Assembly: GCF_006345805.1 (NCBI RefSeq) | Contig: NC_043003.1 | Span: 26,908,001 to 26,972,000, forward strand | From: Octopus sinensis | Taxonomy: Eukaryota | Reading direction: 5' to 3' | Length of the DNA: 64,000 nucleotides | Shown: positions 1-64,000 of the stretch, in pieces | Position numbering within the stretch: the first letter of the stretch is position 1 | Layout of the letters: each line of letters opens with the position of its first letter | Made by a program: the position numbers and the translations under genes | The notes under the pieces: generated by a model | What the model was told of the DNA's origin: nothing | What the model saw: the letters and a program-made list of their open reading frames with translations, nothing else | Database searches by the model: none

Positions 1-377
1 CACTGCAAGATGTACAAGAAAGTATTATAACAGTAAAAAAATAATATGGGTGAAAAAAGAAGTGGCATTCCCTAACCAGTTATAATTATAGGCAAAGAAA
101 AATTCAAAAAAACTTGATGAAACATTTGGATCAGAGATCGATCCTAGTGGACAGGAGGTGAGATTTGAAACCTTGCCTCCGGTATTAGACTGGGAAGACG
201 TAGTAAAAATAATGACTAAAGACGTTAAAGTAATTACGAAAAACAAGATAACTGATTAAATTTAACTACCAAGTACGGGCGAGGCTCGAGTAGACATTAC
301 ATCCTCATTATTACCCTTGCATTTATTTCATACGCTTTTTATTTTTTTTCTCCACTGTTCAAATTGTCTGTCCTCGT

Positions 378-600
378 TTGAACTCAGAACGTAGCGGCAG
401 ACGAAATACTTATTTCTTTACTACCCATAAGGGGTTAAACACAGAGGGGACAAACAAGGACAGACAAATGGATCAAGTCGATTATATCGACTCCAGTGCG
501 TAACTGGTACTTATTTAATCGACCCCGAAAGGATGAAAGGCAAAGTCGACCTCGGCGGAATTTGAACTCAGAACGTAGCGGCAGACGAAATACGCTAGCG
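378..600 (-). mobile_element. Nin-domain SINE copy
   Basis: Reverse complement of the 62752 family. Confidence 0.75.
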
Positions 601-751
601 GTGTCATATGAAATTGTCACCCATAATTATGACCCTAGAATCGATCTATTGCATTTCAATCTATTTTAGATTTAGGGTTAGGGGTGGGGGAAGGGTATCT
701 TTTTTTCTTCACAAATATAAATGAACCCAATCTGTTTCTTAAACGAGGGAC

Positions 752-1120
752 ATATTCATACGGCACAGAATGCTTTTTAACTCAATAGACGTCAGTGATT
801 GGTTGAAATTGCAGAAATTGAAGAAATTAAAGACCAAATATATTACAAACTATAGGATTTTCTCAATAAAGCCAAGAGAAAAAGATGTTTTATAAACACA
901 TTCTACCAGTATACGAAGTTTAAAATTTTTTAGTTATATTCATACGGCACAGAATGCTTTTAAACTCAATAGACGTCAGTGATTGGTTGAAATTGCAGAA
1001 ATTGAAGAAATTAAAGACCAAATATATTACAAACTATAGGATTTTCTCAATAAAGCCAAGAGAAAAAGATGTTTTATAAACACATTCTACCAGTATACGA
1101 AGTTTAAAATTTTTTAGTTA
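752..1120. repeat. ~184-bp perfect tandem duplication
   Basis: ATATTCATACGGCACAGAATGC...TTTTTAGTTA occurs twice. Confidence 0.85.
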
Positions 1121-1755
1121 CCTAGAAATTATGTTAAAAACCGAAAAAATCCGAATCAAATCCATAGTTTCTTTGTATGAAGCAAGTTATGAAACAACTT
1201 GTATGTGGTCGCTCGCTTTGCTAGAGATAACAACAAAAGCATAACATTAAATTGTAACTAGGAAGTTGTAGTTGTTTAAATATTTTAGTTCTTAAACCAG
1301 GTTGTATAGTTTCAGTATAAATATAGGATGATATGGTAATGTATACAACGCTTTGATTGTAAGCACTAGTGTAGCTGGTGGGGGGGGGGGGAGTAGGAAC
1401 AGTCCAACCCGGATGGTACTTTTAAAGGGGCGACACTTTTGGGTTTGCTGTAGGCATTATGTGTTTTTTGTGGGGTTTGAAGGCGGTAAACAGAAGGGCA
1501 GTCCAGGGCAGCACACTAGTGGCGCTAATGACTGTAATAAGCATGATTTGGTATTAAACAGCAAACTAAACAACAATACTACTCGAGTGTTGTGACGTCA
1601 TGAGTTTAGAGTTATTTTGTTTTATGCTAATATAGCGCCATTGAACATACCATATTTAAGTAAAGTGAAAGAAAACCTATATAAAATTATTGGAAACGAT
1701 GTAAGGTAATGAGGGCATAACCGTAGCAAGCAATTAAATGTGAGTGCAATGTATA

Positions 1756-1799
<44 letters not shown>

Positions 1800-1982
1800 T
1801 TTATTCTGAAACAAAACTGTCCGACGAACGGGAAAGTAAAACTGAGTAACAGTTTTTGTGATATTTTTGCTGCTTTTTTAATAAACCATATTACTCTACC
1901 TCTAGTATTCGAGTACTATTTTTTCCACCTTGTTTCGCAATTATGTGCTTACTTTGGTGTGTATATATATATATATATATAT

Positions 1983-2302
<320 letters not shown>

Positions 2303-2693
2303 AAAAGTCCCCTATTTTATTTAATTTGCTTTGCGGGAAGGATTGTTTCAATGGAGTCGCGTCTTGTCCTTACCTTCGTAACGCGGGTTAGATGAAACAG
2401 GGACAACTGAAGAAGGGGAAATATTCTTTATATTGCATGTCTCGTTTCTCTGTTTGTATTTTTTTTCGTTGTTCGAAAAAGAGTTCGTTTTCTGTTTTTG
2501 CTTTTGTTTCTCATCGTGTTCAACTTTTTTTATGTCCTGTACCCATATATGCATGTATATATACATATAAATGTAGGTATGTACATATATATATGCATAT
2601 ATTTATATATCATATATAGGTATGTATGTATGTATGTATGTATGTATGTATTATGTATGTATGTATGTATGTATATTTATATACATATATATA

Positions 2694-2745
<52 letters not shown>

Positions 2746-2818
2746 ATTATATTATATATATCAGTAGGGGCAAAATAATGCAATGTGTATAGAAAGCCTG
2801 TTGTAGACGTGTTCAGTT

Positions 2819-2978
2819 ATCGCTTCTCGGCCTTTTCGCTAAGATCAAAGTGTAGTATTTATCCTTATCAGCTTTATATCTGAATATCTGAAACATTTAG
2901 GGCCATACAACGAGGCGAAAAGTTATAGGGCTTGCCTTTGCCACGGGTTGACCTAGTATTGCAATACTTCGAAGATAT
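2819..2978 (+). pseudogene. U2: Degenerate U2 snRNA copy
   Basis: ATCGCTTCTCGGCCTTTTcGCTAAGATCAAAGTGTAGTA matches the U2 5' end and branch-point recognition sequence. The 3' part CCACGGGTTGACCTAGTATTGCAATAC resembles stems III/IV. The stem IIb and Sm-site region is shortened or mutated. Confidence 0.85.
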
Positions 2979-3014
2979 AATTAAATCATAGATTGACTTA
3001 CACACACACACACA

Positions 3015-3105
<91 letters not shown>

Positions 3106-3311
3106 TTGCTCTGTGTGTGTGTCTCTCTCTCTCCTTTGCTCTGTGTCTCCTTTTCTCGTATCCACAGATTTACCATGCGAGTTTTGTTTTTACGATTCGC
3201 AGTCTCAGTTCAAATACTTCTGAGGCTAAGAAACTTTCCGCTTTCAGCACCTTCGAATGATATAAGCATTTTAAATTTAGGAACACTTGTAACAAGATAC
3301 TCTATGTGTTA

Positions 3312-3480
3312 TGTATTTCGTCTGCCGTTACGTTCTGAGTTCGAATTCCGCCGAGGTCGACTTTGCCTTTCATCCTTTCGGGGTCGATTAAATGAGTACC
3401 AGTTACACACTGGGGTCGATATAATCGACTTAATCTGTTTGTCCCCTCTGTGTTTAGCCCCTTGTGGGTAGTAAAGAAAT
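3312..3480 (+). mobile_element. 5'-truncated Nin-domain SINE with 23-bp TSD
   Basis: AGATACTCTATGTGTTATGTATT occurs at 3295-3317 and 3481-3503. Confidence 0.8.
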
Positions 3481-4294
3481 AGATACTCTATGTGTTATGT
3501 ATTGAACACTTTCAATTATAGGGACACTGATTAAATCTGACCAGTTTCTAGCGAGTCAACGACGAAGCCTCTGAACTGGTGCTCCATCTGCTAGAAATGC
3601 CAGCTAACTACTCCTCAGACTCATTCTTAGAATCTTAAAAATGAACAAAAAATAATCGTTTAACAGTATAGTTCAAGATTTGTATGAAAAAATTATGGTC
3701 ATGTCTGGGACGGCTGAACAACAATCCATTTTGTTGTTAACGATTAACTCTAACCTAATGATTTTTGGTTTGAAGCAAACTACTCTCTTTAATGAGCAAC
3801 GAGCAAGCAACAGCACTCTGTGGTGACTCGATTTGTTAGAAATAATAGCCATAACAAAACATTCAATAGTTACGAGGAAGTTGTTACGTTTAAATATACA
3901 TTAGCTATTAGACCAGGATGTATAGCTTCAATATAAAATTACGATTTGATAGTAAGTCTGCTCGATTAAACATCGTCTGATATTAAACAGCCAACAACAA
4001 TGGTGTTAGGGTGTCATGAAGCAAAAGAAGTGGTAGATAAATGGCCAATAGCGTTAATGTAGTAACACCATTTTGACTTGTTTTAGTTATTTAGCTGTAT
4101 GCTATTATAATGTCATTAAACATTAAATATTTATGCAAACTTAATGAAATTTATATAAACTTATTGGAAATGATACAAGGTATTAAATTCATTAAGAAAA
4201 TTTATGTAAATTTTATCAAAAAATCAAATTGAGTTATGGAGATGTACTTGCATAGCAAGTGACCTGATCTGAGATCGTGTGCTGGAACGAAAAT

Positions 4295-4626
4295 AATTGC
4301 AGCGGGGAAGGTGTTTATAAGCCATTTAAGAAACACACAAAAACCGTTAGATTCACTTCAACATTTAAATTTAATTTGTCAAAATATTTTCATCGCTTTG
4401 AAACCGCGACCTGCTCAGTGACAAAATTCGGTGCTTAATTTGTCAAAATATTTTCGTCGCTTTGAGATCGCGACCTGTTCACTGACAAAATTCTGTGCTG
4501 CAAAGAATTTTGTCAGTGAACAAAGTGACGAAAATATTTTGACAAATTAAATTTAAATGTTGAAGTGAATCTAACGGTTTTTGTGTGTTTCTTAAATGGC
4601 TTCTCAACACCTTCCGCGCTGCAATT
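4295..4626. mobile_element. Fold-back element with ~100-bp inverted arms (Penelope-like pseudo-LTR candidate)
   Basis: AATTGCAGCG...AAACACACAAAAACCGTTAGATTCACTTCAACATTTAAATTTAATTTGTC is mirrored at 4540-4626 and encloses the hammerhead-like motifs. Confidence 0.6.
4373..4492 (-). ncRNA. Two tandem minimal type-I hammerhead-ribozyme-like motifs
   Basis: Minus strand reads TTTGTCA-GTGAACA-G-GTCGC(loop)GCGAC-GAAA-ATAT-TT-TGACAAA (4492-4437), with a sibling carrying core CTGAGCA (4428-4373). Confidence 0.55.
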
Positions 4627-4873
4627 AAATTGAGTGTTATGTGTAATATAATAAATCAGTGAGTTTAAAACAGAGCAATATATATAGAAAGTCCGTGGTA
4701 GTGTTGCAAACGGACGTCTTTCTGAAAATGTATATGAGTACGGTGATTCTTTTTGCTTGTTAAAATTTTGGTGAGGGTGGTCTCGTGTGAGGCTGCCCAT
4801 TGTTGAATTAATTGTTTGAACTGCTGATTTTAAAAATATTGTTGTTGGCCATTTCAGCAGTTGTGTTGTTGCT

Positions 4874-5786
4874 ATGAGTTTGCCACTTGTAGAGATAGAA
4901 AGTGGTGTCAGCATGGAGTTTGATACTATTCAGAGCTATGCAGCTGCTGCCAGGTCCAGTATAACACAAGAAGAGTCAAAAATGGAAATGGCAACGCTAG
5001 GCCTGAGCAGAATAGAGATGAAAATAGAAGAAATAAAGAAATGCAAGAAAATTATCAAGAAGGAGGGAACAACATATTCCATAGTACCTCCGGAATAAGC
5101 TTTAGAACAAACAAGAAGGAGAACAGTAGTGTATAGATCACAGCTAATTGAAACCAGAAAAATGGAAGTGGTAACAGAAAGAGAAATAGAGGAATGCTTA
5201 AAACCAATACCGGAATACGCAAAATACTAGACGAGAGGAAGAAAGCGAAGAATCAGCGAGAGAATTCTCGACCAGGGTGTTAAAATCGAAATGCGAAAAT
5301 TAGGGTAGGTCCTGTGCCCCCGGAGATTGAAGAAATATGGGTAGTGGCAGCAGTTTTGGCTGCCACTGAAGAGGCAGCACGATTAATAAGCTCAGCCTGA
5401 ACCAAACAGATAAACTAATGGGGATACGGCTTGGAGATTGAACTACATGTATTGAGTAAGGACATAGAAAAAATTCCTTACGGAATAGGATTGCCAGAGG
5501 AAAGGACATTAAAAATTGTAGTAGAAGGAAGAAAACCAAACTGTCACTTATGCGGAAAAAGAGGCCACATGAAAATAGATTGCCCGGATTATTCCAAGCT
5601 GACTGGGAGAAAAAGTGAAATAATAAGTGAACCAGTTGTGGTGCAAACTGCGATTGAGCCAGAGATAAATGAAGAGAGAGAAAACAGTGGACAGCAGCGA
5701 TGGAAGCAACTGTGCAATAAAACCAAAAAGGAGGAAAGAAAATGGAACCAGGCAGATACCAGAATCAAGTGCTCCACATGTTTATA
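4874..5786 (+). mobile_element. Degenerate retroelement gag/ORF1 fragment with CCHC zinc knuckle
   Basis: Broken purine-rich ORFs. CHLCGKRGHMKIDC fits C-X2-C-X4-H-X4-C. Cut off by a Helitron. Confidence 0.65.
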
Positions 5787-6299
5787 TCTATATATATAAA
5801 ACTCTAGTTGTGTGAGTGTCTGTCCCCTTCGATTTAGATTCCTAACTACTCCCACATTTTGCGGTGCAGTTTAACCAAATTCGGGTATCTTATAGTCGTG
5901 ATTCATATCGAGCTCGTCTGAGTATTAGCACGCGTCTACGATGAGTTTACGATTTTAAAAATAATTTAACATCATTTTTTATTCCATTTTAATGCATAAT
6001 TTTTCGTGTGTCGATGGCGGCGGAGTTGGCGTCTAAGGTCACACTTGCACCTGTTTGCTTCTTCCCCTTCTTCCCTCCCTCGTGAAGCTGTGGGGAAGGC
6101 AGTGTAAGGAAATCAACGTCGTAAAGCGTTGTCAAGGAGACCAGTGTTCTTTTAGAACAACGACTTCATGGCTTGAAGACACCAAAACAAAAATGGCTAA
6201 GAAAGCCCGAATTGGCATCTATAAGGGAAGTAACTCTCTAAAAATGCTTATATAGTTATTTCCCTTACAAACCCGAGCAACGCCGGGCGATACTACTAG
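5787..6299 (+). mobile_element. Non-autonomous Helitron
   Basis: A|TC...CTAG|T ends, subterminal hairpin CCCGAGCAACGCCGGG and no TSD. Nearly identical to 56028-56545. Confidence 0.8.
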
Positions 6300-7895
6300 T
6301 GTTATATATGAAAATAAGCTCCAAAAGTATATATTTATACCAGAGAGAGTAGAATATAGAGGTATACAATGTCTATGGTAGGTTTACACCATGAAATAGT
6401 AGCTAACTTCTCCACCCAAACAAATCAAACTTTCACGCCTTAAGAATGTAATATGCTTGTGTTGAATAATATTATTCTAGGTGTCTATATGAGGAAAGGA
6501 TGGTCATTACTGGAACACCAACTCAAAGGGGACTAAAATGCTAAATAAAAAGCAACCCTATTTTGCTCACATGATTCACCTAACAGTATTCTAAGCAATA
6601 TTTTGTGCTCATTGTGATTTAGCAGTGGAAACGAACTTAGTGTCCCTTTTTATGAAAAAAAATAATGAACTGACCTCTATGTGGTCGCTCGATTTGCTAG
6701 AAATACCAACCAAAACATTCACTGTTGACAAGGAAGTTGTTAGTTGTTTACATATATATTAGCGATTGGACCAGAATGTACATTTGTAATATCTAGATAA
6801 GATCTATGGTTATATGTAGATGGCTTTGATCCTAGTTCTGCTCGATTAAGCATGACTTAAACAGTGAAAAACACAGCAGGTGACTCAAAGCAAATGAAGT
6901 AGCAGTTCTGAAGCCAACAACTCTCTCTCTATTATAGTGACATCATGTGACAAGTTTGTGTTATTTAGTTTGTGTTATTACTAGCTGATGTGCCCAGTAA
7001 TTTCCAGGAAAGTGGGGCTTATCCATTGACTCCGTTCTCATAATAGTTTTGCTAATCCAATAACAACAAGAATACAAAGTATGTAGCCCTTAAAATGGTT
7101 TTTGTGCATTTATTGAGAATACCGAACTGTCTTACACAGGATCTTTAGGAAATCCCAATAAGTTATGAATACCCAATTTGTGAAGTCAGTTATGTAATAA
7201 CATGAAATTAGTTACCCGATAATAAGAATTAAAATAAAGTAGTCCCGAAAAGAGCTTTAATGCGTTCCTAGAGTATATAGAACATAGGAAATACTAATAA
7301 GGTATGTATACTAAAATCATGAAGCATGTTACGTAATAACAGACTAATCAGAAATGAGATAATAACAATTCAAAGTAAATAACACTGAAAAGGGCTTTTG
7401 TGCATTCCCAGAGAATATTACCCTCAGGGGTGCTGGTGTTGGTATATTCATGAATAAGTCGCTAACCGAAATAAGTGGATCTATTGTTTAGGAAAATACT
7501 ATTTACTTGTTTAAGGGTTATACTGGATAAATTGTGAGAATAACAGTTCAAATACTAAGAAATAAGCATACTTAATTTCATTTTTTACCAAATAATTTAG
7601 GAAAATGGGTTATTTCTCTTGGCTATATATAAGGATCCCTTCCAGGGACTCCTCTCCCACTGAAGACAACTCAGACCCTTTAAGGTCTGAATACATTTTC
7701 TCTAAACCACTGCCAAGCAGCACAAAAATTCTGTCCGACTCTCAAGAAAACAAACCAGCAACTGAATCAACACATGCGCAGTAACTGTCTTCTACCTCAC
7801 CAGCTCCTGTCACCTGTTCTACCCAGGCATGCATGGAAGACAGACATTAAACGATGATGGTGATTATGATGTTGCTGATGATGATGATATATATA

Positions 7896-8290
7896 TAGAA
7901 ATAGCAGTCAAAAACCGTTTATTCCTATTTACTACAAATATAGCTCCACATATAACATTTACTTGTAACTCACATATGCAAAAAAAAGGAAAAATAACGA
8001 AAACAAACAGTCATCGGTCAGTTGTGGATGCGTTTCTGGGTTAGAATTTTTTTGCATATGTGAGTTACAAGTAAATGTTATATGTGGAGCTATATTTGTA
8101 GTAAATAGGAATAAGCGGTTTTTGACTGCTATTTCTAAATTTTTGGTATGTGGCTAAGCAACTTGTTGCTTAACCCTATTTATATATATATGTATATATA
8201 AAGCGTTCCTACCGATAATGGTTATATTTCCATACCGAAACTACTTGGTAATAATTATTAATTTTTAAAATTAATAATTATTTACCCTTA
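7896..8290. mobile_element. Fold-back element, TAGAAATAGCAGTCAAA family, copy C
   Basis: ~90-bp near-perfect inverted arms (7896-8137) plus a one-sided tail (CTACTTGGT...TTACCCT), with (TA)n on both flanks. Confidence 0.7.
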
Positions 8291-8325
8291 TATATATATA
8301 TCCTTGCTTGGATATTTATCACTTC

Positions 8326-8868
8326 CGAGGGTCCACCATAATAATGAGACACATTTTAATTTCTAGTATCTTTGGATTATAAAGATGACAGAGCATACCA
8401 AATATATTTATTTCATAACTGATATATAGGAGGTCAACATATTATCTAAGATTTGATTATTACATCCTGGAGATGGTGACCACCATAAAGAGAACATTCA
8501 GGGGCTTGCTTTCTCATATCATGCACACTGCAGCTTAGCATATCAACTGGAATGACAGCAATCGCCTGTCGCACAGAAGTTTGTAACAGCATGCAAGATC
8601 ATTGTTCAGGATAGTGCCTGTCATTTTCGAAAATACTGTCGGAATTTTCTTTGGGCCACAACAATGCTCCTTGGCTGGTGAATATGCTTTGACCAGGTAT
8701 CTTATTTCTTTTGGAGTGCACAACATTATGAAGGTCACCAACACCAACTATCTGCAAAAGAACTCCTATGTAATAGTTATGAAATAAATATATTTGGTAC
8801 TCTATATCATTTTTATAATACAAGATACAAACATTTAAAATATGTCCCATCATTACAGCCCACCCTCT
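8326..8868. mobile_element. MITE or deleted DNA transposon with ~105-bp TIRs
   Basis: ACCAAATATATTTATTTCATAACT...ATAGGAG is mirrored at 8763-8868. Confidence 0.6.
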
Positions 8869-9213
8869 GTGTGTGTATTGATTCCTGTATATAGGCATCT
8901 ATGTCTGTGTGCAAAATAAAAAAAAAAATGATCAAATGTAGTGGGAATATAATTAGCTGAAACAGAGAGACATAGAAAAGGCAAGAGTAATTATTACGGC
9001 GATATAAGATATCAGCAACTAAGAGAAGTTATTGATGGTAGCTATCTTATTTCTATCATACTAGAAATTATTCCCGTTCATGCTTCTAAACTTTTTACCT
9101 TCACTCTCTCTCTTCCTCTCTCTTTCTCTCCCCCTCTGTTTGTGTTATATATATGTGAGTGTATATATGTTATGTAACACATACATACATGTATGTGTAT
9201 ATATATTTATACA

Positions 9214-9322
<109 letters not shown>

Positions 9323-9397
9323 GTGTGTGTATGTATACATATTGGGTTAAGGTGCTCAAAGAATGAATGTAATATGAAACATTAAATGTTTTTTCCA

Positions 9398-9606
9398 GGT
9401 GGTACTATTACGTTAGACATGGCCTGGGCCAATTCTGGTTGAAAATTTATCTAAGTACACACACATACACACATGTGTGTGTGTATACACACACACATAC
9501 ACACGCACACACACATACACACGCAAGCTTATATAAAACTTAGATAACTTAGATATATTTCGACCAAAGATTGGTCCATGCTATGTCTAGCTTAATAGCA
9601 CCACCT
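9398..9606. repeat. Diverged inverted repeat around a (CA)n core
   Basis: GGTGGTACTATTA..TAGACATGGC..ATCTAAGT is mirrored by ACTTAGAT..GCTATGTCTA..TAATAGCACCACC. Confidence 0.5.
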
Positions 9607-9619
9607 GATAGGTTTAGAT

Positions 9620-10745
9620 AAATCCTTTTTAAGTCAAGTTTTATGGTATCATGGTTAATTCGAATAGGGAGTTCTTGTTGAATGGGTTGTATCCAGGTAT
9701 AGGTGGCTTATCTGGTATTCCTTGAAGAAATTTGTCCAGATTTCATCTAAAGGTGAAGGAATCCTTTCCCTCTTTGATCTATTTCGGAACAATGTTAAAT
9801 AGAGCAGGGCCTGTTGAGGAAAAGAAATTGTGTGGCAGTGATCTTGAAATGGGTAGGGGACATATGCCCCGTGGTCCTAGCCTTGGATGAATTTTAAAGC
9901 TAATGTTGAGGTCATTTGGGCAATGCTGATGGTGTATTCTCCACATCATGCAAATGATGTATCACTCATAGTGGTGCTGGAGAGAATAGAGTTTCAATGC
10001 TTTAAGGTGGTCCCAGTTATCAAGATCACTCATGCCCTTAATTCTTTTAGTGAATGTCTTCTGGGATGTTTCAGTTTTTGAAATGTTTTGTTTTGTATGG
10101 GGAGACCACAGGGGACAGCAGTATTTGAGGTGTGACCATACAAAGGAGGAGAAAGAGGAATGATGATACCTTGTCCTCTGGATCCAAGTGCTCATCCTAT
10201 GAGCTATATCAACCTTATTGTTGATGTGGGCATTTCGGCTGAGATTGTTGTCAACAATTACTCCTAGGTTTCTGATATTATTAGATGCTATGAAAGGTTC
10301 CCCCGAAGGAAGAGAGTATGGCTGTTTTAGCATAGTCCTTCTTCCAAAATGTGTCAGCTCAAATTTTCCCTTGTTCAGTTGCATTTTGTTTTTGTCTGCC
10401 CATTGACTCACAGCTTATAGATCAGACTGGAGTTGAGTTCAGTCTTCTTCTTCACTGATAATTTTCTGGAGCTTGGAGTCAACAGTGAATATTTTCACTT
10501 TGCTGTATTTTATGGTGCTGGAAAGGCCATTTATATAGTCTATAAAGAGAAGGGGTCCCAAGACAGTCCCCTGAGGGACACCACTGATAACTTTTTTCTG
10601 GGCTTGGGTGGATTCCACTGATCGCAACATGTTGTGCTCTGTTCTCCAAGAAATACTCAATCCAGTATAGTTTTCCACAGATTCCAACATTCAACTATTT
10701 TGACAATAGGATATTGTGGTCGACTTGGTTGAACACTTTACTGAA
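9620..10745 (-). mobile_element. CR1/L2-group LINE reverse-transcriptase fragment, frameshifted
   Basis: Motifs SGVPQGTVLGPLLF, QWADKNKMQLNKGK, RNLGVIVDNNL, HLKYCCPLWSP and LKALKLYSLQ. Confidence 0.85.
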
Positions 10746-10752
10746 ATCAAGA

Positions 10753-10796
<44 letters not shown>

Positions 10797-10800
<4 letters not shown>

Positions 10801-10983
10801 GCACATAAAATCACCCACTACACTCTCGGAGTGGTTGGCGTTAGGAAGGGCATCCAGCTGTAGAAACACTGCCAGATCTGACTGGCCTGGTGCAGCCTTC
10901 GGGCTTCCCAGACCCCAGTTGAACCGTCCAACCCATGCTAGCATGGAAAGCAGACGTTAAACGATGATGATGATGATGATGAT
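10797..10983 (+). mobile_element. Retroposon 3' end with (GAT)n tail
   Basis: GGCGTTAGGAAGGGCATCCAGCTGTAGAA...CCCATGCTAGCATGGAAAGCAGACGTTAAACGATGATGAT. Related tails lie at ~7822 and ~15708. Confidence 0.6.
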
Positions 10984-10990
10984 ATATATA

Positions 10991-11452
10991 TACAGTGTAC
11001 ATTTAAACACACAAGAGGCATCTATCAAGTTAAAGAGGATTGTTAAACTCCAAACCACAATTAGGGATAAAATTTCGAAGGGACTGAAAAATAAAAAACT
11101 GGGGCATATACTGGATTGCCTCGTGTATATATATTTAATCTAAAATATACCTGCTAAAGAAGAATTTGTCTAGCAAATTATTTTATTTACTAAAAAAAAG
11201 TCTGAAACCATTGGTCCAAGAGTTAGATGGTAAATGTTTTTATTTTTCATTCCCTTTGAAATTTTATCCCTAGGTTTGGAATTTAACTGTCCTCTCTAGC
11301 ATGCAAGGAATCCTATGATGGATGCCTCTTGTATGTTTAAATGTACACTGTATTTGTATGAATAATATATAGTCTATTGACTAAATTTCTACATGCTAGG
11401 CCACTGGTAATGGAAATTTCAAATATTTCTGATTACCCTTTGATATTATTAA
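10991..11452. mobile_element. Fold-back element with different arms but a similar tail and (TA)n flanks
   Basis: TACAGTGTACATTTAAACA...TGTTTAAATGTACACTGTA are inverted arms (10991-11352). The tail CATGC..CACTGGT..TTACCCT runs into (TA)n. Confidence 0.55.
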
Positions 11453-11651
11453 TTATATATATATATATATAATTTTAAGTCACACTATATGGAGTCAAGT
11501 AATCCAGTAGTACTCATAAAAAAGCTCCTTCATGTGTCATTGTCTAAACCATATAAAATATATTGTGATATACAAGAGAAAAGGATAAGGAGTGTATGTA
11601 GTCAAAAATGACTGAGAAATATTTTAATGAATCTTTATTTAACAATAAAAA

Positions 11652-11947
11652 ATCCAAATATCATGACAAACTTGTTTCATAACTCAAAGAACAGGTAAAT
11701 AACTTATATTATCGTATTTAATAAATAATAAATAAATTACATATCTGCAAAGATACAAAATGTAAAGATTTCTTTCAAAATAATGAAGAGTTTCAGCTAT
11801 GTCATCAGGTGAAATGAATTTTATGTTAAATGTAAATCTTGGCGTAACGAAAGACATGGAAGTAATTTATTTATTATTAAAAATGATAATAAAAGTTATT
11901 TACATGTTTTTTGAGTGATGAAACAAATTTGTCGTGATATTTGGATA
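11652..11947. repeat. Inverted-repeat element
   Basis: ATCCAAATATCATGACAAACTTGTTTCAT... is mirrored by ...ATGAAACAAATTTGTCGTGATATTTGGAT. Confidence 0.55.
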
Positions 11948-12075
11948 TTTGAATCGACCCCAGTTCATATTTTTTAAACCTGGTAGTTATTCCATCATTC
12001 TCTTTTGCTGACCCGCTAAGTTACAGGAACAAACACACCAACATCACTTGTCAAGCATAATGACAACCCATATAG

Positions 12076-12107
<32 letters not shown>

Positions 12108-12318
12108 CATCATCATCATCATATATATATACATACAATAGGCTTTGGATGGCCCAAGACTATAGTAGAAGACACTTGGCCAAGGTGCCATGCAGTAGGA
12201 CTGAACCTGGAACCATGTGGTTGTGAAGTGAGTCTCTTATCACATAGCCATGCCTTATAATAGATATATGAATAAATACGTATATACGAGTATGTACATA
12301 CATGCACATGCACACATG

Positions 12319-12356
<38 letters not shown>

Positions 12357-12592
12357 GAGTGAGCGATCAAATTAAATAAAGTAGTACTTAATGGATTTGG
12401 TTGGAGTTACATGTATATAATCTTCCCCGGTGTGCAACTGGTACTTAATTTATTGACCGTGATGAAAGGCAAAGTCAATCTTGGCAGAATTTGAACTCAG
12501 ACTGTAAAGACAGACGAAATACCACTAAGCATTTTGCCTGGCATGATAACGATTCTGCCAGCTCACCACCTTATGTAACATGTATATAATAA

Positions 12593-12771
12593 CACTTTGA
12601 CTCAGCTCCACATGACTTAAAGGATTAGTGGGCGGGTAGGACACGTCCATCTCGTTAGCATGTAGGGCAGGGAACATTTAATTAAACTACCTCCGCCTAC
12701 AAACACCTTGTGATGTAGATGTGTCTTACATGCCCACAAAGCTTTAAATCATGTGGAGCTGAGTCAAAGTG
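12593..12771. repeat. Inverted-repeat element
   Basis: CACTTTGACTCAGCTCCACATGA ... TCATGTGGAGCTGAGTCAAAGTG. Confidence 0.6.
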
Positions 12772-13400
12772 GAATACACACTCCTATATATATATACATA
12801 CATACATTTATATATGTATATAGATACATATATATCTATATCTATCTATCTCTACATCTATATGTGTGTGTGTGTGTATGTGTACACATATGGGGTAGGT
12901 GCAGAAGATTTGCTGGCTCTGGATAGAAGAAAATACAAGAGGATCAGTTAATAATGATTTTGTTCAACATACTCCCCTCTCAGATTCTCACACTTATTGC
13001 AGTGGCCCTTCAGTTTTTCTAAGCCCAGTAAAAGAACTTGGAAGGTTGGGTCTCCAACCAGGTTTTTGCAATGCCCTTAAAGCCAGGAACTTTTCAGCAC
13101 CCCTTTATATGTGTGTGTGTGTGTTAGTATATATGTTCATTTTTTGTCTACGCATCATATATACATATTTTTCAGGGGTGTATATTCTGGATGTGCTAGC
13201 TGTGCACTGCACACCCATTGAATGTGGCAAATTCATTATGAACATTAACCTTACTCATTAATTTAATTACAAGTCTTAATGGAAAATTTTGGTATATTCT
13301 AACTTGAAATTTGGTGGCAATGGGTGTGGCAACACACCCAGTTTAATAACCACTGTACACCACTGATATTTATGTGTGTGTATTAGCATATATCTGTCTA

Positions 13401-13434
<34 letters not shown>

Positions 13435-13591
13435 CAGGGTGGCCCCAAAGTAGGTTTACAGTTATCACATAGGCACTTTAAATTTCTTTTATTACATTTA
13501 AATTTCTTTCTTAAAAACTGAAAAAATTAATTAACCACCTTATACCACTGATATTTATGTGTATTAGCATATATTTTCATATATCTGTCTA

Positions 13592-13627
<36 letters not shown>

Positions 13628-13863
13628 CAGGGTGGCCCCAAAGTAGGTTTACAGTTATCACGTAGGCACTTTAAATTTCTTTTAAAACATTTTAATATAT
13701 TTAAATTTCTTTCTTACAAACTGAAAAGGGAACTCGACAAAATTAACTAAATTAGCATAGAATAATGGTTTCATTTTGTTTTTATAATTAATATCTAAAC
13801 TGTTAATATATGAATGTGAAAGAGATAGTTGAATAACTGTAAACCTACTTTTGGGCCACCCTG
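13628..13863. mobile_element. Tc1/mariner MITE (left end duplicated at ~13436)
   Basis: TIRs CAGGGTGGCCCCAAAGTAGGTTTACAGTTAT / ATAACTGTAAACCTACTTTTGGGCCACCCTG with TA on both sides. Confidence 0.8.
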
Positions 13864-14362
13864 TATATATATATATATGGAAGAATCCTGCCATATATAC
13901 GGATGTATATAAAAATGTTTTATTTTTCACTTGTTTCAGTCAATGGATTGAAGTTGTGTTGGAGAAATGCCTTGAAGGCTTCAGTCAAACTAATTTAGCC
14001 CCAGTACTAAGCCTGGTACTTATTCTATTGATCTCTATTACTGAGCTACTAAGTTATGGGGATGTAAACAAATCAACATGGTTCCAGGTTCAGTCCCTCA
14101 GCATGACACATATGGCTTTGGCCAGCCTGAGGCTATCGTAGAAGACACCTGTTCAAGGTGCCACACAGTGGAACTGAACCTAGAACCATGCAGTTGGGAA
14201 GCAAGCTTCTTACCACACTTCCACAATCCCCTTCAAAAAATTCAGCATACAGTTTCATGTAGAAAATCTTTTGGTCTAATATTTACCTAGGTGGTCAAAC
14301 TTTACTGTGAAAAATGAACAGAATTCTTGTAAATATTCAAGATTTACAGCTTAGCTGATTTT

Positions 14363-14745
14363 ACTCTTTTACTTGTTTCAGCCATTTGACTGCAGCCATG
14401 CTGGAGCACCGCCATTAGTCGACCAAATTGACCCCAGGACTTAGTCTTTGTAAGCCTAGTACTTATTCTATCAGTCCCTTTTGCTGAACCACTAAGTTAC
14501 GGGAACATAAACACATCAGTGTCGGTTGTCAAGCGATGTTGGGGGAGACAAACACAGACACACCAACATATACATCTGTACGACGGACTTCTTTCAGTTT
14601 CCGTCTACCAAATCCACTCACAAGGTTTTGGTTGGCCCGAGGCTATAGTAGAAGACACTTGCCCAAGGTGCCACGCACAGGGACTGAACCTGGAACCATG
14701 TGGTTGGGAAGCAAGCTACGTACCACACAGCCACTCCTACGCCTA
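14363..14745 (-). mobile_element. CORE-like tRNA SINE (same family as 44929)
   Basis: Full head, body and tail. Further copies near 11950, 13915, 15118, 40005, 41350, 42350, 54568, 57855 and 59120. Confidence 0.8.
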
Positions 14746-15324
14746 TTTCATGTCTTTGGCTGTCACATTTGTCCCATGAGAAAGGCCAAGTACCATTTTA
14801 ACCTCACAACCACACATACACTCAATATGATAATTTAGCCAACAGTTGTGACCATCCAGCATTTTTAGGTGTATTTAATCTATGACTGCATTATCTAATC
14901 CAGTATTTCTCAAAGAAGGAAAGAAGCGACTACACCCATTAAATTTCTTTTGCTGTAGATGTACACTGAAATTTGAATTTGTGTGGAAAATTTTCCCTTC
15001 TTTGCAAAGTAGGTGTTGCACCCATGAGAGTAACAATTCTTCAAAATTTCTTCGATTAGAAAAGAATCTGATTTCATTTTGAAAATGTGTGTGTGCAATA
15101 TTTTCATGCTTTTCCATGCAGATGTGGTTGAGTGGTAAGAAATTTGCTTCCTAACCACATGGTCTGCATTTAGTCTCATTATGTGGCACCTTGGGCAAGT
15201 GACTTTTACTATAGTTCCAAGTTGACTAATTTTGGAAGTGGATTTGGTAGATAGAAACGGAAAGAAGCCTTCCATATAAACACATACACACACATATACA
15301 TACATGTGTATGTGTATATATATA

Positions 15325-15672
15325 TACTAAGTAATTAAGGGTTTAGCAACGATTTGCCTCACCACACACCGAATTTAGAAATAGCAGTCAAAGAGTTATG
15401 GCTATTCTTTCTACTTAAAAGAGAGATCTCAGTAAAACCACAGCACTTAAAAGTGTGGTTTTACTGAGATCTCTCTTTCAAGTAGAAAGAATAGCCATAA
15501 CTCTTTGACTTCTATTTCTAAATTCGGTGTGTGGTGAGGCAAATCGTTGCTAAACCCTTAATTACTTAGTATTACTTAAACCTTCCTTGAATGGGGCTTT
15601 TACATGCCGATATCTACTTGGTGAAATTAATGATTACTCCAAATTAATTGATTTCACCCTATATTATTATTG
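15325..15672. mobile_element. Fold-back element, same family, copy A
   Basis: 247-bp near-perfect palindrome (15325-15571) plus a ~100-bp tail, with (TA)n flanks. Confidence 0.75.
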
Positions 15673-17019
15673 TATATATATATATATATATATACATACA
15701 TATATATCATCATCATCACTGTTTAACATCCATTTTCCATGCATGCATGGAAAAATGGACGTTAAAATGATGGCGATGATGTGTACATGCATAAGTAGAC
15801 AATTCACAGGAAACATCAGTGGGGAAGCCGGTAAGAATTGAAAAGGAAAGGGTCTAAGTAGAAGCAAAGTACCATAAAGTTTCCAATTTTTTAAAACTTA
15901 TTCAGTGTGTGGTGAATAAAGAAATATCATATGAAAGCTTACTCCATCTTGTCTTCTCATTAACCCACGTGTTCTTATATTTCAGTTGAAACACACTGCC
16001 TTTGTTTCTATTGAAAATTATGAAGAATTTACGGAAGTAACTATCATTGTTGACCCTTTTGATAGCAACCCGGCTGAAGCTGCCTCTGGCTCTGTAGTAA
16101 CAAATGTCTTGTTTTTCATAAGTTTTGAATTAATATCTTCCACCAAACCTTAGTAACAATTTATGTTCCTAACACTAGCTTACTGATAACTAAATTATTT
16201 TATTAAATTCCTTGTTACATTTAAAATTAATTGAAAGAAACACAGAGCATCTCAAAATAATATTATAACAAAAGGGTTAAGCTAGTGTTTGAGATATAAA
16301 TGAGCATAAACTATGATAAAAAATTTTAATTTAGATAATTTTAAAACATATCATAGAGCCAGGTACAGTTTCAGGCAAGTTGATATCAGAAGGGTTGAGC
16401 AAATATTTCAGAGTGGATGTGTGTGCCTTCGTATATTCAGTTTGTTAACCATTGATCTATGTTTTTCTCTCACCTCCACTAAAAGAGGTGTGATTTGCGG
16501 AAAATTTGGCTGTTATTTCTTTGCAGTTCAAGCAATCACATAGATACTACTTTCTCATTGTTTAACCCTGGGTCAGGTCAGAGATAATCAAGTGAAAACA
16601 ATTCAGCCTTGACTAGCTCTCTTTAATTTGAAATTAATGTAACTAGTCCTACATTATGTGTTCTCATGTTTTTAAGACAGTAGGGTATGAGTTGAAGGAA
16701 ATTTAACCCTTAAAACAAACCCCAGCACAAAAAAAACCTGATTGTATGTCATATCTTTCTCATATTCTTTTCATCGTAGTTCATATATCTATAGATTTTT
16801 AATAACATAATAGGTTAGATAGGATGGTGCCTATAGTACAATAACCAATAGTAGTGTGCATGTATAGTAAATATTACGATCGTGAAATTGGCATTAGCTG
16901 ATCTCACTCTTTCTCAGGGAACCCTTAGGAACCTTTTGCAGAACCCTGGTTGAGAAACGCTACCCTAAGGGCTCTGTCAAACCATAATGCTGATGATGAT
17001 CTTTTTTGTTATAGGCATA

Positions 17020-18400
17020 AGGCATGAAATTTTGCAGGAGGGGACATTGACTTCACGTGGATGAAACGCAAAGTCGACCTCAGCAGGATTTGAACTCACA
17101 ATGTAAAGATGGATGAAATGCTGCTAAGCATTTTGACTGGCATGCTAATGATACTGCCAACTCACTGTCTTAAAAAATTAATTATAATCCTTTCTACTGT
17201 AAACACAAGGCCTGAAATTTCAGGGTAGGGGTTAAGTTCAAAACTGACTCCAGTCTAAAACTGGAACTTATTTTCTCGACCCTGAAAGGATGAAAGGCAA
17301 AGTTGGCTTCAGTGGAATTTGAACTCAGGAAGAAAGGATGAACAAAATACTGTTGAGCATTTTACCCAGCATATTATTGATAATAATGGTTTCATATTAT
17401 TGCACAAGGCCAGCAAGTAGAGTAAATCAGTTGTATCAACCCCAGTGTTTAACTGGTATATTATTTTATTGACCTTGAAAGGATGAAAGGAAAAACTAAC
17501 CTTGGCGGGATTTGAACTCTCAATGTAAAGAACTGAAAGAAATAACACTAAACATTTTGTCTGGTGCACTAATAATTCTGCCTTAAAATTGTATCAAATT
17601 TTGGCACAAGGCCAGCAATTTTGAGTGGAGGGGGCAAGTCAGTTACATCAACCCCAGTACTTGATAGGTACTTTATTTTATTAACTCTGAACCCAGAATG
17701 TGAAGAACTGGAATGAACATCAAACTGTAGATTTTGTGATTTAACAATTCTGTTATTTTGCAGCTTTTAAGGGTTTCTCATTAAGGCACAGGGCTAGAAA
17801 ATTTGAAAAGAGAGGCTTAGCTGATATCAGAAACCTCAATATATAACTGGTACTTTATTAACCCCAGAGGGAAAGGCAATGTTGAACTCAGAAAATAGAG
17901 CTGGAACAAATATTGCTAGGCATTTTTCCTGATGTTCTAATGCTTTGGTTAATCCATGACACCACTTTCTAATATAGCCACAAGGTTTGAAATATGCAGC
18001 GATCAGGAGGGAAATGGTCAATCACATTGACTCCAGTATCTGGCTGGTACTTTATCTTATAGAAACAAGTTCTGAGTTCAAATTCCGCCGAGGTCTACTT
18101 TGTTTTTCATCCTTTCGGGGTCGATAAATTAAGTACCAGTTACGCACTTGTGGGTAGTAAAAAAATAGGTATTTCATCTGTCTTTACGTTCTGAGTTCAA
18201 ATTCCGCCGAGGTCTACTTTGCCTTTCATCCTTTCGGGGTCGATAAATTAAGTACCAGTTACGCACTGAGGGGTCGATGTAATCAACTTAATCCCTTTGT
18301 TTGTCCCCTCTATGTTTAGTCTCTTGTGGGCAATAGAGAAATAAGAAACAAAGCAATGAAAGGCAACGTTAACTTCAGCGGGATTTGAACTCAGAACACA
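17020..18400. mobile_element. Cluster of old minus-strand Nin-SINEs with a younger plus-strand dimer (18070-18345)
   Basis: Repeated GGATGAAAGGCAAAGT..GGAATTTGAACTCA units. Confidence 0.7.
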
Positions 18401-18689
18401 AAACACCAATAGAGGCTCTATCCATTCTGCAAAATGCTTTTTTTTTTAGTCAGGTGATATTAAAATCTATGCACAATAAAAGAATAACACAAATGCAACT
18501 CCAAAAAAACCATCAGTCAAACTATACAATATATGTTATATGCATAATTATTATATGAATACATAATAAATATATAATTTGTGTTGCATTATCAATTAAA
18601 ATATGTACACATATTCATACATATATAATATAGACTATATAAAATATATATATATATATGTATATATTGTCGTGTTGTATTATTCTTTT

Positions 18690-19052
18690 TCTGTTTTACT
18701 TGTTTCAGCCATTTCGCTGTGGTCATGCTGGAGCACCGCCTTTTGTCGACCCCCAGTACTTATTCTTTGTAAGCCTAGTCCTTCTTCTATCTGTCCCTCT
18801 TGCCAAACCACTAGGTTACGGGGACATAAACACACCAGCATCGTTTGTCAAGTAATGTTGAGGGGACAAACACAGACACATATACGATGGGCTTCTTTCA
18901 GTTTCTGTGTATCAAATCCACTCACAAGGCTTTGGTTGGCCCAAGGCTAAAGTAGAAGACACTTGCCCAAGGTGCCATGCAGTGGGACTGAACTCGGAAC
19001 CATGTGGTTCATAAGCAAGCAAACTACTTACTACACAGCCACTCCTATGCCT
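18690..19052 (-). mobile_element. CORE-like tRNA SINE just downstream of the KLF 3' end
   Basis: Same head, body and tail as the 44929 copy. Confidence 0.8.
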
Positions 19053-19189
19053 ATTGGTTAAAATATATACACATAAGCATATTATATATGCAAACAATGT
19101 ATAGACTCATATTGTGAATAATATATATCATATACATACATACATATTGTATATACACATGATTAACAAAATAAGATATAATGTAACAA

Positions 19190-19250
19190 TGCAAAAATAA
19201 CAACAAAAGATATATGTATATATAAAATAAAGACAGTTGTCCATTTTATT
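19190..19250 (-). terminator. Candidate polyadenylation signal of the KLF gene
   Basis: Minus-strand AATAAA at 19250-19245, followed about 40 nt later by the GU/U-rich TTTTGTTGTTATTTTTG. An alternative AATAAA lies at 19663-19658. Confidence 0.5.
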
Positions 19251-20066
19251 ATTATTTTTTTAAATGTTAAATTGACAGTATATAATTGTAATAATAATAA
19301 TTATTATCATTATTATTATGATGATCAATATGAACAAATAACACATTACTGAATGTCTTTGAGAAATTAGTGTGTTTCGTCGTTAATAAAAGAATTTGTA
19401 AAACAATATATATTCAGAGTTTGTTCTTGGTGAATTGATGAATCCAACACACTATGGGGTTTTGTATGTAATTGTCTGAATTTGAGAAATATAACAGTGA
19501 GGTGGTAATGGTGATCGTTTTTTCATGGGGTGGAGAAGGGCTATACGTTGTAAAAAAAAAAAAAAAAAAAAATTTTGAATTTAAAAAAGAGAAAGAGAAA
19601 AAAAAGTGGTTTTTCTAGCCATTAATACTCCACAGTACAATATATTTCTGTAAAAAGTTTATTTCTTTAAAAATTTTCCAATTTTAATTGTTCTCCTTTT
19701 TTTTTATGGTGTGTGTAAAAATGTTTTTTTAAACAGTAAAAAAAAAAAGTAGTTGCAAAAATGAGGGGAAAATAATAAATCTTTCACACTCCAATCACAA
19801 AGCTCATGTCAGCACCAGAGGTTTCGCGGCACAGTATTTGGTGCAGCAAGACAGTGGGTTTTATCTAGCCCCACTCTTCGAAGGGTTTGAATGACCCTGT
19901 CCTGTGCAAGCAAACTACCACATGCCTGGCCCGTTTCACAAGGGTGACGAACACAAGAAGAGGCGAGGAAAGAGCGTGTTTTCAGCCATGCCCCGCTTCT
20001 GTCACTATTGTCGTCTCCAAAATCCTTCACGGTGTGCATGGTAGAACAAAATTCTAAACCGTCGGT

Positions 20067-20254
20067 TCATTTGTTCTTGGGTTCATGGCGTTTCATGTGC
20101 AGCGCCAAGTGATCAGAACGTGCAAAGCATCGCTCGCAGACTTTGCACTTGAATGGCTTGGCACCGGTGTGTTTTCGTATGTGCCTGGTGAGTTCGTCGG
20201 AGCGAGCAAAGCGCCACTGGCAGGAAGGAAACGTACAAAGATAAGGTTTTTCTC
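20067..20254 (-). CDS. KLF5: KLF5-like transcription factor, last coding exon (zinc fingers 2-3)
   Basis: Acceptor tttcag|GAGAAAAA. Translates [61 protein letters not shown], with TGA at 20069-20067. Confidence 0.96.
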
Positions 20255-21074
20255 CTGAAAATAAAGAAGAAAACGAGATATAAGTAAAAATTCAATCAGT
20301 TTTAATGAGAGAGAAATTAGCAAAATCAGAAAATGGCAAATACAAAAATGCCTAACCCTACCCAACTCTAATCTGTATTTTAATCAAACAGAATTATTCT
20401 CAGTGGGAACCTAGTAGGGAAAAAGGGCAGCAAAAACCAGTTAACCCACTAATAATAAACCCATATAAAAACAGGGTTAGAATTTTAGCTGAGCAGGGTT
20501 AACCCTTTTAATCCCAAATGAAGCATGGCAGAGTAGTCTTCAAGAAGTAGACAGACCTATGATCAAAGATGTTCCAGCCATGACTACACCATCCAATGTA
20601 TCTTTCTCTACCCCTACTTGTTTTTTTTTAAGAGGACAGAGTGAGGGCTGAGATTTTGGTTGCTACTTTTAACAGGTGGTAGCAGTATTTTCCTCTGTCA
20701 TTCTATCTCAGAGAAATGTTATGTAATCCTATTTAACATTTGCTATGGTATATATGTATATAAAAATAAATTTGCTTTTTTTTTTAATGTATTTTAACTC
20801 AGTAGATATACCAGTTTGTCAGTTTGACTCTTGCAGCTAGTGTCACAGATAAATTTTCATGACAAGACACTACACAATTGTACATGGTAGCTTGCCAAAC
20901 AACTATTCATTTCAAGTTGAATTTAAACTAAAATGAGAGTTGTTATATATGTACACGTGTGCATACACACATATACACATTTATATATATGGCTAGTCTT
21001 TATGTCAAGCTATCTATGTTATCCCCTGGCCATTTCACTATGAATAATAATAATAATAATAAATCGATACATAC

Positions 21075-21134
21075 CTGTATGGATTCGCTGATGAGCCTTC
21101 AGGTGAGAGCTTTTCGTGTACGCTTTACGGCAAT
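21075..21134 (-). CDS. KLF5: KLF5-like transcription factor, 60-nt exon 3 (zinc finger 1: [21 protein letters not shown])
   Basis: tttttcag|ATTGCCGT...CATACAG|gtatgt, phase 1/1. It encodes the KLF ZF1 motif [10 protein letters not shown] and is missed by the ORF track. Confidence 0.95.
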
Positions 21135-21819
21135 CTGAAAAAGTGAGAGAGATAAGTTATTAGATAAGTTATAACCAAGAAATGTTACAAACACAATAAT
21201 AATAATGGTTTTAAATCTTGACACAACGACAATAATTTGGAGGTGGGGGTGGGGGAGGTAGATTACATCAGTTCCAGTGTTGAACTGGTACTTATTTTAT
21301 CAACTCTGAAAGGATGAAAGGCAAAAGTCAGCCTTGGTGGAATTTGAAGTCAGAATGTAAATGCCAGAAATGCCCCCAAAGCATTTTGTCCAGAGTGCAA
21401 ACAATTCTGCCAGTTTGTCACCTTAATGATAATTATTATCAATACACCTGTAGGTGGTCGAGAGATACTTGCTGGAAATATCAACATAATCTCACTCAAA
21501 TCACATTCTTCTAATTAACTACCATAATTTTTACATCGGAGAATAAAATATTACATTGTAACTGCTTGTGTTTGTGACACCAACATATTATCAGTCGATT
21601 AATTAGACTGTGTTAAACTAGGTGCCCTCCTGCTCCACCAGACAGGTAGATATTTTATTCTGGAGGAGTTTGAAAGTGTAAAGCTAGCAGATTATTTGTT
21701 AAGGAAAAATGTCAATGAATGTTACTGTTCATAGTCATTAGCTTGTAAACCATTCTCACACACAGATTTGCTCATTCATATATCATGGATATTAGAGTAT
21801 TAAGATAAGAGGTACTTAC

Positions 21820-23068
21820 TTTGAAAATCACAGAAATGAACTCGTCTTTTCTCCAACTCAGGGTTGTTTTTTCTGTTGTACTTTATGGTTGAGCATCCAG
21901 GATGTGTCACAGGTTGTTTTTTATTTACTGTCCTCACAGGGGGAACTGACAGTACGGGGTTCATAAAGTGACGCGGGTTGCCTGGATATGGCGGCGGTGG
22001 TGTGCGTCGGAATGAGCCTTCCTGGACGGGGCTGGCGGGCAGTGAATTGGGTGGGGTTGGAAACAGGGGGCCACCCGTCGATGAGGAAGAGGAGGAGTTG
22101 GATAGAGCCGATGAGGAAGGTGATGAGGAATTTGGTGAGTGCAAGAAAGAGAGATTCTGGTGGTGGGGATGAGCAGGAAGTTGTGTGGCGTAGCCCATCG
22201 ACATAAGAGATGATTGAAGTTTTCCCACTTTAGTCCGGTGATGCCCGCCGGCCTCATTTATGTTCGGCTTCGATTCTATAGCACATGCTGTCCGAACCGG
22301 CTCAAATTTACAAGCAGTAAGCATGTTAACACCATTGTTGCTAAGGTTGCTATTGCTGGTATTGTTAATAACGTTGTTCTGGTTGTTACCGGTATTGTTG
22401 AGCAAAATCGATGAGGTGTACTGACAGGCGGGCTTGTCCCAGTCAGTATCAATAGGTTCACTCTTGATACGATTAGTTAATCCGGCCATAGTGTCCTGAG
22501 AAGTGTCTTGAGAAGTGACCATGTGCATTCCCAGACGTATGTCGTCCCACAAGGCCTTGCAGTTCTCCTGGTTCAAATCCAGCTCTTGCTGGTCAATCGA
22601 ATTTATGTAATCAACATTGGTCATACCCCCTATAGAATCGATGTCAAAGTTTTCTGGTTCCAATTTGATATTTGATGAGTACTCGTCCCAGTCCAGCTCT
22701 TTACGACCGTCCTCTATTGACGGCAAGTGACCGTTGCTGCCCATATTGCTACCACCATTGTTGGTGATAGCCTGATGCACCAACTGGGTCTTTAAACCGT
22801 TCATATTGACTGAATTCATCACCATTAACCTGTTACCACGGTGAAGCTCTACGCCATTCTGGTTGGCCATGTTATTGTAAACACTGTTACAGTTCATTAA
22901 ACCAATACGAAGGTTGTTTGAGTTACTGTATAAGAGGCCACCTTTTAGTTCACCATCATCGTTGAAGAATTCACCCACTACTGATGCGCTGTCACGACGT
23001 TGGCGCTTCCTGAAGGCTGGTGAGCTCTGTGTTGGTGACACCAAGTATTGTTCTAAATCCGGTTCCAC
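21820..23068 (-). CDS. KLF5: KLF5-like transcription factor, coding exon 2 (transactivation region to start of zinc finger 1)
   Basis: Acceptor ttgttgcag|GTGGAA and donor CAAA|gtaagt bound a 1249-nt open frame. It contains DLEQYL, IKSEP/IKLEP, PTPPNS, TPPPPY and the KLF5 hallmark KYNRKNNPELEKRRVHFC. Confidence 0.95.
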
Positions 23069-26000
23069 CTGCAACAACAAAAAAAATAAAAAATTAATTA
23101 TAATGATGATGACAATGATAATAATAATAATAATTTCAGATATTGGGACAAAGCTAATCGTTTTAAGGTAAAGGATCAAGTCTATTGCATCGACCCCCCA
23201 CAAGCATTTGATGATTATGATGGGCACTTATTTTATCGTCCCTCTGAAAAGATGAACGACAAAGTTGAACTCGACTTATGCCTTATTTTATTGATCCCGA
23301 AAAGTGACAGGCAAAGTATATGCGGGGGGGGGGGGGGAAGAGACAAAGGATTTGAACACAGAATGAATAGAGACAAAACAGAACACCGCAAGGCCAAAAT
23401 GTAACTTTGTAACTATGTTTTCCCTTCTCAAATGTTTTCACGGTCCTATTAAATGAAGATAGAAATCTGACTGCTATTTCTAATAGCCTGAATAACCACG
23501 TACAGGATTTATCATCTGATCACATTAGATATTCTGTTTCATATACAGAGGCTTCAATGTGTGTGTGTATGTGTGTGTGTGTGTGCGTGAGAGAGAGGAA
23601 GAGGTCGGCCTGCGAGTTGAGCAATTAGCGTGTGTATTTGAAGTTACCGTAAGATGTAAAAAAGTTATAGTTTGGTAAAGGGTTACTTATTTGCACACAC
23701 ACACATACACACACTCACGCATGCGTGTGTGCGTAGACCTTATACGTGTGTGTTTGTGTGTGTGTGACAAATCCGGAAACGGTTATTCTTTTTGAAACCC
23801 ACCGCTCCTTGACGAGAGAAAAAAGGTGTGTTTTTATGTAACTAGACACACGCACACACACTGTAACACACATACACACCCACACGTTCCTACTTATTAT
23901 TCTCTCGATAAGAAAAAATAAATAAAAAATTTCTAGGTGTGTACAAATGTAGTTGAAGTCGGGTATGTATAATATGTACAATAGTTGCGTGGGTAAGTAA
24001 TATGTAATGTATGTATAATTCAAACGTTGGTTCACGTGAACTGAACAGCAAACACGTGTGTGTGTATGTGTGTGAGACACGCAGTGTATGTATGTATAAT
24101 ATGGCCGTCCGTATTTGCTTTATCGTTTTTATGTGTTTGATAGTATATGTAATTTGAGGGTGGAAAAAGGCGCGCGCCTGTACACACGCATGTGTGTGTG
24201 TTTAGTCATTTAAATATTAGTAGTAAAATATGTGGGGGAAAAGGCGATGTTTAAAAAGATTTAAAAAAAGTGTGATGGTGCCATATATATATATGATATA
24301 TATGTAGGTACTTCAATGGAGTTAAAGGGGGAAAAAAAAAATCACCCAAACGGGTCAATGGTCTTATTGGAGACATTTAACGCGCACAAAAAAAAAAAAA
24401 AAAAAAAAAAAATTCGTTACTTGAAGTCTGCCTTTTAGTTGGAGAGAGAGAGAAAACAATATTAATTGATAGCGATTCTCTAAAAGCAAAGCTGATATAA
24501 TTTCTTGACATTCAGGATTGGAAATCAAGTAGTTTTTTCCCCCCTCAAAGCTACACACACAAGGAGAGAAAATTAAAGAGAAAAAAAAAAAAAAAAAGTG
24601 TAAAGTTTGTGGAAAGTTAAATTAAAAATTTTTCCAGTCAAAGCTTTATACAAAAATTTCCTTCCATATTATAAAGTAATATTTTTAATGATTAATTAAT
24701 ATTACACTTCAAGATTATAAGGCGCGCGTACACACCCACATTAGTAGAATATTAAACTGACTGCACTTAAAACTAGCCTTTAGGAATTTCATGCGAAATA
24801 TTCAAAGTTAGCTCCTTCTATAATCCAATGAAACTATGCTGCGTAGGGAAAACGTTAACAAAATTATTTTTGAAAAAAAAAAAAAAAAAAATTTTTTTTT
24901 AAAGTATGGATATGAACGCTAAAGAGTTAACCGCCTCCCTTGCAAGTGTGTGTGTGTTTCGTTCGAAAGATCACATCGTCGTTTTTCCGATAAGTAGACA
25001 AGAAAGTATGAAAGCGAGAAACTTTAAAATGTATATCTGGAAAATTTCATTGTATGTATGTATATGAAAAAGTTATGAGGAAACAAAATCGGTCGGGAGA
25101 TATACAATCCTTTAGTTATGTCACACACACCGCTATATAAATGGGGAGGGGAATTCACACAAATTGATGTAAAAAAAAAAAAAAATATACAACTACTAAT
25201 AAAAGGAAATTATTTGAAATAATAAAAAAATTAAGAGATTGCAAACAGAAATAATTCAGTTTTGAATCTAATAAAACGACAAAAAAAAGAAATCCTTCGT
25301 CTTTCTTGTGAGATCAAAAAGGCGTAAAATTTAAATAATATAGAAAAAATAAATATATCTACCACGAGAATTCGAACACACCACCGCAGTATCAAACCCT
25401 CAAATGGATGAAACTCCTAATAAGTCAGCCGTAACAGCAATAGCTGTTGCGCAATGCTCTGTCCAGTCAGTGCTCGATCAAGCAGGCACTCGAGTGTATT
25501 GCATGTACATGAGTGTGTGTGTGTGTGAGTGAGTGAGTGTAACTGCCGTGTGGTTGGTGTCAGTCTTTTTAAAATAAACAATGGGACAATTCATAACACG
25601 CACAAACACTTAGCTACTGCTTTGCTTCCGTACTGGAGCCGACCAGTTGAAAATTGCTTTACACAAACTGCGTGCTTAACGTATGTATGTATGCACAAAT
25701 AAAAGCTTATACACTTATAAAATCTCTCTCTCTCTCTCTCTTTCACACACACACACACACACGCGCGTATTATGTGTTCATACATACATGTATATTTCCA
25801 TTTTACAGCGTGGTTTCTACGACTGGATGCCCTTCTTAACAACAACTACTATGAATAGACATGAATTTATACATGCAGTTCTATCTTCTCACTGGAGGCT
25901 GTTTCAAACCCGAAAACGATGAAAGGGTGACGACACTGCACCGCCCCTTACAACAGTCTTATTTTCTATAATAAACACCCACCCAAACCAGACGTTAATC

Positions 26001-27836
26001 CCAGTATATAAAATTCATGACTCGCTAAAACTAGCAACCCTAAACGAAACATCAAATAATATAACCCGAAGTAAAAGATACGACGGGATGGTCACGACTG
26101 GAGCGCACTTCAACAAAGCTCCATATGCCGAGGCTTAAGACTCTCGAATGTGTTGTTTCTTAAACCTTTTCTTTTTAAAGGTAAGAGGACATCATATTTG
26201 AAGAAGTCGCGACTGCTATTTCTAGCTCGAAAAACGATCACCTAGTAACACTTGCCCGAACTCGATCATGTCATCTACCTTTTATCAACTCGAGTGTGCA
26301 TTTTTACACAATTACAAGACTTTATAGATCTTATCGATATTTCAAGCAGTTTCACTGAACCGTAGCTATTACACACGCACAATTATATATTTTTATTGCT
26401 TTGTTTGTTTCTTTTTCTTGTGTCTACTTGGCGTTTATTTTTTTTCATGTATTTCTCACACAATTATATACGCATGGCTTTATACCCTACATCACACAAA
26501 CACATACACGCATAATGTGTGCGTAAGGACGTGTGTATTAAGCGCCTCAATTAGTTTAGCTCTAGTTTTTTTCTATATATATTCTCTCTAACGTTAACTC
26601 TTTATACTCGTCACTAGTTATTTAACTAAAACCATTCACTCATATTATCTCTCTCTCTCTCTCTAGTCTTAATATTCATTTTTCATAAAATTAAAATGAA
26701 AGTTACCCACAAAAACTACCTTTTTTGATGGGCCGTCACCACAAGCTTTCAGAGTTAAGCTAGAACAGTCTACTTTTACAAGGTGTACGGTCAAAGCAAT
26801 CATAGAGCACGTGGGGAAGATAATTGTTTCACCGTCTTTTTAATTTTCCTTTTCAAAGAAAACTTAAGCAAATAAAAATGTGTAAAAATCAGCTTTAAAC
26901 TTATTCTCTCTCTTTCTCTTGTGGCTATATCACGCAATAGGAAACCGGTTTCAAATTGCAAGTATATAATAACTGCGTCTTTTAAGAACCTACCGACTAG
27001 CACGCATATATTGCTGTTAATTTTTTTTATTTATACGTAGACACAGAAATATATAAGATATCCATGTTAGAAAAAGAAAACAAAACCCGAATAAACGAAA
27101 TTTTATTTCTAAACATCTAAATGAAACCGAGCTTACGAACTTATTGATTTTAAAGTGATTTATTGATCAACTTGCGAAAACAGTAATTCTTGCTCGTTTC
27201 ATTTTACTTTAAGAAAATAAAACTACAAATATTACTCCAAGTTTTAAACTTAAACTGACAAAGCTTACTGGAATGAAAATCATAAAAGTAATTAGACACA
27301 AGACTTAAAACCAATTAGTGGAATATTCAACCCGAATATTCCACTAGTTCTTTTATTATATCGACCACAAAAAGGATGAACGTTGACTTTCGCGGGATTT
27401 GAACTCAAAACCTTACGGAATAGCAAGAAATGCTGCTAAGCATTATATCGAACGCGCCAACGATTCTGCCAGCTGAACCATTTTGGGTTCTTTTCTCTTT
27501 TTCTTTTATAGAAAAAAAAAAATTGCCGCCGTCCGAAAAATAGCCGCAGAAGGGAGAATTTAAGAACAATGAGGGGTATATTTTTGTTCACCCAGCCTCC
27601 GCCAAGCACGCATACAACTACTTTGAAAGTGGAGAAAGGGTTTTGGACGAAACTTATGGTCATCTTTTATATATCTGAGAGAGAGAGAGAGAGAGAGATC
27701 TAAGCACACAGACACACATACCGACACTCAAACGCGCGTGTAGCTTATCTTGTTTTGCTTTCCGTTCACGGTCAGCTGAACATAGCTGAAAGTTAGTCAA
27801 CACACAGACATGTCTACACCTTGTCACCCCGTTACA

Positions 27837-27904
<68 letters not shown>

Positions 27905-30900
27905 TCTATTTCTATCTTGGGTTGTTTAGCGAAGTCAGCGTTGATCGAACAGAGCTATGATTTAAGGCATTCCAGCCGGGACCATCCAGTCTTCGGGGAG
28001 GGAGAGTTTATCTAGGACTACACCGTGTAATGTGTTTATCCCGTTTTCAAGATAACAGGGCATAAGAATGAGGGATATTTGGCTGTTATATCTAACAAGT
28101 TCGAAAGATTTCCCGCGAAGCGATGATTTATTACAAACCACTAAGTAACGTCTTGCGCAATCACGTCCCGTAACTCCAAATATAAAAATACCCCCGTAGA
28201 ATTTTGACTGACGCTCTAACAACTCTGCTAATATCTAGATGAACTTGAAAAATCACACTTGCCCCCCACTGCAGTTTTCTACCGCCTACAAGCGTCTTTG
28301 TAAATGGTACCATTGCCACTTTACAAGTTAAAAATTTAAGCAGTAAGTTGTAATTAAAGAGGTGTCGGTAGGTAGGTAGGCAGACCGGTAAACGCATTCT
28401 TTCTGTGTGTGTGTGTACATGGCTATGCTTAAGTATAGCCATGTACACACACACATTTTTTAAAAAAACTTTATACGTAAGACACATACACATTTCTTCA
28501 TACAACACATCCACAGAGACACAACATACGCAAATATATATTTGCACATTTATGTAAAAACAAGTCAGCCGATATACACTCAGCTAATACAGCCATCCAT
28601 TCACGTAATATACCGGTGTAATTTTCCACACTGAAAACTCGTCCGGCTCACTTAAGTAGTTTTCCATTCAGTAAGAAGAGACGGTATGTATGTATGTATG
28701 TATGTGTGTGTGTGTGTAAAAGGAAAGAAGAAAGGTAGCTTTCTTTTTCTTCTTTTTCAATGACAGAATGATTCATCTATCTTATTCTCCGTGTTCTTCC
28801 TTTCAGAACCCCACGCAACCGTTAGTGCAACATCACAACACACTTTTTTGGCAGCAGTTACAAAGCGGCTCAAAAATGAAAGTTTCGTGCAAGGCACTTA
28901 ATATCATGCACACACACAAATAAACGGGTATGTGTATATGCGCGTGTGTGGTACAGAAAGGAAGTGATAATGATGAAATTAAATCCGACGTGGTTGTGAT
29001 GATATAAGCACAACGTGATGATGAAATAAGCATGACGTAGTGATAAAGCACACTATTTCTGATTTTCGTTTCGCCGGCTTCTAACACACAAACACCCACA
29101 CACAAGCAATACTCTTTTCGATCTCTTCATAATCGATTAAGCTGGGTATAGACAAACAATATTTTAGTTGCAAAGAGCGGAGTTACGGCCAACTCAATTT
29201 CGCACTATTCCAGTTTGGTCGGAGTAGAAAAAATATTTACATGTAATAAATCGAAGAGTAAAAATCTATTTTATTTCAATAAATTCTGGACACTTTTCTT
29301 TCGTTTTACGAGTTACTTCAGCTCCAGGTTAATAAAGAACGTGTATGTGAGAGTGTACACATTATGTATGAGTGTAAAGGAAAAGTACTCCATCTATACA
29401 TGTTAAGTGAGTGTATATGTGTGTATACGAGTGTTCCGGGTAGCGGGGTCTCGTGGGTGCTTTAGGAAATATCTTATTTAAACTATCAAACAGTGGGGGT
29501 GGAAATTAGTCAACCAACCTCAATTCAAAGCCGACGGAATGGCTGGAGGTGATGTGTCGTCATCAGAATAAGAACCAACCGTTTTGGCGATTGAGGGAAA
29601 CAAAGAAAAGGAAGAAAAAAAAAAGAAAGAAAGAAAGAAAAGAGTAAGACAAGAGTGCAAGAGAGAGGAGGCAAGAGATGTAGTCTTTGAAAGGAAGAAC
29701 GATTTACCAGCCGTATCTATTTCCGATAGTTAACAGTCCCAATATCTGCACTTCCTTTTATTTATTATATTTTTTATCATTAAATATACATATGTACCTA
29801 TCGCTCCATCTCCAGTTACCACCACCACCACTGTATCATGAGCCAAACTCTCCATCTCCAAGCTGCCGGAGTGCTAGAAATAATAGCCAAATCTCACATC
29901 ATAAGCTACCGAACTGGGTTAAAAAAAACCTAGAAGATCCTTAGATTACGGAGATCGAATCTATAAAATGGGACGGTTATAATGAGGTAACATCATTGAT
30001 TATAGCTGTCCTGGGATTATACAACGAACTAATCCATCTACCTGTCTTATCTATCTATCAACAAAAATCTTACTATTTAACATATCTAATCTTACACTTT
30101 TTCACAAATCCCGGCTCCATACTAGTTACCTCTCCCCTATATACAAACATCCGTCTTCAGGAGTGCGCAGCTAGCTTGATTACAAGATATGCTAATACTT
30201 ATAACCGGATACTTGTGACGTCATAGTTCAATTGATACAGATATTGGGGGTTATTAACCGTGGACGTTTGCTGCATGAGAACTCGATAGTAGAGTGTTTG
30301 ATAAACATTTTGTTTAATTGAAACTGCATCCTTGTTAATGAAAGCAATTAATATGCAAATAAATAATTCTGGATAAAAATTAGAGGGGAGACAATCCCAA
30401 ATATATATATTATATAAGCCAGATAGATAGATAGATATGAGTCAACAACTCGTCATAACGTAGCTGTTATTCATGATGAGTCATACCCGTTTGAACATAG
30501 ATATCACAGTATCGAATGACACTCAGGTGACAAGTATCAACGTCCTGGCGCCAAAACTTTTTGTGATACACGCAGAAACAATACTTAATATATGTGAGGT
30601 GTATGAATGGGGATCAGGTTCTACCTCTCAGGATGGTCAAGACGAGAGATCTACATATGACTTAAACCCCGGCTCAGTTAAAATAATATATAGCAGAGCC
30701 ACAATCAAAGAAGTTTCAATGAAAACTATCTTGTTTTCTTATTTTAAAATTCAGATATAATGTATCTAGATATACATTATTCGACGTATTCATTTTTAAA
30801 GCCGGCAGGTTGTGATTTGAGGAAGATTCGACTGTTACTTCAAGTAGACCGGTTTGTGCGGTCTACGTATATGAGTGAAGAAATACCGCAAGGTATTCGC

Positions 30901-30997
30901 CTGTCAGACGGTCTTATATTTCCGTCAATCTGCTGCTTCCAAAAGATAAATAGATAGAAAGACACACAATATATTATATATATATATATATATATAT

Positions 30998-31446
30998 ACA
31001 TACATACACACGCATATACATACATATGTAAGAACACACGATATAATAACCTCCACCCCGGCCGAGGTTGTTACAACAAACAAGACGCTCGCTACGTGAG
31101 GATGACGCAACTCAAAAGATGTTAGATCCGGTACGGAACAAGAACGGTAAACAACTCTCACCACCAGCTACTACTTACTACTACCACCACCACCACCACC
31201 ATTGACCAACATTCCCACTCTTTAGGCTTCGCCACACCCATCACCACCACTTATCTGATAAACGATTTATTAAGAATTCAATATGTGGTTTCGCCACGGT
31301 GGCGGCGGTGACGACTACTCGTACGGGAGAGGTCATCCAGTACACAAATAACTAAGAAACAAGTACAAAAAGAAAGGAAAAAAAACGGTCAATATCCTAA
31401 GAGGACGGAATTCGATTTTTCTCTTATTCTTCTAAGTGCTAATATT

Positions 31447-31510
<64 letters not shown>

Positions 31511-31952
31511 CATACACACGCATATACATACATATGTAAGAACACACGATATAATAACCTCCACCCCGGCCGAGGTTGTTACAACAAACAAGACGCTCGC
31601 TACGTGAGGATGACGCAACTCAAAAGATGTTAGATCCGGTACGGAACAAGAACGGTAAACAACTCTCACCACCAGCTACTACTTACTACTACCACCACCA
31701 CCATTGACCAACATAGAAACTCTTTAGGCTTCGCCACACCCATCACCACCACTTATCTGATAAACGATTTATTAAGAATTCAATACGTGGTTTCGCCACG
31801 GTGGCGGCGGTGACGACTACTCGTACGGGAGAGGTCATCCAGTACACAAATAACTAAGAAACAAGTACAAAAAGAAAGAAAGGAAAAAAAACGGTCAATA
31901 TCCTAAGAGGACGGAATTCGATTTTTCTCTTATTCTTCTAAGTGCTAATATT

Positions 31953-31953
<1 letters not shown>
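30998..31953. repeat. ~508-bp tandem duplication in KLF intron 1
   Basis: Two near-identical units bounded by (CA)n(TA)n. Identical spurious ORFs start at 31164 and 31672. Confidence 0.9.
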
Positions 31954-32003
<50 letters not shown>

Positions 32004-35000
32004 TAAATAGCCATCACCCCTTATTGTTGACCAGCGTGTTGTTTCACGACTCATCTTTCGGGGTTAGCTGCTATTATTGGGGTGAGGATGGGAAGTAAGG
32101 AGTCGGTTGAAAAGGAATTTGCGTGACCACGTCCCCACCACCAAAACGTAAAATAATGACCGTTGAGTCTTTTTCTACTTTACAGAATCCACCCAGATCA
32201 AGCATTCCATCCGATCATTTTGTAGTAGGGAGGAGGAAAGGAAATATGGGAGTGCGTTAATGTATTTATTTTTTGCAGAACATCTAGGTGAATTGGAGGC
32301 AGGTTAACCTGTTTCGATTTTCGTTCTGAAAAAACAATAGCGTCGTTTATTATAAGCGACGCTATTGTTCACTATAGCGATCTAGATTTGTCTAACACGG
32401 GCAGAGATTTTCGCTCAAACGAACAAGATCACTGATAGATTTTCTTCCATCGATCTGTACAACTTTATAATGGGATCTCCGATTTCGACGTGAAGTAGAT
32501 CGAACTTGTGCACCCAGTTTTATTAGCAAGGCATGAGTCGGCTCGGCCTAGCTAGTTACACATGGGTTAAGAAAGAGAGAGAGAGAGAAAAACCACTGCA
32601 CTTTTTGCCCCCCATGTACTGCAATTTAGGCGTTTCAGATAGGAGTGATCTATTGTGTGGTTGCTAGGGGTAGAAGTAGGGAGTCAAACGGGTGTAATAG
32701 GTATTTATTATCGCATATAATAAAATTACACGTGGCCTTCCAACAAACAATTTGCACCCGGCTCCCAAACTCGTCACCTCAATCGCCTACCCGTCCGTCC
32801 AATCTTACTCAGCAACCCCCTATAAGATAAAAGGATTGACTTTTGCTTCAAAAAGAATCAAAAATCATTTTCATGACCATACACAAAATTATATATATTT
32901 ATATATATACACATACAAAAACAAAAAAAAATCACTCCCATTTTCCCTAAAAGTCTATTAAAAACAATTTACAATTAATAAATGGATTTATTTATAAATG
33001 AGGAAGAAAATCATCTATTTTACTGGACCCACGTGGTCAGAGACAAAATCTCTCACACCATATCACGCTACGCTAGTCAGATCATGTCCTCCCCCCTCAA
33101 TCCAGCTCCCTACCTCGGCTTATAATTCGATCAGGTGTTAATCGAGGTTATAGTAGTTTTAGATCCGGATCAAACTACTCCAGCAGTGACCGTAACAAGA
33201 TTTTTTTATTTTGCTTTTTAAACTTTTAAAAACGGTAAGATGCCTTAAGGAGGACTTAACTGCTATTTCTAGCTGGCCGAGCGACTACATAGAGAATCCC
33301 CGAGTTTGATCGTTAGTTTAGGCGGCGTGTTGTTGAGAAAAAGAGAGAGAGAAAATGATAGCGATACCATGTGTGCGTTGTATGAATGAAAAGCTGAGCG
33401 AGGGAGAAATAGGATGAGTGAAAGAAAGAGGAAATAAAGAAATACAGAGAGGGACAGAGAAAGAAACAACCAGAAGGAGGAAGGGGAGGGGTATACTCGC
33501 TTCAGTGATTTCTCCGTCGTCAGTTTCTATATTTAGGATATTCTAGTGGTGACGTCATCACCAGTTGCACCAATCAAAAAGCAGTATGACTAAGGCTCCG
33601 CCTACAGGTTTTATGTGCGCGCAAAAACACGTTGGGACCTTTCTACGTCGTCGCCTTCCCCACCATCACGAAGCTTCGCACTATAAATTTCGCATAAACA
33701 ATTTATATGTATCTATCTACATATCTCTCTATATTTTAAACAGATGTCTTATAAACCTCAACCTATCTATCCATCTATCTAATTATCTATTTTCCTACGC
33801 GTGTGTATATTCTATTTACCCATCTAGGTTTTAAATATCCAGTCTATCTATCTATCTATATGGGATTTAAAACAAAATTTAACCCGTGTATTCTAAATGT
33901 CTGTAAATGTGTAATGTTTACAAACGTATATTTATTGAGGTGTTAATTTAGTAGTGAAATCCTCATCGCATTTTTTTTACTTCATCCTCCCCCAGATGGA
34001 TGGATTAAAGGTAAAAGACGAAAACCCCCCCATCCTCCCCAGAGGTATTTGAACTTAGGCGAGGAATCGAACTACCTACCGGGTAAGGAAACCCGTTAAA
34101 GAAAGAAAGAAGAAAAAAAAAACGAAACAAAAATAAAAAAAATAAAACAAAGAAAAGTTGTTAAAGATAATGGAATTTAGCGGAGACGTAGTGAGGTAGT
34201 AGCAGTGGTAGTAGTGTTAGAAGTTTAAGTGGTGGTAGGAGAGGCGGTGAAAGTAGAGAGTGTAACCTTCGAAAAAGTTTGCGTGAATGAAAACTAGTTT
34301 TGTTTTGATATCTACCGATGTTTAAACACTCATACACTCACACACACAAGTACTACATACATAAAACGGCTTTTTGGTCATTATTTTACTATATTTTATC
34401 AAGATCTACTTGAAATTTGGCTGTTATGTCTACGTCTAAACAGGTGAGAGGGGGGGACTGCGATGAGGGTCTGTTTGACTAGGAGATCTCGAAGGGTTTC
34501 ATTCAATCTGGTATAATTTTATCCAGTGAAGGGGTCAACCTGCCCCGCTCTCATTCATTCCGTCTCTTCGCCATATCCGTCGGGATCGAGTGGGGGAAAA
34601 GTTATAAAATCCTTAATCCTACAGTGAAGGAATGATTGCCGTAGATATTTACCAATTGATGTAAATAATAAACACAACAAACATTGGATGTTTTGAAATT
34701 AAAATGAAAATTAAAACAAATCTCCTAAGCTGAGATAAACCGCTTTGATTCGGATTAAGGAACAGTCAGCTGATCAAAACACGCGTAAAAAAATAAAAAT
34801 AAAAATAAGGGGTCTCTAACATAATCCCGCTATTTGTTTTTCTTCTTTTTAATCCTTATGGTCCGATAGTATGCTCACCTATTTTGCAATCACGCCATCA
34901 TCGAACCCTTTTCGCATCTTTCGATAGTTTTGTATTGGCATGTGAAGCGGTTTAAAGAGGATTAACGAAATTTGAACGTCGTTCTGGGGAGGGTGTTAGG

Positions 35001-36502
35001 GCATTAATTACTAGACATGGGGGTAAATTCCAACTACGTTTAATAATTAATTGATGCACTTGATTAAATTGTTTATTAATTAATTTTTTTTTTGCCATGC
35101 TTTATCAATCTTCTTTTTTAATCTGTCGATCGACATGTACGTCTGCGCGCATGCGTGCGCGTGTGTGTGCGCGCATGCTTCTTTTCATGTGTAGTTTGTT
35201 TACTACGTTAAAAACTCTTTCGCACGTCCAAGCGCGCATATAATGAATGCATGTTTTGATGAAAGGCCCCCCAGGTTCAAATCTAGAGTTGCCCACCGTC
35301 CACTGACCAAAATAATAAAAAAAAAAAATCATTCATAACAAACAGCACATTGTAATAAACTCACGCTTATATACACATGTATATAAGTATACGTACATGC
35401 TTATACACAAACATAACACCCCACCTCTCCTGCTTCCACGAAAGACATTTTAGAAAATTAAAGAGAAAATAATAATAAGGCAGTCCTTAAGTTTCCACCA
35501 CTGAACCACGAGCCAAAGTAACTTCCTTGGGGGATGTTGCAAAGTCAGCCTGACCCTCGGCGGGATTCGAACTGATACCGCCAGGCGACACAACTAAACG
35601 TTAAAACAACCACCAGGCAATTACTAACCCGATCGTGATCGACACAAGGGCCAGACTTTTGAGAAAGGAAAATAATCGCTTAAATTCACTTCCTCAGTAT
35701 ATAACTGGTATTGAACTAGGAGTAACAACAACAATGATTATTAGAAATTAAATTTTAATTTCAGTTTCGAGCAAAAGAAAAAAAAATGAAACGAAAACAA
35801 ATTTCTTCTTAAGTATAATATTTAATAAACATAGTTGCTTATAATGCTGTTGTTGTTGTTGACGATATGAGCAGCTAGCTCTCCCAGTTTTAAGGTAGAT
35901 GGTACTTGAGGACTACCAAATATTTTAATGAAACAAAACGAAAATAAAGGCATAACTATAGTTTAGAGCCCCAACAAATTTATTGCTTTACAACTTTTTA
36001 TAAAATGCATATTTTCAAATAAAATTTTGTAGAGATACTCTCTCGCGAATAGATTATGATTACAATAACATTTAAAAAAACAAAAAACAAAAAAAAAGGT
36101 GTAAGAGTTTCGGATCATTCTTCCCGCTTCTGACTTTTGTTTCCTTATAAACTCTTTAAAATGCATATTTTTTAATGAAATTTTGCAGGAATACGCCTTG
36201 AGAGTGTAGATTACATTATGTTGATGTTTCAAGTATATAAAAGTAAAAAAAAAGAGGAAACTGCTTAAAGTAATGGAAATTGGTGTTAGAGCTATCCAAA
36301 ACTTTTCCAAAATCTTTTTAAAGAATTTTACCAACACATTTATATTCTATATCCTCGAAAGCATACCTCAGTAAACTTTCATTAAAAAATATGCACATTA
36401 CAGAAAGTTATAAGGAAACAAAATTTAGGGGCATCAAACTGTAGTTATGCCATTAATAAATCTCAAAATTAGACCGTTGTATCTCGGCCGTTCTCTACTT
36501 AC

Positions 36503-36625
36503 TTGTGGCCAACCGTTTCCAACTGCTGCTGAAGCAACATCTACAGAGAACTGGAGATCATCCTTGTCTGGAACTATCTGATCATCAAAAGGTGCCTGCT
36601 CCACTTTGTAGTAACTATTAGCCAT
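36503..36625 (-). CDS. KLF5: KLF5-like transcription factor, coding exon 1 (MANSYYKVEQ...GNGWPQ, 41 aa)
   Basis: ATG at 36625 is the first ATG after the TATA/Inr. The exon is 123 nt and ends CAA|gtaagt (phase 0), matching the phase-0 acceptor at 23068. Confidence 0.8.
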
Positions 36626-37318
36626 CCCAGTTAAAAGAACTTTGTGTGTGTGTATATATATATATATATCTTAAGACTGATCAGAAAAACAAATCCCAAA
36701 AATTTTAATATATAAATCCGATTTTGAGAGGAAAAAGAGAAATAATCAAAGCGTTTAGCTAACTTTTAAAACTTAGTTTCTTCTGTTTATGAAAAATAAA
36801 TTAAATGATATATATATATATATGTCAATTTATATTTATATATATATATGTTTGGGTTAAGTTCCTTTAGAAGATAGGATTTGTCAAAATTTTGATTTGT
36901 AAATTTTTTATACAAGTCAAATAAACGTGGTTTTTTTTCGTTGATTCGTTCGGAGAAAATATATTCCTCTTTGGAAAAATTTATAAAGATATAAAAGACA
37001 AAACAATTAAGTTCTGTAAAATGCGTCCGTTTATATATATGTTATATTTAAATATAATTCCGTAGAAAATGTAAATAAATATATATGTGAATCCTCAAAA
37101 TGCAGGTTTGCTTAAAAAATCCTCGAATGAAAAAGTGAAAATTAAAAATTTGGAGAAATAGTTAAGTTCTATGATGGATAAAAGATATATATGTATATAT
37201 TTTTCTTTCTGTCTGTTGATTGTTCGCGAGTGTTCAAGTTTGTTTACGATACTTGTGTATTTTGAGTAAAGAAGTAGAAAAAGGCGAAGCGCCTCGCACG
37301 CTAGTTTTGCTTGCGACT
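36626..37318 (-). other. Predicted 5' UTR of the KLF gene
   Basis: 693 nt between the Inr and the ATG. No ATG found on the minus strand by eye despite high AT content. Confidence 0.65.
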
Positions 37319-37351
37319 GAATTGATATGAAAACCGGAGTCATTTTATATA
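37315..37351 (-). promoter_or_regulatory. KLF core promoter: TATA box plus initiator
   Basis: Minus-strand TATAAAA starts at 37349 and TCAGTC has its A at 37318, which is the canonical -31 spacing. Confidence 0.75.
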
Positions 37352-38019
37352 GTTTGAATGCGTGTGGCAACAAAGAAGACGAATAGAGAGAGGGAGAGCG
37401 AGAGGAGAGAGAATGACGAAAGATTACAATGAGAGTGAGCAGCGAGTGACGTACGATAACGAGAGAGGAGGAGGAGTGACTGCTGCGTAATGTAGATAAA
37501 TATAGAATCAACAGGGGCAGGGGGTTGGATTGCTATCACCGCCGTCGCCACTATCACAACAACTGTAGTAAACACATGAAGGGGAAGAGGGTGGCGAGCA
37601 GGGGGGAAGGTGGTGGTGTTAGCGTAATCGAAGCTTCGAGAAGGAGGAGGGAGAGAGAAACTTTAATAGTAAATAAATAAATAAATAAATAAATGAATAA
37701 ACAAGAGGGAATGGGTGGGGGGTGGGGTGGGGGGACGTCGTTGTCGTGTGACGACGACGGAGTTAGGACGGGGGAGAGTAAGAAGCAAAAGGTATCAAGG
37801 TGAGCGGGGCGGGAAGAGGTGGGCAGGAGTAGAGAGGAGAATAAACTGTGCGGCGGGGATTTGTTATTTTAAAAATAGAATTTTAATCAGGGTGGATGTG
37901 CGCGGGCGCGACGATGTGAGTGTGGACTTCGAGTGTGTTTATTTGAATATGTGTATATTGGGTGCCTATGTGCGCCGAGTGCGTATCGGCACTTTGCGAG
38001 AGGGTGTTTATGTGTGTAT

Positions 38020-38023
38020 TAGA

Positions 38024-38054
<31 letters not shown>

Positions 38055-38394
38055 TGTATGTATGTATGTATGTATTTATGTATGTATATTTGTATGTATG
38101 TATGTATGTATGTATTGATTGATTGATTGATTCTAGTTTCAGCTCACGAGCTGTGGCCATGCTGGGGCACCGCCATGTATGTATATATTTATGTATGTAT
38201 GTATGTATTGATTGATTGATTGATTCTAGTTTCAGCTCACGAGCTGTGGCCATGCTGGGGCACCGCCATGTATGTATATATTTATGTATGTATGTATGTT
38301 TGCATGTATGTATATATTTATGTATGTATATTTGTATGTATGTATGATTGTATGTATATGTGTATGTATGTATGTACATATATATGTATGTATG

Positions 38395-38427
<33 letters not shown>

Positions 38428-38523
38428 ACATTGCCTGTAACTGTTTATTTGAATATATGTCTATCGTAAACTTAGAATGTTTATTAGGAAATGTGAGTAC
38501 ACACACACTCACACACACACACT

Positions 38524-38576
<53 letters not shown>

Positions 38577-38832
38577 GTTTGTATATATGTATATATGTGT
38601 GTGCGTGTTTGTCTTCTGTGACAGTTCGTTTATCGGCCTGTGTGTGTGTATGTGTTTGAAGTCAAGTCGATGAAGTGTCTTCGATGATGAATCTTCATAT
38701 ACCAAGTATGTGAGTGTATGTGTGTGTGTGTGTGAGTGTTTTGTTTACATCAAAGTGCACATCCATACACACACGCACTTAAGTATATATAAATGTATAT
38801 ATATATGTATGTATAAATATATATGTATATAC

Positions 38833-38912
<80 letters not shown>

Positions 38913-39608
38913 ATACATATATATGTACACATGCATACGTACAAACATAATATATATATATGTATATATATATATATGTGTGTGTGTCTATGAAAATATC
39001 AATGTGTTTATATCGTATGTTTACAGTCGTTATAGCGTCCCTACTATATATATGTGTGTGTGTTCCTGTGTGTGTGTGTGCGTGCGTGTATGTATCTTTC
39101 TAGCTACCTATGTCATCTTCCTATACATACACACACACACACATACATACATGCATACATACATACATACATACATACATACATACATACATACATACAT
39201 ACATACATACATACATACATACATACGTGTGTTGATAGAGAGAGTGAGAGACTGAGAACGTATTCATGTGTTCTCTTTCTCTCCATCAGTACATATTTTC
39301 ATATTTGTGAAGGTTTCCCGTTTGTATACTCGTATATCGTTCATTGTGTGTGTGTGTGTGTGTGCGTGTGTGTGTGTATGTACCTCCGGGTATGAGCGCT
39401 TGAGTTTCGTGTTAGTGTATGAAAGCCTACTACGCCACCCTCTCTCTCTCTCTTTCTCTCTCTCTCCATACATACACACACACACATATACACACACATA
39501 CACACACACACACACAAATATACATGCACATATACATGTATGTATGTATGTTTACGTTAGTGTTGTATTTTATAAGTTATTCGGTGTGAATATTTGTGTT
39601 TATTCCAG

Positions 39609-39660
<52 letters not shown>

Positions 39661-39749
39661 TGTTTTGTTTTATTGTTTTATCAAATGTGTGTGTCAGTGT
39701 AACTTGACACACACACACACACTCACTCACACACACTCACTCACACACT

Positions 39750-39800
<51 letters not shown>

Positions 39801-39895
39801 TATATATTTTTTTTACCTTTTCTTATTTTGTATCGGCGGAAAGTTACAAGTGACTCGAGGAAAGAAAGTTTTATTATATTACACTTATCAAAACT

Positions 39896-39951
<56 letters not shown>

Positions 39952-40278
39952 ACACATTCATACATATTTATATATTATGTATATATTTGATATATTTATG
40001 TGTGTGTGTGTGGGTCTTTGTGTCTGTGTTTGTTCCCCCACCCCCACCGCTTGACAACTGGTGTTGGTGTGTTTACATTCAGGTAACTTAGCGGCTCGAC
40101 ATTAGTGACCGACATAATAAGTACTAGATTTAAAAAAGAATCAGTCAGTCCTAGGGTCGATTTCTTCGAATAAAACACTTTAAGACGGTGCCCCAGCATG
40201 GCCACAGTCAAATGAGTGAAACACGTTAAAATAAAAGAATACATACATATATACGTATATAAAAAATAGCATTTATAC

Positions 40279-40309
<31 letters not shown>

Positions 40310-40930
40310 TGACATGTATTTGTGTACGCTTTTCTGTAAGCGTGTGTGTGTATATGTGTGTGATCGGTTTGTAAATGTGTGTGTAAATATATGTTTGTAT
40401 GTATGTGGTTGTTTTTGCGAATGTGAGAGATAGAGAAAGAGAGAGAGATAGAGAGACAGAGTGAGTGTGTGCGTGTACGTATGCGTGCGTGTGTGATACA
40501 GCTGATATGTCCTTATCAATGCGTGTGTTTCGTTTGTTTGTCTCCATGTCTCTCTGTGTCTGTGTGTTCGTCCCACAATGACGTGTCATGCGTAAAGACG
40601 GTTGCGTGACTAAGCGAAACCATAAACTAGAATTTCGATTCTCGTTACGCCTCATTGAAAACAAAAATGAATGAACATCACAACATCTACATTTCCTTTT
40701 CCCTTTGAGACTGGAGTTTTTTCTCTCTCTCCCTCCTCTCTCTCCCTCCCTGTCTCTCTCTAGAAGATAATAAAAATTCAAATAAATATGGTTTATACTT
40801 TTGTATGTGTGTGTGTATATATATATATATATATGCGTGTGTGTCGATTTTGGCTGGATTTGAACTCCGATCGTAAACAATGAAATAAATTCAGAGAAGA
40901 CTTTTGTTCGACGCGCTCTACAAATTCGTC

Positions 40931-40963
<33 letters not shown>

Positions 40964-41568
40964 AAGAGAGAGTATCGTTTTGTATGTATGTGTGTACGAG
41001 GCTGCCTGTATGTGTATGTCCATCGAAATGTTTGTGTATGCACACACACACACACAATTATAAATATATATATATACAAACACACTTATGTATACCTATA
41101 TTACATACATATACATACATGTGGATCTGTGTATGTGTGTGTGTGTGTGTGCCTGTGTTTGTATGAATGCGTGTTGGCGAATGTGTGCGTGTGTTTGGTT
41201 AAACATCTGTAAGTTTGTATATATTTTTGCCTGTGTCTGTGTGTTCGCTCTAACATCCGTGAACGTTCTTATGGCGATGTCTCTGTGTATGAGCACAAGC
41301 GCGCCTCTTGTATTGGTTGCGTTGCATAGATATCAGTATATTCTACCAGTGTGGTAAGTAGGTTGCTTACCAACCACATGGTTCCGGGTTCAATCCCACT
41401 GCGTAGCACCTTAGGCCAAATGTCTTCTACGCTAGCTTCGAGCCGACCAAAGCCTTGTGAGTAGATTTGGTAGACGGAAACTGAAAGAATCTCGTCGTAT
41501 ACATACATACATACATACATACATACATACATACATACATACATACATACATACATGCATGCATGCAT

Positions 41569-41610
<42 letters not shown>
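38020..41610. repeat. Dense compound microsatellite field upstream of the KLF promoter
   Basis: (TATG)n, (CA)n, (TA)n and (GA)n tracts, which produce many spurious ORFs. Confidence 0.85.
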
Positions 41611-41614
<4 letters not shown>

Positions 41615-41699
41615 TTGTGTCTGTGTTTGTCCCTCCATCATCGCTTGACAACTGATGTTGGTGTGTTTACGTCCCCGTAACTTGGCGATTCGACAAGAG

Positions 41700-42250
41700 A
41701 CTTTGCCTTTCATCCTTTCGGGGTCGATAAATTAAGTACCAGTTACGCCCTGGGGTCGATGTAATCGAGTTAATACCTTTGTCTGTTCTTGTTTGTACCC
41801 TCTATGTTTAGCCCCTTGTGGGCAGTAAAGAAATAAGAAACATTAGTACGCCGGGTAAAATGCTTAGCGGTATTTCGTCTGCCGTTACGTCTGAGTTCAA
41901 ATTCCGCCAAGGTCGACTTTGCCTTTCATCCTTTCGGGGTCGATAAATTAAGTACCAGTTACGCACTGGGGTCGATGTAATCGACTTAATCTCTTTGTCT
42001 GTCCTTGTTTGTACCCTCTATGTTTAGCCCTTTTGTGGGCAGTAAAGAAATAAGAAACGTTAAAACGCCAGGCGAAATATTTAGCGGTATTTCGTCTGTC
42101 TACGTTCTGAGTTCAAATTCCGCCGAGGTCGACTTAGACTTTCATCCCTTCGGAGTCGATAAATTAAGTGCCAGTTGCGTACTGGGGTCGATCTAATCGG
42201 TTTCCCCCACCTCCCTCAAAATTTCGGGCCTTGTGCCTAGAATAGAAGAG
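41700..42250 (+). mobile_element. Tandem Nin-SINE trimer
   Basis: Three consecutive CTTTCATCC..GGTCGATAAATTAAGT units. Confidence 0.75.
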
Positions 42251-44928
42251 AATATAAAAGAAAAAACAATACATAAAAGTTATTGTTAATCTAAGTCAAG
42301 AGAATCTGTGCTAATTTATATTCAATTTCTTTAAAAGAAAGAAATTTTTAGTCGAATGTGTCGACCCCAGGACTTATTCTTTTGTTTAAGCCTGGTACTT
42401 ATTTTATCAGTGACTTTTGCCAAATCGCTAAGTTACGGGGACATAAACACACCAACATCGGTTATCCAGCGATGGTGGAGTACAAATACAGATCAAAACA
42501 CACACACACGAGATGGGCTTCTTTCAGTTTCTGTCTACCAAATCCACTCACAAGGCATTGGCCGGCCCGAAGCTACAGTAGAAGACTCTTGCCCAAGGTG
42601 ACACGCAATGGGACTGAACTCTGAACTATATGGTTGGGAAGCAAGTTTCATACCACACAGCCTCGCCTGCGCCTATGTTTATCGTGTTTTTACCACAGCA
42701 AATCTATGAGAAGTGTTATCTCAGGACAACTATTGTACCAACTGACCTATCAACAATGTGTTTACATTAAGTATGATACATAGATTGCCATTTTAATTAT
42801 TTTTTTGAATACTGCCTCAATTGTGTACATCGTACAATACAGTATTTTGCTTTGCTGTATTTACTGTACTTGTATTTTCTCTGTTCTTTTATTCTTTTAC
42901 ACGTCTCTGCTCAAAGGCTGTGGCCATGTTGGAGCACCGCCAGTGTTATCACCTTTTCAATGGTCATTCTTATACGATTGGCTTTTGGTGAAGGAGAGAT
43001 TTCGAAACTGCCGCCCTCTTTTGAGTTTCTTGCTGTAATATAGGGTCATCTGGGACCTTGCTCAGCAAGAGGTCAACTTGTTTCTTGAAAAAAAATATCT
43101 ACCCCTACTCCATATAGACCTCTCACATGTTTTGGCAAGGCATTAAATAATTGTAGGCCCTTGAATCCCTAGCTATTACTGTACTAGGTTCTCGCTCTAG
43201 ACAGAATAGCTGAGTTCTTTGGAATGGTCCAAGTTGTATTAATATTTGGTTAATGCGACTTGCTTTGTTTTTAAATCACATTTTTATTTCCGCCTATTTC
43301 TCTCATTTCTGCTATATTTAAAATATTAATGATAATACAGATGTATAAACAGAAAAAAAATTAAAGAGTTTTGTAAGGTGTTATGGTTACGAGCCGCTCT
43401 TTCTCCACACTGAGGTTACAGCACTCGTACTACGGATATGTGATTAGAATTTCGCAGGAAAGAATTCAAGAAGGAATCTTCAAGCCAAACCAACCGGCAA
43501 AAGACTTAAGAGCAGAGCAAGAAGGAGCTGGTTGAATCATACCTATAGCCTCAGTTGGCTACGCTTGGGAATCCAGCCAGAAAGTGTAAAGCATGTTGCT
43601 TCTGACAGACTCAATGGAGAAAATTCTCGAGGAATCTAACCTCACAACTCTCCTAGGAATAGCGGGCAGAGAAGATGGATTGATGAATGATCAGATATCC
43701 GGAAAATTCACCTATCCGACAACACTCTGCTCCCAGTGGTGCCAGATAGAAAGGGGTTCACTGTATTATTATTAGTGTGTCTTAGCGCAGTGTTTGGGCT
43801 CAGTGAAGATATTGACGTTGCAAGCTGGAAAAAACTGGCTCTTACTCGGTAAGACTTTCGTTACAGTATAAGGTATTAACTTAGCTTAACTTCTTTGGGC
43901 ATAGCACCCTCTCTCACTATCCTACTAACACTTTCCCTGTTATCTTTCTGTACTTTCCTTGCAGTGTTATCAATGCACTGCAGGCGTAGGATACACGACG
44001 ATGACCAGTATATAGGTATGGCCTTCGTACAATCTTTTACGACACGTAGGTCGCGGTTTTCTGATTTTTTAAAACTTCACTATGGTATATTGAGGAAGGA
44101 TGAGGGGCCCAATTAGGACTTGTATAATCCACGAAGGGTCTAATGAATAGTTCGTTCACCATTGTTATTTTATTTTGTTGGTTTTGTACCCTTGTATTGG
44201 ATATATACATATAACGAAGCAGAGGGGAAAGGAAGGTATACAATTGCTATTCAAGATTACACGAGACTCAACGCTCTCAGTTCCGGCTCACAGTGAACTG
44301 CTTCCCAACTCGAACTGCCAATCACTCACAGTTCTCTGTTTTATAACAATGGGTCAGTTCACCTTTTAGTCGCTTGGCGGATGGTCGGAATCCTTCTACA
44401 ACAGTTGGCCAAATGCAGTACCAATGGTTACTCGACATATGTTCGTGTTTCGTTTTGCTTTCTTTACTCTCTCTTTCTCTCTTCTACATTTTGCTAAGAA
44501 GCTTGTCGAAGAAGCGCTGTGTATAACACCTAATATTGTTGCTAACTTTGTGTGTGTATGAATGAGTGTGGTATACTGCGGAGTGCGACGGTTGGTTGTA
44601 GATATTTGATTGTTTCCTGGTATTGTTGCCAAGAAGAGAGAAGCAGTGGAATTAGGGGGCGCTGTTTCAAATTTGTTTTGTGGTGTCGAGATGATTCTAA
44701 GGATATTTTAAGGGAAGTTGGTGAATGTAGTCAAGGAGCAAGCAGCATCTGGGGAATAACGAGAGGAAGTGACTTAAATATCGTCTGTGCAAGAAATTGC
44801 CTCTACATATTTTGATGGGGCGCATAATTGTATTCTCATTTGTTATATGTATACATGCATACACATCTACATGTATGTGTGTGTCTGTTTGTGTGTATAT
44901 ATGTATGTGAGCGTGTATATGTATGTAT

Positions 44929-45158
44929 ACTCTTTTTTTACTCTTTTACTTGTTTCAGTCATTTGACTGCGGCCATGCTGGAGCACCGCCTTTAGTCGAG
45001 CAACTCGACCCCGGGACTTATTCTTTTTGTAAGCCCAGTACTTATTCTATCGGTCTCTTTTTGCCGAACCGCTAAGTGACGGGGACGTAAACACACCAGC
45101 ATCGGTTGTCAAGCAATGCTAGGGGAACAAACACAGACACACAAACACACACACATAC

Positions 45159-45215
<57 letters not shown>

Positions 45216-45388
45216 ACATATATACGACAGGCTTCTTTCAGTTTCCGTCTACCAAATCCACTCACGAGGCTCTGGTCGGCCCGAGGCTATAGTAGAAGAC
45301 ACTTGCCCAAGGTGCCACGGCAGTGGGACTGAACCCGGAACCATGTGGACGGTAAACAAGCTACTTACCACACAGCCACTCCTGCGCC
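44929..45388 (-). mobile_element. Full-length CORE-like tRNA SINE with internal microsatellite
   Basis: Head GGCGCAGGAGTGGCTGTGTGGTAAG..GGTTCAGTCCC, body CCTTGGGCAAGTGTCTTCTAC and tail (AAAAGAGT)n. Flanked by an ~85-bp direct repeat. Confidence 0.85.
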
Positions 45389-45460
45389 TATATGTATACA
45401 TGCATACACATCCACATGTATGTGTGTGTCTGTTTGTGTGTATATATGTATGTGAGCGTG

Positions 45461-45492
<32 letters not shown>

Positions 45493-45954
45493 TGTATGTA
45501 TGTATGTATGTATGTAGGTGAAGGCGGGTATCCACTACAGCCCTTTTATCTATAGACAATAAGCCAGTCCTTTTTCTTAATGCTATGTTAATTTTGGAGA
45601 AATCTTTATCTTTCAGGCAATAGCTCCCTTCTCGTATGGGGTTGTTCTCAATTGCCATTTGTTAATTGTGACCTATTCCCCCCCTGAGGCAGAGATAATA
45701 TTAATAGATCAAAAATTTATATTGTACGGTATTTGATATACCTGTATTTCACTGTATATACACATACGTATAGATAAATCGATACATATATACATACTTA
45801 CAAACACATACACACGCACAAAAACACACACATATATTTGTAGATATGTAAATACATGGATTTATACATGCATGTATGTATGTATGTATGTATGTGTGGA
45901 TGCTTGTATGTATATATGTGTGCGTGTGTGTCTATACACACACACACACACTTA

Positions 45955-47744
45955 CAGAGTGTGCGGGCCGTTTGAGGACATTTAATTATCAATATATTAC
46001 TCTCGTTAAATCAATCAAAAGGCTTTTAATTCTATCAGCCACTCTCACCTCGTGGCATGAAATGCTAACTCAAAAAGAAGACATGCACTCATTGGTGAGG
46101 AATACAGCGATTGAGAAATTGTCAACATTCTAAATGTTGCAGAGTCCTTTGTATACAAAGTTTGGATAGAATTGGAAGTTTCTGACGGGAAAGTTTCAAC
46201 TGCAGCGAAGGAAAAAAAAAAAAAAAAAAAAAAAAGAACGAAAAGAAAAAAGAAAAAAAAAGGTTTAAATGTCCGGACACAATAAGGACATCTCAATTCA
46301 TCCAGTGGCTTAAAAACATCGATGGTGATCCCGGAAAATCAATGAGGGTCATCGCTAAAAGGACTCCAAGTGTCGAAGTGGACTGTCAGAACTGTGGCGC
46401 ATTAGGATATTCAATAAAAGTCGTATATACTGTGGAGAAGCCAACTCATGTCTTCTAAGATACAGGAAAACCTTTTGATCTTTGCTAAGCGGTTTACTTA
46501 AGATTAAAACCCTCACGAATATGGTATGATTTGGTTCTTCTCTGATGAGATAAACGACCAAACAAATGTTTAAAAGGAGAAATGTCCGATGGTTATGTGC
46601 ATATCTTTCTGATGTCCCCGGAGTGACGAACACTGAGTTTCCAAAAACTGTGATGGTTTTAGAAATGGTGAGCAACAAAGGTCAAGTCATGCCACCTCGC
46701 ATCTTGACACAGGAACTCAGAATTAATGCAGCTGGATACGTGGAGGTGCTTGAAGGATGCATTCCACAGTCGAATGCCAAATGTGTTTCAACAAGATTCA
46801 GTACTTTCTCATGAAGACCACATAACACAGGAATGAATGCCAGACAATCTTTACGATCATGTAATACCAAACTTGTGGCCTCCAGATTCACCAGATTTAT
46901 AGGCAATCGACTTGGCGTGTTGATGAAAGTGAACATAATCGACATTCACATAATACTCTAGGTTCACTGAAGGCTGCAGTTGTCTAGATCAGTGGTTCCA
47001 AAACTTATTCGAGTTTCCACCCCTTGGCACCAAGGCCACACTCCTAATGCCCTACCCAATACACCACCACAAACATAGACTATTTTCTGCATCAAATTCA
47101 AAATAACTATATTTCACAAACAAAACTGAAACTAATTTACTCATTATTTTGTTTTTACAACCATCGCCCCACTTTTGGCCACCCCATTATCGCCCCCCAC
47201 TTCCCTTCAGCATGATTCCAAATCTTTCCGCCGTCCCAAGAGGTGGCAGTACCACCCACTTTGGGAACCACTGGTCTAGTTGATGTCTGAAATGAATAAG
47301 GACCATTTAGGGCAATCATGTTAACGATTCTGGTCCCGCATCGAAGCAGTCATCGAAGCTAAAGGCGGATTCATAGAGTAATCTAATAATATATCTTATC
47401 AAGAACATAAAGCGAGGAACTGGCAGAATCGTTAGCACGTCGGGCAAGATGCTTAGCGGCATTTCATCCGTCCGTATGCTCTGAGTTCAAATTCCATCAC
47501 GGTCGACTTTGCCTTTCATCCTTTCGGGATAGATAAAATAAGTACCATTTGAACACTGAGGTCAATGTAATCGACTATACCACACCTACCCCTAAATTTC
47601 AGGCTTTGTGCCTAGAGTAGAAAGGAATTTATCTTACTAAGAACATGTGCACACATTTTTGTTAAAATACATTTGGTTTTTGTCAGATTAGAGTTATTGT
47701 ATTAAATTATCAAATGTGTCCTGAAATACCTCTCGCACCCTCTG
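45955..47744 (+). mobile_element. Tc1/mariner (probably DD37D/maT) transposon fossil with nested insertions
   Basis: TIRs CAGAGTGTGCG..GAGGACA / TGTCC..CGCACCCTCTG and relic motifs WFFSDE, VMVLEMVSNKG and WPPDSPDL. Homologous to 59760-60909. Confidence 0.75.
46990..47273. mobile_element. hAT (Charlie-like) MITE
   Basis: TIRs CAGTGGTTCCAAAA / TTTGGGAACCACTG with an 8-bp TSD GTCTAGAT / GTCTAGTT. Confidence 0.8.
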
Positions 47745-47776
47745 TGTATGTTTGTGTGTGTGTATGTGTGTGGGGT

Positions 47777-47811
<35 letters not shown>

Positions 47812-48791
47812 ACACACACACACACATACACACACGCAAGGTAAACATGCACTGAGAGTTTTTTAGATCGTTTATTTTTAAAGACTTCACTGGTTTCCCA
47901 GGTTTTTCTGATTTTTAAAAGTTAGGTGAGATAGAAAGACGTGGGGGTATGTTGTAACTCTCTAGCTTCTTGTTCTTATGGAGTGAACATGGTTCAAATC
48001 AGTATCTGTTTAGGAAATCGGGTATCAGTATCAAATCAGTATCTATTTAGGAAATCGGGAAATATATGCCACGGAAATCGGGAAACCGGCCCTATGAATC
48101 TGTATGCCTCGGGAAAGATCTTTGCATATGAATATATATTAATTTGTGCATACTATTTAATGCAAAGGCATCACGGAAAGATAAATTACGTGTTGTAATC
48201 GTCAGGAGATGATATCTCTTATCGACGTATTGTGTTAAATATAATAAAACCACATCAGCAGCAGTTTAAAATCATCCAGTAGCGATAGCTGAAAAGAGAA
48301 TGTCAGATGCGGATTTCTGCTTCTATGGTCAACGACATGACAAGACCAAATCCGTCGCCTCTTATACGGGAAAACAGTGATTGAAAAATCACTGATGCTG
48401 CAATTTACCGGCCGGCAGAATAAAAATTGTTAGTGTGCAATAGAAGCGGTATTAGATTAATACAGCGATCTGTGAACTGCATTTAATGTAAATACATCAC
48501 GAAAAGCCAAATTAACAGCGGTATTTGTCCGAAAATAATATCTGCTACGGACGTATCGCATTAAATAATACACGTACAAACAGCTGGGAATGAGTTACTA
48601 CCCCAGTACTGGTACGCTGCTCCCTCTTTTTAGTTTTCGTTTCTTCAATGTTTCGCTGGTTCAAAATGGGGTGGGCCAAGAAAGTTTCCGCCTGCTTGTG
48701 GCTGCATAGGCACCTAAAACAATTAGCGCGTTGCCGGGTGTCACTTCATATTCTCTCGCACGTGACAGGTTAATATGCATATACGTGTACA

Positions 48792-48879
<88 letters not shown>

Positions 48880-48899
48880 CTACATCGTCGCATTCTCTT

Positions 48900-49560
48900 G
48901 AATTTCCTCGACATCTCGAAATCTTTTCGCTTTCAAGTGGGATTTGATTTTTGGAAAGAGGAATATGTTGGAAGGGGTGAGAGCTAGGGAATATGGTGGT
49001 TATCAGACCTGGGGAATATTGTGCTTGGCCAAAAACTGCCTCTACACAAGCTGTGTTGAATGGTATCATAGTGAAGTCGCCATTCCAATGAACAGCATCC
49101 CACAAATGCTGCAACATGTCCCAATGGTACTCCTTGTTTACTCTCTGTACTCACGGTGAACAATGCCCAAGTAACCGAAGAAAACGTCAACAGTGTCTTC
49201 ACATTGCTTTGGCTCATTTGTACTTTTTTCAGTCTTGGAGAAGTTGGGGTCTTCAGCTGCAAAAACTGAGCCTTGGTTTCAGGGAAATAGTCCCAGACCA
49301 CGATTCGTCAACACAAATGAGGAGGCCCTGCGCACCTGAAATCCGATCATCTCTGAAAGCAATTTTGGCACAAATATGGCAGACATACATCTTATTCCCA
49401 AATCTTCAATGAGAATGGACTAAACTGAACTGTAACTAATGTTCACGTCCTTCGACAACTCATGCACGGTGATTCGGCGGTCGTTCCGAAGAGCTGCACG
49501 CACATCCCCGATGTTTTCTTCAGTTCTACTCGTACAACTGATTGCGCTGGAAAGTAATAT
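48900..49560 (-). mobile_element. mariner transposase fragment
   Basis: Frameshifted relics of KTLLT.F, WRLHYD and PPYSP motifs. Confidence 0.55.
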
Positions 49561-50027
49561 AGGTGCTGTGCAATACTTTATCCATTCAAAACAAATTCAA
49601 GCTCAGGTACTTCGAAGCATTTGCATTGATTTACTGAGTTTAGGACGTGGTCGTATTCGGTCGGTAGCTGATTCCCTTTCACACAGAGACACATACACAT
49701 GCACACACCAAGAGCACCAGCCCCCTTTCACACGCACATACGTACTCTTTTACACACACGCGCACCTTCGTTTTTGGGATCACTATTACTTTGTTATCTC
49801 CCCTACTTCTTCGCTTTCCTGTATGACCCTACTGTCTGGCAGTTGCCATGATTGATCGGTAGCAATTACAACATTTTTTTCTCTCCTTGTTTCTTTCTGT
49901 GTTCCTTTCTGTGGAAGAGCGTAGGCTCGAAAGGTTAAAGACTTTTTCAATTTCCGAGCGTTATACTAATACATATGTTTGTTTTCTACACCACCTGTCT
50001 TCGTCTTTTGTTTTTTTCGTGAATTCT

Positions 50028-50068
<41 letters not shown>

Positions 50069-50200
50069 CATACATGCATATACATGTATATACACATGCA
50101 TACATACACACATACGCGCATACATACATACACATCCATTTGGATATATATACACATTTATATTTATATACATGTACATGTGTGTATATGTACATATATA

Positions 50201-50627
50201 CTGGGTCATCCCATAAATATTGCGGTTTTTTCAATTGCATGAGCTAAAAGTCGGAGGGGGGATGGGATAAACTACCTGCATCAACTTGCTATAAAAGCAG
50301 GTAGTACTTTTACCTTGTACTTATTCTCAGTGCAAGTTTTGAAGAGTGCAGTTCGATTTTAACAGTTATTTCTTCAATGCTATAATGGAAGTGACAAAGA
50401 GCATATTCAGCATATTTTGCTTTTTGAGTTCAACAAAGGTAACGGAACGGAAAGTGCGAGGAATATTAATGCAGTATATGGGGATTGAACAATAAGCGTA
50501 AGTCAGTGTCAATGGCGGTTCCAGAGGTTCTGAGCCGGAAACTACAGCCAGAAGGCTAGCCTCGTCCTGGAGGATCTGTTGAGCTCGACGAGGACGTCCT
50601 GCTAACCTTAGTGGAACAGAATCCCAT
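50201..50627 (+). mobile_element. mariner element 5' end, truncated at the gap
   Basis: TA plus CTGGGTCATCCCATAAAT TIR. Relic HTH ILLFEFNKG..ARNINAVYG..RFQRF..VELDEDVLLTLVEQNP. Confidence 0.75.
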
Positions 50628-50727
50628 NNNNNNNNNNNNNNNNNNNNNNNNNNNNNNNNNNNNNNNNNNNNNNNNNNNNNNNNNNNNNNNNNNNNNNNNN
50701 NNNNNNNNNNNNNNNNNNNNNNNNNNN
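50628..50727. other. Assembly gap
   Basis: 100 N. Confidence 1.
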
Positions 50728-51199
50728 TTTCGTTTTCAGCAGCCTCAGAAGCAACACGTATTTGTTCGTCTCCCCGTGCCTTGGCACAACTTCACAAGCC
50801 AGCCCCTACTCTAATCGTCCTGTCGAAAGAACCCTTGTCCTACGTCCTGGTTTTGTTTTGTTGTTTATTTTTTATTTTTAACCGTTATTGTTTTTACGTT
50901 TTTTGTATTCTTATTGGTGTCACGTATTCTGTATTTTGTTTGTGTACTTCGATCGTTTTCCGTCCTTTCGTTGTATACATTCGAAGCTTTCTTCCAGGGG
51001 ATCTAATGCGCTTGGCTTAGATTTCCTTGGCGGGCTGGCCATATCGGAGCAATCTCAAGATTAATCAGCCGAAATTGCTAAGATGATCTGGTTCTTGACT
51101 GATGACTGAGGGCTTCGAATGTCCCGTCCTGTGGTTCTTGTGTCGTCCTCTGTGGTGTTTCATGTTCTTGTCCATGTCTGTATTTAATTTTACTGTTTA

Positions 51200-51242
<43 letters not shown>

Positions 51243-51243
<1 letters not shown>

Positions 51244-51667
51244 CATTTGTCTTATGAAGAAAGGCTGAAGACGCTCGACCTTTATTCTCTAGAAAAACGA
51301 CGACGCCGTGGTGATCTCATTCTTGCTCACAACATCATAAGCGGTAAGTGTAACCTTTCGAAAGAGCTGTTCTCCACTCCTGCTCCAGAACGTCGGCTGC
51401 GGGGTCACTCCGAAAAGCTCTATCTGCGACGATTTCATCTCAATCGAAGGAGGGGGGCTTTCTCCGTCCGGGTTGCGGATCCGTGGAATAAGCTGCCGGA
51501 CGAGATAGTCAAGATGCCGACGACCGCTCGGTTCAAAGTCTCCCTTGACCACAAATGGCCTGAACTCTTTGCATGAACACCACCCGGTACATAACTCCAT
51601 GTCCCCCTACATGGCCTTCCTTTTTGCTTTTCGAGCCAAAAAATTAACCTAACTTAACTTAACTTAA
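51243..51667 (+). mobile_element. CR1 LINE 3' end
   Basis: YEERLKTLDLYSLEKRRRRGDLI...FSVRVADPWNKLP followed by an (AACTT)n tail. Confidence 0.85.
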
Positions 51668-52034
51668 TATTAGTATTGCCTTTTATGACAATATTATAAT
51701 TAGAATCAAAAGAGTGAATCCTGGTAACACCTATTACTACTTGGATGAATTTGTAAAGTTCCCTCACTGATACGCTCTAATTTATATTTTTTAAACACTC
51801 GATAAACAATTAACGATGTTTTCTATTGTTAGTCTCGTTGTCTCGTAGTATCGTAGCGATTCAAAACATTCTGGCTCAGATTTAGCTTCCTTTTCAGATA
51901 TGTAGCGGCAATTTGGGTTGTTGTAATGCTAGGCTGTGTTCCGGCCGTATCATTTTCTGCGTTCACAGCGCCATGTTGAGACGATAAGTACCTGCACGCA
52001 TGCGCTGTGTGTGTATATAAAGAGGCATGGCATA

Positions 52035-52167
52035 GATGCAGGTGCGGCTGTGTGCTAAGAGGCTTGCTTCCCAACCAGTTGGTATCTTGGGTGTCTTCTA
52101 CTATAGCCTTGCACCGACCAAAGCCATGCGAGTGAATTTGGTACACGGAAACTGAAAGAAGCCCGTC

Positions 52168-52228
<61 letters not shown>

Positions 52229-52445
52229 TGTTTGTGTGTGTGTTTGTGTCCGCGTTTGTCCCCCACCACCGCTTGACAACCGGTGTTGATGTGTTTACGT
52301 CTCCGTAATTTAGCGGTTCGGCATAAGAATCGATATATGTACCAGGCTAAAAAAAGGGGGTTAGTTTGTTCGGCTAATACCACTTAAAGCTTACGACAGC
52401 ATGGCCGCAGTCAAATGACTGAAAGAAGTAAAAATAAAAGAAAAA
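52035..52445 (+). mobile_element. CORE-like tRNA SINE
   Basis: Plus-strand copy ending CAGCATGGCCGCAGTCAAATGACTGAAAGAAGTAAAA. Confidence 0.75.
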
Positions 52446-52894
52446 GTTATACATACATAAATACACATACATACATACATACATACATACATACATACAT
52501 ACATACATTGTATACACACACATGCTGGTCGTTACTTCTTGTCAGAAGAATGTCATCTCTCCAACTGCACGATCATGCGCACGCGAATGGTTTTTCAGCC
52601 CAGTTTTCGTTCTGTGAGAACATTCGCTGACGTCACATTTAGTTGTCTTTCCAGAGCAAATGTACCGCGGTACACTTGGCCGTAGGACCAACTCACAAGC
52701 AAATCGATTATGTAACTATAAATAGCAAACAAAGTATGCTCTTGAGAGAACAGATCATCCGCAAACTTTGCATCTCAGTTTTTGCTGGGGGCGGGGTCCT
52801 ACGAGCACTAATGTGCGGCTTTCTGCCAATGACTCTCCGATAGCCATATTTTAATCTCCAACGTTTTACGGGTGCCCTTTATTACGTCATTAAA

Positions 52895-53820
52895 TCGTAG
52901 CGAGCTGGCAGATTTGATGTAATTGACTTGTCCCCTTGCCCGAACTTGCTGGCTTTGTGCAAAAATTTGAAACCGATATTTAATCCGGTTCTTTACTTTC
53001 TTAGCCCAAATCCCGCAGGTGGACTTTGCCTTCCATCGCTTAGGGACCGGTTAAATTGATATAACACTCAAGTAATCGACTAACCCCTCACTTCAAAATT
53101 TCTGGCCTAGTGCCAAAATTTGAAAAATTATTATTACTAAAACGGCGAGCTGGCAGAATCGTTAGCATGCCAGGCGAAATGCTTAGCAGTATTTCGTCTG
53201 CCGCTACGTTCGGAGTTCAAATTCCGCCGAGGTCGGCTTTGCCTTTCATCCTTTCGGAGTCGATAAATTAAGTACCTGTTACGCACTGGGGTCGATATAA
53301 TCGACTTAATACGTATGTCTGTCCTTGTTTGTCTTCTCTGTGTTTAGCCCCTTGTGGGTAGTAAAGAAATAGATATTTCGTCTGTCTTTAGGCTCGTGGC
53401 TTAGTAGTTAGGGTATTCGGCTCGCGATCGTAGGGTCGCGATTTCGATTCCCGGCGGCGTATTGTGTCTTTGAGCAAGACAATTTATTTCACGGTGCTCC
53501 AGTTCACTCAGCTGACAAAATTGAGTAGTACCTGTATTTCAAAGGGCCAGCCTTGTCATACTCTGTGTCACGCTGCATCTCCCTGAGAAATATTTAAAGG
53601 GGTACGCGTGTCTGTGGAGTGCTCGGCCACTTGCACGTTAATCTCACGAGCAAGCTGTTCCTTTGATCGTATCAGCTGAGACCTTCGTCGTCGTAACCGA
53701 CGGAGTGCTCCTATAGGTTCTAAGTTCAAATTATACCGAGGTCGGCTTTGTCTTTCATCCTTTTGTTACTAGATAAAATGAGTACCAGTTGAGTACTAGG
53801 GTCGATGTAATCGATTTAAC
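52895..53820 (+). mobile_element. Nin-SINE cluster with a nested, different tRNA-derived SINE (53391-53712)
   Basis: Nin-SINE units surround GGCTCGTGGCTTAGTAGTTAGGG..TTCGATTCCC..GTGTCTTTGAGCAAGAC (tRNA head plus CORE-like body). Confidence 0.65.
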
Positions 53821-53903
53821 TACTCCTAAATAAGAGTATAAAAATTGCACCCCTCTGCCAAGCCATGTCCAGCCAGATGCTCATCAAACCAGCATCATCT
53901 CAA

Positions 53904-54070
53904 CAGGGTTGGCCCTGGGGTTGCTGGCGCCCCGGGCAAGCTGAACTTCGGCGTGTGCAAGCTGACAGTCGTGGAAATTTCCTTATCTTTGTTACGTTCT
54001 TCTTGGCGCCACTTAGCACATGGCGCTCCAGGCGACTGCCCGAGTTTCCTAGTACCTTGAGCCGGCCCTC
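53904..54070. mobile_element. hAT-like GC-rich MITE
   Basis: Ends CAGGGTTGGCCCT / GAGCCGGCCCTC with internal GGCGCC repeats. No clear TSD. Confidence 0.45.
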
Positions 54071-54380
54071 CACATCAGACCGTGGCTGGTGGAGAGAACA
54101 GTGAACTGAACACAGGTAGTCGAGTTCAATCTAAAACCGCTCCCTAGGTTTATGATGAGAGCTTTTCTTTCTGTTTAGCTCCCCTTAAGATATCTGTTTG
54201 GACAGCCTTCCGTCTGCCATTCTGAGAGCATGGCCAGGTCAACGCATCTTGTTCAAAATTTTCCGTTTCTCAATGATGTTGCTGCTGCTTTCTCAAGTGC
54301 AACAATGCTAGGTGTGTGAGAGGACCACTTTATGTTCAAGATGCGCCGGATGCAATGCTAATGGAATCTTTCCAACTGCT
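54070..54380 (-). mobile_element. RTE-like LINE C-terminal fragment
   Basis: Minus strand translates to GHALRMADGRLSKQIS*GEL...KPRERF, resembling the RTE GHVxRMxDxRLPKQI motif. Confidence 0.55.
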
Positions 54381-56027
54381 TGTGTATGTGTGTGTACGTA
54401 TGTGTGTGTGTGCGCGCGCATCTAAGTGTATGGAGACGTGTAGACGTCGATGTGACGTGTAGGAAGTCACGTATTTTGGATCTCTACAAATGAAAAATTT
54501 TGAATGGAAAAAAACAGCAAGTGATATTTTTGTTTATTTCATTTGTTTATTTGTTCGTTCGTTTGTTTTACTCTTTTACTCTTTTACTTGTTTCAGTCAT
54601 TTGACTGCGGCCATGCTGGAGCACCGCCTTTAGTCGAGCAAATCGACCCCGGGACTTATTCTTTGTAAGCCCAGTACTTATTCTATCGGTCTCTTTTGCC
54701 GAACCGCTAAGTGTTGTTTTTATTATTTTACTTCTTTCATTCATCGGACTGCGACCAACTGGGGTCTCCACCGTGAAAGGGGTTTTATTTTAGCCAAAGA
54801 AATTGATCCCTGTACTTTATTTTTTAAAATGGCTGGTAGTTATGTTATTTCTATCGGCACTCTTTTGCTGAACCACTAAGTTACTTGATATCCAACACTG
54901 GATATCAAGATGTGGGGAATACAAACGCAAAGACACTCACTCACATAGTCTCTCTCTCTCTCTCTCCCTCCCTCTCTCGTTCTCTCTCTCTCACTCACAC
55001 ACACACACACTCACGATCATCATCCACATGGCTTCCATCTACCAAATTCACTCACAAGGCATTGGTCGGCCCAGAGGCTTACAGCAGAAGACACCTGCCC
55101 AATGTGCTGCGCAGTGGGGCTGAACCTGGAACCACGTGGTTACAAAGCCTGTTTCTCAACCATATAGCCACGCCTGCGCCTATTTATTTATTTATTTACC
55201 TTTTTTCACCTGAGTAAGTAAACGCAAATTTGCAAAAGAAAACTAAATAAATTATTAATAAAAAAAAAAATCTACCGGAATATATTAGCATGTATTTGCA
55301 TAAATTTATTCAGTGTTGTAGCAAATAGACAATCTATCTCTTGTATTCAGCGATTTCATTAATGCAAGACAATATAATCGAAACGGTATCCGTTAAGTTT
55401 CTTACGAAACCCAATGTCCGGCGATTAATATGTGAGAAACAGGGAGTCGAAGTAGGAGGAGGAAGGAGAGAGATAGAGTGAGAGAGACGTAGGGAGGAAG
55501 CATGCGTGAGACAAAAGGAAAAGGAAATGATTAAGATGTATGGAAAGGGATAGAAATGTTTAGAGGAAGTGTGTGTTGTAGGGGGGGGGAGTAAAAGACT
55601 AAGATGTAGAGAAGAACAAAGAGAGGGAGAGAAACAGAGAGAGAGAGAGAGAGAGAAACAGACAGACAGACAGAAGGGACGAGCGGGAGTGAAGAACAAA
55701 GACGTTTGGAAAGAGAATGAGATAGAGTCAGGGAGACTCAGAGGTGTAGAGAGGAAGTGTGTACGTGATAGGGGTGGGGGATGAAAAGAGTAAGACGTAT
55801 GGAAAGAGAAAGAAAGAGACAGAGAGGGGGTAGCGGTGAGAGGAAATGTGAATAATAGGGGGTAGGAGAGCAAAAACATTTAAGGAGTAAGATTAGAAAG
55901 GAAAAGGGTCTATAAAATTCAGAATGTGAAAATGTATCTATGTATATATATATGTGTGTGTGTGTAAGTGTGTGTGTGTGTGTGCGTAAACTATATTTGT
56001 GTGTGTCTGTGCTTACGTGTGTGTATA

Positions 56028-56940
56028 CCTATATATATAAAACTGTAGTTGTGTGAGTGTCTGTCCCCTTCGATTTAGATTCCTAACTACTCCCACATTT
56101 TGCGGTGCAGTTTAACCAAATTCGAGTATCTTATAGTCGTGATTAATATCGAGCCCGTCTGAGTATTAGCGCGCGTCTACGGTGAGTCTACGATATTAAA
56201 AATAATTTAACATCATTTTTTTATTCCATTTTAATGCATAATTTTTCGTGTGTCGATGGCGGCGGAGTTGGCGTCCACGCTCAAACACCTGCACCTGTGT
56301 TTGCTTCTCCCCCTTCTTCCCTCCCTCGTGAAGCTGTGGGGAAGGGAGTGTAAGGAAATCAACGTCGTAAAGCGTTGTCAAGGAGACCAACGTTCTTTTA
56401 GAACAACGACTTCATGGCTTGAAGACACCAAAACAGAAATGGCTAAGAAAGGCCAAATTGGCATCTATAAGGGAAGTAACTCTCTAAAAATGCTTATATA
56501 GTTATTTCCCTTACAAACCCGAGCAACGCCGGGCGATACTGCTAGTATATATATAAAAGAGAGGTTGTGTGCTGTCTGTCTCCTACGATTTAGATTCCTA
56601 ACTACTCCCACATTTTACGGTGCAGTTTAACCAAAACCGGGTATCTTATAGTCGTGATTCATATCGAGCCCTTCTGGGTATTAACGCGCGTCTACGATGA
56701 GTCTACGATTTTTAAAAAAACTTACCATCATTTTTTTCCATTTTAATGCATTTTTCGCTATTATATAAGGGAAGTAACTCTCTAAAAATGTCTACGATGA
56801 GTCAACGATTTTTAAAAAAATTTACCATAATTTTTTTCCATTTTTAATGCATTTTTTGCTACTTTTTGGCTATAACTCTCTAAAAATGCTTATATAGTTA
56901 TTTCCCTTACAAACCCGAGCAACGCCGGGCGATACTGCTA

Positions 56941-56941
<1 letters not shown>
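56028..56941 (+). mobile_element. Two head-to-tail non-autonomous Helitrons
   Basis: Units 56028-56545 and 56546-56941 each end CCCGAGCAACGCCGGGCGATACTGCTAG. The second unit has an internal partial duplication. Confidence 0.8.
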
Positions 56942-56978
<37 letters not shown>

Positions 56979-57169
56979 GCGCGCAAACGCATTTGTACTC
57001 GCATATATATAAATATGTATAAGAATGTATGCATGTATAGATTATATATATATGCAGACACTTGTGTATATATACGCGCTAACATGTGTGTGTGTGTGTG
57101 TGCGAGAGTAAACATATTTGTATGCAAGTCAGTATTAGCTACAAAAGAGGAATAAAAAGAAGGCGAAGG

Positions 57170-57184
57170 TAATGATGACGATGA

Positions 57185-57218
<34 letters not shown>

Positions 57219-57402
57219 GGTGGTGGTGGTGGTGGTGGTGGGTGGTGGTGATGAGGAAGAGGAGGAGAGTGATGACGACGACGATACAAGGTTGATGATT
57301 GTAATGGTGATGACGACGACGATTCATTACCATCATCACACTGAAGGAGATGAAGAAGAAGAAGGGGGAGAAGGAGGAGGAGAAGAACGACGACAACAAC
57401 AA
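57170..57402. repeat. Compound trinucleotide repeat
   Basis: (GAT)n(GGT)n(GAC)n(GAA)n(GGA)n(CAA)n. Confidence 0.9.
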
Positions 57403-58065
57403 TAACACAAAAGATGTGAAGCAAATGCCGCAGAGGAAAAAATTTATATTAGCAAGAAAGATTTAAAGATAACAAAACAAAAGAAAACATGCAAAACAAA
57501 TTCGTGTTAAAAAAAAACGAAAATAAAAAGCGCAAAGAAATTCGTGTTAAAAAAATAACATAAAAGAAGTGTTAAAAAAATAACATAAAAGAAGCGTAAA
57601 AACCTATTTTGACAAAAATATTTCTGTGTCGTTGACCGGGTGACCGAACTTTGACAGTTACTGGTCGGCCAGATTTGATTGGCAAATAAGTGTGCATGAC
57701 GTCACAGCTTGATCTTTTCTTTATGCAATTAGAAACTGAAATGATAATTGTAATGTGAGATAAACTGTATATTTGAATATATGTATATCTATATACATTT
57801 ATGTAACTCACTGTTTCTCCTCCCTCCCTCCCTTGTTTATCTATTTCTCTATCTAGGCGCAGGCGTGGCTGCGTGGTAAGACGTTTTGCCACTGAACCTC
57901 ATGGCTCAAGGTTTCAGTCCCGCTGCGCGGTATCTAGCCCCAGGCCGACCAAAGCCTTGTGAGTGGATTTGGTAGACGGAAACTGAAAGAAGCCCGTCGT
58001 ATATATACATGTATATACATATATATGTGTGTGTGTGTGTGTATACACGTACATACATACACACA

Positions 58066-58149
<84 letters not shown>

Positions 58150-58184
58150 TACATATATATATAATTAAATATATATATATATAT

Positions 58185-58224
<40 letters not shown>

Positions 58225-58264
58225 CAAATTATATATTATATATATATATAATATATATATTGGT

Positions 58265-58618
58265 TATCCGTAATAATGAAGGGTGAAATTAATTAATTTG
58301 GAAAAATTATCAATTACACCAAGTAGTTCTTCGGCATGTAAAAACCTCATTCGAGGAAAATTTAAGTAATACTAAGCAATAAGGGTTTAGCAACGAGTTG
58401 CCTTACCACATACCGAATTTAGAAATAGCAGTCAAAGGGTTATAGCTATTTCTTCTACTAAAAAGGGAGATCTCAGTAAAAACAGCAGTAAATCTCAGTA
58501 AAAAAATGCTGTTTTTACTGAGATCTCCTTTTTAGTAGAAGAAATAGCTATAACCCTTTGACTGCTATTTCTAAATTCGGTATGTGTAAGGCAACTCGTT
58601 GCTAACCCTTATTGCTTA

Positions 58619-58621
<3 letters not shown>
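58265..58621. mobile_element. Fold-back element, same family, copy B (opposite orientation to A)
   Basis: The palindrome at 58370-58621 is homologous to 15325-15571, and the tail at 58265-58369 is the reverse complement of copy A's tail. Flanked by (TA)n. Confidence 0.75.
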
Positions 58622-58661
<40 letters not shown>

Positions 58662-58696
58662 AATATATACATATATATATACAAATATATATATAT

Positions 58697-58752
<56 letters not shown>

Positions 58753-58999
58753 TATATATATATATATATACATATATATAGTGTTGTGTTTGTCCACCAC
58801 CGGTGTTGACGTGTTTACATCCCTGTAACTTTGCGGTTCGACAAAAGGAACTGATGGAACAAGTATCACGCTTTAAAAAAAAACGTTTATCCTTTAAGTA
58901 TATATGAGCATGTCTAGACAAACAATCATGTGCGTGAGAATACATACACATACATAAAACAGAACATACAAATCTGCACACATACATACATATGTAGAT

Positions 59000-59032
<33 letters not shown>

Positions 59033-59759
59033 GGGTGGATGGATGGATGGATGGATGGATGGACGGACGGACGGACGGACGGACGGATGGTTGGATTGAT
59101 GGATGGATGTGTATATATGAATCAACCCAAGTACTTATTTTATTCCTTTTAAGCCTGGTACTTTTTCCAAACGGGGACGTAAACATACCAGCATCGGTTG
59201 TCAACCGGTGATTTAGTACAAATACAATCACAAAGACACACACGCACGCACTCACGCACACACACACACATAACACACACATATATGTGACGGACTTCTT
59301 TCATTTTCCATCTACCAAATCCAGTCACAAAGCTTTGGTCGGCACGTCACTATAGAAGTCACTTACCCAAGGTGCCACGCAGTAGGACTGAACCCGGAAT
59401 TTTGTGGTTTGGAAGCAAGCTTCTTACCACACAGCCAAGCCTGCTTCTGTGTCTGTGTGCGTTTGTATATGTATATCAATTGTATATATTCATTCATATA
59501 TATATATATACATATATACACACACACATACAATTTATATGGTAATGTTATAATATAATATATACATGTATACATACACATACGCACACATACACACACG
59601 CGTGCACATATTTATAAAGCTTCAAAGTCACTCACGTAAAAATTATAAAGTAATATTTCAGCTTATTGTTAATTTTTTTTCATATATTTAACTTGACATA
59701 GAAATTACATTAAAATATATACAGGTACCCTTTGTGGGTCATTGCTGCATTTTTTACTA

Positions 59760-60909
59760 ACTCTGTATAATCTTAGTTTCAGAAAATAATATTAGCACAC
59801 CCTCAGCTTACTCAAGAAGTGAAGAGGTATGCTGTTATTGTGGTTATAAAGGCTGAGCATAGTGATTTAGAAATATCTCGATTTTTAAAAGTTGCCAGAT
59901 CTTTCGTCTACAAAGTTTGTAAGGAGTTAGAGGCTCAAGATGGAAACATATCACCAGTATCAAAGCATAAAAAGCATTCTAAACGCTCTGAAATCATCAG
60001 AACATTTGAATTTATCCAGCAAGTTCAACAGACCATTGATTACAATCCCAGAAAGTCCATGAGGTTAATTGCAAAAGATCTCCATGTGTGAGAAGAAACA
60101 GTCAGAAATGTTGTCCACGAAGGCATTAGATATGATGAGGAAAGGTCAGATCTAAAAGGCTCTTAAACAAACTGAAAAATCCAGCGGAAAATTTGATTTG
60201 GTTTTTCTCAAACAAGAAAAACTTCGACCAAGATCAAAAAGTTAACAGAAGAAATGAAAGATGGTTATGTGCAGACCGTTTTGAAGTTTCAAATGTTACG
60301 CATACAAATTTTCCTGCAACCGTCATGGTTTTAGGGGCTGTCAGCAATGAAGGGCATGTGATGTCTCCTCACTTCTTCCACAAGGCCTTAGAGTTAACTC
60401 TGTCGCCTACATGGAGGTCCTGGAAATAATTGTCAAGCCCTGGATAGACAGTAAATGCGATAGAAGGTCATATGTGTTTCAGTAAGACACTGCGCTATCA
60501 TACATTGCTCTAGTAATACAGGAATGGATGGCTGAAAATTTTCATGATCACATAACCCCTAATATTTGGCCTCCTAATTCCCCAGATCTCAATCTATTGG
60601 ACTATTACATGAGGGGCGTTGTTGAGAGAGAAGTCAATGAACACGCCCATAACACCAAAGATTCTTTGAAAGCTGCCATAGTCAGAATAGTGTACAAAAT
60701 GAACCAGGACGTCTTGATTCGAGCATGTAGATGATCTCATGTAGAAGCAGTTGTTGAAGCTGAAGGTGGCTTTATTGAATAACATTATAGAAAAGAAGAT
60801 TTATTTTTATCCTCATAGCATTTTTTGATAAATAAAGTTAGTATCTGTTATTATATATCTGTTTTTTTTTTATAAACATAATCTGTCCTCAAATATCTTA
60901 CGCACCCTG
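59760..60909 (+). mobile_element. Tc1/mariner (probably DD37D/maT) transposase pseudogene
   Basis: HTH-like N-terminus plus WFFSNKKNF, VMVLGAVSNEG and WPPNSPDLNLLDYY. Right TIR TGTCCTCAAATATCTTACGCACCCTG followed by TA. Confidence 0.85.
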
Positions 60910-60943
60910 TATATACACACACATATACAACTGCATGTATGTA

Positions 60944-60981
<38 letters not shown>

Positions 60982-61038
60982 TCTTTATCTTTATCTTTAG
61001 TTTCAGCTCACGTGCTGTGGCCATGCTGGGGCACCGCC

Positions 61039-61116
<78 letters not shown>

Positions 61117-61234
61117 CACCCTCCCCATATATATGTATATTACTAGATATTTAATCTATATATATTTATATGCCCACACCCACACACACATATGTATATA
61201 TAAATATACGTGTATGTAATATACATACAAACGT

Positions 61235-61290
<56 letters not shown>

Positions 61291-61714
61291 CTATGTACTA
61301 TATATAAATCATAGCCGCCTTTGTCGGTATGTTAATTCGTCTGTTTTTGTTTTGCGAAACATTTAGTACATCTATAAAATGTAAACATTATTTCATCATC
61401 CATTTCTACATTTACAACCTGGTCACTGACACAGTTTCATTACATCTTTTGAGAAACAGTTGGTGTTTTGTTCTACTACACCGTGGTTGAGATTTGCAAG
61501 TCTTTTCTTTCTTTTTTTCTTTCTTTGTTCTATTTTTTTCTCTTAAATTTCCGCCCACGTTTTTCTCAGACCAGGCCAACAACTGACTGGTTTCAATCCA
61601 GTTAAATGCAATGAAGTAATCTCAGCAAAATTATTAGACACCTTATGTTTTATGGAACAATGCTATTAATATCTTCAGACAATAAGACAGCACTCCGGGC
61701 AAACTTTTTGACGG

Positions 61715-62360
61715 CATTTTGTTCGTTTTACGGTCTGAGTTCAAATCCTGCCTTTCATACTTTGGGGATCAATAAAATAAATACCAGCTGAGAGCTGAGG
61801 TCGATGTAAACGACTTACCCCTTCCCCCAAAATTGCTGGCTTTATGCCAAAATTTGAAATCATTATCAAAAGGCGGCGTGCTGGCAGAAACGTTAGTACG
61901 CCGGGCGAAATGTGTAGCCGTATTTCGTCTGCCGTTACATTCTGAGTTCAAAATTCCGCCGAGGTAGTAAAGAAATAGGTATTTCTTCTGTCTTCACGTT
62001 CTGAGTTCAAATTCCGCCGAGGTCGATTTTGCCTTTCATCCTTTCGGGGTCAATAAATTAAGTACCAGTTACGCACTGGAGTCGATATAATCAACTTAAT
62101 CAGTTTGTCTGTCTTTGTTTGTCCCCTCTATGTTTAGCCCCCTGTGGGCAATAAAGAAATAAGAATCGTTAGCACGCTGAGTGAAATACTTAGCGGCATG
62201 TCGTCTGATTTCACGCTATCTGTTCAAATTCTGCCAGGATCGACTTTGCGTTTCATCCTTTTCGGGGTCGATAAAAAGTACCAATGAAACACTGGGGTCA
62301 ATGCAATCGACTAGTCCCCTCCCCCAAAATTTCAGGCCTTGTGCTTTTAGTAGAAAGGAT
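61715..62360 (+). mobile_element. Tandem Nin-SINE cluster
   Basis: Three to four head-to-tail units. Confidence 0.7.
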
Positions 62361-62404
62361 TATTGCTATTATTATTTTTATTCCTTCGTAACACAGGGCA
62401 GGTA

Positions 62405-63465
62405 AAAATGCACCGGAGTTTTTAGTCATCTATCAAGTCACAACAAGAATCTCAGACAGATAATACTTTCCTTAAGATGTGTACGGTGCCCATTAAGGCT
62501 GCTTTTTGCAAGACATCAATCTTGCATGGGATTTCCAGTTGCCTTACGAAGTCTTGAAATTCCAATGGGATTGAGCCCAGCGCTCTGATCACCACTGGTA
62601 TCACTTCTACATTACCCTCTCGTATTCCTTACAGTCTTGCCATTTCCACTTTCAATTCGGAGAACTTGGTGATTTTTTCAACCTCTTTTCTCACAACATT
62701 CATGTCATTTGGTATGGCTACATCAATCATCTGAGGGTATTTGTCTCTCTTAAGGCGGCGAGCTGGCAGAAACGTTAGCACGCCGGGCGAAATGCGAAGC
62801 CGTATTTCGTCTGCCGTTGCGTTCTGAGTTCAAATTCCGCCGAGGTCGACTTTGCCTTTCATCCTTTCGGGGTCGATTAAATAAGTACCAGTTACGCACC
62901 GGGGTCGAAATAATCGACTTAATCCGTTTGTCTGTCCTTGTTTGTCCCTTCTATGTTTAGCCCCTTGTGGGTAGTAAAGAAATAGGTATTTGTCCCTCTT
63001 ATTCAATATGACAATATCCGGTTGATAGTGTACGATTACACGATCCGTTTGAAAATCATAATCTCAGAGTATTGTTACTTTTCCATCCTCCTGCATAACT
63101 TTACTTGGTACATGCTCATACCAGTTCTCTGTTACTTCATATTGGTATTTACGGCATAAGAGCCAATGAAGATACACACACGCTTTATCGTGACGGCGTT
63201 GGTATTCTTTTTGTGCAAGGCTCACACATTCACTTACCAAGTGGGTCACATTGTCCACGCTCTTTCCACAGAGTCTACATTTCTGGGTGTCAGAAGTTTT
63301 ATAGATGTTATACTTCACTGAATTGGTAGCGAGAGCCTGGTCTTGTGCAGCAATGATCAGACGTTCGGTGGTACGCTTCAAATAACCTCGCTCAAGCCAT
63401 GCCCACGATGCTGAATTATCCTTAACGTCTTGTCTGTTCCTTTCAAACTGTCTATGCATTTTCAT
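62405..63465 (-). mobile_element. Restriction-endonuclease-type (R4/NeSL-like) non-LTR retrotransposon 3' fragment, interrupted by a SINE
   Basis: IAAQDQALAT, CRLCG..THLVSEC..RRHD (CCHC/RHD), then PDIVI...IDVAIP...EKITK (PD-D/ExK nuclease) and VIPVVI.ALG. Confidence 0.85.
62752..62984 (+). mobile_element. Full-length tRNA-derived SINE with Nin/Deu-like central domain
   Basis: A-box-like GAGCTGGCAGAAACG, B-box GAGTTCAAATTCC, core GCCTTTCATCCTTTCGGGGTCGAT..AAGTACCAG and a 16-bp TSD GGTATTTGTC(T/C)CTCTT. Confidence 0.85.
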
Positions 63466-63859
63466 TACTATTATTATTATTATTATTATTATTAATAATA
63501 TTTTTATTAAGGGTGTGAGCTGGTAGAAGCGTTAGCATACGCTTTACATGCTTTCGGGGTCGATGAAGTAAGTACCAGTTGAACATTGGGGTCGATGTAA
63601 TCGACTCTACTGCTCCTCCAAAAATTCGGGTCTTGTGCCTATAACAGAAAGGACTATTATTTTTGTTGTTGTTTTGTTGTTGTTATCAAAGCTGCGAACT
63701 AACAGAATCTTTAGTGCGTCGAACAAAATACTCAGCAGCATTACTTCGAGACTCTATACGTTCTTGGTTAGTTGGTTAGTTTGTCCTGTTCTTACATCAT
63801 ATAGAAAATTTGGGGTCCAGTCGGTTAGGCGACCCAAATACGTAATTTATTCCCCTCGA

Positions 63860-64000
63860 AAAGCAAAGCCGACCTTGGCGGAATTTGAACTCAGAACGTA
63901 ACGGCAGACGAAGTACCTATTTCTTTACTACCCACAAGGGGCTAAACACAGAGGGAACAAACAAGGACAGACAAACGGATTAAGTCGATTTTATCGACCG
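63860..64000 (-). mobile_element. Nin-SINE copies running off the window end
   Basis: Same arrangement as 378-600. Confidence 0.7.

What the first reader, a model, noticed from the sequence alone, without database searches (positions are those of the whole stretch)
4373..4548. Tandem minimal hammerhead-like ribozymes with a compensatory G3:C8 core inside a fold-back element
Seen: the minus strand at 4492-4437 reads stem I (TTTGTCA/TGACAAA), GTGAACA, an extra G, stem II (GTCGC/GCGAC), GAAA, ATAT, then TT. A tandem sibling at 4428-4373 has core CTGAGCA. A third, inverted copy at 4506-4548 lacks most of stem II. Established: the hammerhead core is C3UGANG8A...GAAA...NUH with a 3:8 base pair, and Penelope-like elements carry tandem minimal type-I hammerheads whose palindromic loop III allows dimeric cleavage. 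Inference: GTGAACA is a G3:C8 swap that keeps the pair, so this could be a non-canonical dimer-dependent ribozyme (UU site, extra purine after A9) that CTGANGA searches would miss.
Basis: partly seen in the sequence, partly recalled or inferred. Interest (0 to 1): 0.85.

Follow-up and report, generated by a model that had tools for sequence, protein, structure and literature searches.

The report
Penelope hammerhead with flipped core pair
The motif is the small hammerhead RNA fold carried by a Penelope-like jumping gene with about 7,000 copies in this animal genome, in which the core pair normally read C3:G8 is flipped to G3:C8 throughout the lineage; it likely still cuts itself slowly (untested), and most copies were likely made from RNA that had not been cut.

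Summary
The sequence is as described. It is one insertion (4235-4626, 9-bp target duplication) of a Penelope-like element (PLE). G3:C8 is the family state: 6,963 exact genomic matches against 55 for C3:C8, and an older subfamily has it too. The motif lies 3' of a GIY-YIG endonuclease gene in 13 of 29 parent loci. Sister PLE families in the same genome carry the same fold with C3:G8 or U3:A8, and with compensatory changes in stems I and II and in the palindrome. So it is a real hammerhead homolog with a natural swap that I did not find in print; one key paper was not held. Corrections: the 'sibling' CTGAGCA is a C3·C8 mismatch, the 64-nt tandem is local (0 of 131 other loci), and the extra G is standard. 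Cleavage is unshown. 60 of 89 copies run through the predicted cut site; only 2 end there. Mispaired G3·G8 copies and an A9C sister family exist, so cutting may be weak or dispensable. Earlier scan notes report G3-C8 motifs on other DNA (unchecked).

The parts
4235..4626 (.). Whole PLE insertion: main copy on - strand, an extra 5' unit, and an inverted 5' copy
4226..4234 (+). Left target-site duplication (AAATTGAGT)
4627..4635 (+). Right target-site duplication (same 9 bases)
4439..4489 (-). Hammerhead unit 1, family-typical G3:C8 core at 4482-4476; predicted cut between 4446 and 4445
4375..4425 (-). Hammerhead unit 2 of the main copy; decayed (C3·C8 mismatch, N7 changed, C11.1 to U); predicted site 4382/4381
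4435..4498 (-). 64-nt extra unit joined 5' of the main copy (likely an RT template jump); starts near the inferred transcription start of the family
4295..4374 (-). Spacer ending at the first fixed 3' end (likely RT start site 1); candidate ORF start codon at 4325-4323
4235..4294 (-). 60-nt 'tail' ending at the second fixed 3' end; codes like the N-terminus of the PLE ORF
4506..4626 (+). Inverted 5' copy without tail; its hammerhead lacks half of stem II

Best explanation
The motif is the minimal type I hammerhead fold in the terminal repeat of a Penelope-like retrotransposon family, with G3:C8 fixed across the lineage, and it likely remains a slow ribozyme that would need a partner copy or the element's protein, while most insertions, this one included, were likely copied from uncut RNA. 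Shown: membership of a family with thousands of copies, its position 3' of an RT/GIY-YIG ORF, the G3:C8 family state, covariation against sister families, and the distribution of copy ends. Inferred: (1) an internal promoter starts a capped RNA 23 nt upstream of G3; (2) RT starts at one of two sites about 140 and 200 nt downstream of that start and copies back through the hammerhead to the cap, giving ~210-nt SINE-like copies in trans, often with an inverted 5' copy; (3) two motifs could pair through the ATAT palindrome to build helix III; (4) slow chemistry (G3:C8, U17) is tolerated because cutting would separate the capped 5' end from the RT start sites. The tandem pair at this locus is a by-product of one insertion and probably does nothing.
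For: Family size: 2,440 blast candidates; 1,773 exact matches to a 28-nt tail word. Core states in one 18-nt context: G3:C8 6,963, C3:G8 615 (sister family B), G3·G8 256, C3·C8 55; reversed-pattern controls 0, 0, 0, 6. In copies chosen by the tail only: G3 in 60 of 61, C8 in 55 of 61. Older subfamily E with positions 3 and 8 left free: G:C in 56 of the first 100 listed of 228 matches; most of the rest are transitions (A:C 15, G:T 9), and C:G is 3 (my tally). Parent: L311 has an inverted copy abutting an RT (YVDD) plus endonuclease fragment. 13 of 29 other loci of that endonuclease have the motif about 850-1,460 nt downstream on the same strand; 10 of the 13 are G3:C8. The endonuclease passes Pfam GIY-YIG (25.5 bits, cut-off 22.6). 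Families A-D form one endonuclease clade. Between-family compensation: stem I 2.6:1.6 T-A (A) vs G-C (E; 9 of 24 copies); 2.3:1.3 T-A vs C-G (D); 2.2:1.2 C-G vs T-A (C); stem II 10.4:11.4 G-C vs A-T (B, D); 10.3:11.3 C-G vs T-A (C); palindrome ATAT (A) vs AT (E, C). In one D locus the tail runs on into a 196-aa open frame (L365). Ends: 60 of 89 copies extend 5' of the core, 37 stop within 6 nt of one point, 2 stop within 2 nt of the cut site. 26 of 34 distinct short-copy junctions carry a G just 5' of that point where the parent has C/T; 18 of 25 in unrelated flanks against a 12% background, p=5.5e-12. In a PLE hammerhead, C3G/G8C partly restores cleavage, cleavage needs the protein, and uncut RNA is the main insertion substrate (PMC11167929).
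Against: No cleavage was measured. RNA-seq reads from two runs of another organism label cover the motif on both strands about equally, with no pile of ends; fragmented libraries are a weak test. G8 in a G3 background is about twice as common as the C8-to-T transition (about 189 vs about 94, scaled from listings) and occurs in several subfamilies, including 2 of 13 parent-linked copies. The youngest sister family D has A9C in 14 of 16 distinct copies. So broken cores do not stop transposition. Only three 3:8 states in one clade were compared and their branching order is unresolved, so this is not a formal covariation statistic. Stem I of family B is imperfect. The extra 5' G could mark a start at G or a short spliced exon instead of a cap: the parent has a branch-point-like word and a pyrimidine-AG at exactly this boundary.
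Confidence: 0.65

Rival explanations
1. The fold is a hammerhead descendant that no longer cuts. It is kept as a structural element of the element's RNA (protein binding, RNA dimerisation, positioning of RT start sites) or because it overlaps the internal promoter, and G3:C8 is kept for shape or for DNA-level function.
For: Templates were mostly uncut. G3·G8 excess and A9C in the youngest sister family. No RNA ends at the site. Hammerhead mutants do not impair PLE insertion in vitro (PMC11167929). Naiad PLEs thrive without hammerheads (PMC8557442). G3 sits 23 nt downstream of the inferred start, where an internal promoter would lie (internal promoter shown for Penelope, PMC2377424).
Against: The unpaired catalytic residues (U4 G5 A6 A9 G12 A13 A14, A15.1-U16.1, non-G at 17) stay fixed between families A, E, B and C while N7, loop II and the stems change (in E the G12 and A15.1 columns are decayed, 14 and 10 of 24). 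Both double changes at 3:8 are Watson-Crick. That pattern is what selection for catalysis predicts.
Confidence: 0.27
2. One reading: the two tandem units at 4492-4373 form a functional dimer-dependent ribozyme at this locus.
For: The two units can be drawn as a double hammerhead with a 6-bp helix III at -22.8 kcal/mol, close to the monomer fold at -24.9.
Against: One core is C3·C8. The minimum-energy fold of the pair is a misregistered one (-27.4). The upstream inverted copy pairs over both units (-208). No such close tandem occurs in 131 other loci. The units differ at 6 of 64 bases, like independently decaying copies.
Confidence: 0.05
3. The fold-back is a DNA-transposon (MITE-like) or chance hairpin, and the hammerhead likeness is accidental.
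For: The ends of the unit are partly complementary and many copies are fold-backs (29 of 131).
Against: Fixed 3' ends at two sites, ragged 5' ends, linkage to RT/GIY-YIG ORFs, sister families with canonical cores, 0 hits in 150 shuffles.
Confidence: 0.02

Closest known systems
Minimal type I hammerheads of metazoan Penelope-like elements (Cervera and De la Pena 2014, PMC4209133; parts 1-2 of 4 read, supplement searched by term)
   Same: Sits in the terminal repeat 3' of an RT/GIY-YIG ORF; helix III reduced to a palindrome; one extra base between 9 and 10.1; G10.1-C11.1 pair; thousands of dispersed single motifs; inverted pairs 100-700 bp apart.
   Different: Core is G3:C8. The passages read report only C3-G8 and U3-A8, and 'G3-C8' and 'octopus' do not occur in the one supplement file that held matches (one file could not be searched). 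N17 is U. Stem I is longer (7 bp).
Natural U3-A8 core variant (Perreault 2011, PMC3088659, section 8 read; Schistosoma Cercyon PLEs, PMC4209133)
   Same: Natural covariation of the 3:8 pair; a U3:A8 sister family is present in this genome.
   Different: Here the pair is inverted (two transversions), putting C at position 8, whose 2'-OH is the proposed general acid (PMC6155905).
Engineered C3G/G8C hammerheads, including the PAc (Anolis Poseidon) hammerhead (Frangieh 2024, PMC11167929, parts 1-2 of 4 read; review PMC8495972, passage)
   Same: Same base swap; partial rescue of cleavage; tail defined by two RT start sites inside the ORF start; uncut RNA used for insertion.
   Different: That was a laboratory double mutant; this is a natural, lineage-wide state. 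Here the ORF start lies downstream of the hammerhead, not in stem II.
Neptune/Nematis-type EN+ PLEs (Craig 2021, PMC8557442, passages)
   Same: C-terminal GIY-YIG with a cysteine-rich linker, (TA)n targets (32 of 91 tails), inverted 5' copy, tail at one end.
   Different: The tail is about 60 nt rather than 30-40. Clade not assigned: families A-D form their own group apart from two other GIY-YIG PLEs of this genome, and no reference set was available.
Non-LTR retrozymes (bioRxiv 10.64898/2026.07.22.740005, part 1 of 5 read)
   Same: Short, non-coding, hammerhead-bearing copies derived from PLE terminal repeats.
   Different: Retrozymes are tandem arrays. These copies are mostly single or inverted pairs (one three-unit tandem and one two-copy locus among 131).

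Membership tests
Hammerhead ribozyme | Three-way junction with stems I and II in the right register around the core | tested here: met
   7-bp stem I, 5-bp stem II; compensatory differences between families
Hammerhead ribozyme | Core U4 G5 A6 N7 . A9, G12 A13 A14, A15.1-U16.1, H17 | tested here: met
   All present in the window unit and in 42-46 of 46 family copies per column; H17 = U
Hammerhead ribozyme | Watson-Crick 3:8 pair | tested here: met
   G:C in 41 of 46 copies
Hammerhead ribozyme | Consensus identity C3 and G8 | tested here: not met
   G3 and C8; this is the variant
Hammerhead ribozyme | Self-cleavage after N17 | not testable with these tools
   No assay. Indirect signs are negative or weak: 2 of 89 copy ends at the site, no read-end pile
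PLE minimal hammerhead (Cervera 2014) | Palindromic 15.2-16.2/loop III, extra base after A9, G10.1-C11.1 | tested here: met
   ATAT or AT, extra G, G-C in 37 of 46 copies
Penelope-like element (EN+) | Motif 3' of an ORF with RT and C-terminal GIY-YIG endonuclease | tested here: met
   13 of 29 parent loci; RT YVDD; Pfam GIY-YIG over cut-off; no ORF in the window itself
Penelope-like element (EN+) | Optional 3' tail, inverted 5'-truncated copy, ragged 5' ends | tested here: met
Penelope-like element (EN+) | Tail equals the start of the ORF | tested here: inconclusive
   Seen in one locus of sister family D (L365); not seen for this family among 181 tails of all families examined
Neptune or Nematis clade | RT phylogeny with reference elements | not tested
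   No reference sequences; only a within-genome endonuclease tree
Non-LTR retrozyme | Head-to-tail arrays with a hammerhead in each unit | tested here: not met
   2 of 131 loci have same-strand repeats, none under 200 nt

The most novel reading that the evidence does not exclude
A natural, catalytically active G3:C8 hammerhead lineage, kept through at least two waves of a Penelope-like family, in a clade that has sampled three Watson-Crick states of the 3:8 pair. Its attenuated cutting acts as a brake that lets capped, uncut RNA from an internal promoter spawn thousands of SINE-like copies. Genomic copy ends would then be a direct in vivo record that PLE hammerheads are mostly bypassed during insertion.
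Probability: 0.4. Interest if true: 0.68.

Novelty: new variant of a known kind. Interest (0 to 1): 0.5.

Why it matters
G8 is treated as a fixed catalytic residue, and G3:C8 is known to me only as a laboratory rescue. A natural lineage of about 7,000 copies with that swap would widen hammerhead search descriptors and give a natural test set (C:G, U:A, G:C, plus A9C and G·G) within one clade of elements. The role of PLE hammerheads is stated to be unclear (PMC8557442). The 5'-end pattern here gives genomic support for the in vitro result that uncut RNA is the insertion template, and it can be tested by CAGE and cyclic-phosphate sequencing. If the motif does not cut, it is still a case of a ribozyme fold kept for another job.

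Tried and rejected
Rfam scans: no hammerhead hit in window 1-12000 or on five control loci with canonical, U3:A8 and G3:C8 motifs, so uninformative. A Pfam GIY-YIG search of the genome mostly returned other PLE families without this motif. The endonuclease fragment next to the copy in L029 belongs to sister family D, not to the parent. A metagenome pattern scan gave 120 loci and no relative; one had both stems and may be chance. The idea that U17 is a second-site partner of G3 (avoiding a G3-C17 mispair, PMC3884650) is not supported as specific: U17 also occurs in families C and D. A splice-acceptor reading of the sharp 5' end was considered and ranked below a capped start, because short copies share only one extra G and no exon-like upstream sequence; it is not excluded. 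A search for older subfamilies by tail gave 12 hits, mostly truncated before the core. The alignment had mis-set coordinates for three rows and was not used for counts. RNA reads showed no end pile (weak test). Literature: searches for 'G3-C8', 'C3G'+'G8C'+'natural', 'G3C8'/'N17', octopus+Penelope+hammerhead and the Przybilski title found no natural G3:C8 hammerhead. Lunse et al. 2017 (PMC5785218), the paper most likely to list PLE variants, is not held, and one supplement file of PMC4209133 could not be searched.

Full report
Observation. A second unit 64 nt away differs at 6 of 64 bases, and an inverted copy on the + strand lacks half of stem II. A hammerhead descriptor allowing any Watson-Crick 3:8 pair finds this one motif in the window and none in 150 shuffles. 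The sibling core CTGAGCA is C3 facing C8, a mismatch.

What it belongs to. The stretch is a repeat: 2,440 blast candidates and 1,773 exact matches to a 28-nt word at its 3' end in a 2.7-Gb genome. It is also held by sequencing runs under six organism labels. Copies end at one of two fixed 3' points about 60 nt apart, have ragged 5' ends, often carry an inverted 5' copy (29 of 131 loci) and often run into (TA)n (32 of 91 tails). These are the insertion marks of Penelope-like elements (PMC8557442; PMC11167929). The window's copy is one insertion, 4235-4626, between 9-bp direct repeats. No PLE ORF lies in the window.

The parent. One locus (L311) has an inverted copy abutting a 5'-truncated RT plus GIY-YIG fragment about 50% identical to an intact PLE ORF of this genome. 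Searching with its endonuclease gave 325 candidates. Of the 29 other loci fetched, 13 have the motif about 850-1,460 nt downstream on the same strand; 10 are G3:C8, 2 G3·G8 and 1 G3·U8. The remaining 16 showed no sense-strand motif within the 1.5 kb held (one has only tail and inverted pieces there). The endonuclease passes the Pfam GIY-YIG cut-off.

The swap is a family state. In a fixed 18-nt context the genome holds 6,963 G3:C8, 615 C3:G8, 256 G3·G8 and 55 C3·C8 matches. In copies picked by the tail alone, G3 is in 60 of 61 and C8 in 55 of 61; within this family the core decays like its flanks, as expected after insertion. An older, more decayed subfamily (E), searched with positions 3 and 8 free, has G:C in 56 of the first 100 listed of 228 matches; most others are single transitions (my tally). 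In RNA reads of another organism label no variant was listed at positions 3 or 8, though 15 rows were not shown.

Covariation. The C3:G8 matches are a sister PLE family (B), whose motif lies about 520 nt behind a related endonuclease. Two more sisters were found: C with U3:A8 and D, young and with open ORFs of 880-1,044 aa. Their endonucleases form one clade with four well-supported groups in unresolved order. Their tails are colinear and read like one peptide; in one D locus the tail continues into a 196-aa frame. Between families N7, loop II and the spacer change, while U4 G5 A6, the extra G, G12 A13 A14, A15.1-U16.1 and a non-G at 17 stay as the commonest letters (weakly so for G12 and A15.1 in the decayed E copies). 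Paired positions change on both sides in stem I (T-A/G-C, T-A/C-G, C-G/T-A), in stem II (G-C/A-T, C-G/T-A) and at 3:8 (C:G, U:A, G:C), and the loop III palindrome is ATAT in A and AT in E and C. Families B, C and D were picked with patterns that include the core, so their core constancy is partly built in; A was not. Stem I of B is imperfect.

How copies are made. Among 89 tail-selected copies (2 duplicates dropped from 91), 60 extend 5' of the core, 37 stop within 6 nt of one point 23 nt upstream of G3, and 2 stop within 2 nt of the predicted cut. At that point 26 of 34 distinct short-copy junctions have an extra G where the parent has C or T; 18 of 25 in unrelated flanks, against 12% background. 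Extra 5' Gs have been read as a sign of capped templates in LINE-1 (PMC2831318, passage), and Penelope has an internal promoter (PMC2377424, passages). I infer a capped RNA from an internal promoter, copied from the tail through an uncut hammerhead. The parent also has a splice-acceptor-like sequence at this boundary, so a very short spliced exon is not excluded.

Does it cut? Untested. For: the covariation pattern, and partial rescue by C3G/G8C in a PLE hammerhead that needs its protein (PMC11167929). Against: templates were mostly uncut; RNA reads show no end pile and cover both strands (1,611 and 1,216 reads in two runs, a weak test); G8 in a G3 background is about twice as frequent as the C-to-T transition at that site (about 189 vs 94, scaled from the first 100 rows) and appears in several subfamilies; and family D has A9C in 14 of 16 distinct copies. 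I put measurable self-cleavage at about 0.65-0.7.

This locus. The close tandem was seen in none of 131 other loci. A double-hammerhead fold is possible (-22.8 kcal/mol) but is not the best fold, one core is broken, and the inverted copy is predicted to pair over both units. It is most likely a dead insertion with a template jump.

Novelty. PLE minimal hammerheads with an extra base and a palindromic loop III are known (PMC4209133), as is natural U3-A8 (PMC3088659). I found no natural G3:C8 hammerhead in the searches named under Tried and rejected, but Lunse 2017 was not available. Unchecked notes of this scan report G3-C8 motifs behind Penelope-like RTs and in phage arrays in other genomes. 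Verdict: new variant of a known kind, interest 0.5. The host looks like a cephalopod to me; that is a recalled guess from its repeats and comes from no call.

Noticed in passing
G000 family D, e.g. L377:7371-7432(+) and ORF L377:3710-6841: A young PLE family with near-identical copies and open ORFs of 880-1,044 aa carries A9C in its hammerhead core (14 of 16 distinct copies), while older copies keep A9.
   Followed up: partly
L550-L579: C8-to-G changes are about twice as common as the C8-to-T transition and recur on several subfamily backgrounds: unexplained (replicating G3·G8 sources or a mutation hotspot).
   Followed up: partly
L063, L067, L070 (C3:G8) and L066, L069 (U3:A8): Other PLE-type hammerheads in this genome, some with long loop II and 6-nt palindromes in loop III.
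   Followed up: no
Parent loci, e.g. L469 and L474, 45 nt upstream of the motif: A branch-point-like word and pyrimidine-AG sit exactly at the 5' boundary of the short copies; possible intron end as in Drosophila Penelope.
   Followed up: partly
window 2819-2990 (+): U2 snRNA copy, 73 bits, with a degraded central part; probably a pseudogene.
   Followed up: no
window 5419-5796 (+): ORF fragment with a CCHC zinc knuckle (Pfam zf-CCHC, E 8e-4), likely a retroelement ORF1 remnant.
   Followed up: no
window 7893-8140 and 11648-11950: Two other fold-back elements (94-nt arms 98% complementary; 99-nt arms 85%) without a hammerhead motif.
   Followed up: partly
L168:2838-2884 (-), metagenome contig: One of 120 pattern hits has a G3:C8 core with a 7-bp stem II and a 5-bp stem I; may be chance or a microbial G3:C8 hammerhead.
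   Followed up: no
L381 minus strand 8061-9341 of the reversed locus: A 427-aa frame ending in a GIY-YIG-like domain with a different cysteine linker, possibly a Hydra-type PLE (label from PMC8557442 description, not tested).
   Followed up: no

Follow-up and report, generated by a model that had tools for sequence, protein, structure and literature searches.

Tailed fold-back insertions in (TA)n of an Octopus sinensis locus: a likely variant of the Penelope-like fold-back architecture

Penelope-like elements (PLEs) are the closest described systems to the insertions considered here. In the available portion of PMC8557442, PLEs are described with an adjacent inverted 5'-truncated copy and a one-sided tail of 30-40 bp, and the origin of the inverted repeats and tails is given as undefined. 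The same text describes the Naiads, which target (TA)n and are without a canonical hammerhead, half cores being noted. As far as the excerpts of the respective papers go, self-priming has been proposed for PLEs from palindromic junctions (PMC3846280), and with a purified PLE in vitro both strands are nicked and extended, with two RNA start sites that bound the tail (PMC11167929). In the O. vulgaris assembly, PLEs amount to 6.83% and comprise 190 families, according to the part of PMC13282606 at hand.

The fold-backs reported here are a real feature and likely a variant of this published architecture. They are small, the whole insertion measuring only ~350-400 nt, and consist of a hairpin with a tail on one side. 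Copies A and B lie in reverse orientation to each other within the window, that is, the whole stretch of 64,000 nt of Octopus sinensis DNA that was analysed. A third and more distant family member, copy C (7896-8289), has arms unlike those of A and B and was missed by the first-pass annotation. The parts of the three copies are as follows:

7896 to 7986, minus strand: outer arm of copy C, beginning at a different TA, ~45 nt inward of the start in A and B
7987 to 8046, no strand: loop of copy C, ~60 nt, a putative junction
8047 to 8137, plus strand: tail-side arm of copy C, which aligns only loosely with A and B in its inner part
8138 to 8289, plus strand: one-sided extension of copy C, ~150 nt, with a terminal stem-loop and a half hammerhead-like motif
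15325 to 15442, minus strand: outer arm of copy A, an inverted copy of the unit, starting at a fixed internal site beside (TA)n
15443 to 15453, no strand: putative junction of copy A, delimited by the arm ends and by loose contig ends at 15454
15454 to 15571, plus strand: tail-side arm of copy A, with a small stem-loop at 15534-15556
15572 to 15672, plus strand: one-sided tail of copy A, 101 nt, with a stem-loop at 15620-15658, ACCC, 13 nt and then (TA)n
~58260 to 58369, minus strand: one-sided tail of copy B, with a terminal stem-loop
58370 to 58487, minus strand: tail-side arm of copy B
58488 to 58506, no strand: junction of copy B, its overrun judged against loose ends of run X1 at 15459
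58507 to 58621, plus strand: outer arm of copy B, ending at (TA)n

The hairpin of copy A is 247 nt long (15325-15571), with 116 of 118 arm columns complementary, and (TA)n flanks the insertion on both sides. The arms of the copy B hairpin (58370-58621) show no mismatches and three single-base gaps, each in a homopolymer run of the outer arm, and the 91-nt arms of copy C show one mismatch in 91 columns. Coordinates and flanks bear out the earlier description of A and B as hairpins with a one-sided ~100-nt tail in (TA)n, and the three motif pairs quoted for them at that time are all found in the sequence. The stretch 8121-8289 of copy C is 72% identical to copy B, and the extension of copy C carries a GAA-stem III-GUA half hammerhead-like motif.

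Each end of insertion A is preceded, at 12-13 nt, by a stem-loop that ends in ACCC, and within the tail-side arm of A ACCC stands 12 nt ahead of the TA where the outer arm starts. In copy B, the outer end lies 11 nt after a stem-loop and ACCC, and the tail end lies somewhat further. Against shuffled sequences, the terminal stem-loop stands above the shuffles in A (z -3.8) and C (z -5.3) and not in B (z -1.5), and none of the internal stem-loops of A, B and C does so (z -0.2 to -0.9; -0.3 for 15534-15556 of copy A).

Contigs of other sequencing runs also contain the family. Part of copy A is present in 20 of the 24 listed runs (four coded organisms), and four of the 24 were compared with one arm plus the tail (15440-15675), which gave 1269, 1069, 699 and 34 contigs, contig depth not being taken as copy number. 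The family is abundant across contigs of three coded organisms. None of the runs that contain the family is recorded as RNA; one of them, X4, is guessed to be RNA, and this gives no evidence of expression. The outer end is fixed, with at least 19 contigs of run X3 entering (AT)n at 15572, and a variant end at 15542, ~13 nt past an ACCC-like motif, is found in at least 13, 17 and 17 contigs. Unfolded unit sequence extends beyond both folds, in at least seven X1 contigs at 15459 and in at least three X7 and at least four X3 contigs at 15454. The continuation letters at these two positions differ from the junctions of A and B, and those of X1 and X7 are alike by eye, with a median loose length of only 9-11 letters and long continuations that may rest on one contig each. 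In one X4 contig, opposite strands are joined at 15481/15589, and arm and tail are bridged by single contigs (e.g., records 12 and 18).

Comparison of copies A and B over arm columns 1-113 shows 11 differences, of which 10 are substitutions and one is an indel. All 11 differences are mirrored in the other arm of the same copy, where the first-pass annotation had claimed six or more. No difference is common to the same-side arms of A and B, and the two arms of A disagree at just two sites, those of B at three. Under independent divergence of the arms, the chance of such coincidence would be 5e-11 to 1e-9, two count sets having been computed. Five other fold-backs in the window have arm mismatches of 5/107, 10/109, 8/89, 7/58 and 12/80 (5-15%), which is a loose control as their spacers are longer and they may be older.

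Six of the ten mirrored substitutions are common family alleles, at 11-91% of depth in the large runs X1, X3 and X7; the common-allele positions among the mirrored substitutions of B are 15488, 15489, 15496, 15529, 15536 and 15564. The other four are absent from the variant lists, two of them (15502 and 15543) in well-covered places, and the mirrored C at 15502 and C at 15543 of copy B do not appear among the listed variants (3% or more) of any of the four runs, with the reservation that a variant absent from a listing is not necessarily rare, since contigs drop rare variants. The two arm-private changes of copy A lack a mirror, and at one of them, 15511, its letter is in the minority in all three large runs. 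Because six of the ten mirrored substitutions are common alleles, the source lineages of A and B differ, and their co-variation mostly predates both insertions. It is thus largely subfamily history, and by itself it is no proof of a new palindrome at each insertion. Rapid intra-hairpin conversion in place, the other cause put forward at first, is disfavoured because the two private changes of A are unmirrored.

The arm ends of A and B, four in all, are confined to ~11 nt, and the junctions of A, B and C differ from one another. At the junction of A, the outer arm appears to run ~11 nt past the start of the other arm into the unfolded unit and to turn at a CTT-AA-AAG mini-hairpin (3 bp with a 2-nt loop), 3 nt perhaps being lost on return by slippage. 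At the junction of B, the outer arm would overrun by 3 nt; there are 16 nt of filler, including a templated 12-nt copy of neighbouring arm sequence, and this filler may represent an aborted first round of self-priming. Wherever the case is informative (A, B and the X4 contig, three of three), the tail-side arm stops short of the point in the unit to which the outer arm extends. Such a polarity is predicted if the outer arm primes itself, and the junctions of A and B can both be read in this way.

The simplest account, which we favour with modest confidence, is that of a PLE-type insertion in which cDNA starts twice and the outer arm primes itself; we infer the enzyme, the RNA and the following order of steps. 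A PLE enzyme would nick (TA)n, and cDNA would start at two fixed places of the RNA, one internal (giving the outer arm) and one at the tail end, each 12-13 nt past a stem-loop that ends in ACCC. The outer-arm cDNA would stop early, fold back on a few complementary bases and copy itself, so that the alleles of a single template would appear in both arms. Next, the cDNA begun at the tail end would pair with the strand made by self-copying, and the tail would therefore stand on one side only. The hairpin was thus likely built during insertion and not inherited. The clustering of the folds within ~11 nt counts against this model, as random truncation would rarely give it. A more far-reaching proposal, which we regard as possible but doubtful, is that the source is a non-coding RNA, SINE-like and dependent on PLEs, in which two start modules resemble each other (each a stem-loop, ACCC and ~12 nt). 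Its insertions would nearly always take the form of a self-primed perfect hairpin, and would be very numerous and spread over several octopus-like species.

Palindromic sources could alternatively have been inherited and copied whole, with their arms occasionally homogenised in the source lineages by intra-hairpin conversion and their centre reshaped when a hairpin or cruciform was cleaved and the ends were joined. Such an origin would agree with the folding of A and B within ~11 nt, with the fixed outer end and with the six mirrored substitutions that are common alleles. The same three observations temper the first-pass claim that the palindrome is made anew at each insertion, of which there still stands that the junctions differ and can be read as fold-back products. 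The templated filler of B also fits end joining, of which such filler is typical as well. We nevertheless consider an inherited palindrome unlikely, as unfolded sequence continues past both folds, the outer arm exceeds the tail-side arm in length in three of three informative junctions, the private arm changes of A are unmirrored and copy C folds elsewhere. An asymmetric inverted repeat would also be expected of a non-autonomous Helentron (HINE/DINE-1-like), a rolling-circle element whose single-stranded intermediate would prime itself, and the stem-loop 12-13 nt from the far end is inside the 8-35 bp given for HINEs in the available part of PMC4067079. The subTIRs described there, however, are 12-15 bp in length at a distance of 38-60 bp from the 3' end, in elements inserted at T-rich/TT sites. 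With a repeat of 91-118 bp that stops 100-150 nt short of the end, and with (TA)n flanks, the present family is decidedly improbable as a Helentron.

That the insertions are not symmetric MITEs had been stated from the start, and for A, B and C this is upheld. If A and B were symmetric TIR MITEs from two subfamilies, each with a TA target duplication and lying beside an unrelated tail, it would be understandable that TA begins both hairpin ends, and tail-less copies may exist, given a summed arm depth of ~3-6 times the tail depth in the three large runs (a poor measure). Yet a homologous tail is joined directly to one arm in all three window copies, contigs bridge arm and tail, and the junctions differ, so that we give this explanation very little credence. 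Inverted repeats do not occupy both termini, since in each of the three copies the insertion extends 100-150 nt past the repeat on one side, and the TA flanks of A, B and C sit inside (TA)n and are hence uninformative on target-site duplication. It is scarcely credible that assembly or polishing equalised the arms or made the fold-backs: the three arm gaps of B are one-arm homopolymer deletions, typical of long-read error, and a 100-N gap lies inside the window, but the contig sets of three coded organisms, which are independent, again show the outer end as fixed and contain the shared alleles, copy A retains two arm mismatches and the junctions are family-derived.

On balance, the insertions are likely short non-coding PLE insertions, made of an inverted 5'-truncated copy and a tail and probably built at insertion. 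Their membership in PLEs is provisional, and the architecture itself has already been published for PLEs. A head-to-head inverted 5'-truncated copy (with presumed RNA polarity), a one-sided tail and a (TA)n insertion bias are found in all three copies, the last also in loose ends that run into (TA)n. The tails, of 101 nt (A), ~110 nt (B) and ~150 nt (C), exceed the 30-40 described for PLEs about threefold. Pattern parsing found no full hammerhead in A, B or C and a half core in C only; Rfam gave no hammerhead in the three scanned regions, only structure-driven miRNA-type matches below the gathering score for copy A and no relevant match for the tails of B and C. No direct partial tandem (pLTR) was found in the three copies. 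Stop codons interrupt the six-frame readings of all three units, and a 28-codon frame in the tail of B is not conserved in A. Beside the copies there was no RT or GIY-YIG ORF, the 85 frames of the window gave no PLE-type Pfam match and no parent was found.

Sixteen short words gave no relevant match to the published Naiad, Chlamys and Hydra consensi, and one 20-nt family motif had no match in viral contigs; its three matches in metagenome contigs span only 20-22 nt and were dismissed as chance. The accessible parts of PMC8967140, PMC8969392 and a bioRxiv retrozyme preprint (10.64898/2026.07.22.740005) hold nothing specific to the family, and the accessible supplement of PMC13282606 holds none of three family motifs. 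No description of the family was found in the literature searched, and it may already be catalogued in the repeat library behind that paper, in Repbase or in Dfam.

The surroundings of the copies are varied. A KLF-type three-zinc-finger gene lies on the minus strand at 20063-23227 (exons near 21800-23227, ~21060-21140 and 20063-20240), and copy A sits ~4.4 kb past its stop codon. The window is AT-rich, microsatellite-rich animal DNA, and its interspersed repeats presumably resemble octopus SINEs. A U2 snRNA-like copy at 2819-2990 (73 bits, above the Rfam gathering score) is probably a pseudogene. Decayed transposon coding fragments (9965-10690, 59777-60731, 63067-63531 and 5419-5796) match RT (weak RVT_1), DDE_3, zf-RVT and zinc-knuckle domains, all below Pfam cut-offs, and a small 50-nt near-perfect palindrome at 28406-28455 has no second copy in the window. 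Four symmetric MITE-like fold-backs with 9-15% arm mismatch lie at 10984-11359, 11648-11950, 12593-12771 and 13625-13866, the last within a local ~200-nt duplication with 13343-13524; 10984-11359 and 13625-13866 we assume, by their TA-CAG ends, to be Tc1/mariner-type MITEs.

Besides a partial tandem and an inversion, an unrelated fold-back at 4294-4627 carries on the minus strand a minimal type-I hammerhead-like motif with stems I and II of 7 and 5 bp and a palindromic stem III; one copy has a G3-C8 swapped core. The traits of the minimal motif are those in the available part of PMC4209133. A candidate one-sided tail of ~55 nt lies beside it at 4238-4293, and 4238-4627 is likely a PLE pLTR insertion. 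Given the tandem, the inversion and the hammerhead-like fold, PLE-style fold-backs likely occur in this genome.

The family is of moderate interest in that it could make the fold-back mechanism of PLEs countable. Insertions of ~350 nt that show both start sites and the junction would allow self-priming, twin priming and conversion to be separated by counting, and their copies are easily mis-annotated as MITEs. If transcribed, they would give near-perfect dsRNA in the octopus lineage, which is known for heavy A-to-I editing. If the SINE-like, PLE-dependent proposal were true, each copy would be a record of one fold-back event and the data set would decide the origin of PLE inverted repeats, and perfect duplexes of ~120 bp would be seeded in the transcriptome for ADAR and small-RNA pathways.

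Among known systems, the presumed Tc1/mariner-type MITEs in (TA)n of this window (10984-11359 and 13625-13866) share the fold-back shape and the TA flanks with the family and, unlike it, have symmetric ends, no visible tail and arms with 9-15% mismatch. HINE/DINE-1 elements, as given in the accessible part of PMC4067079, resemble it in the asymmetric inverted repeat, the 3' stem-loop, the non-coding nature and the high copy number, and differ in the length of the repeat, in its distance from the end and in the target site. The Naiad/Hydra clade PLEs of Octopus, in the available portion of PMC8557442, share the (TA)n targeting, and Naiads, too, are without a canonical hammerhead, whereas the 3' ends of Naiad_Obim and Naiad_Ovul and the hammerhead row of Hydra-1_Obim are, by eye, unlike the family tail. 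From PLEs with an inverted pLTR and a tail, namely Penelope/Poseidon, Neptune and the Adineta vaga Pen families (PMC3846280 and PMC11167929, both in excerpt), the family differs in being without an ORF and a hammerhead, in its tail of 100-150 instead of 30-40 nt and in its total of ~350-400 nt. With these same PLEs it shares the head-to-head inverted truncated copy, the one-sided tail, two fixed outer ends, the junction palindrome and an AT-rich target.
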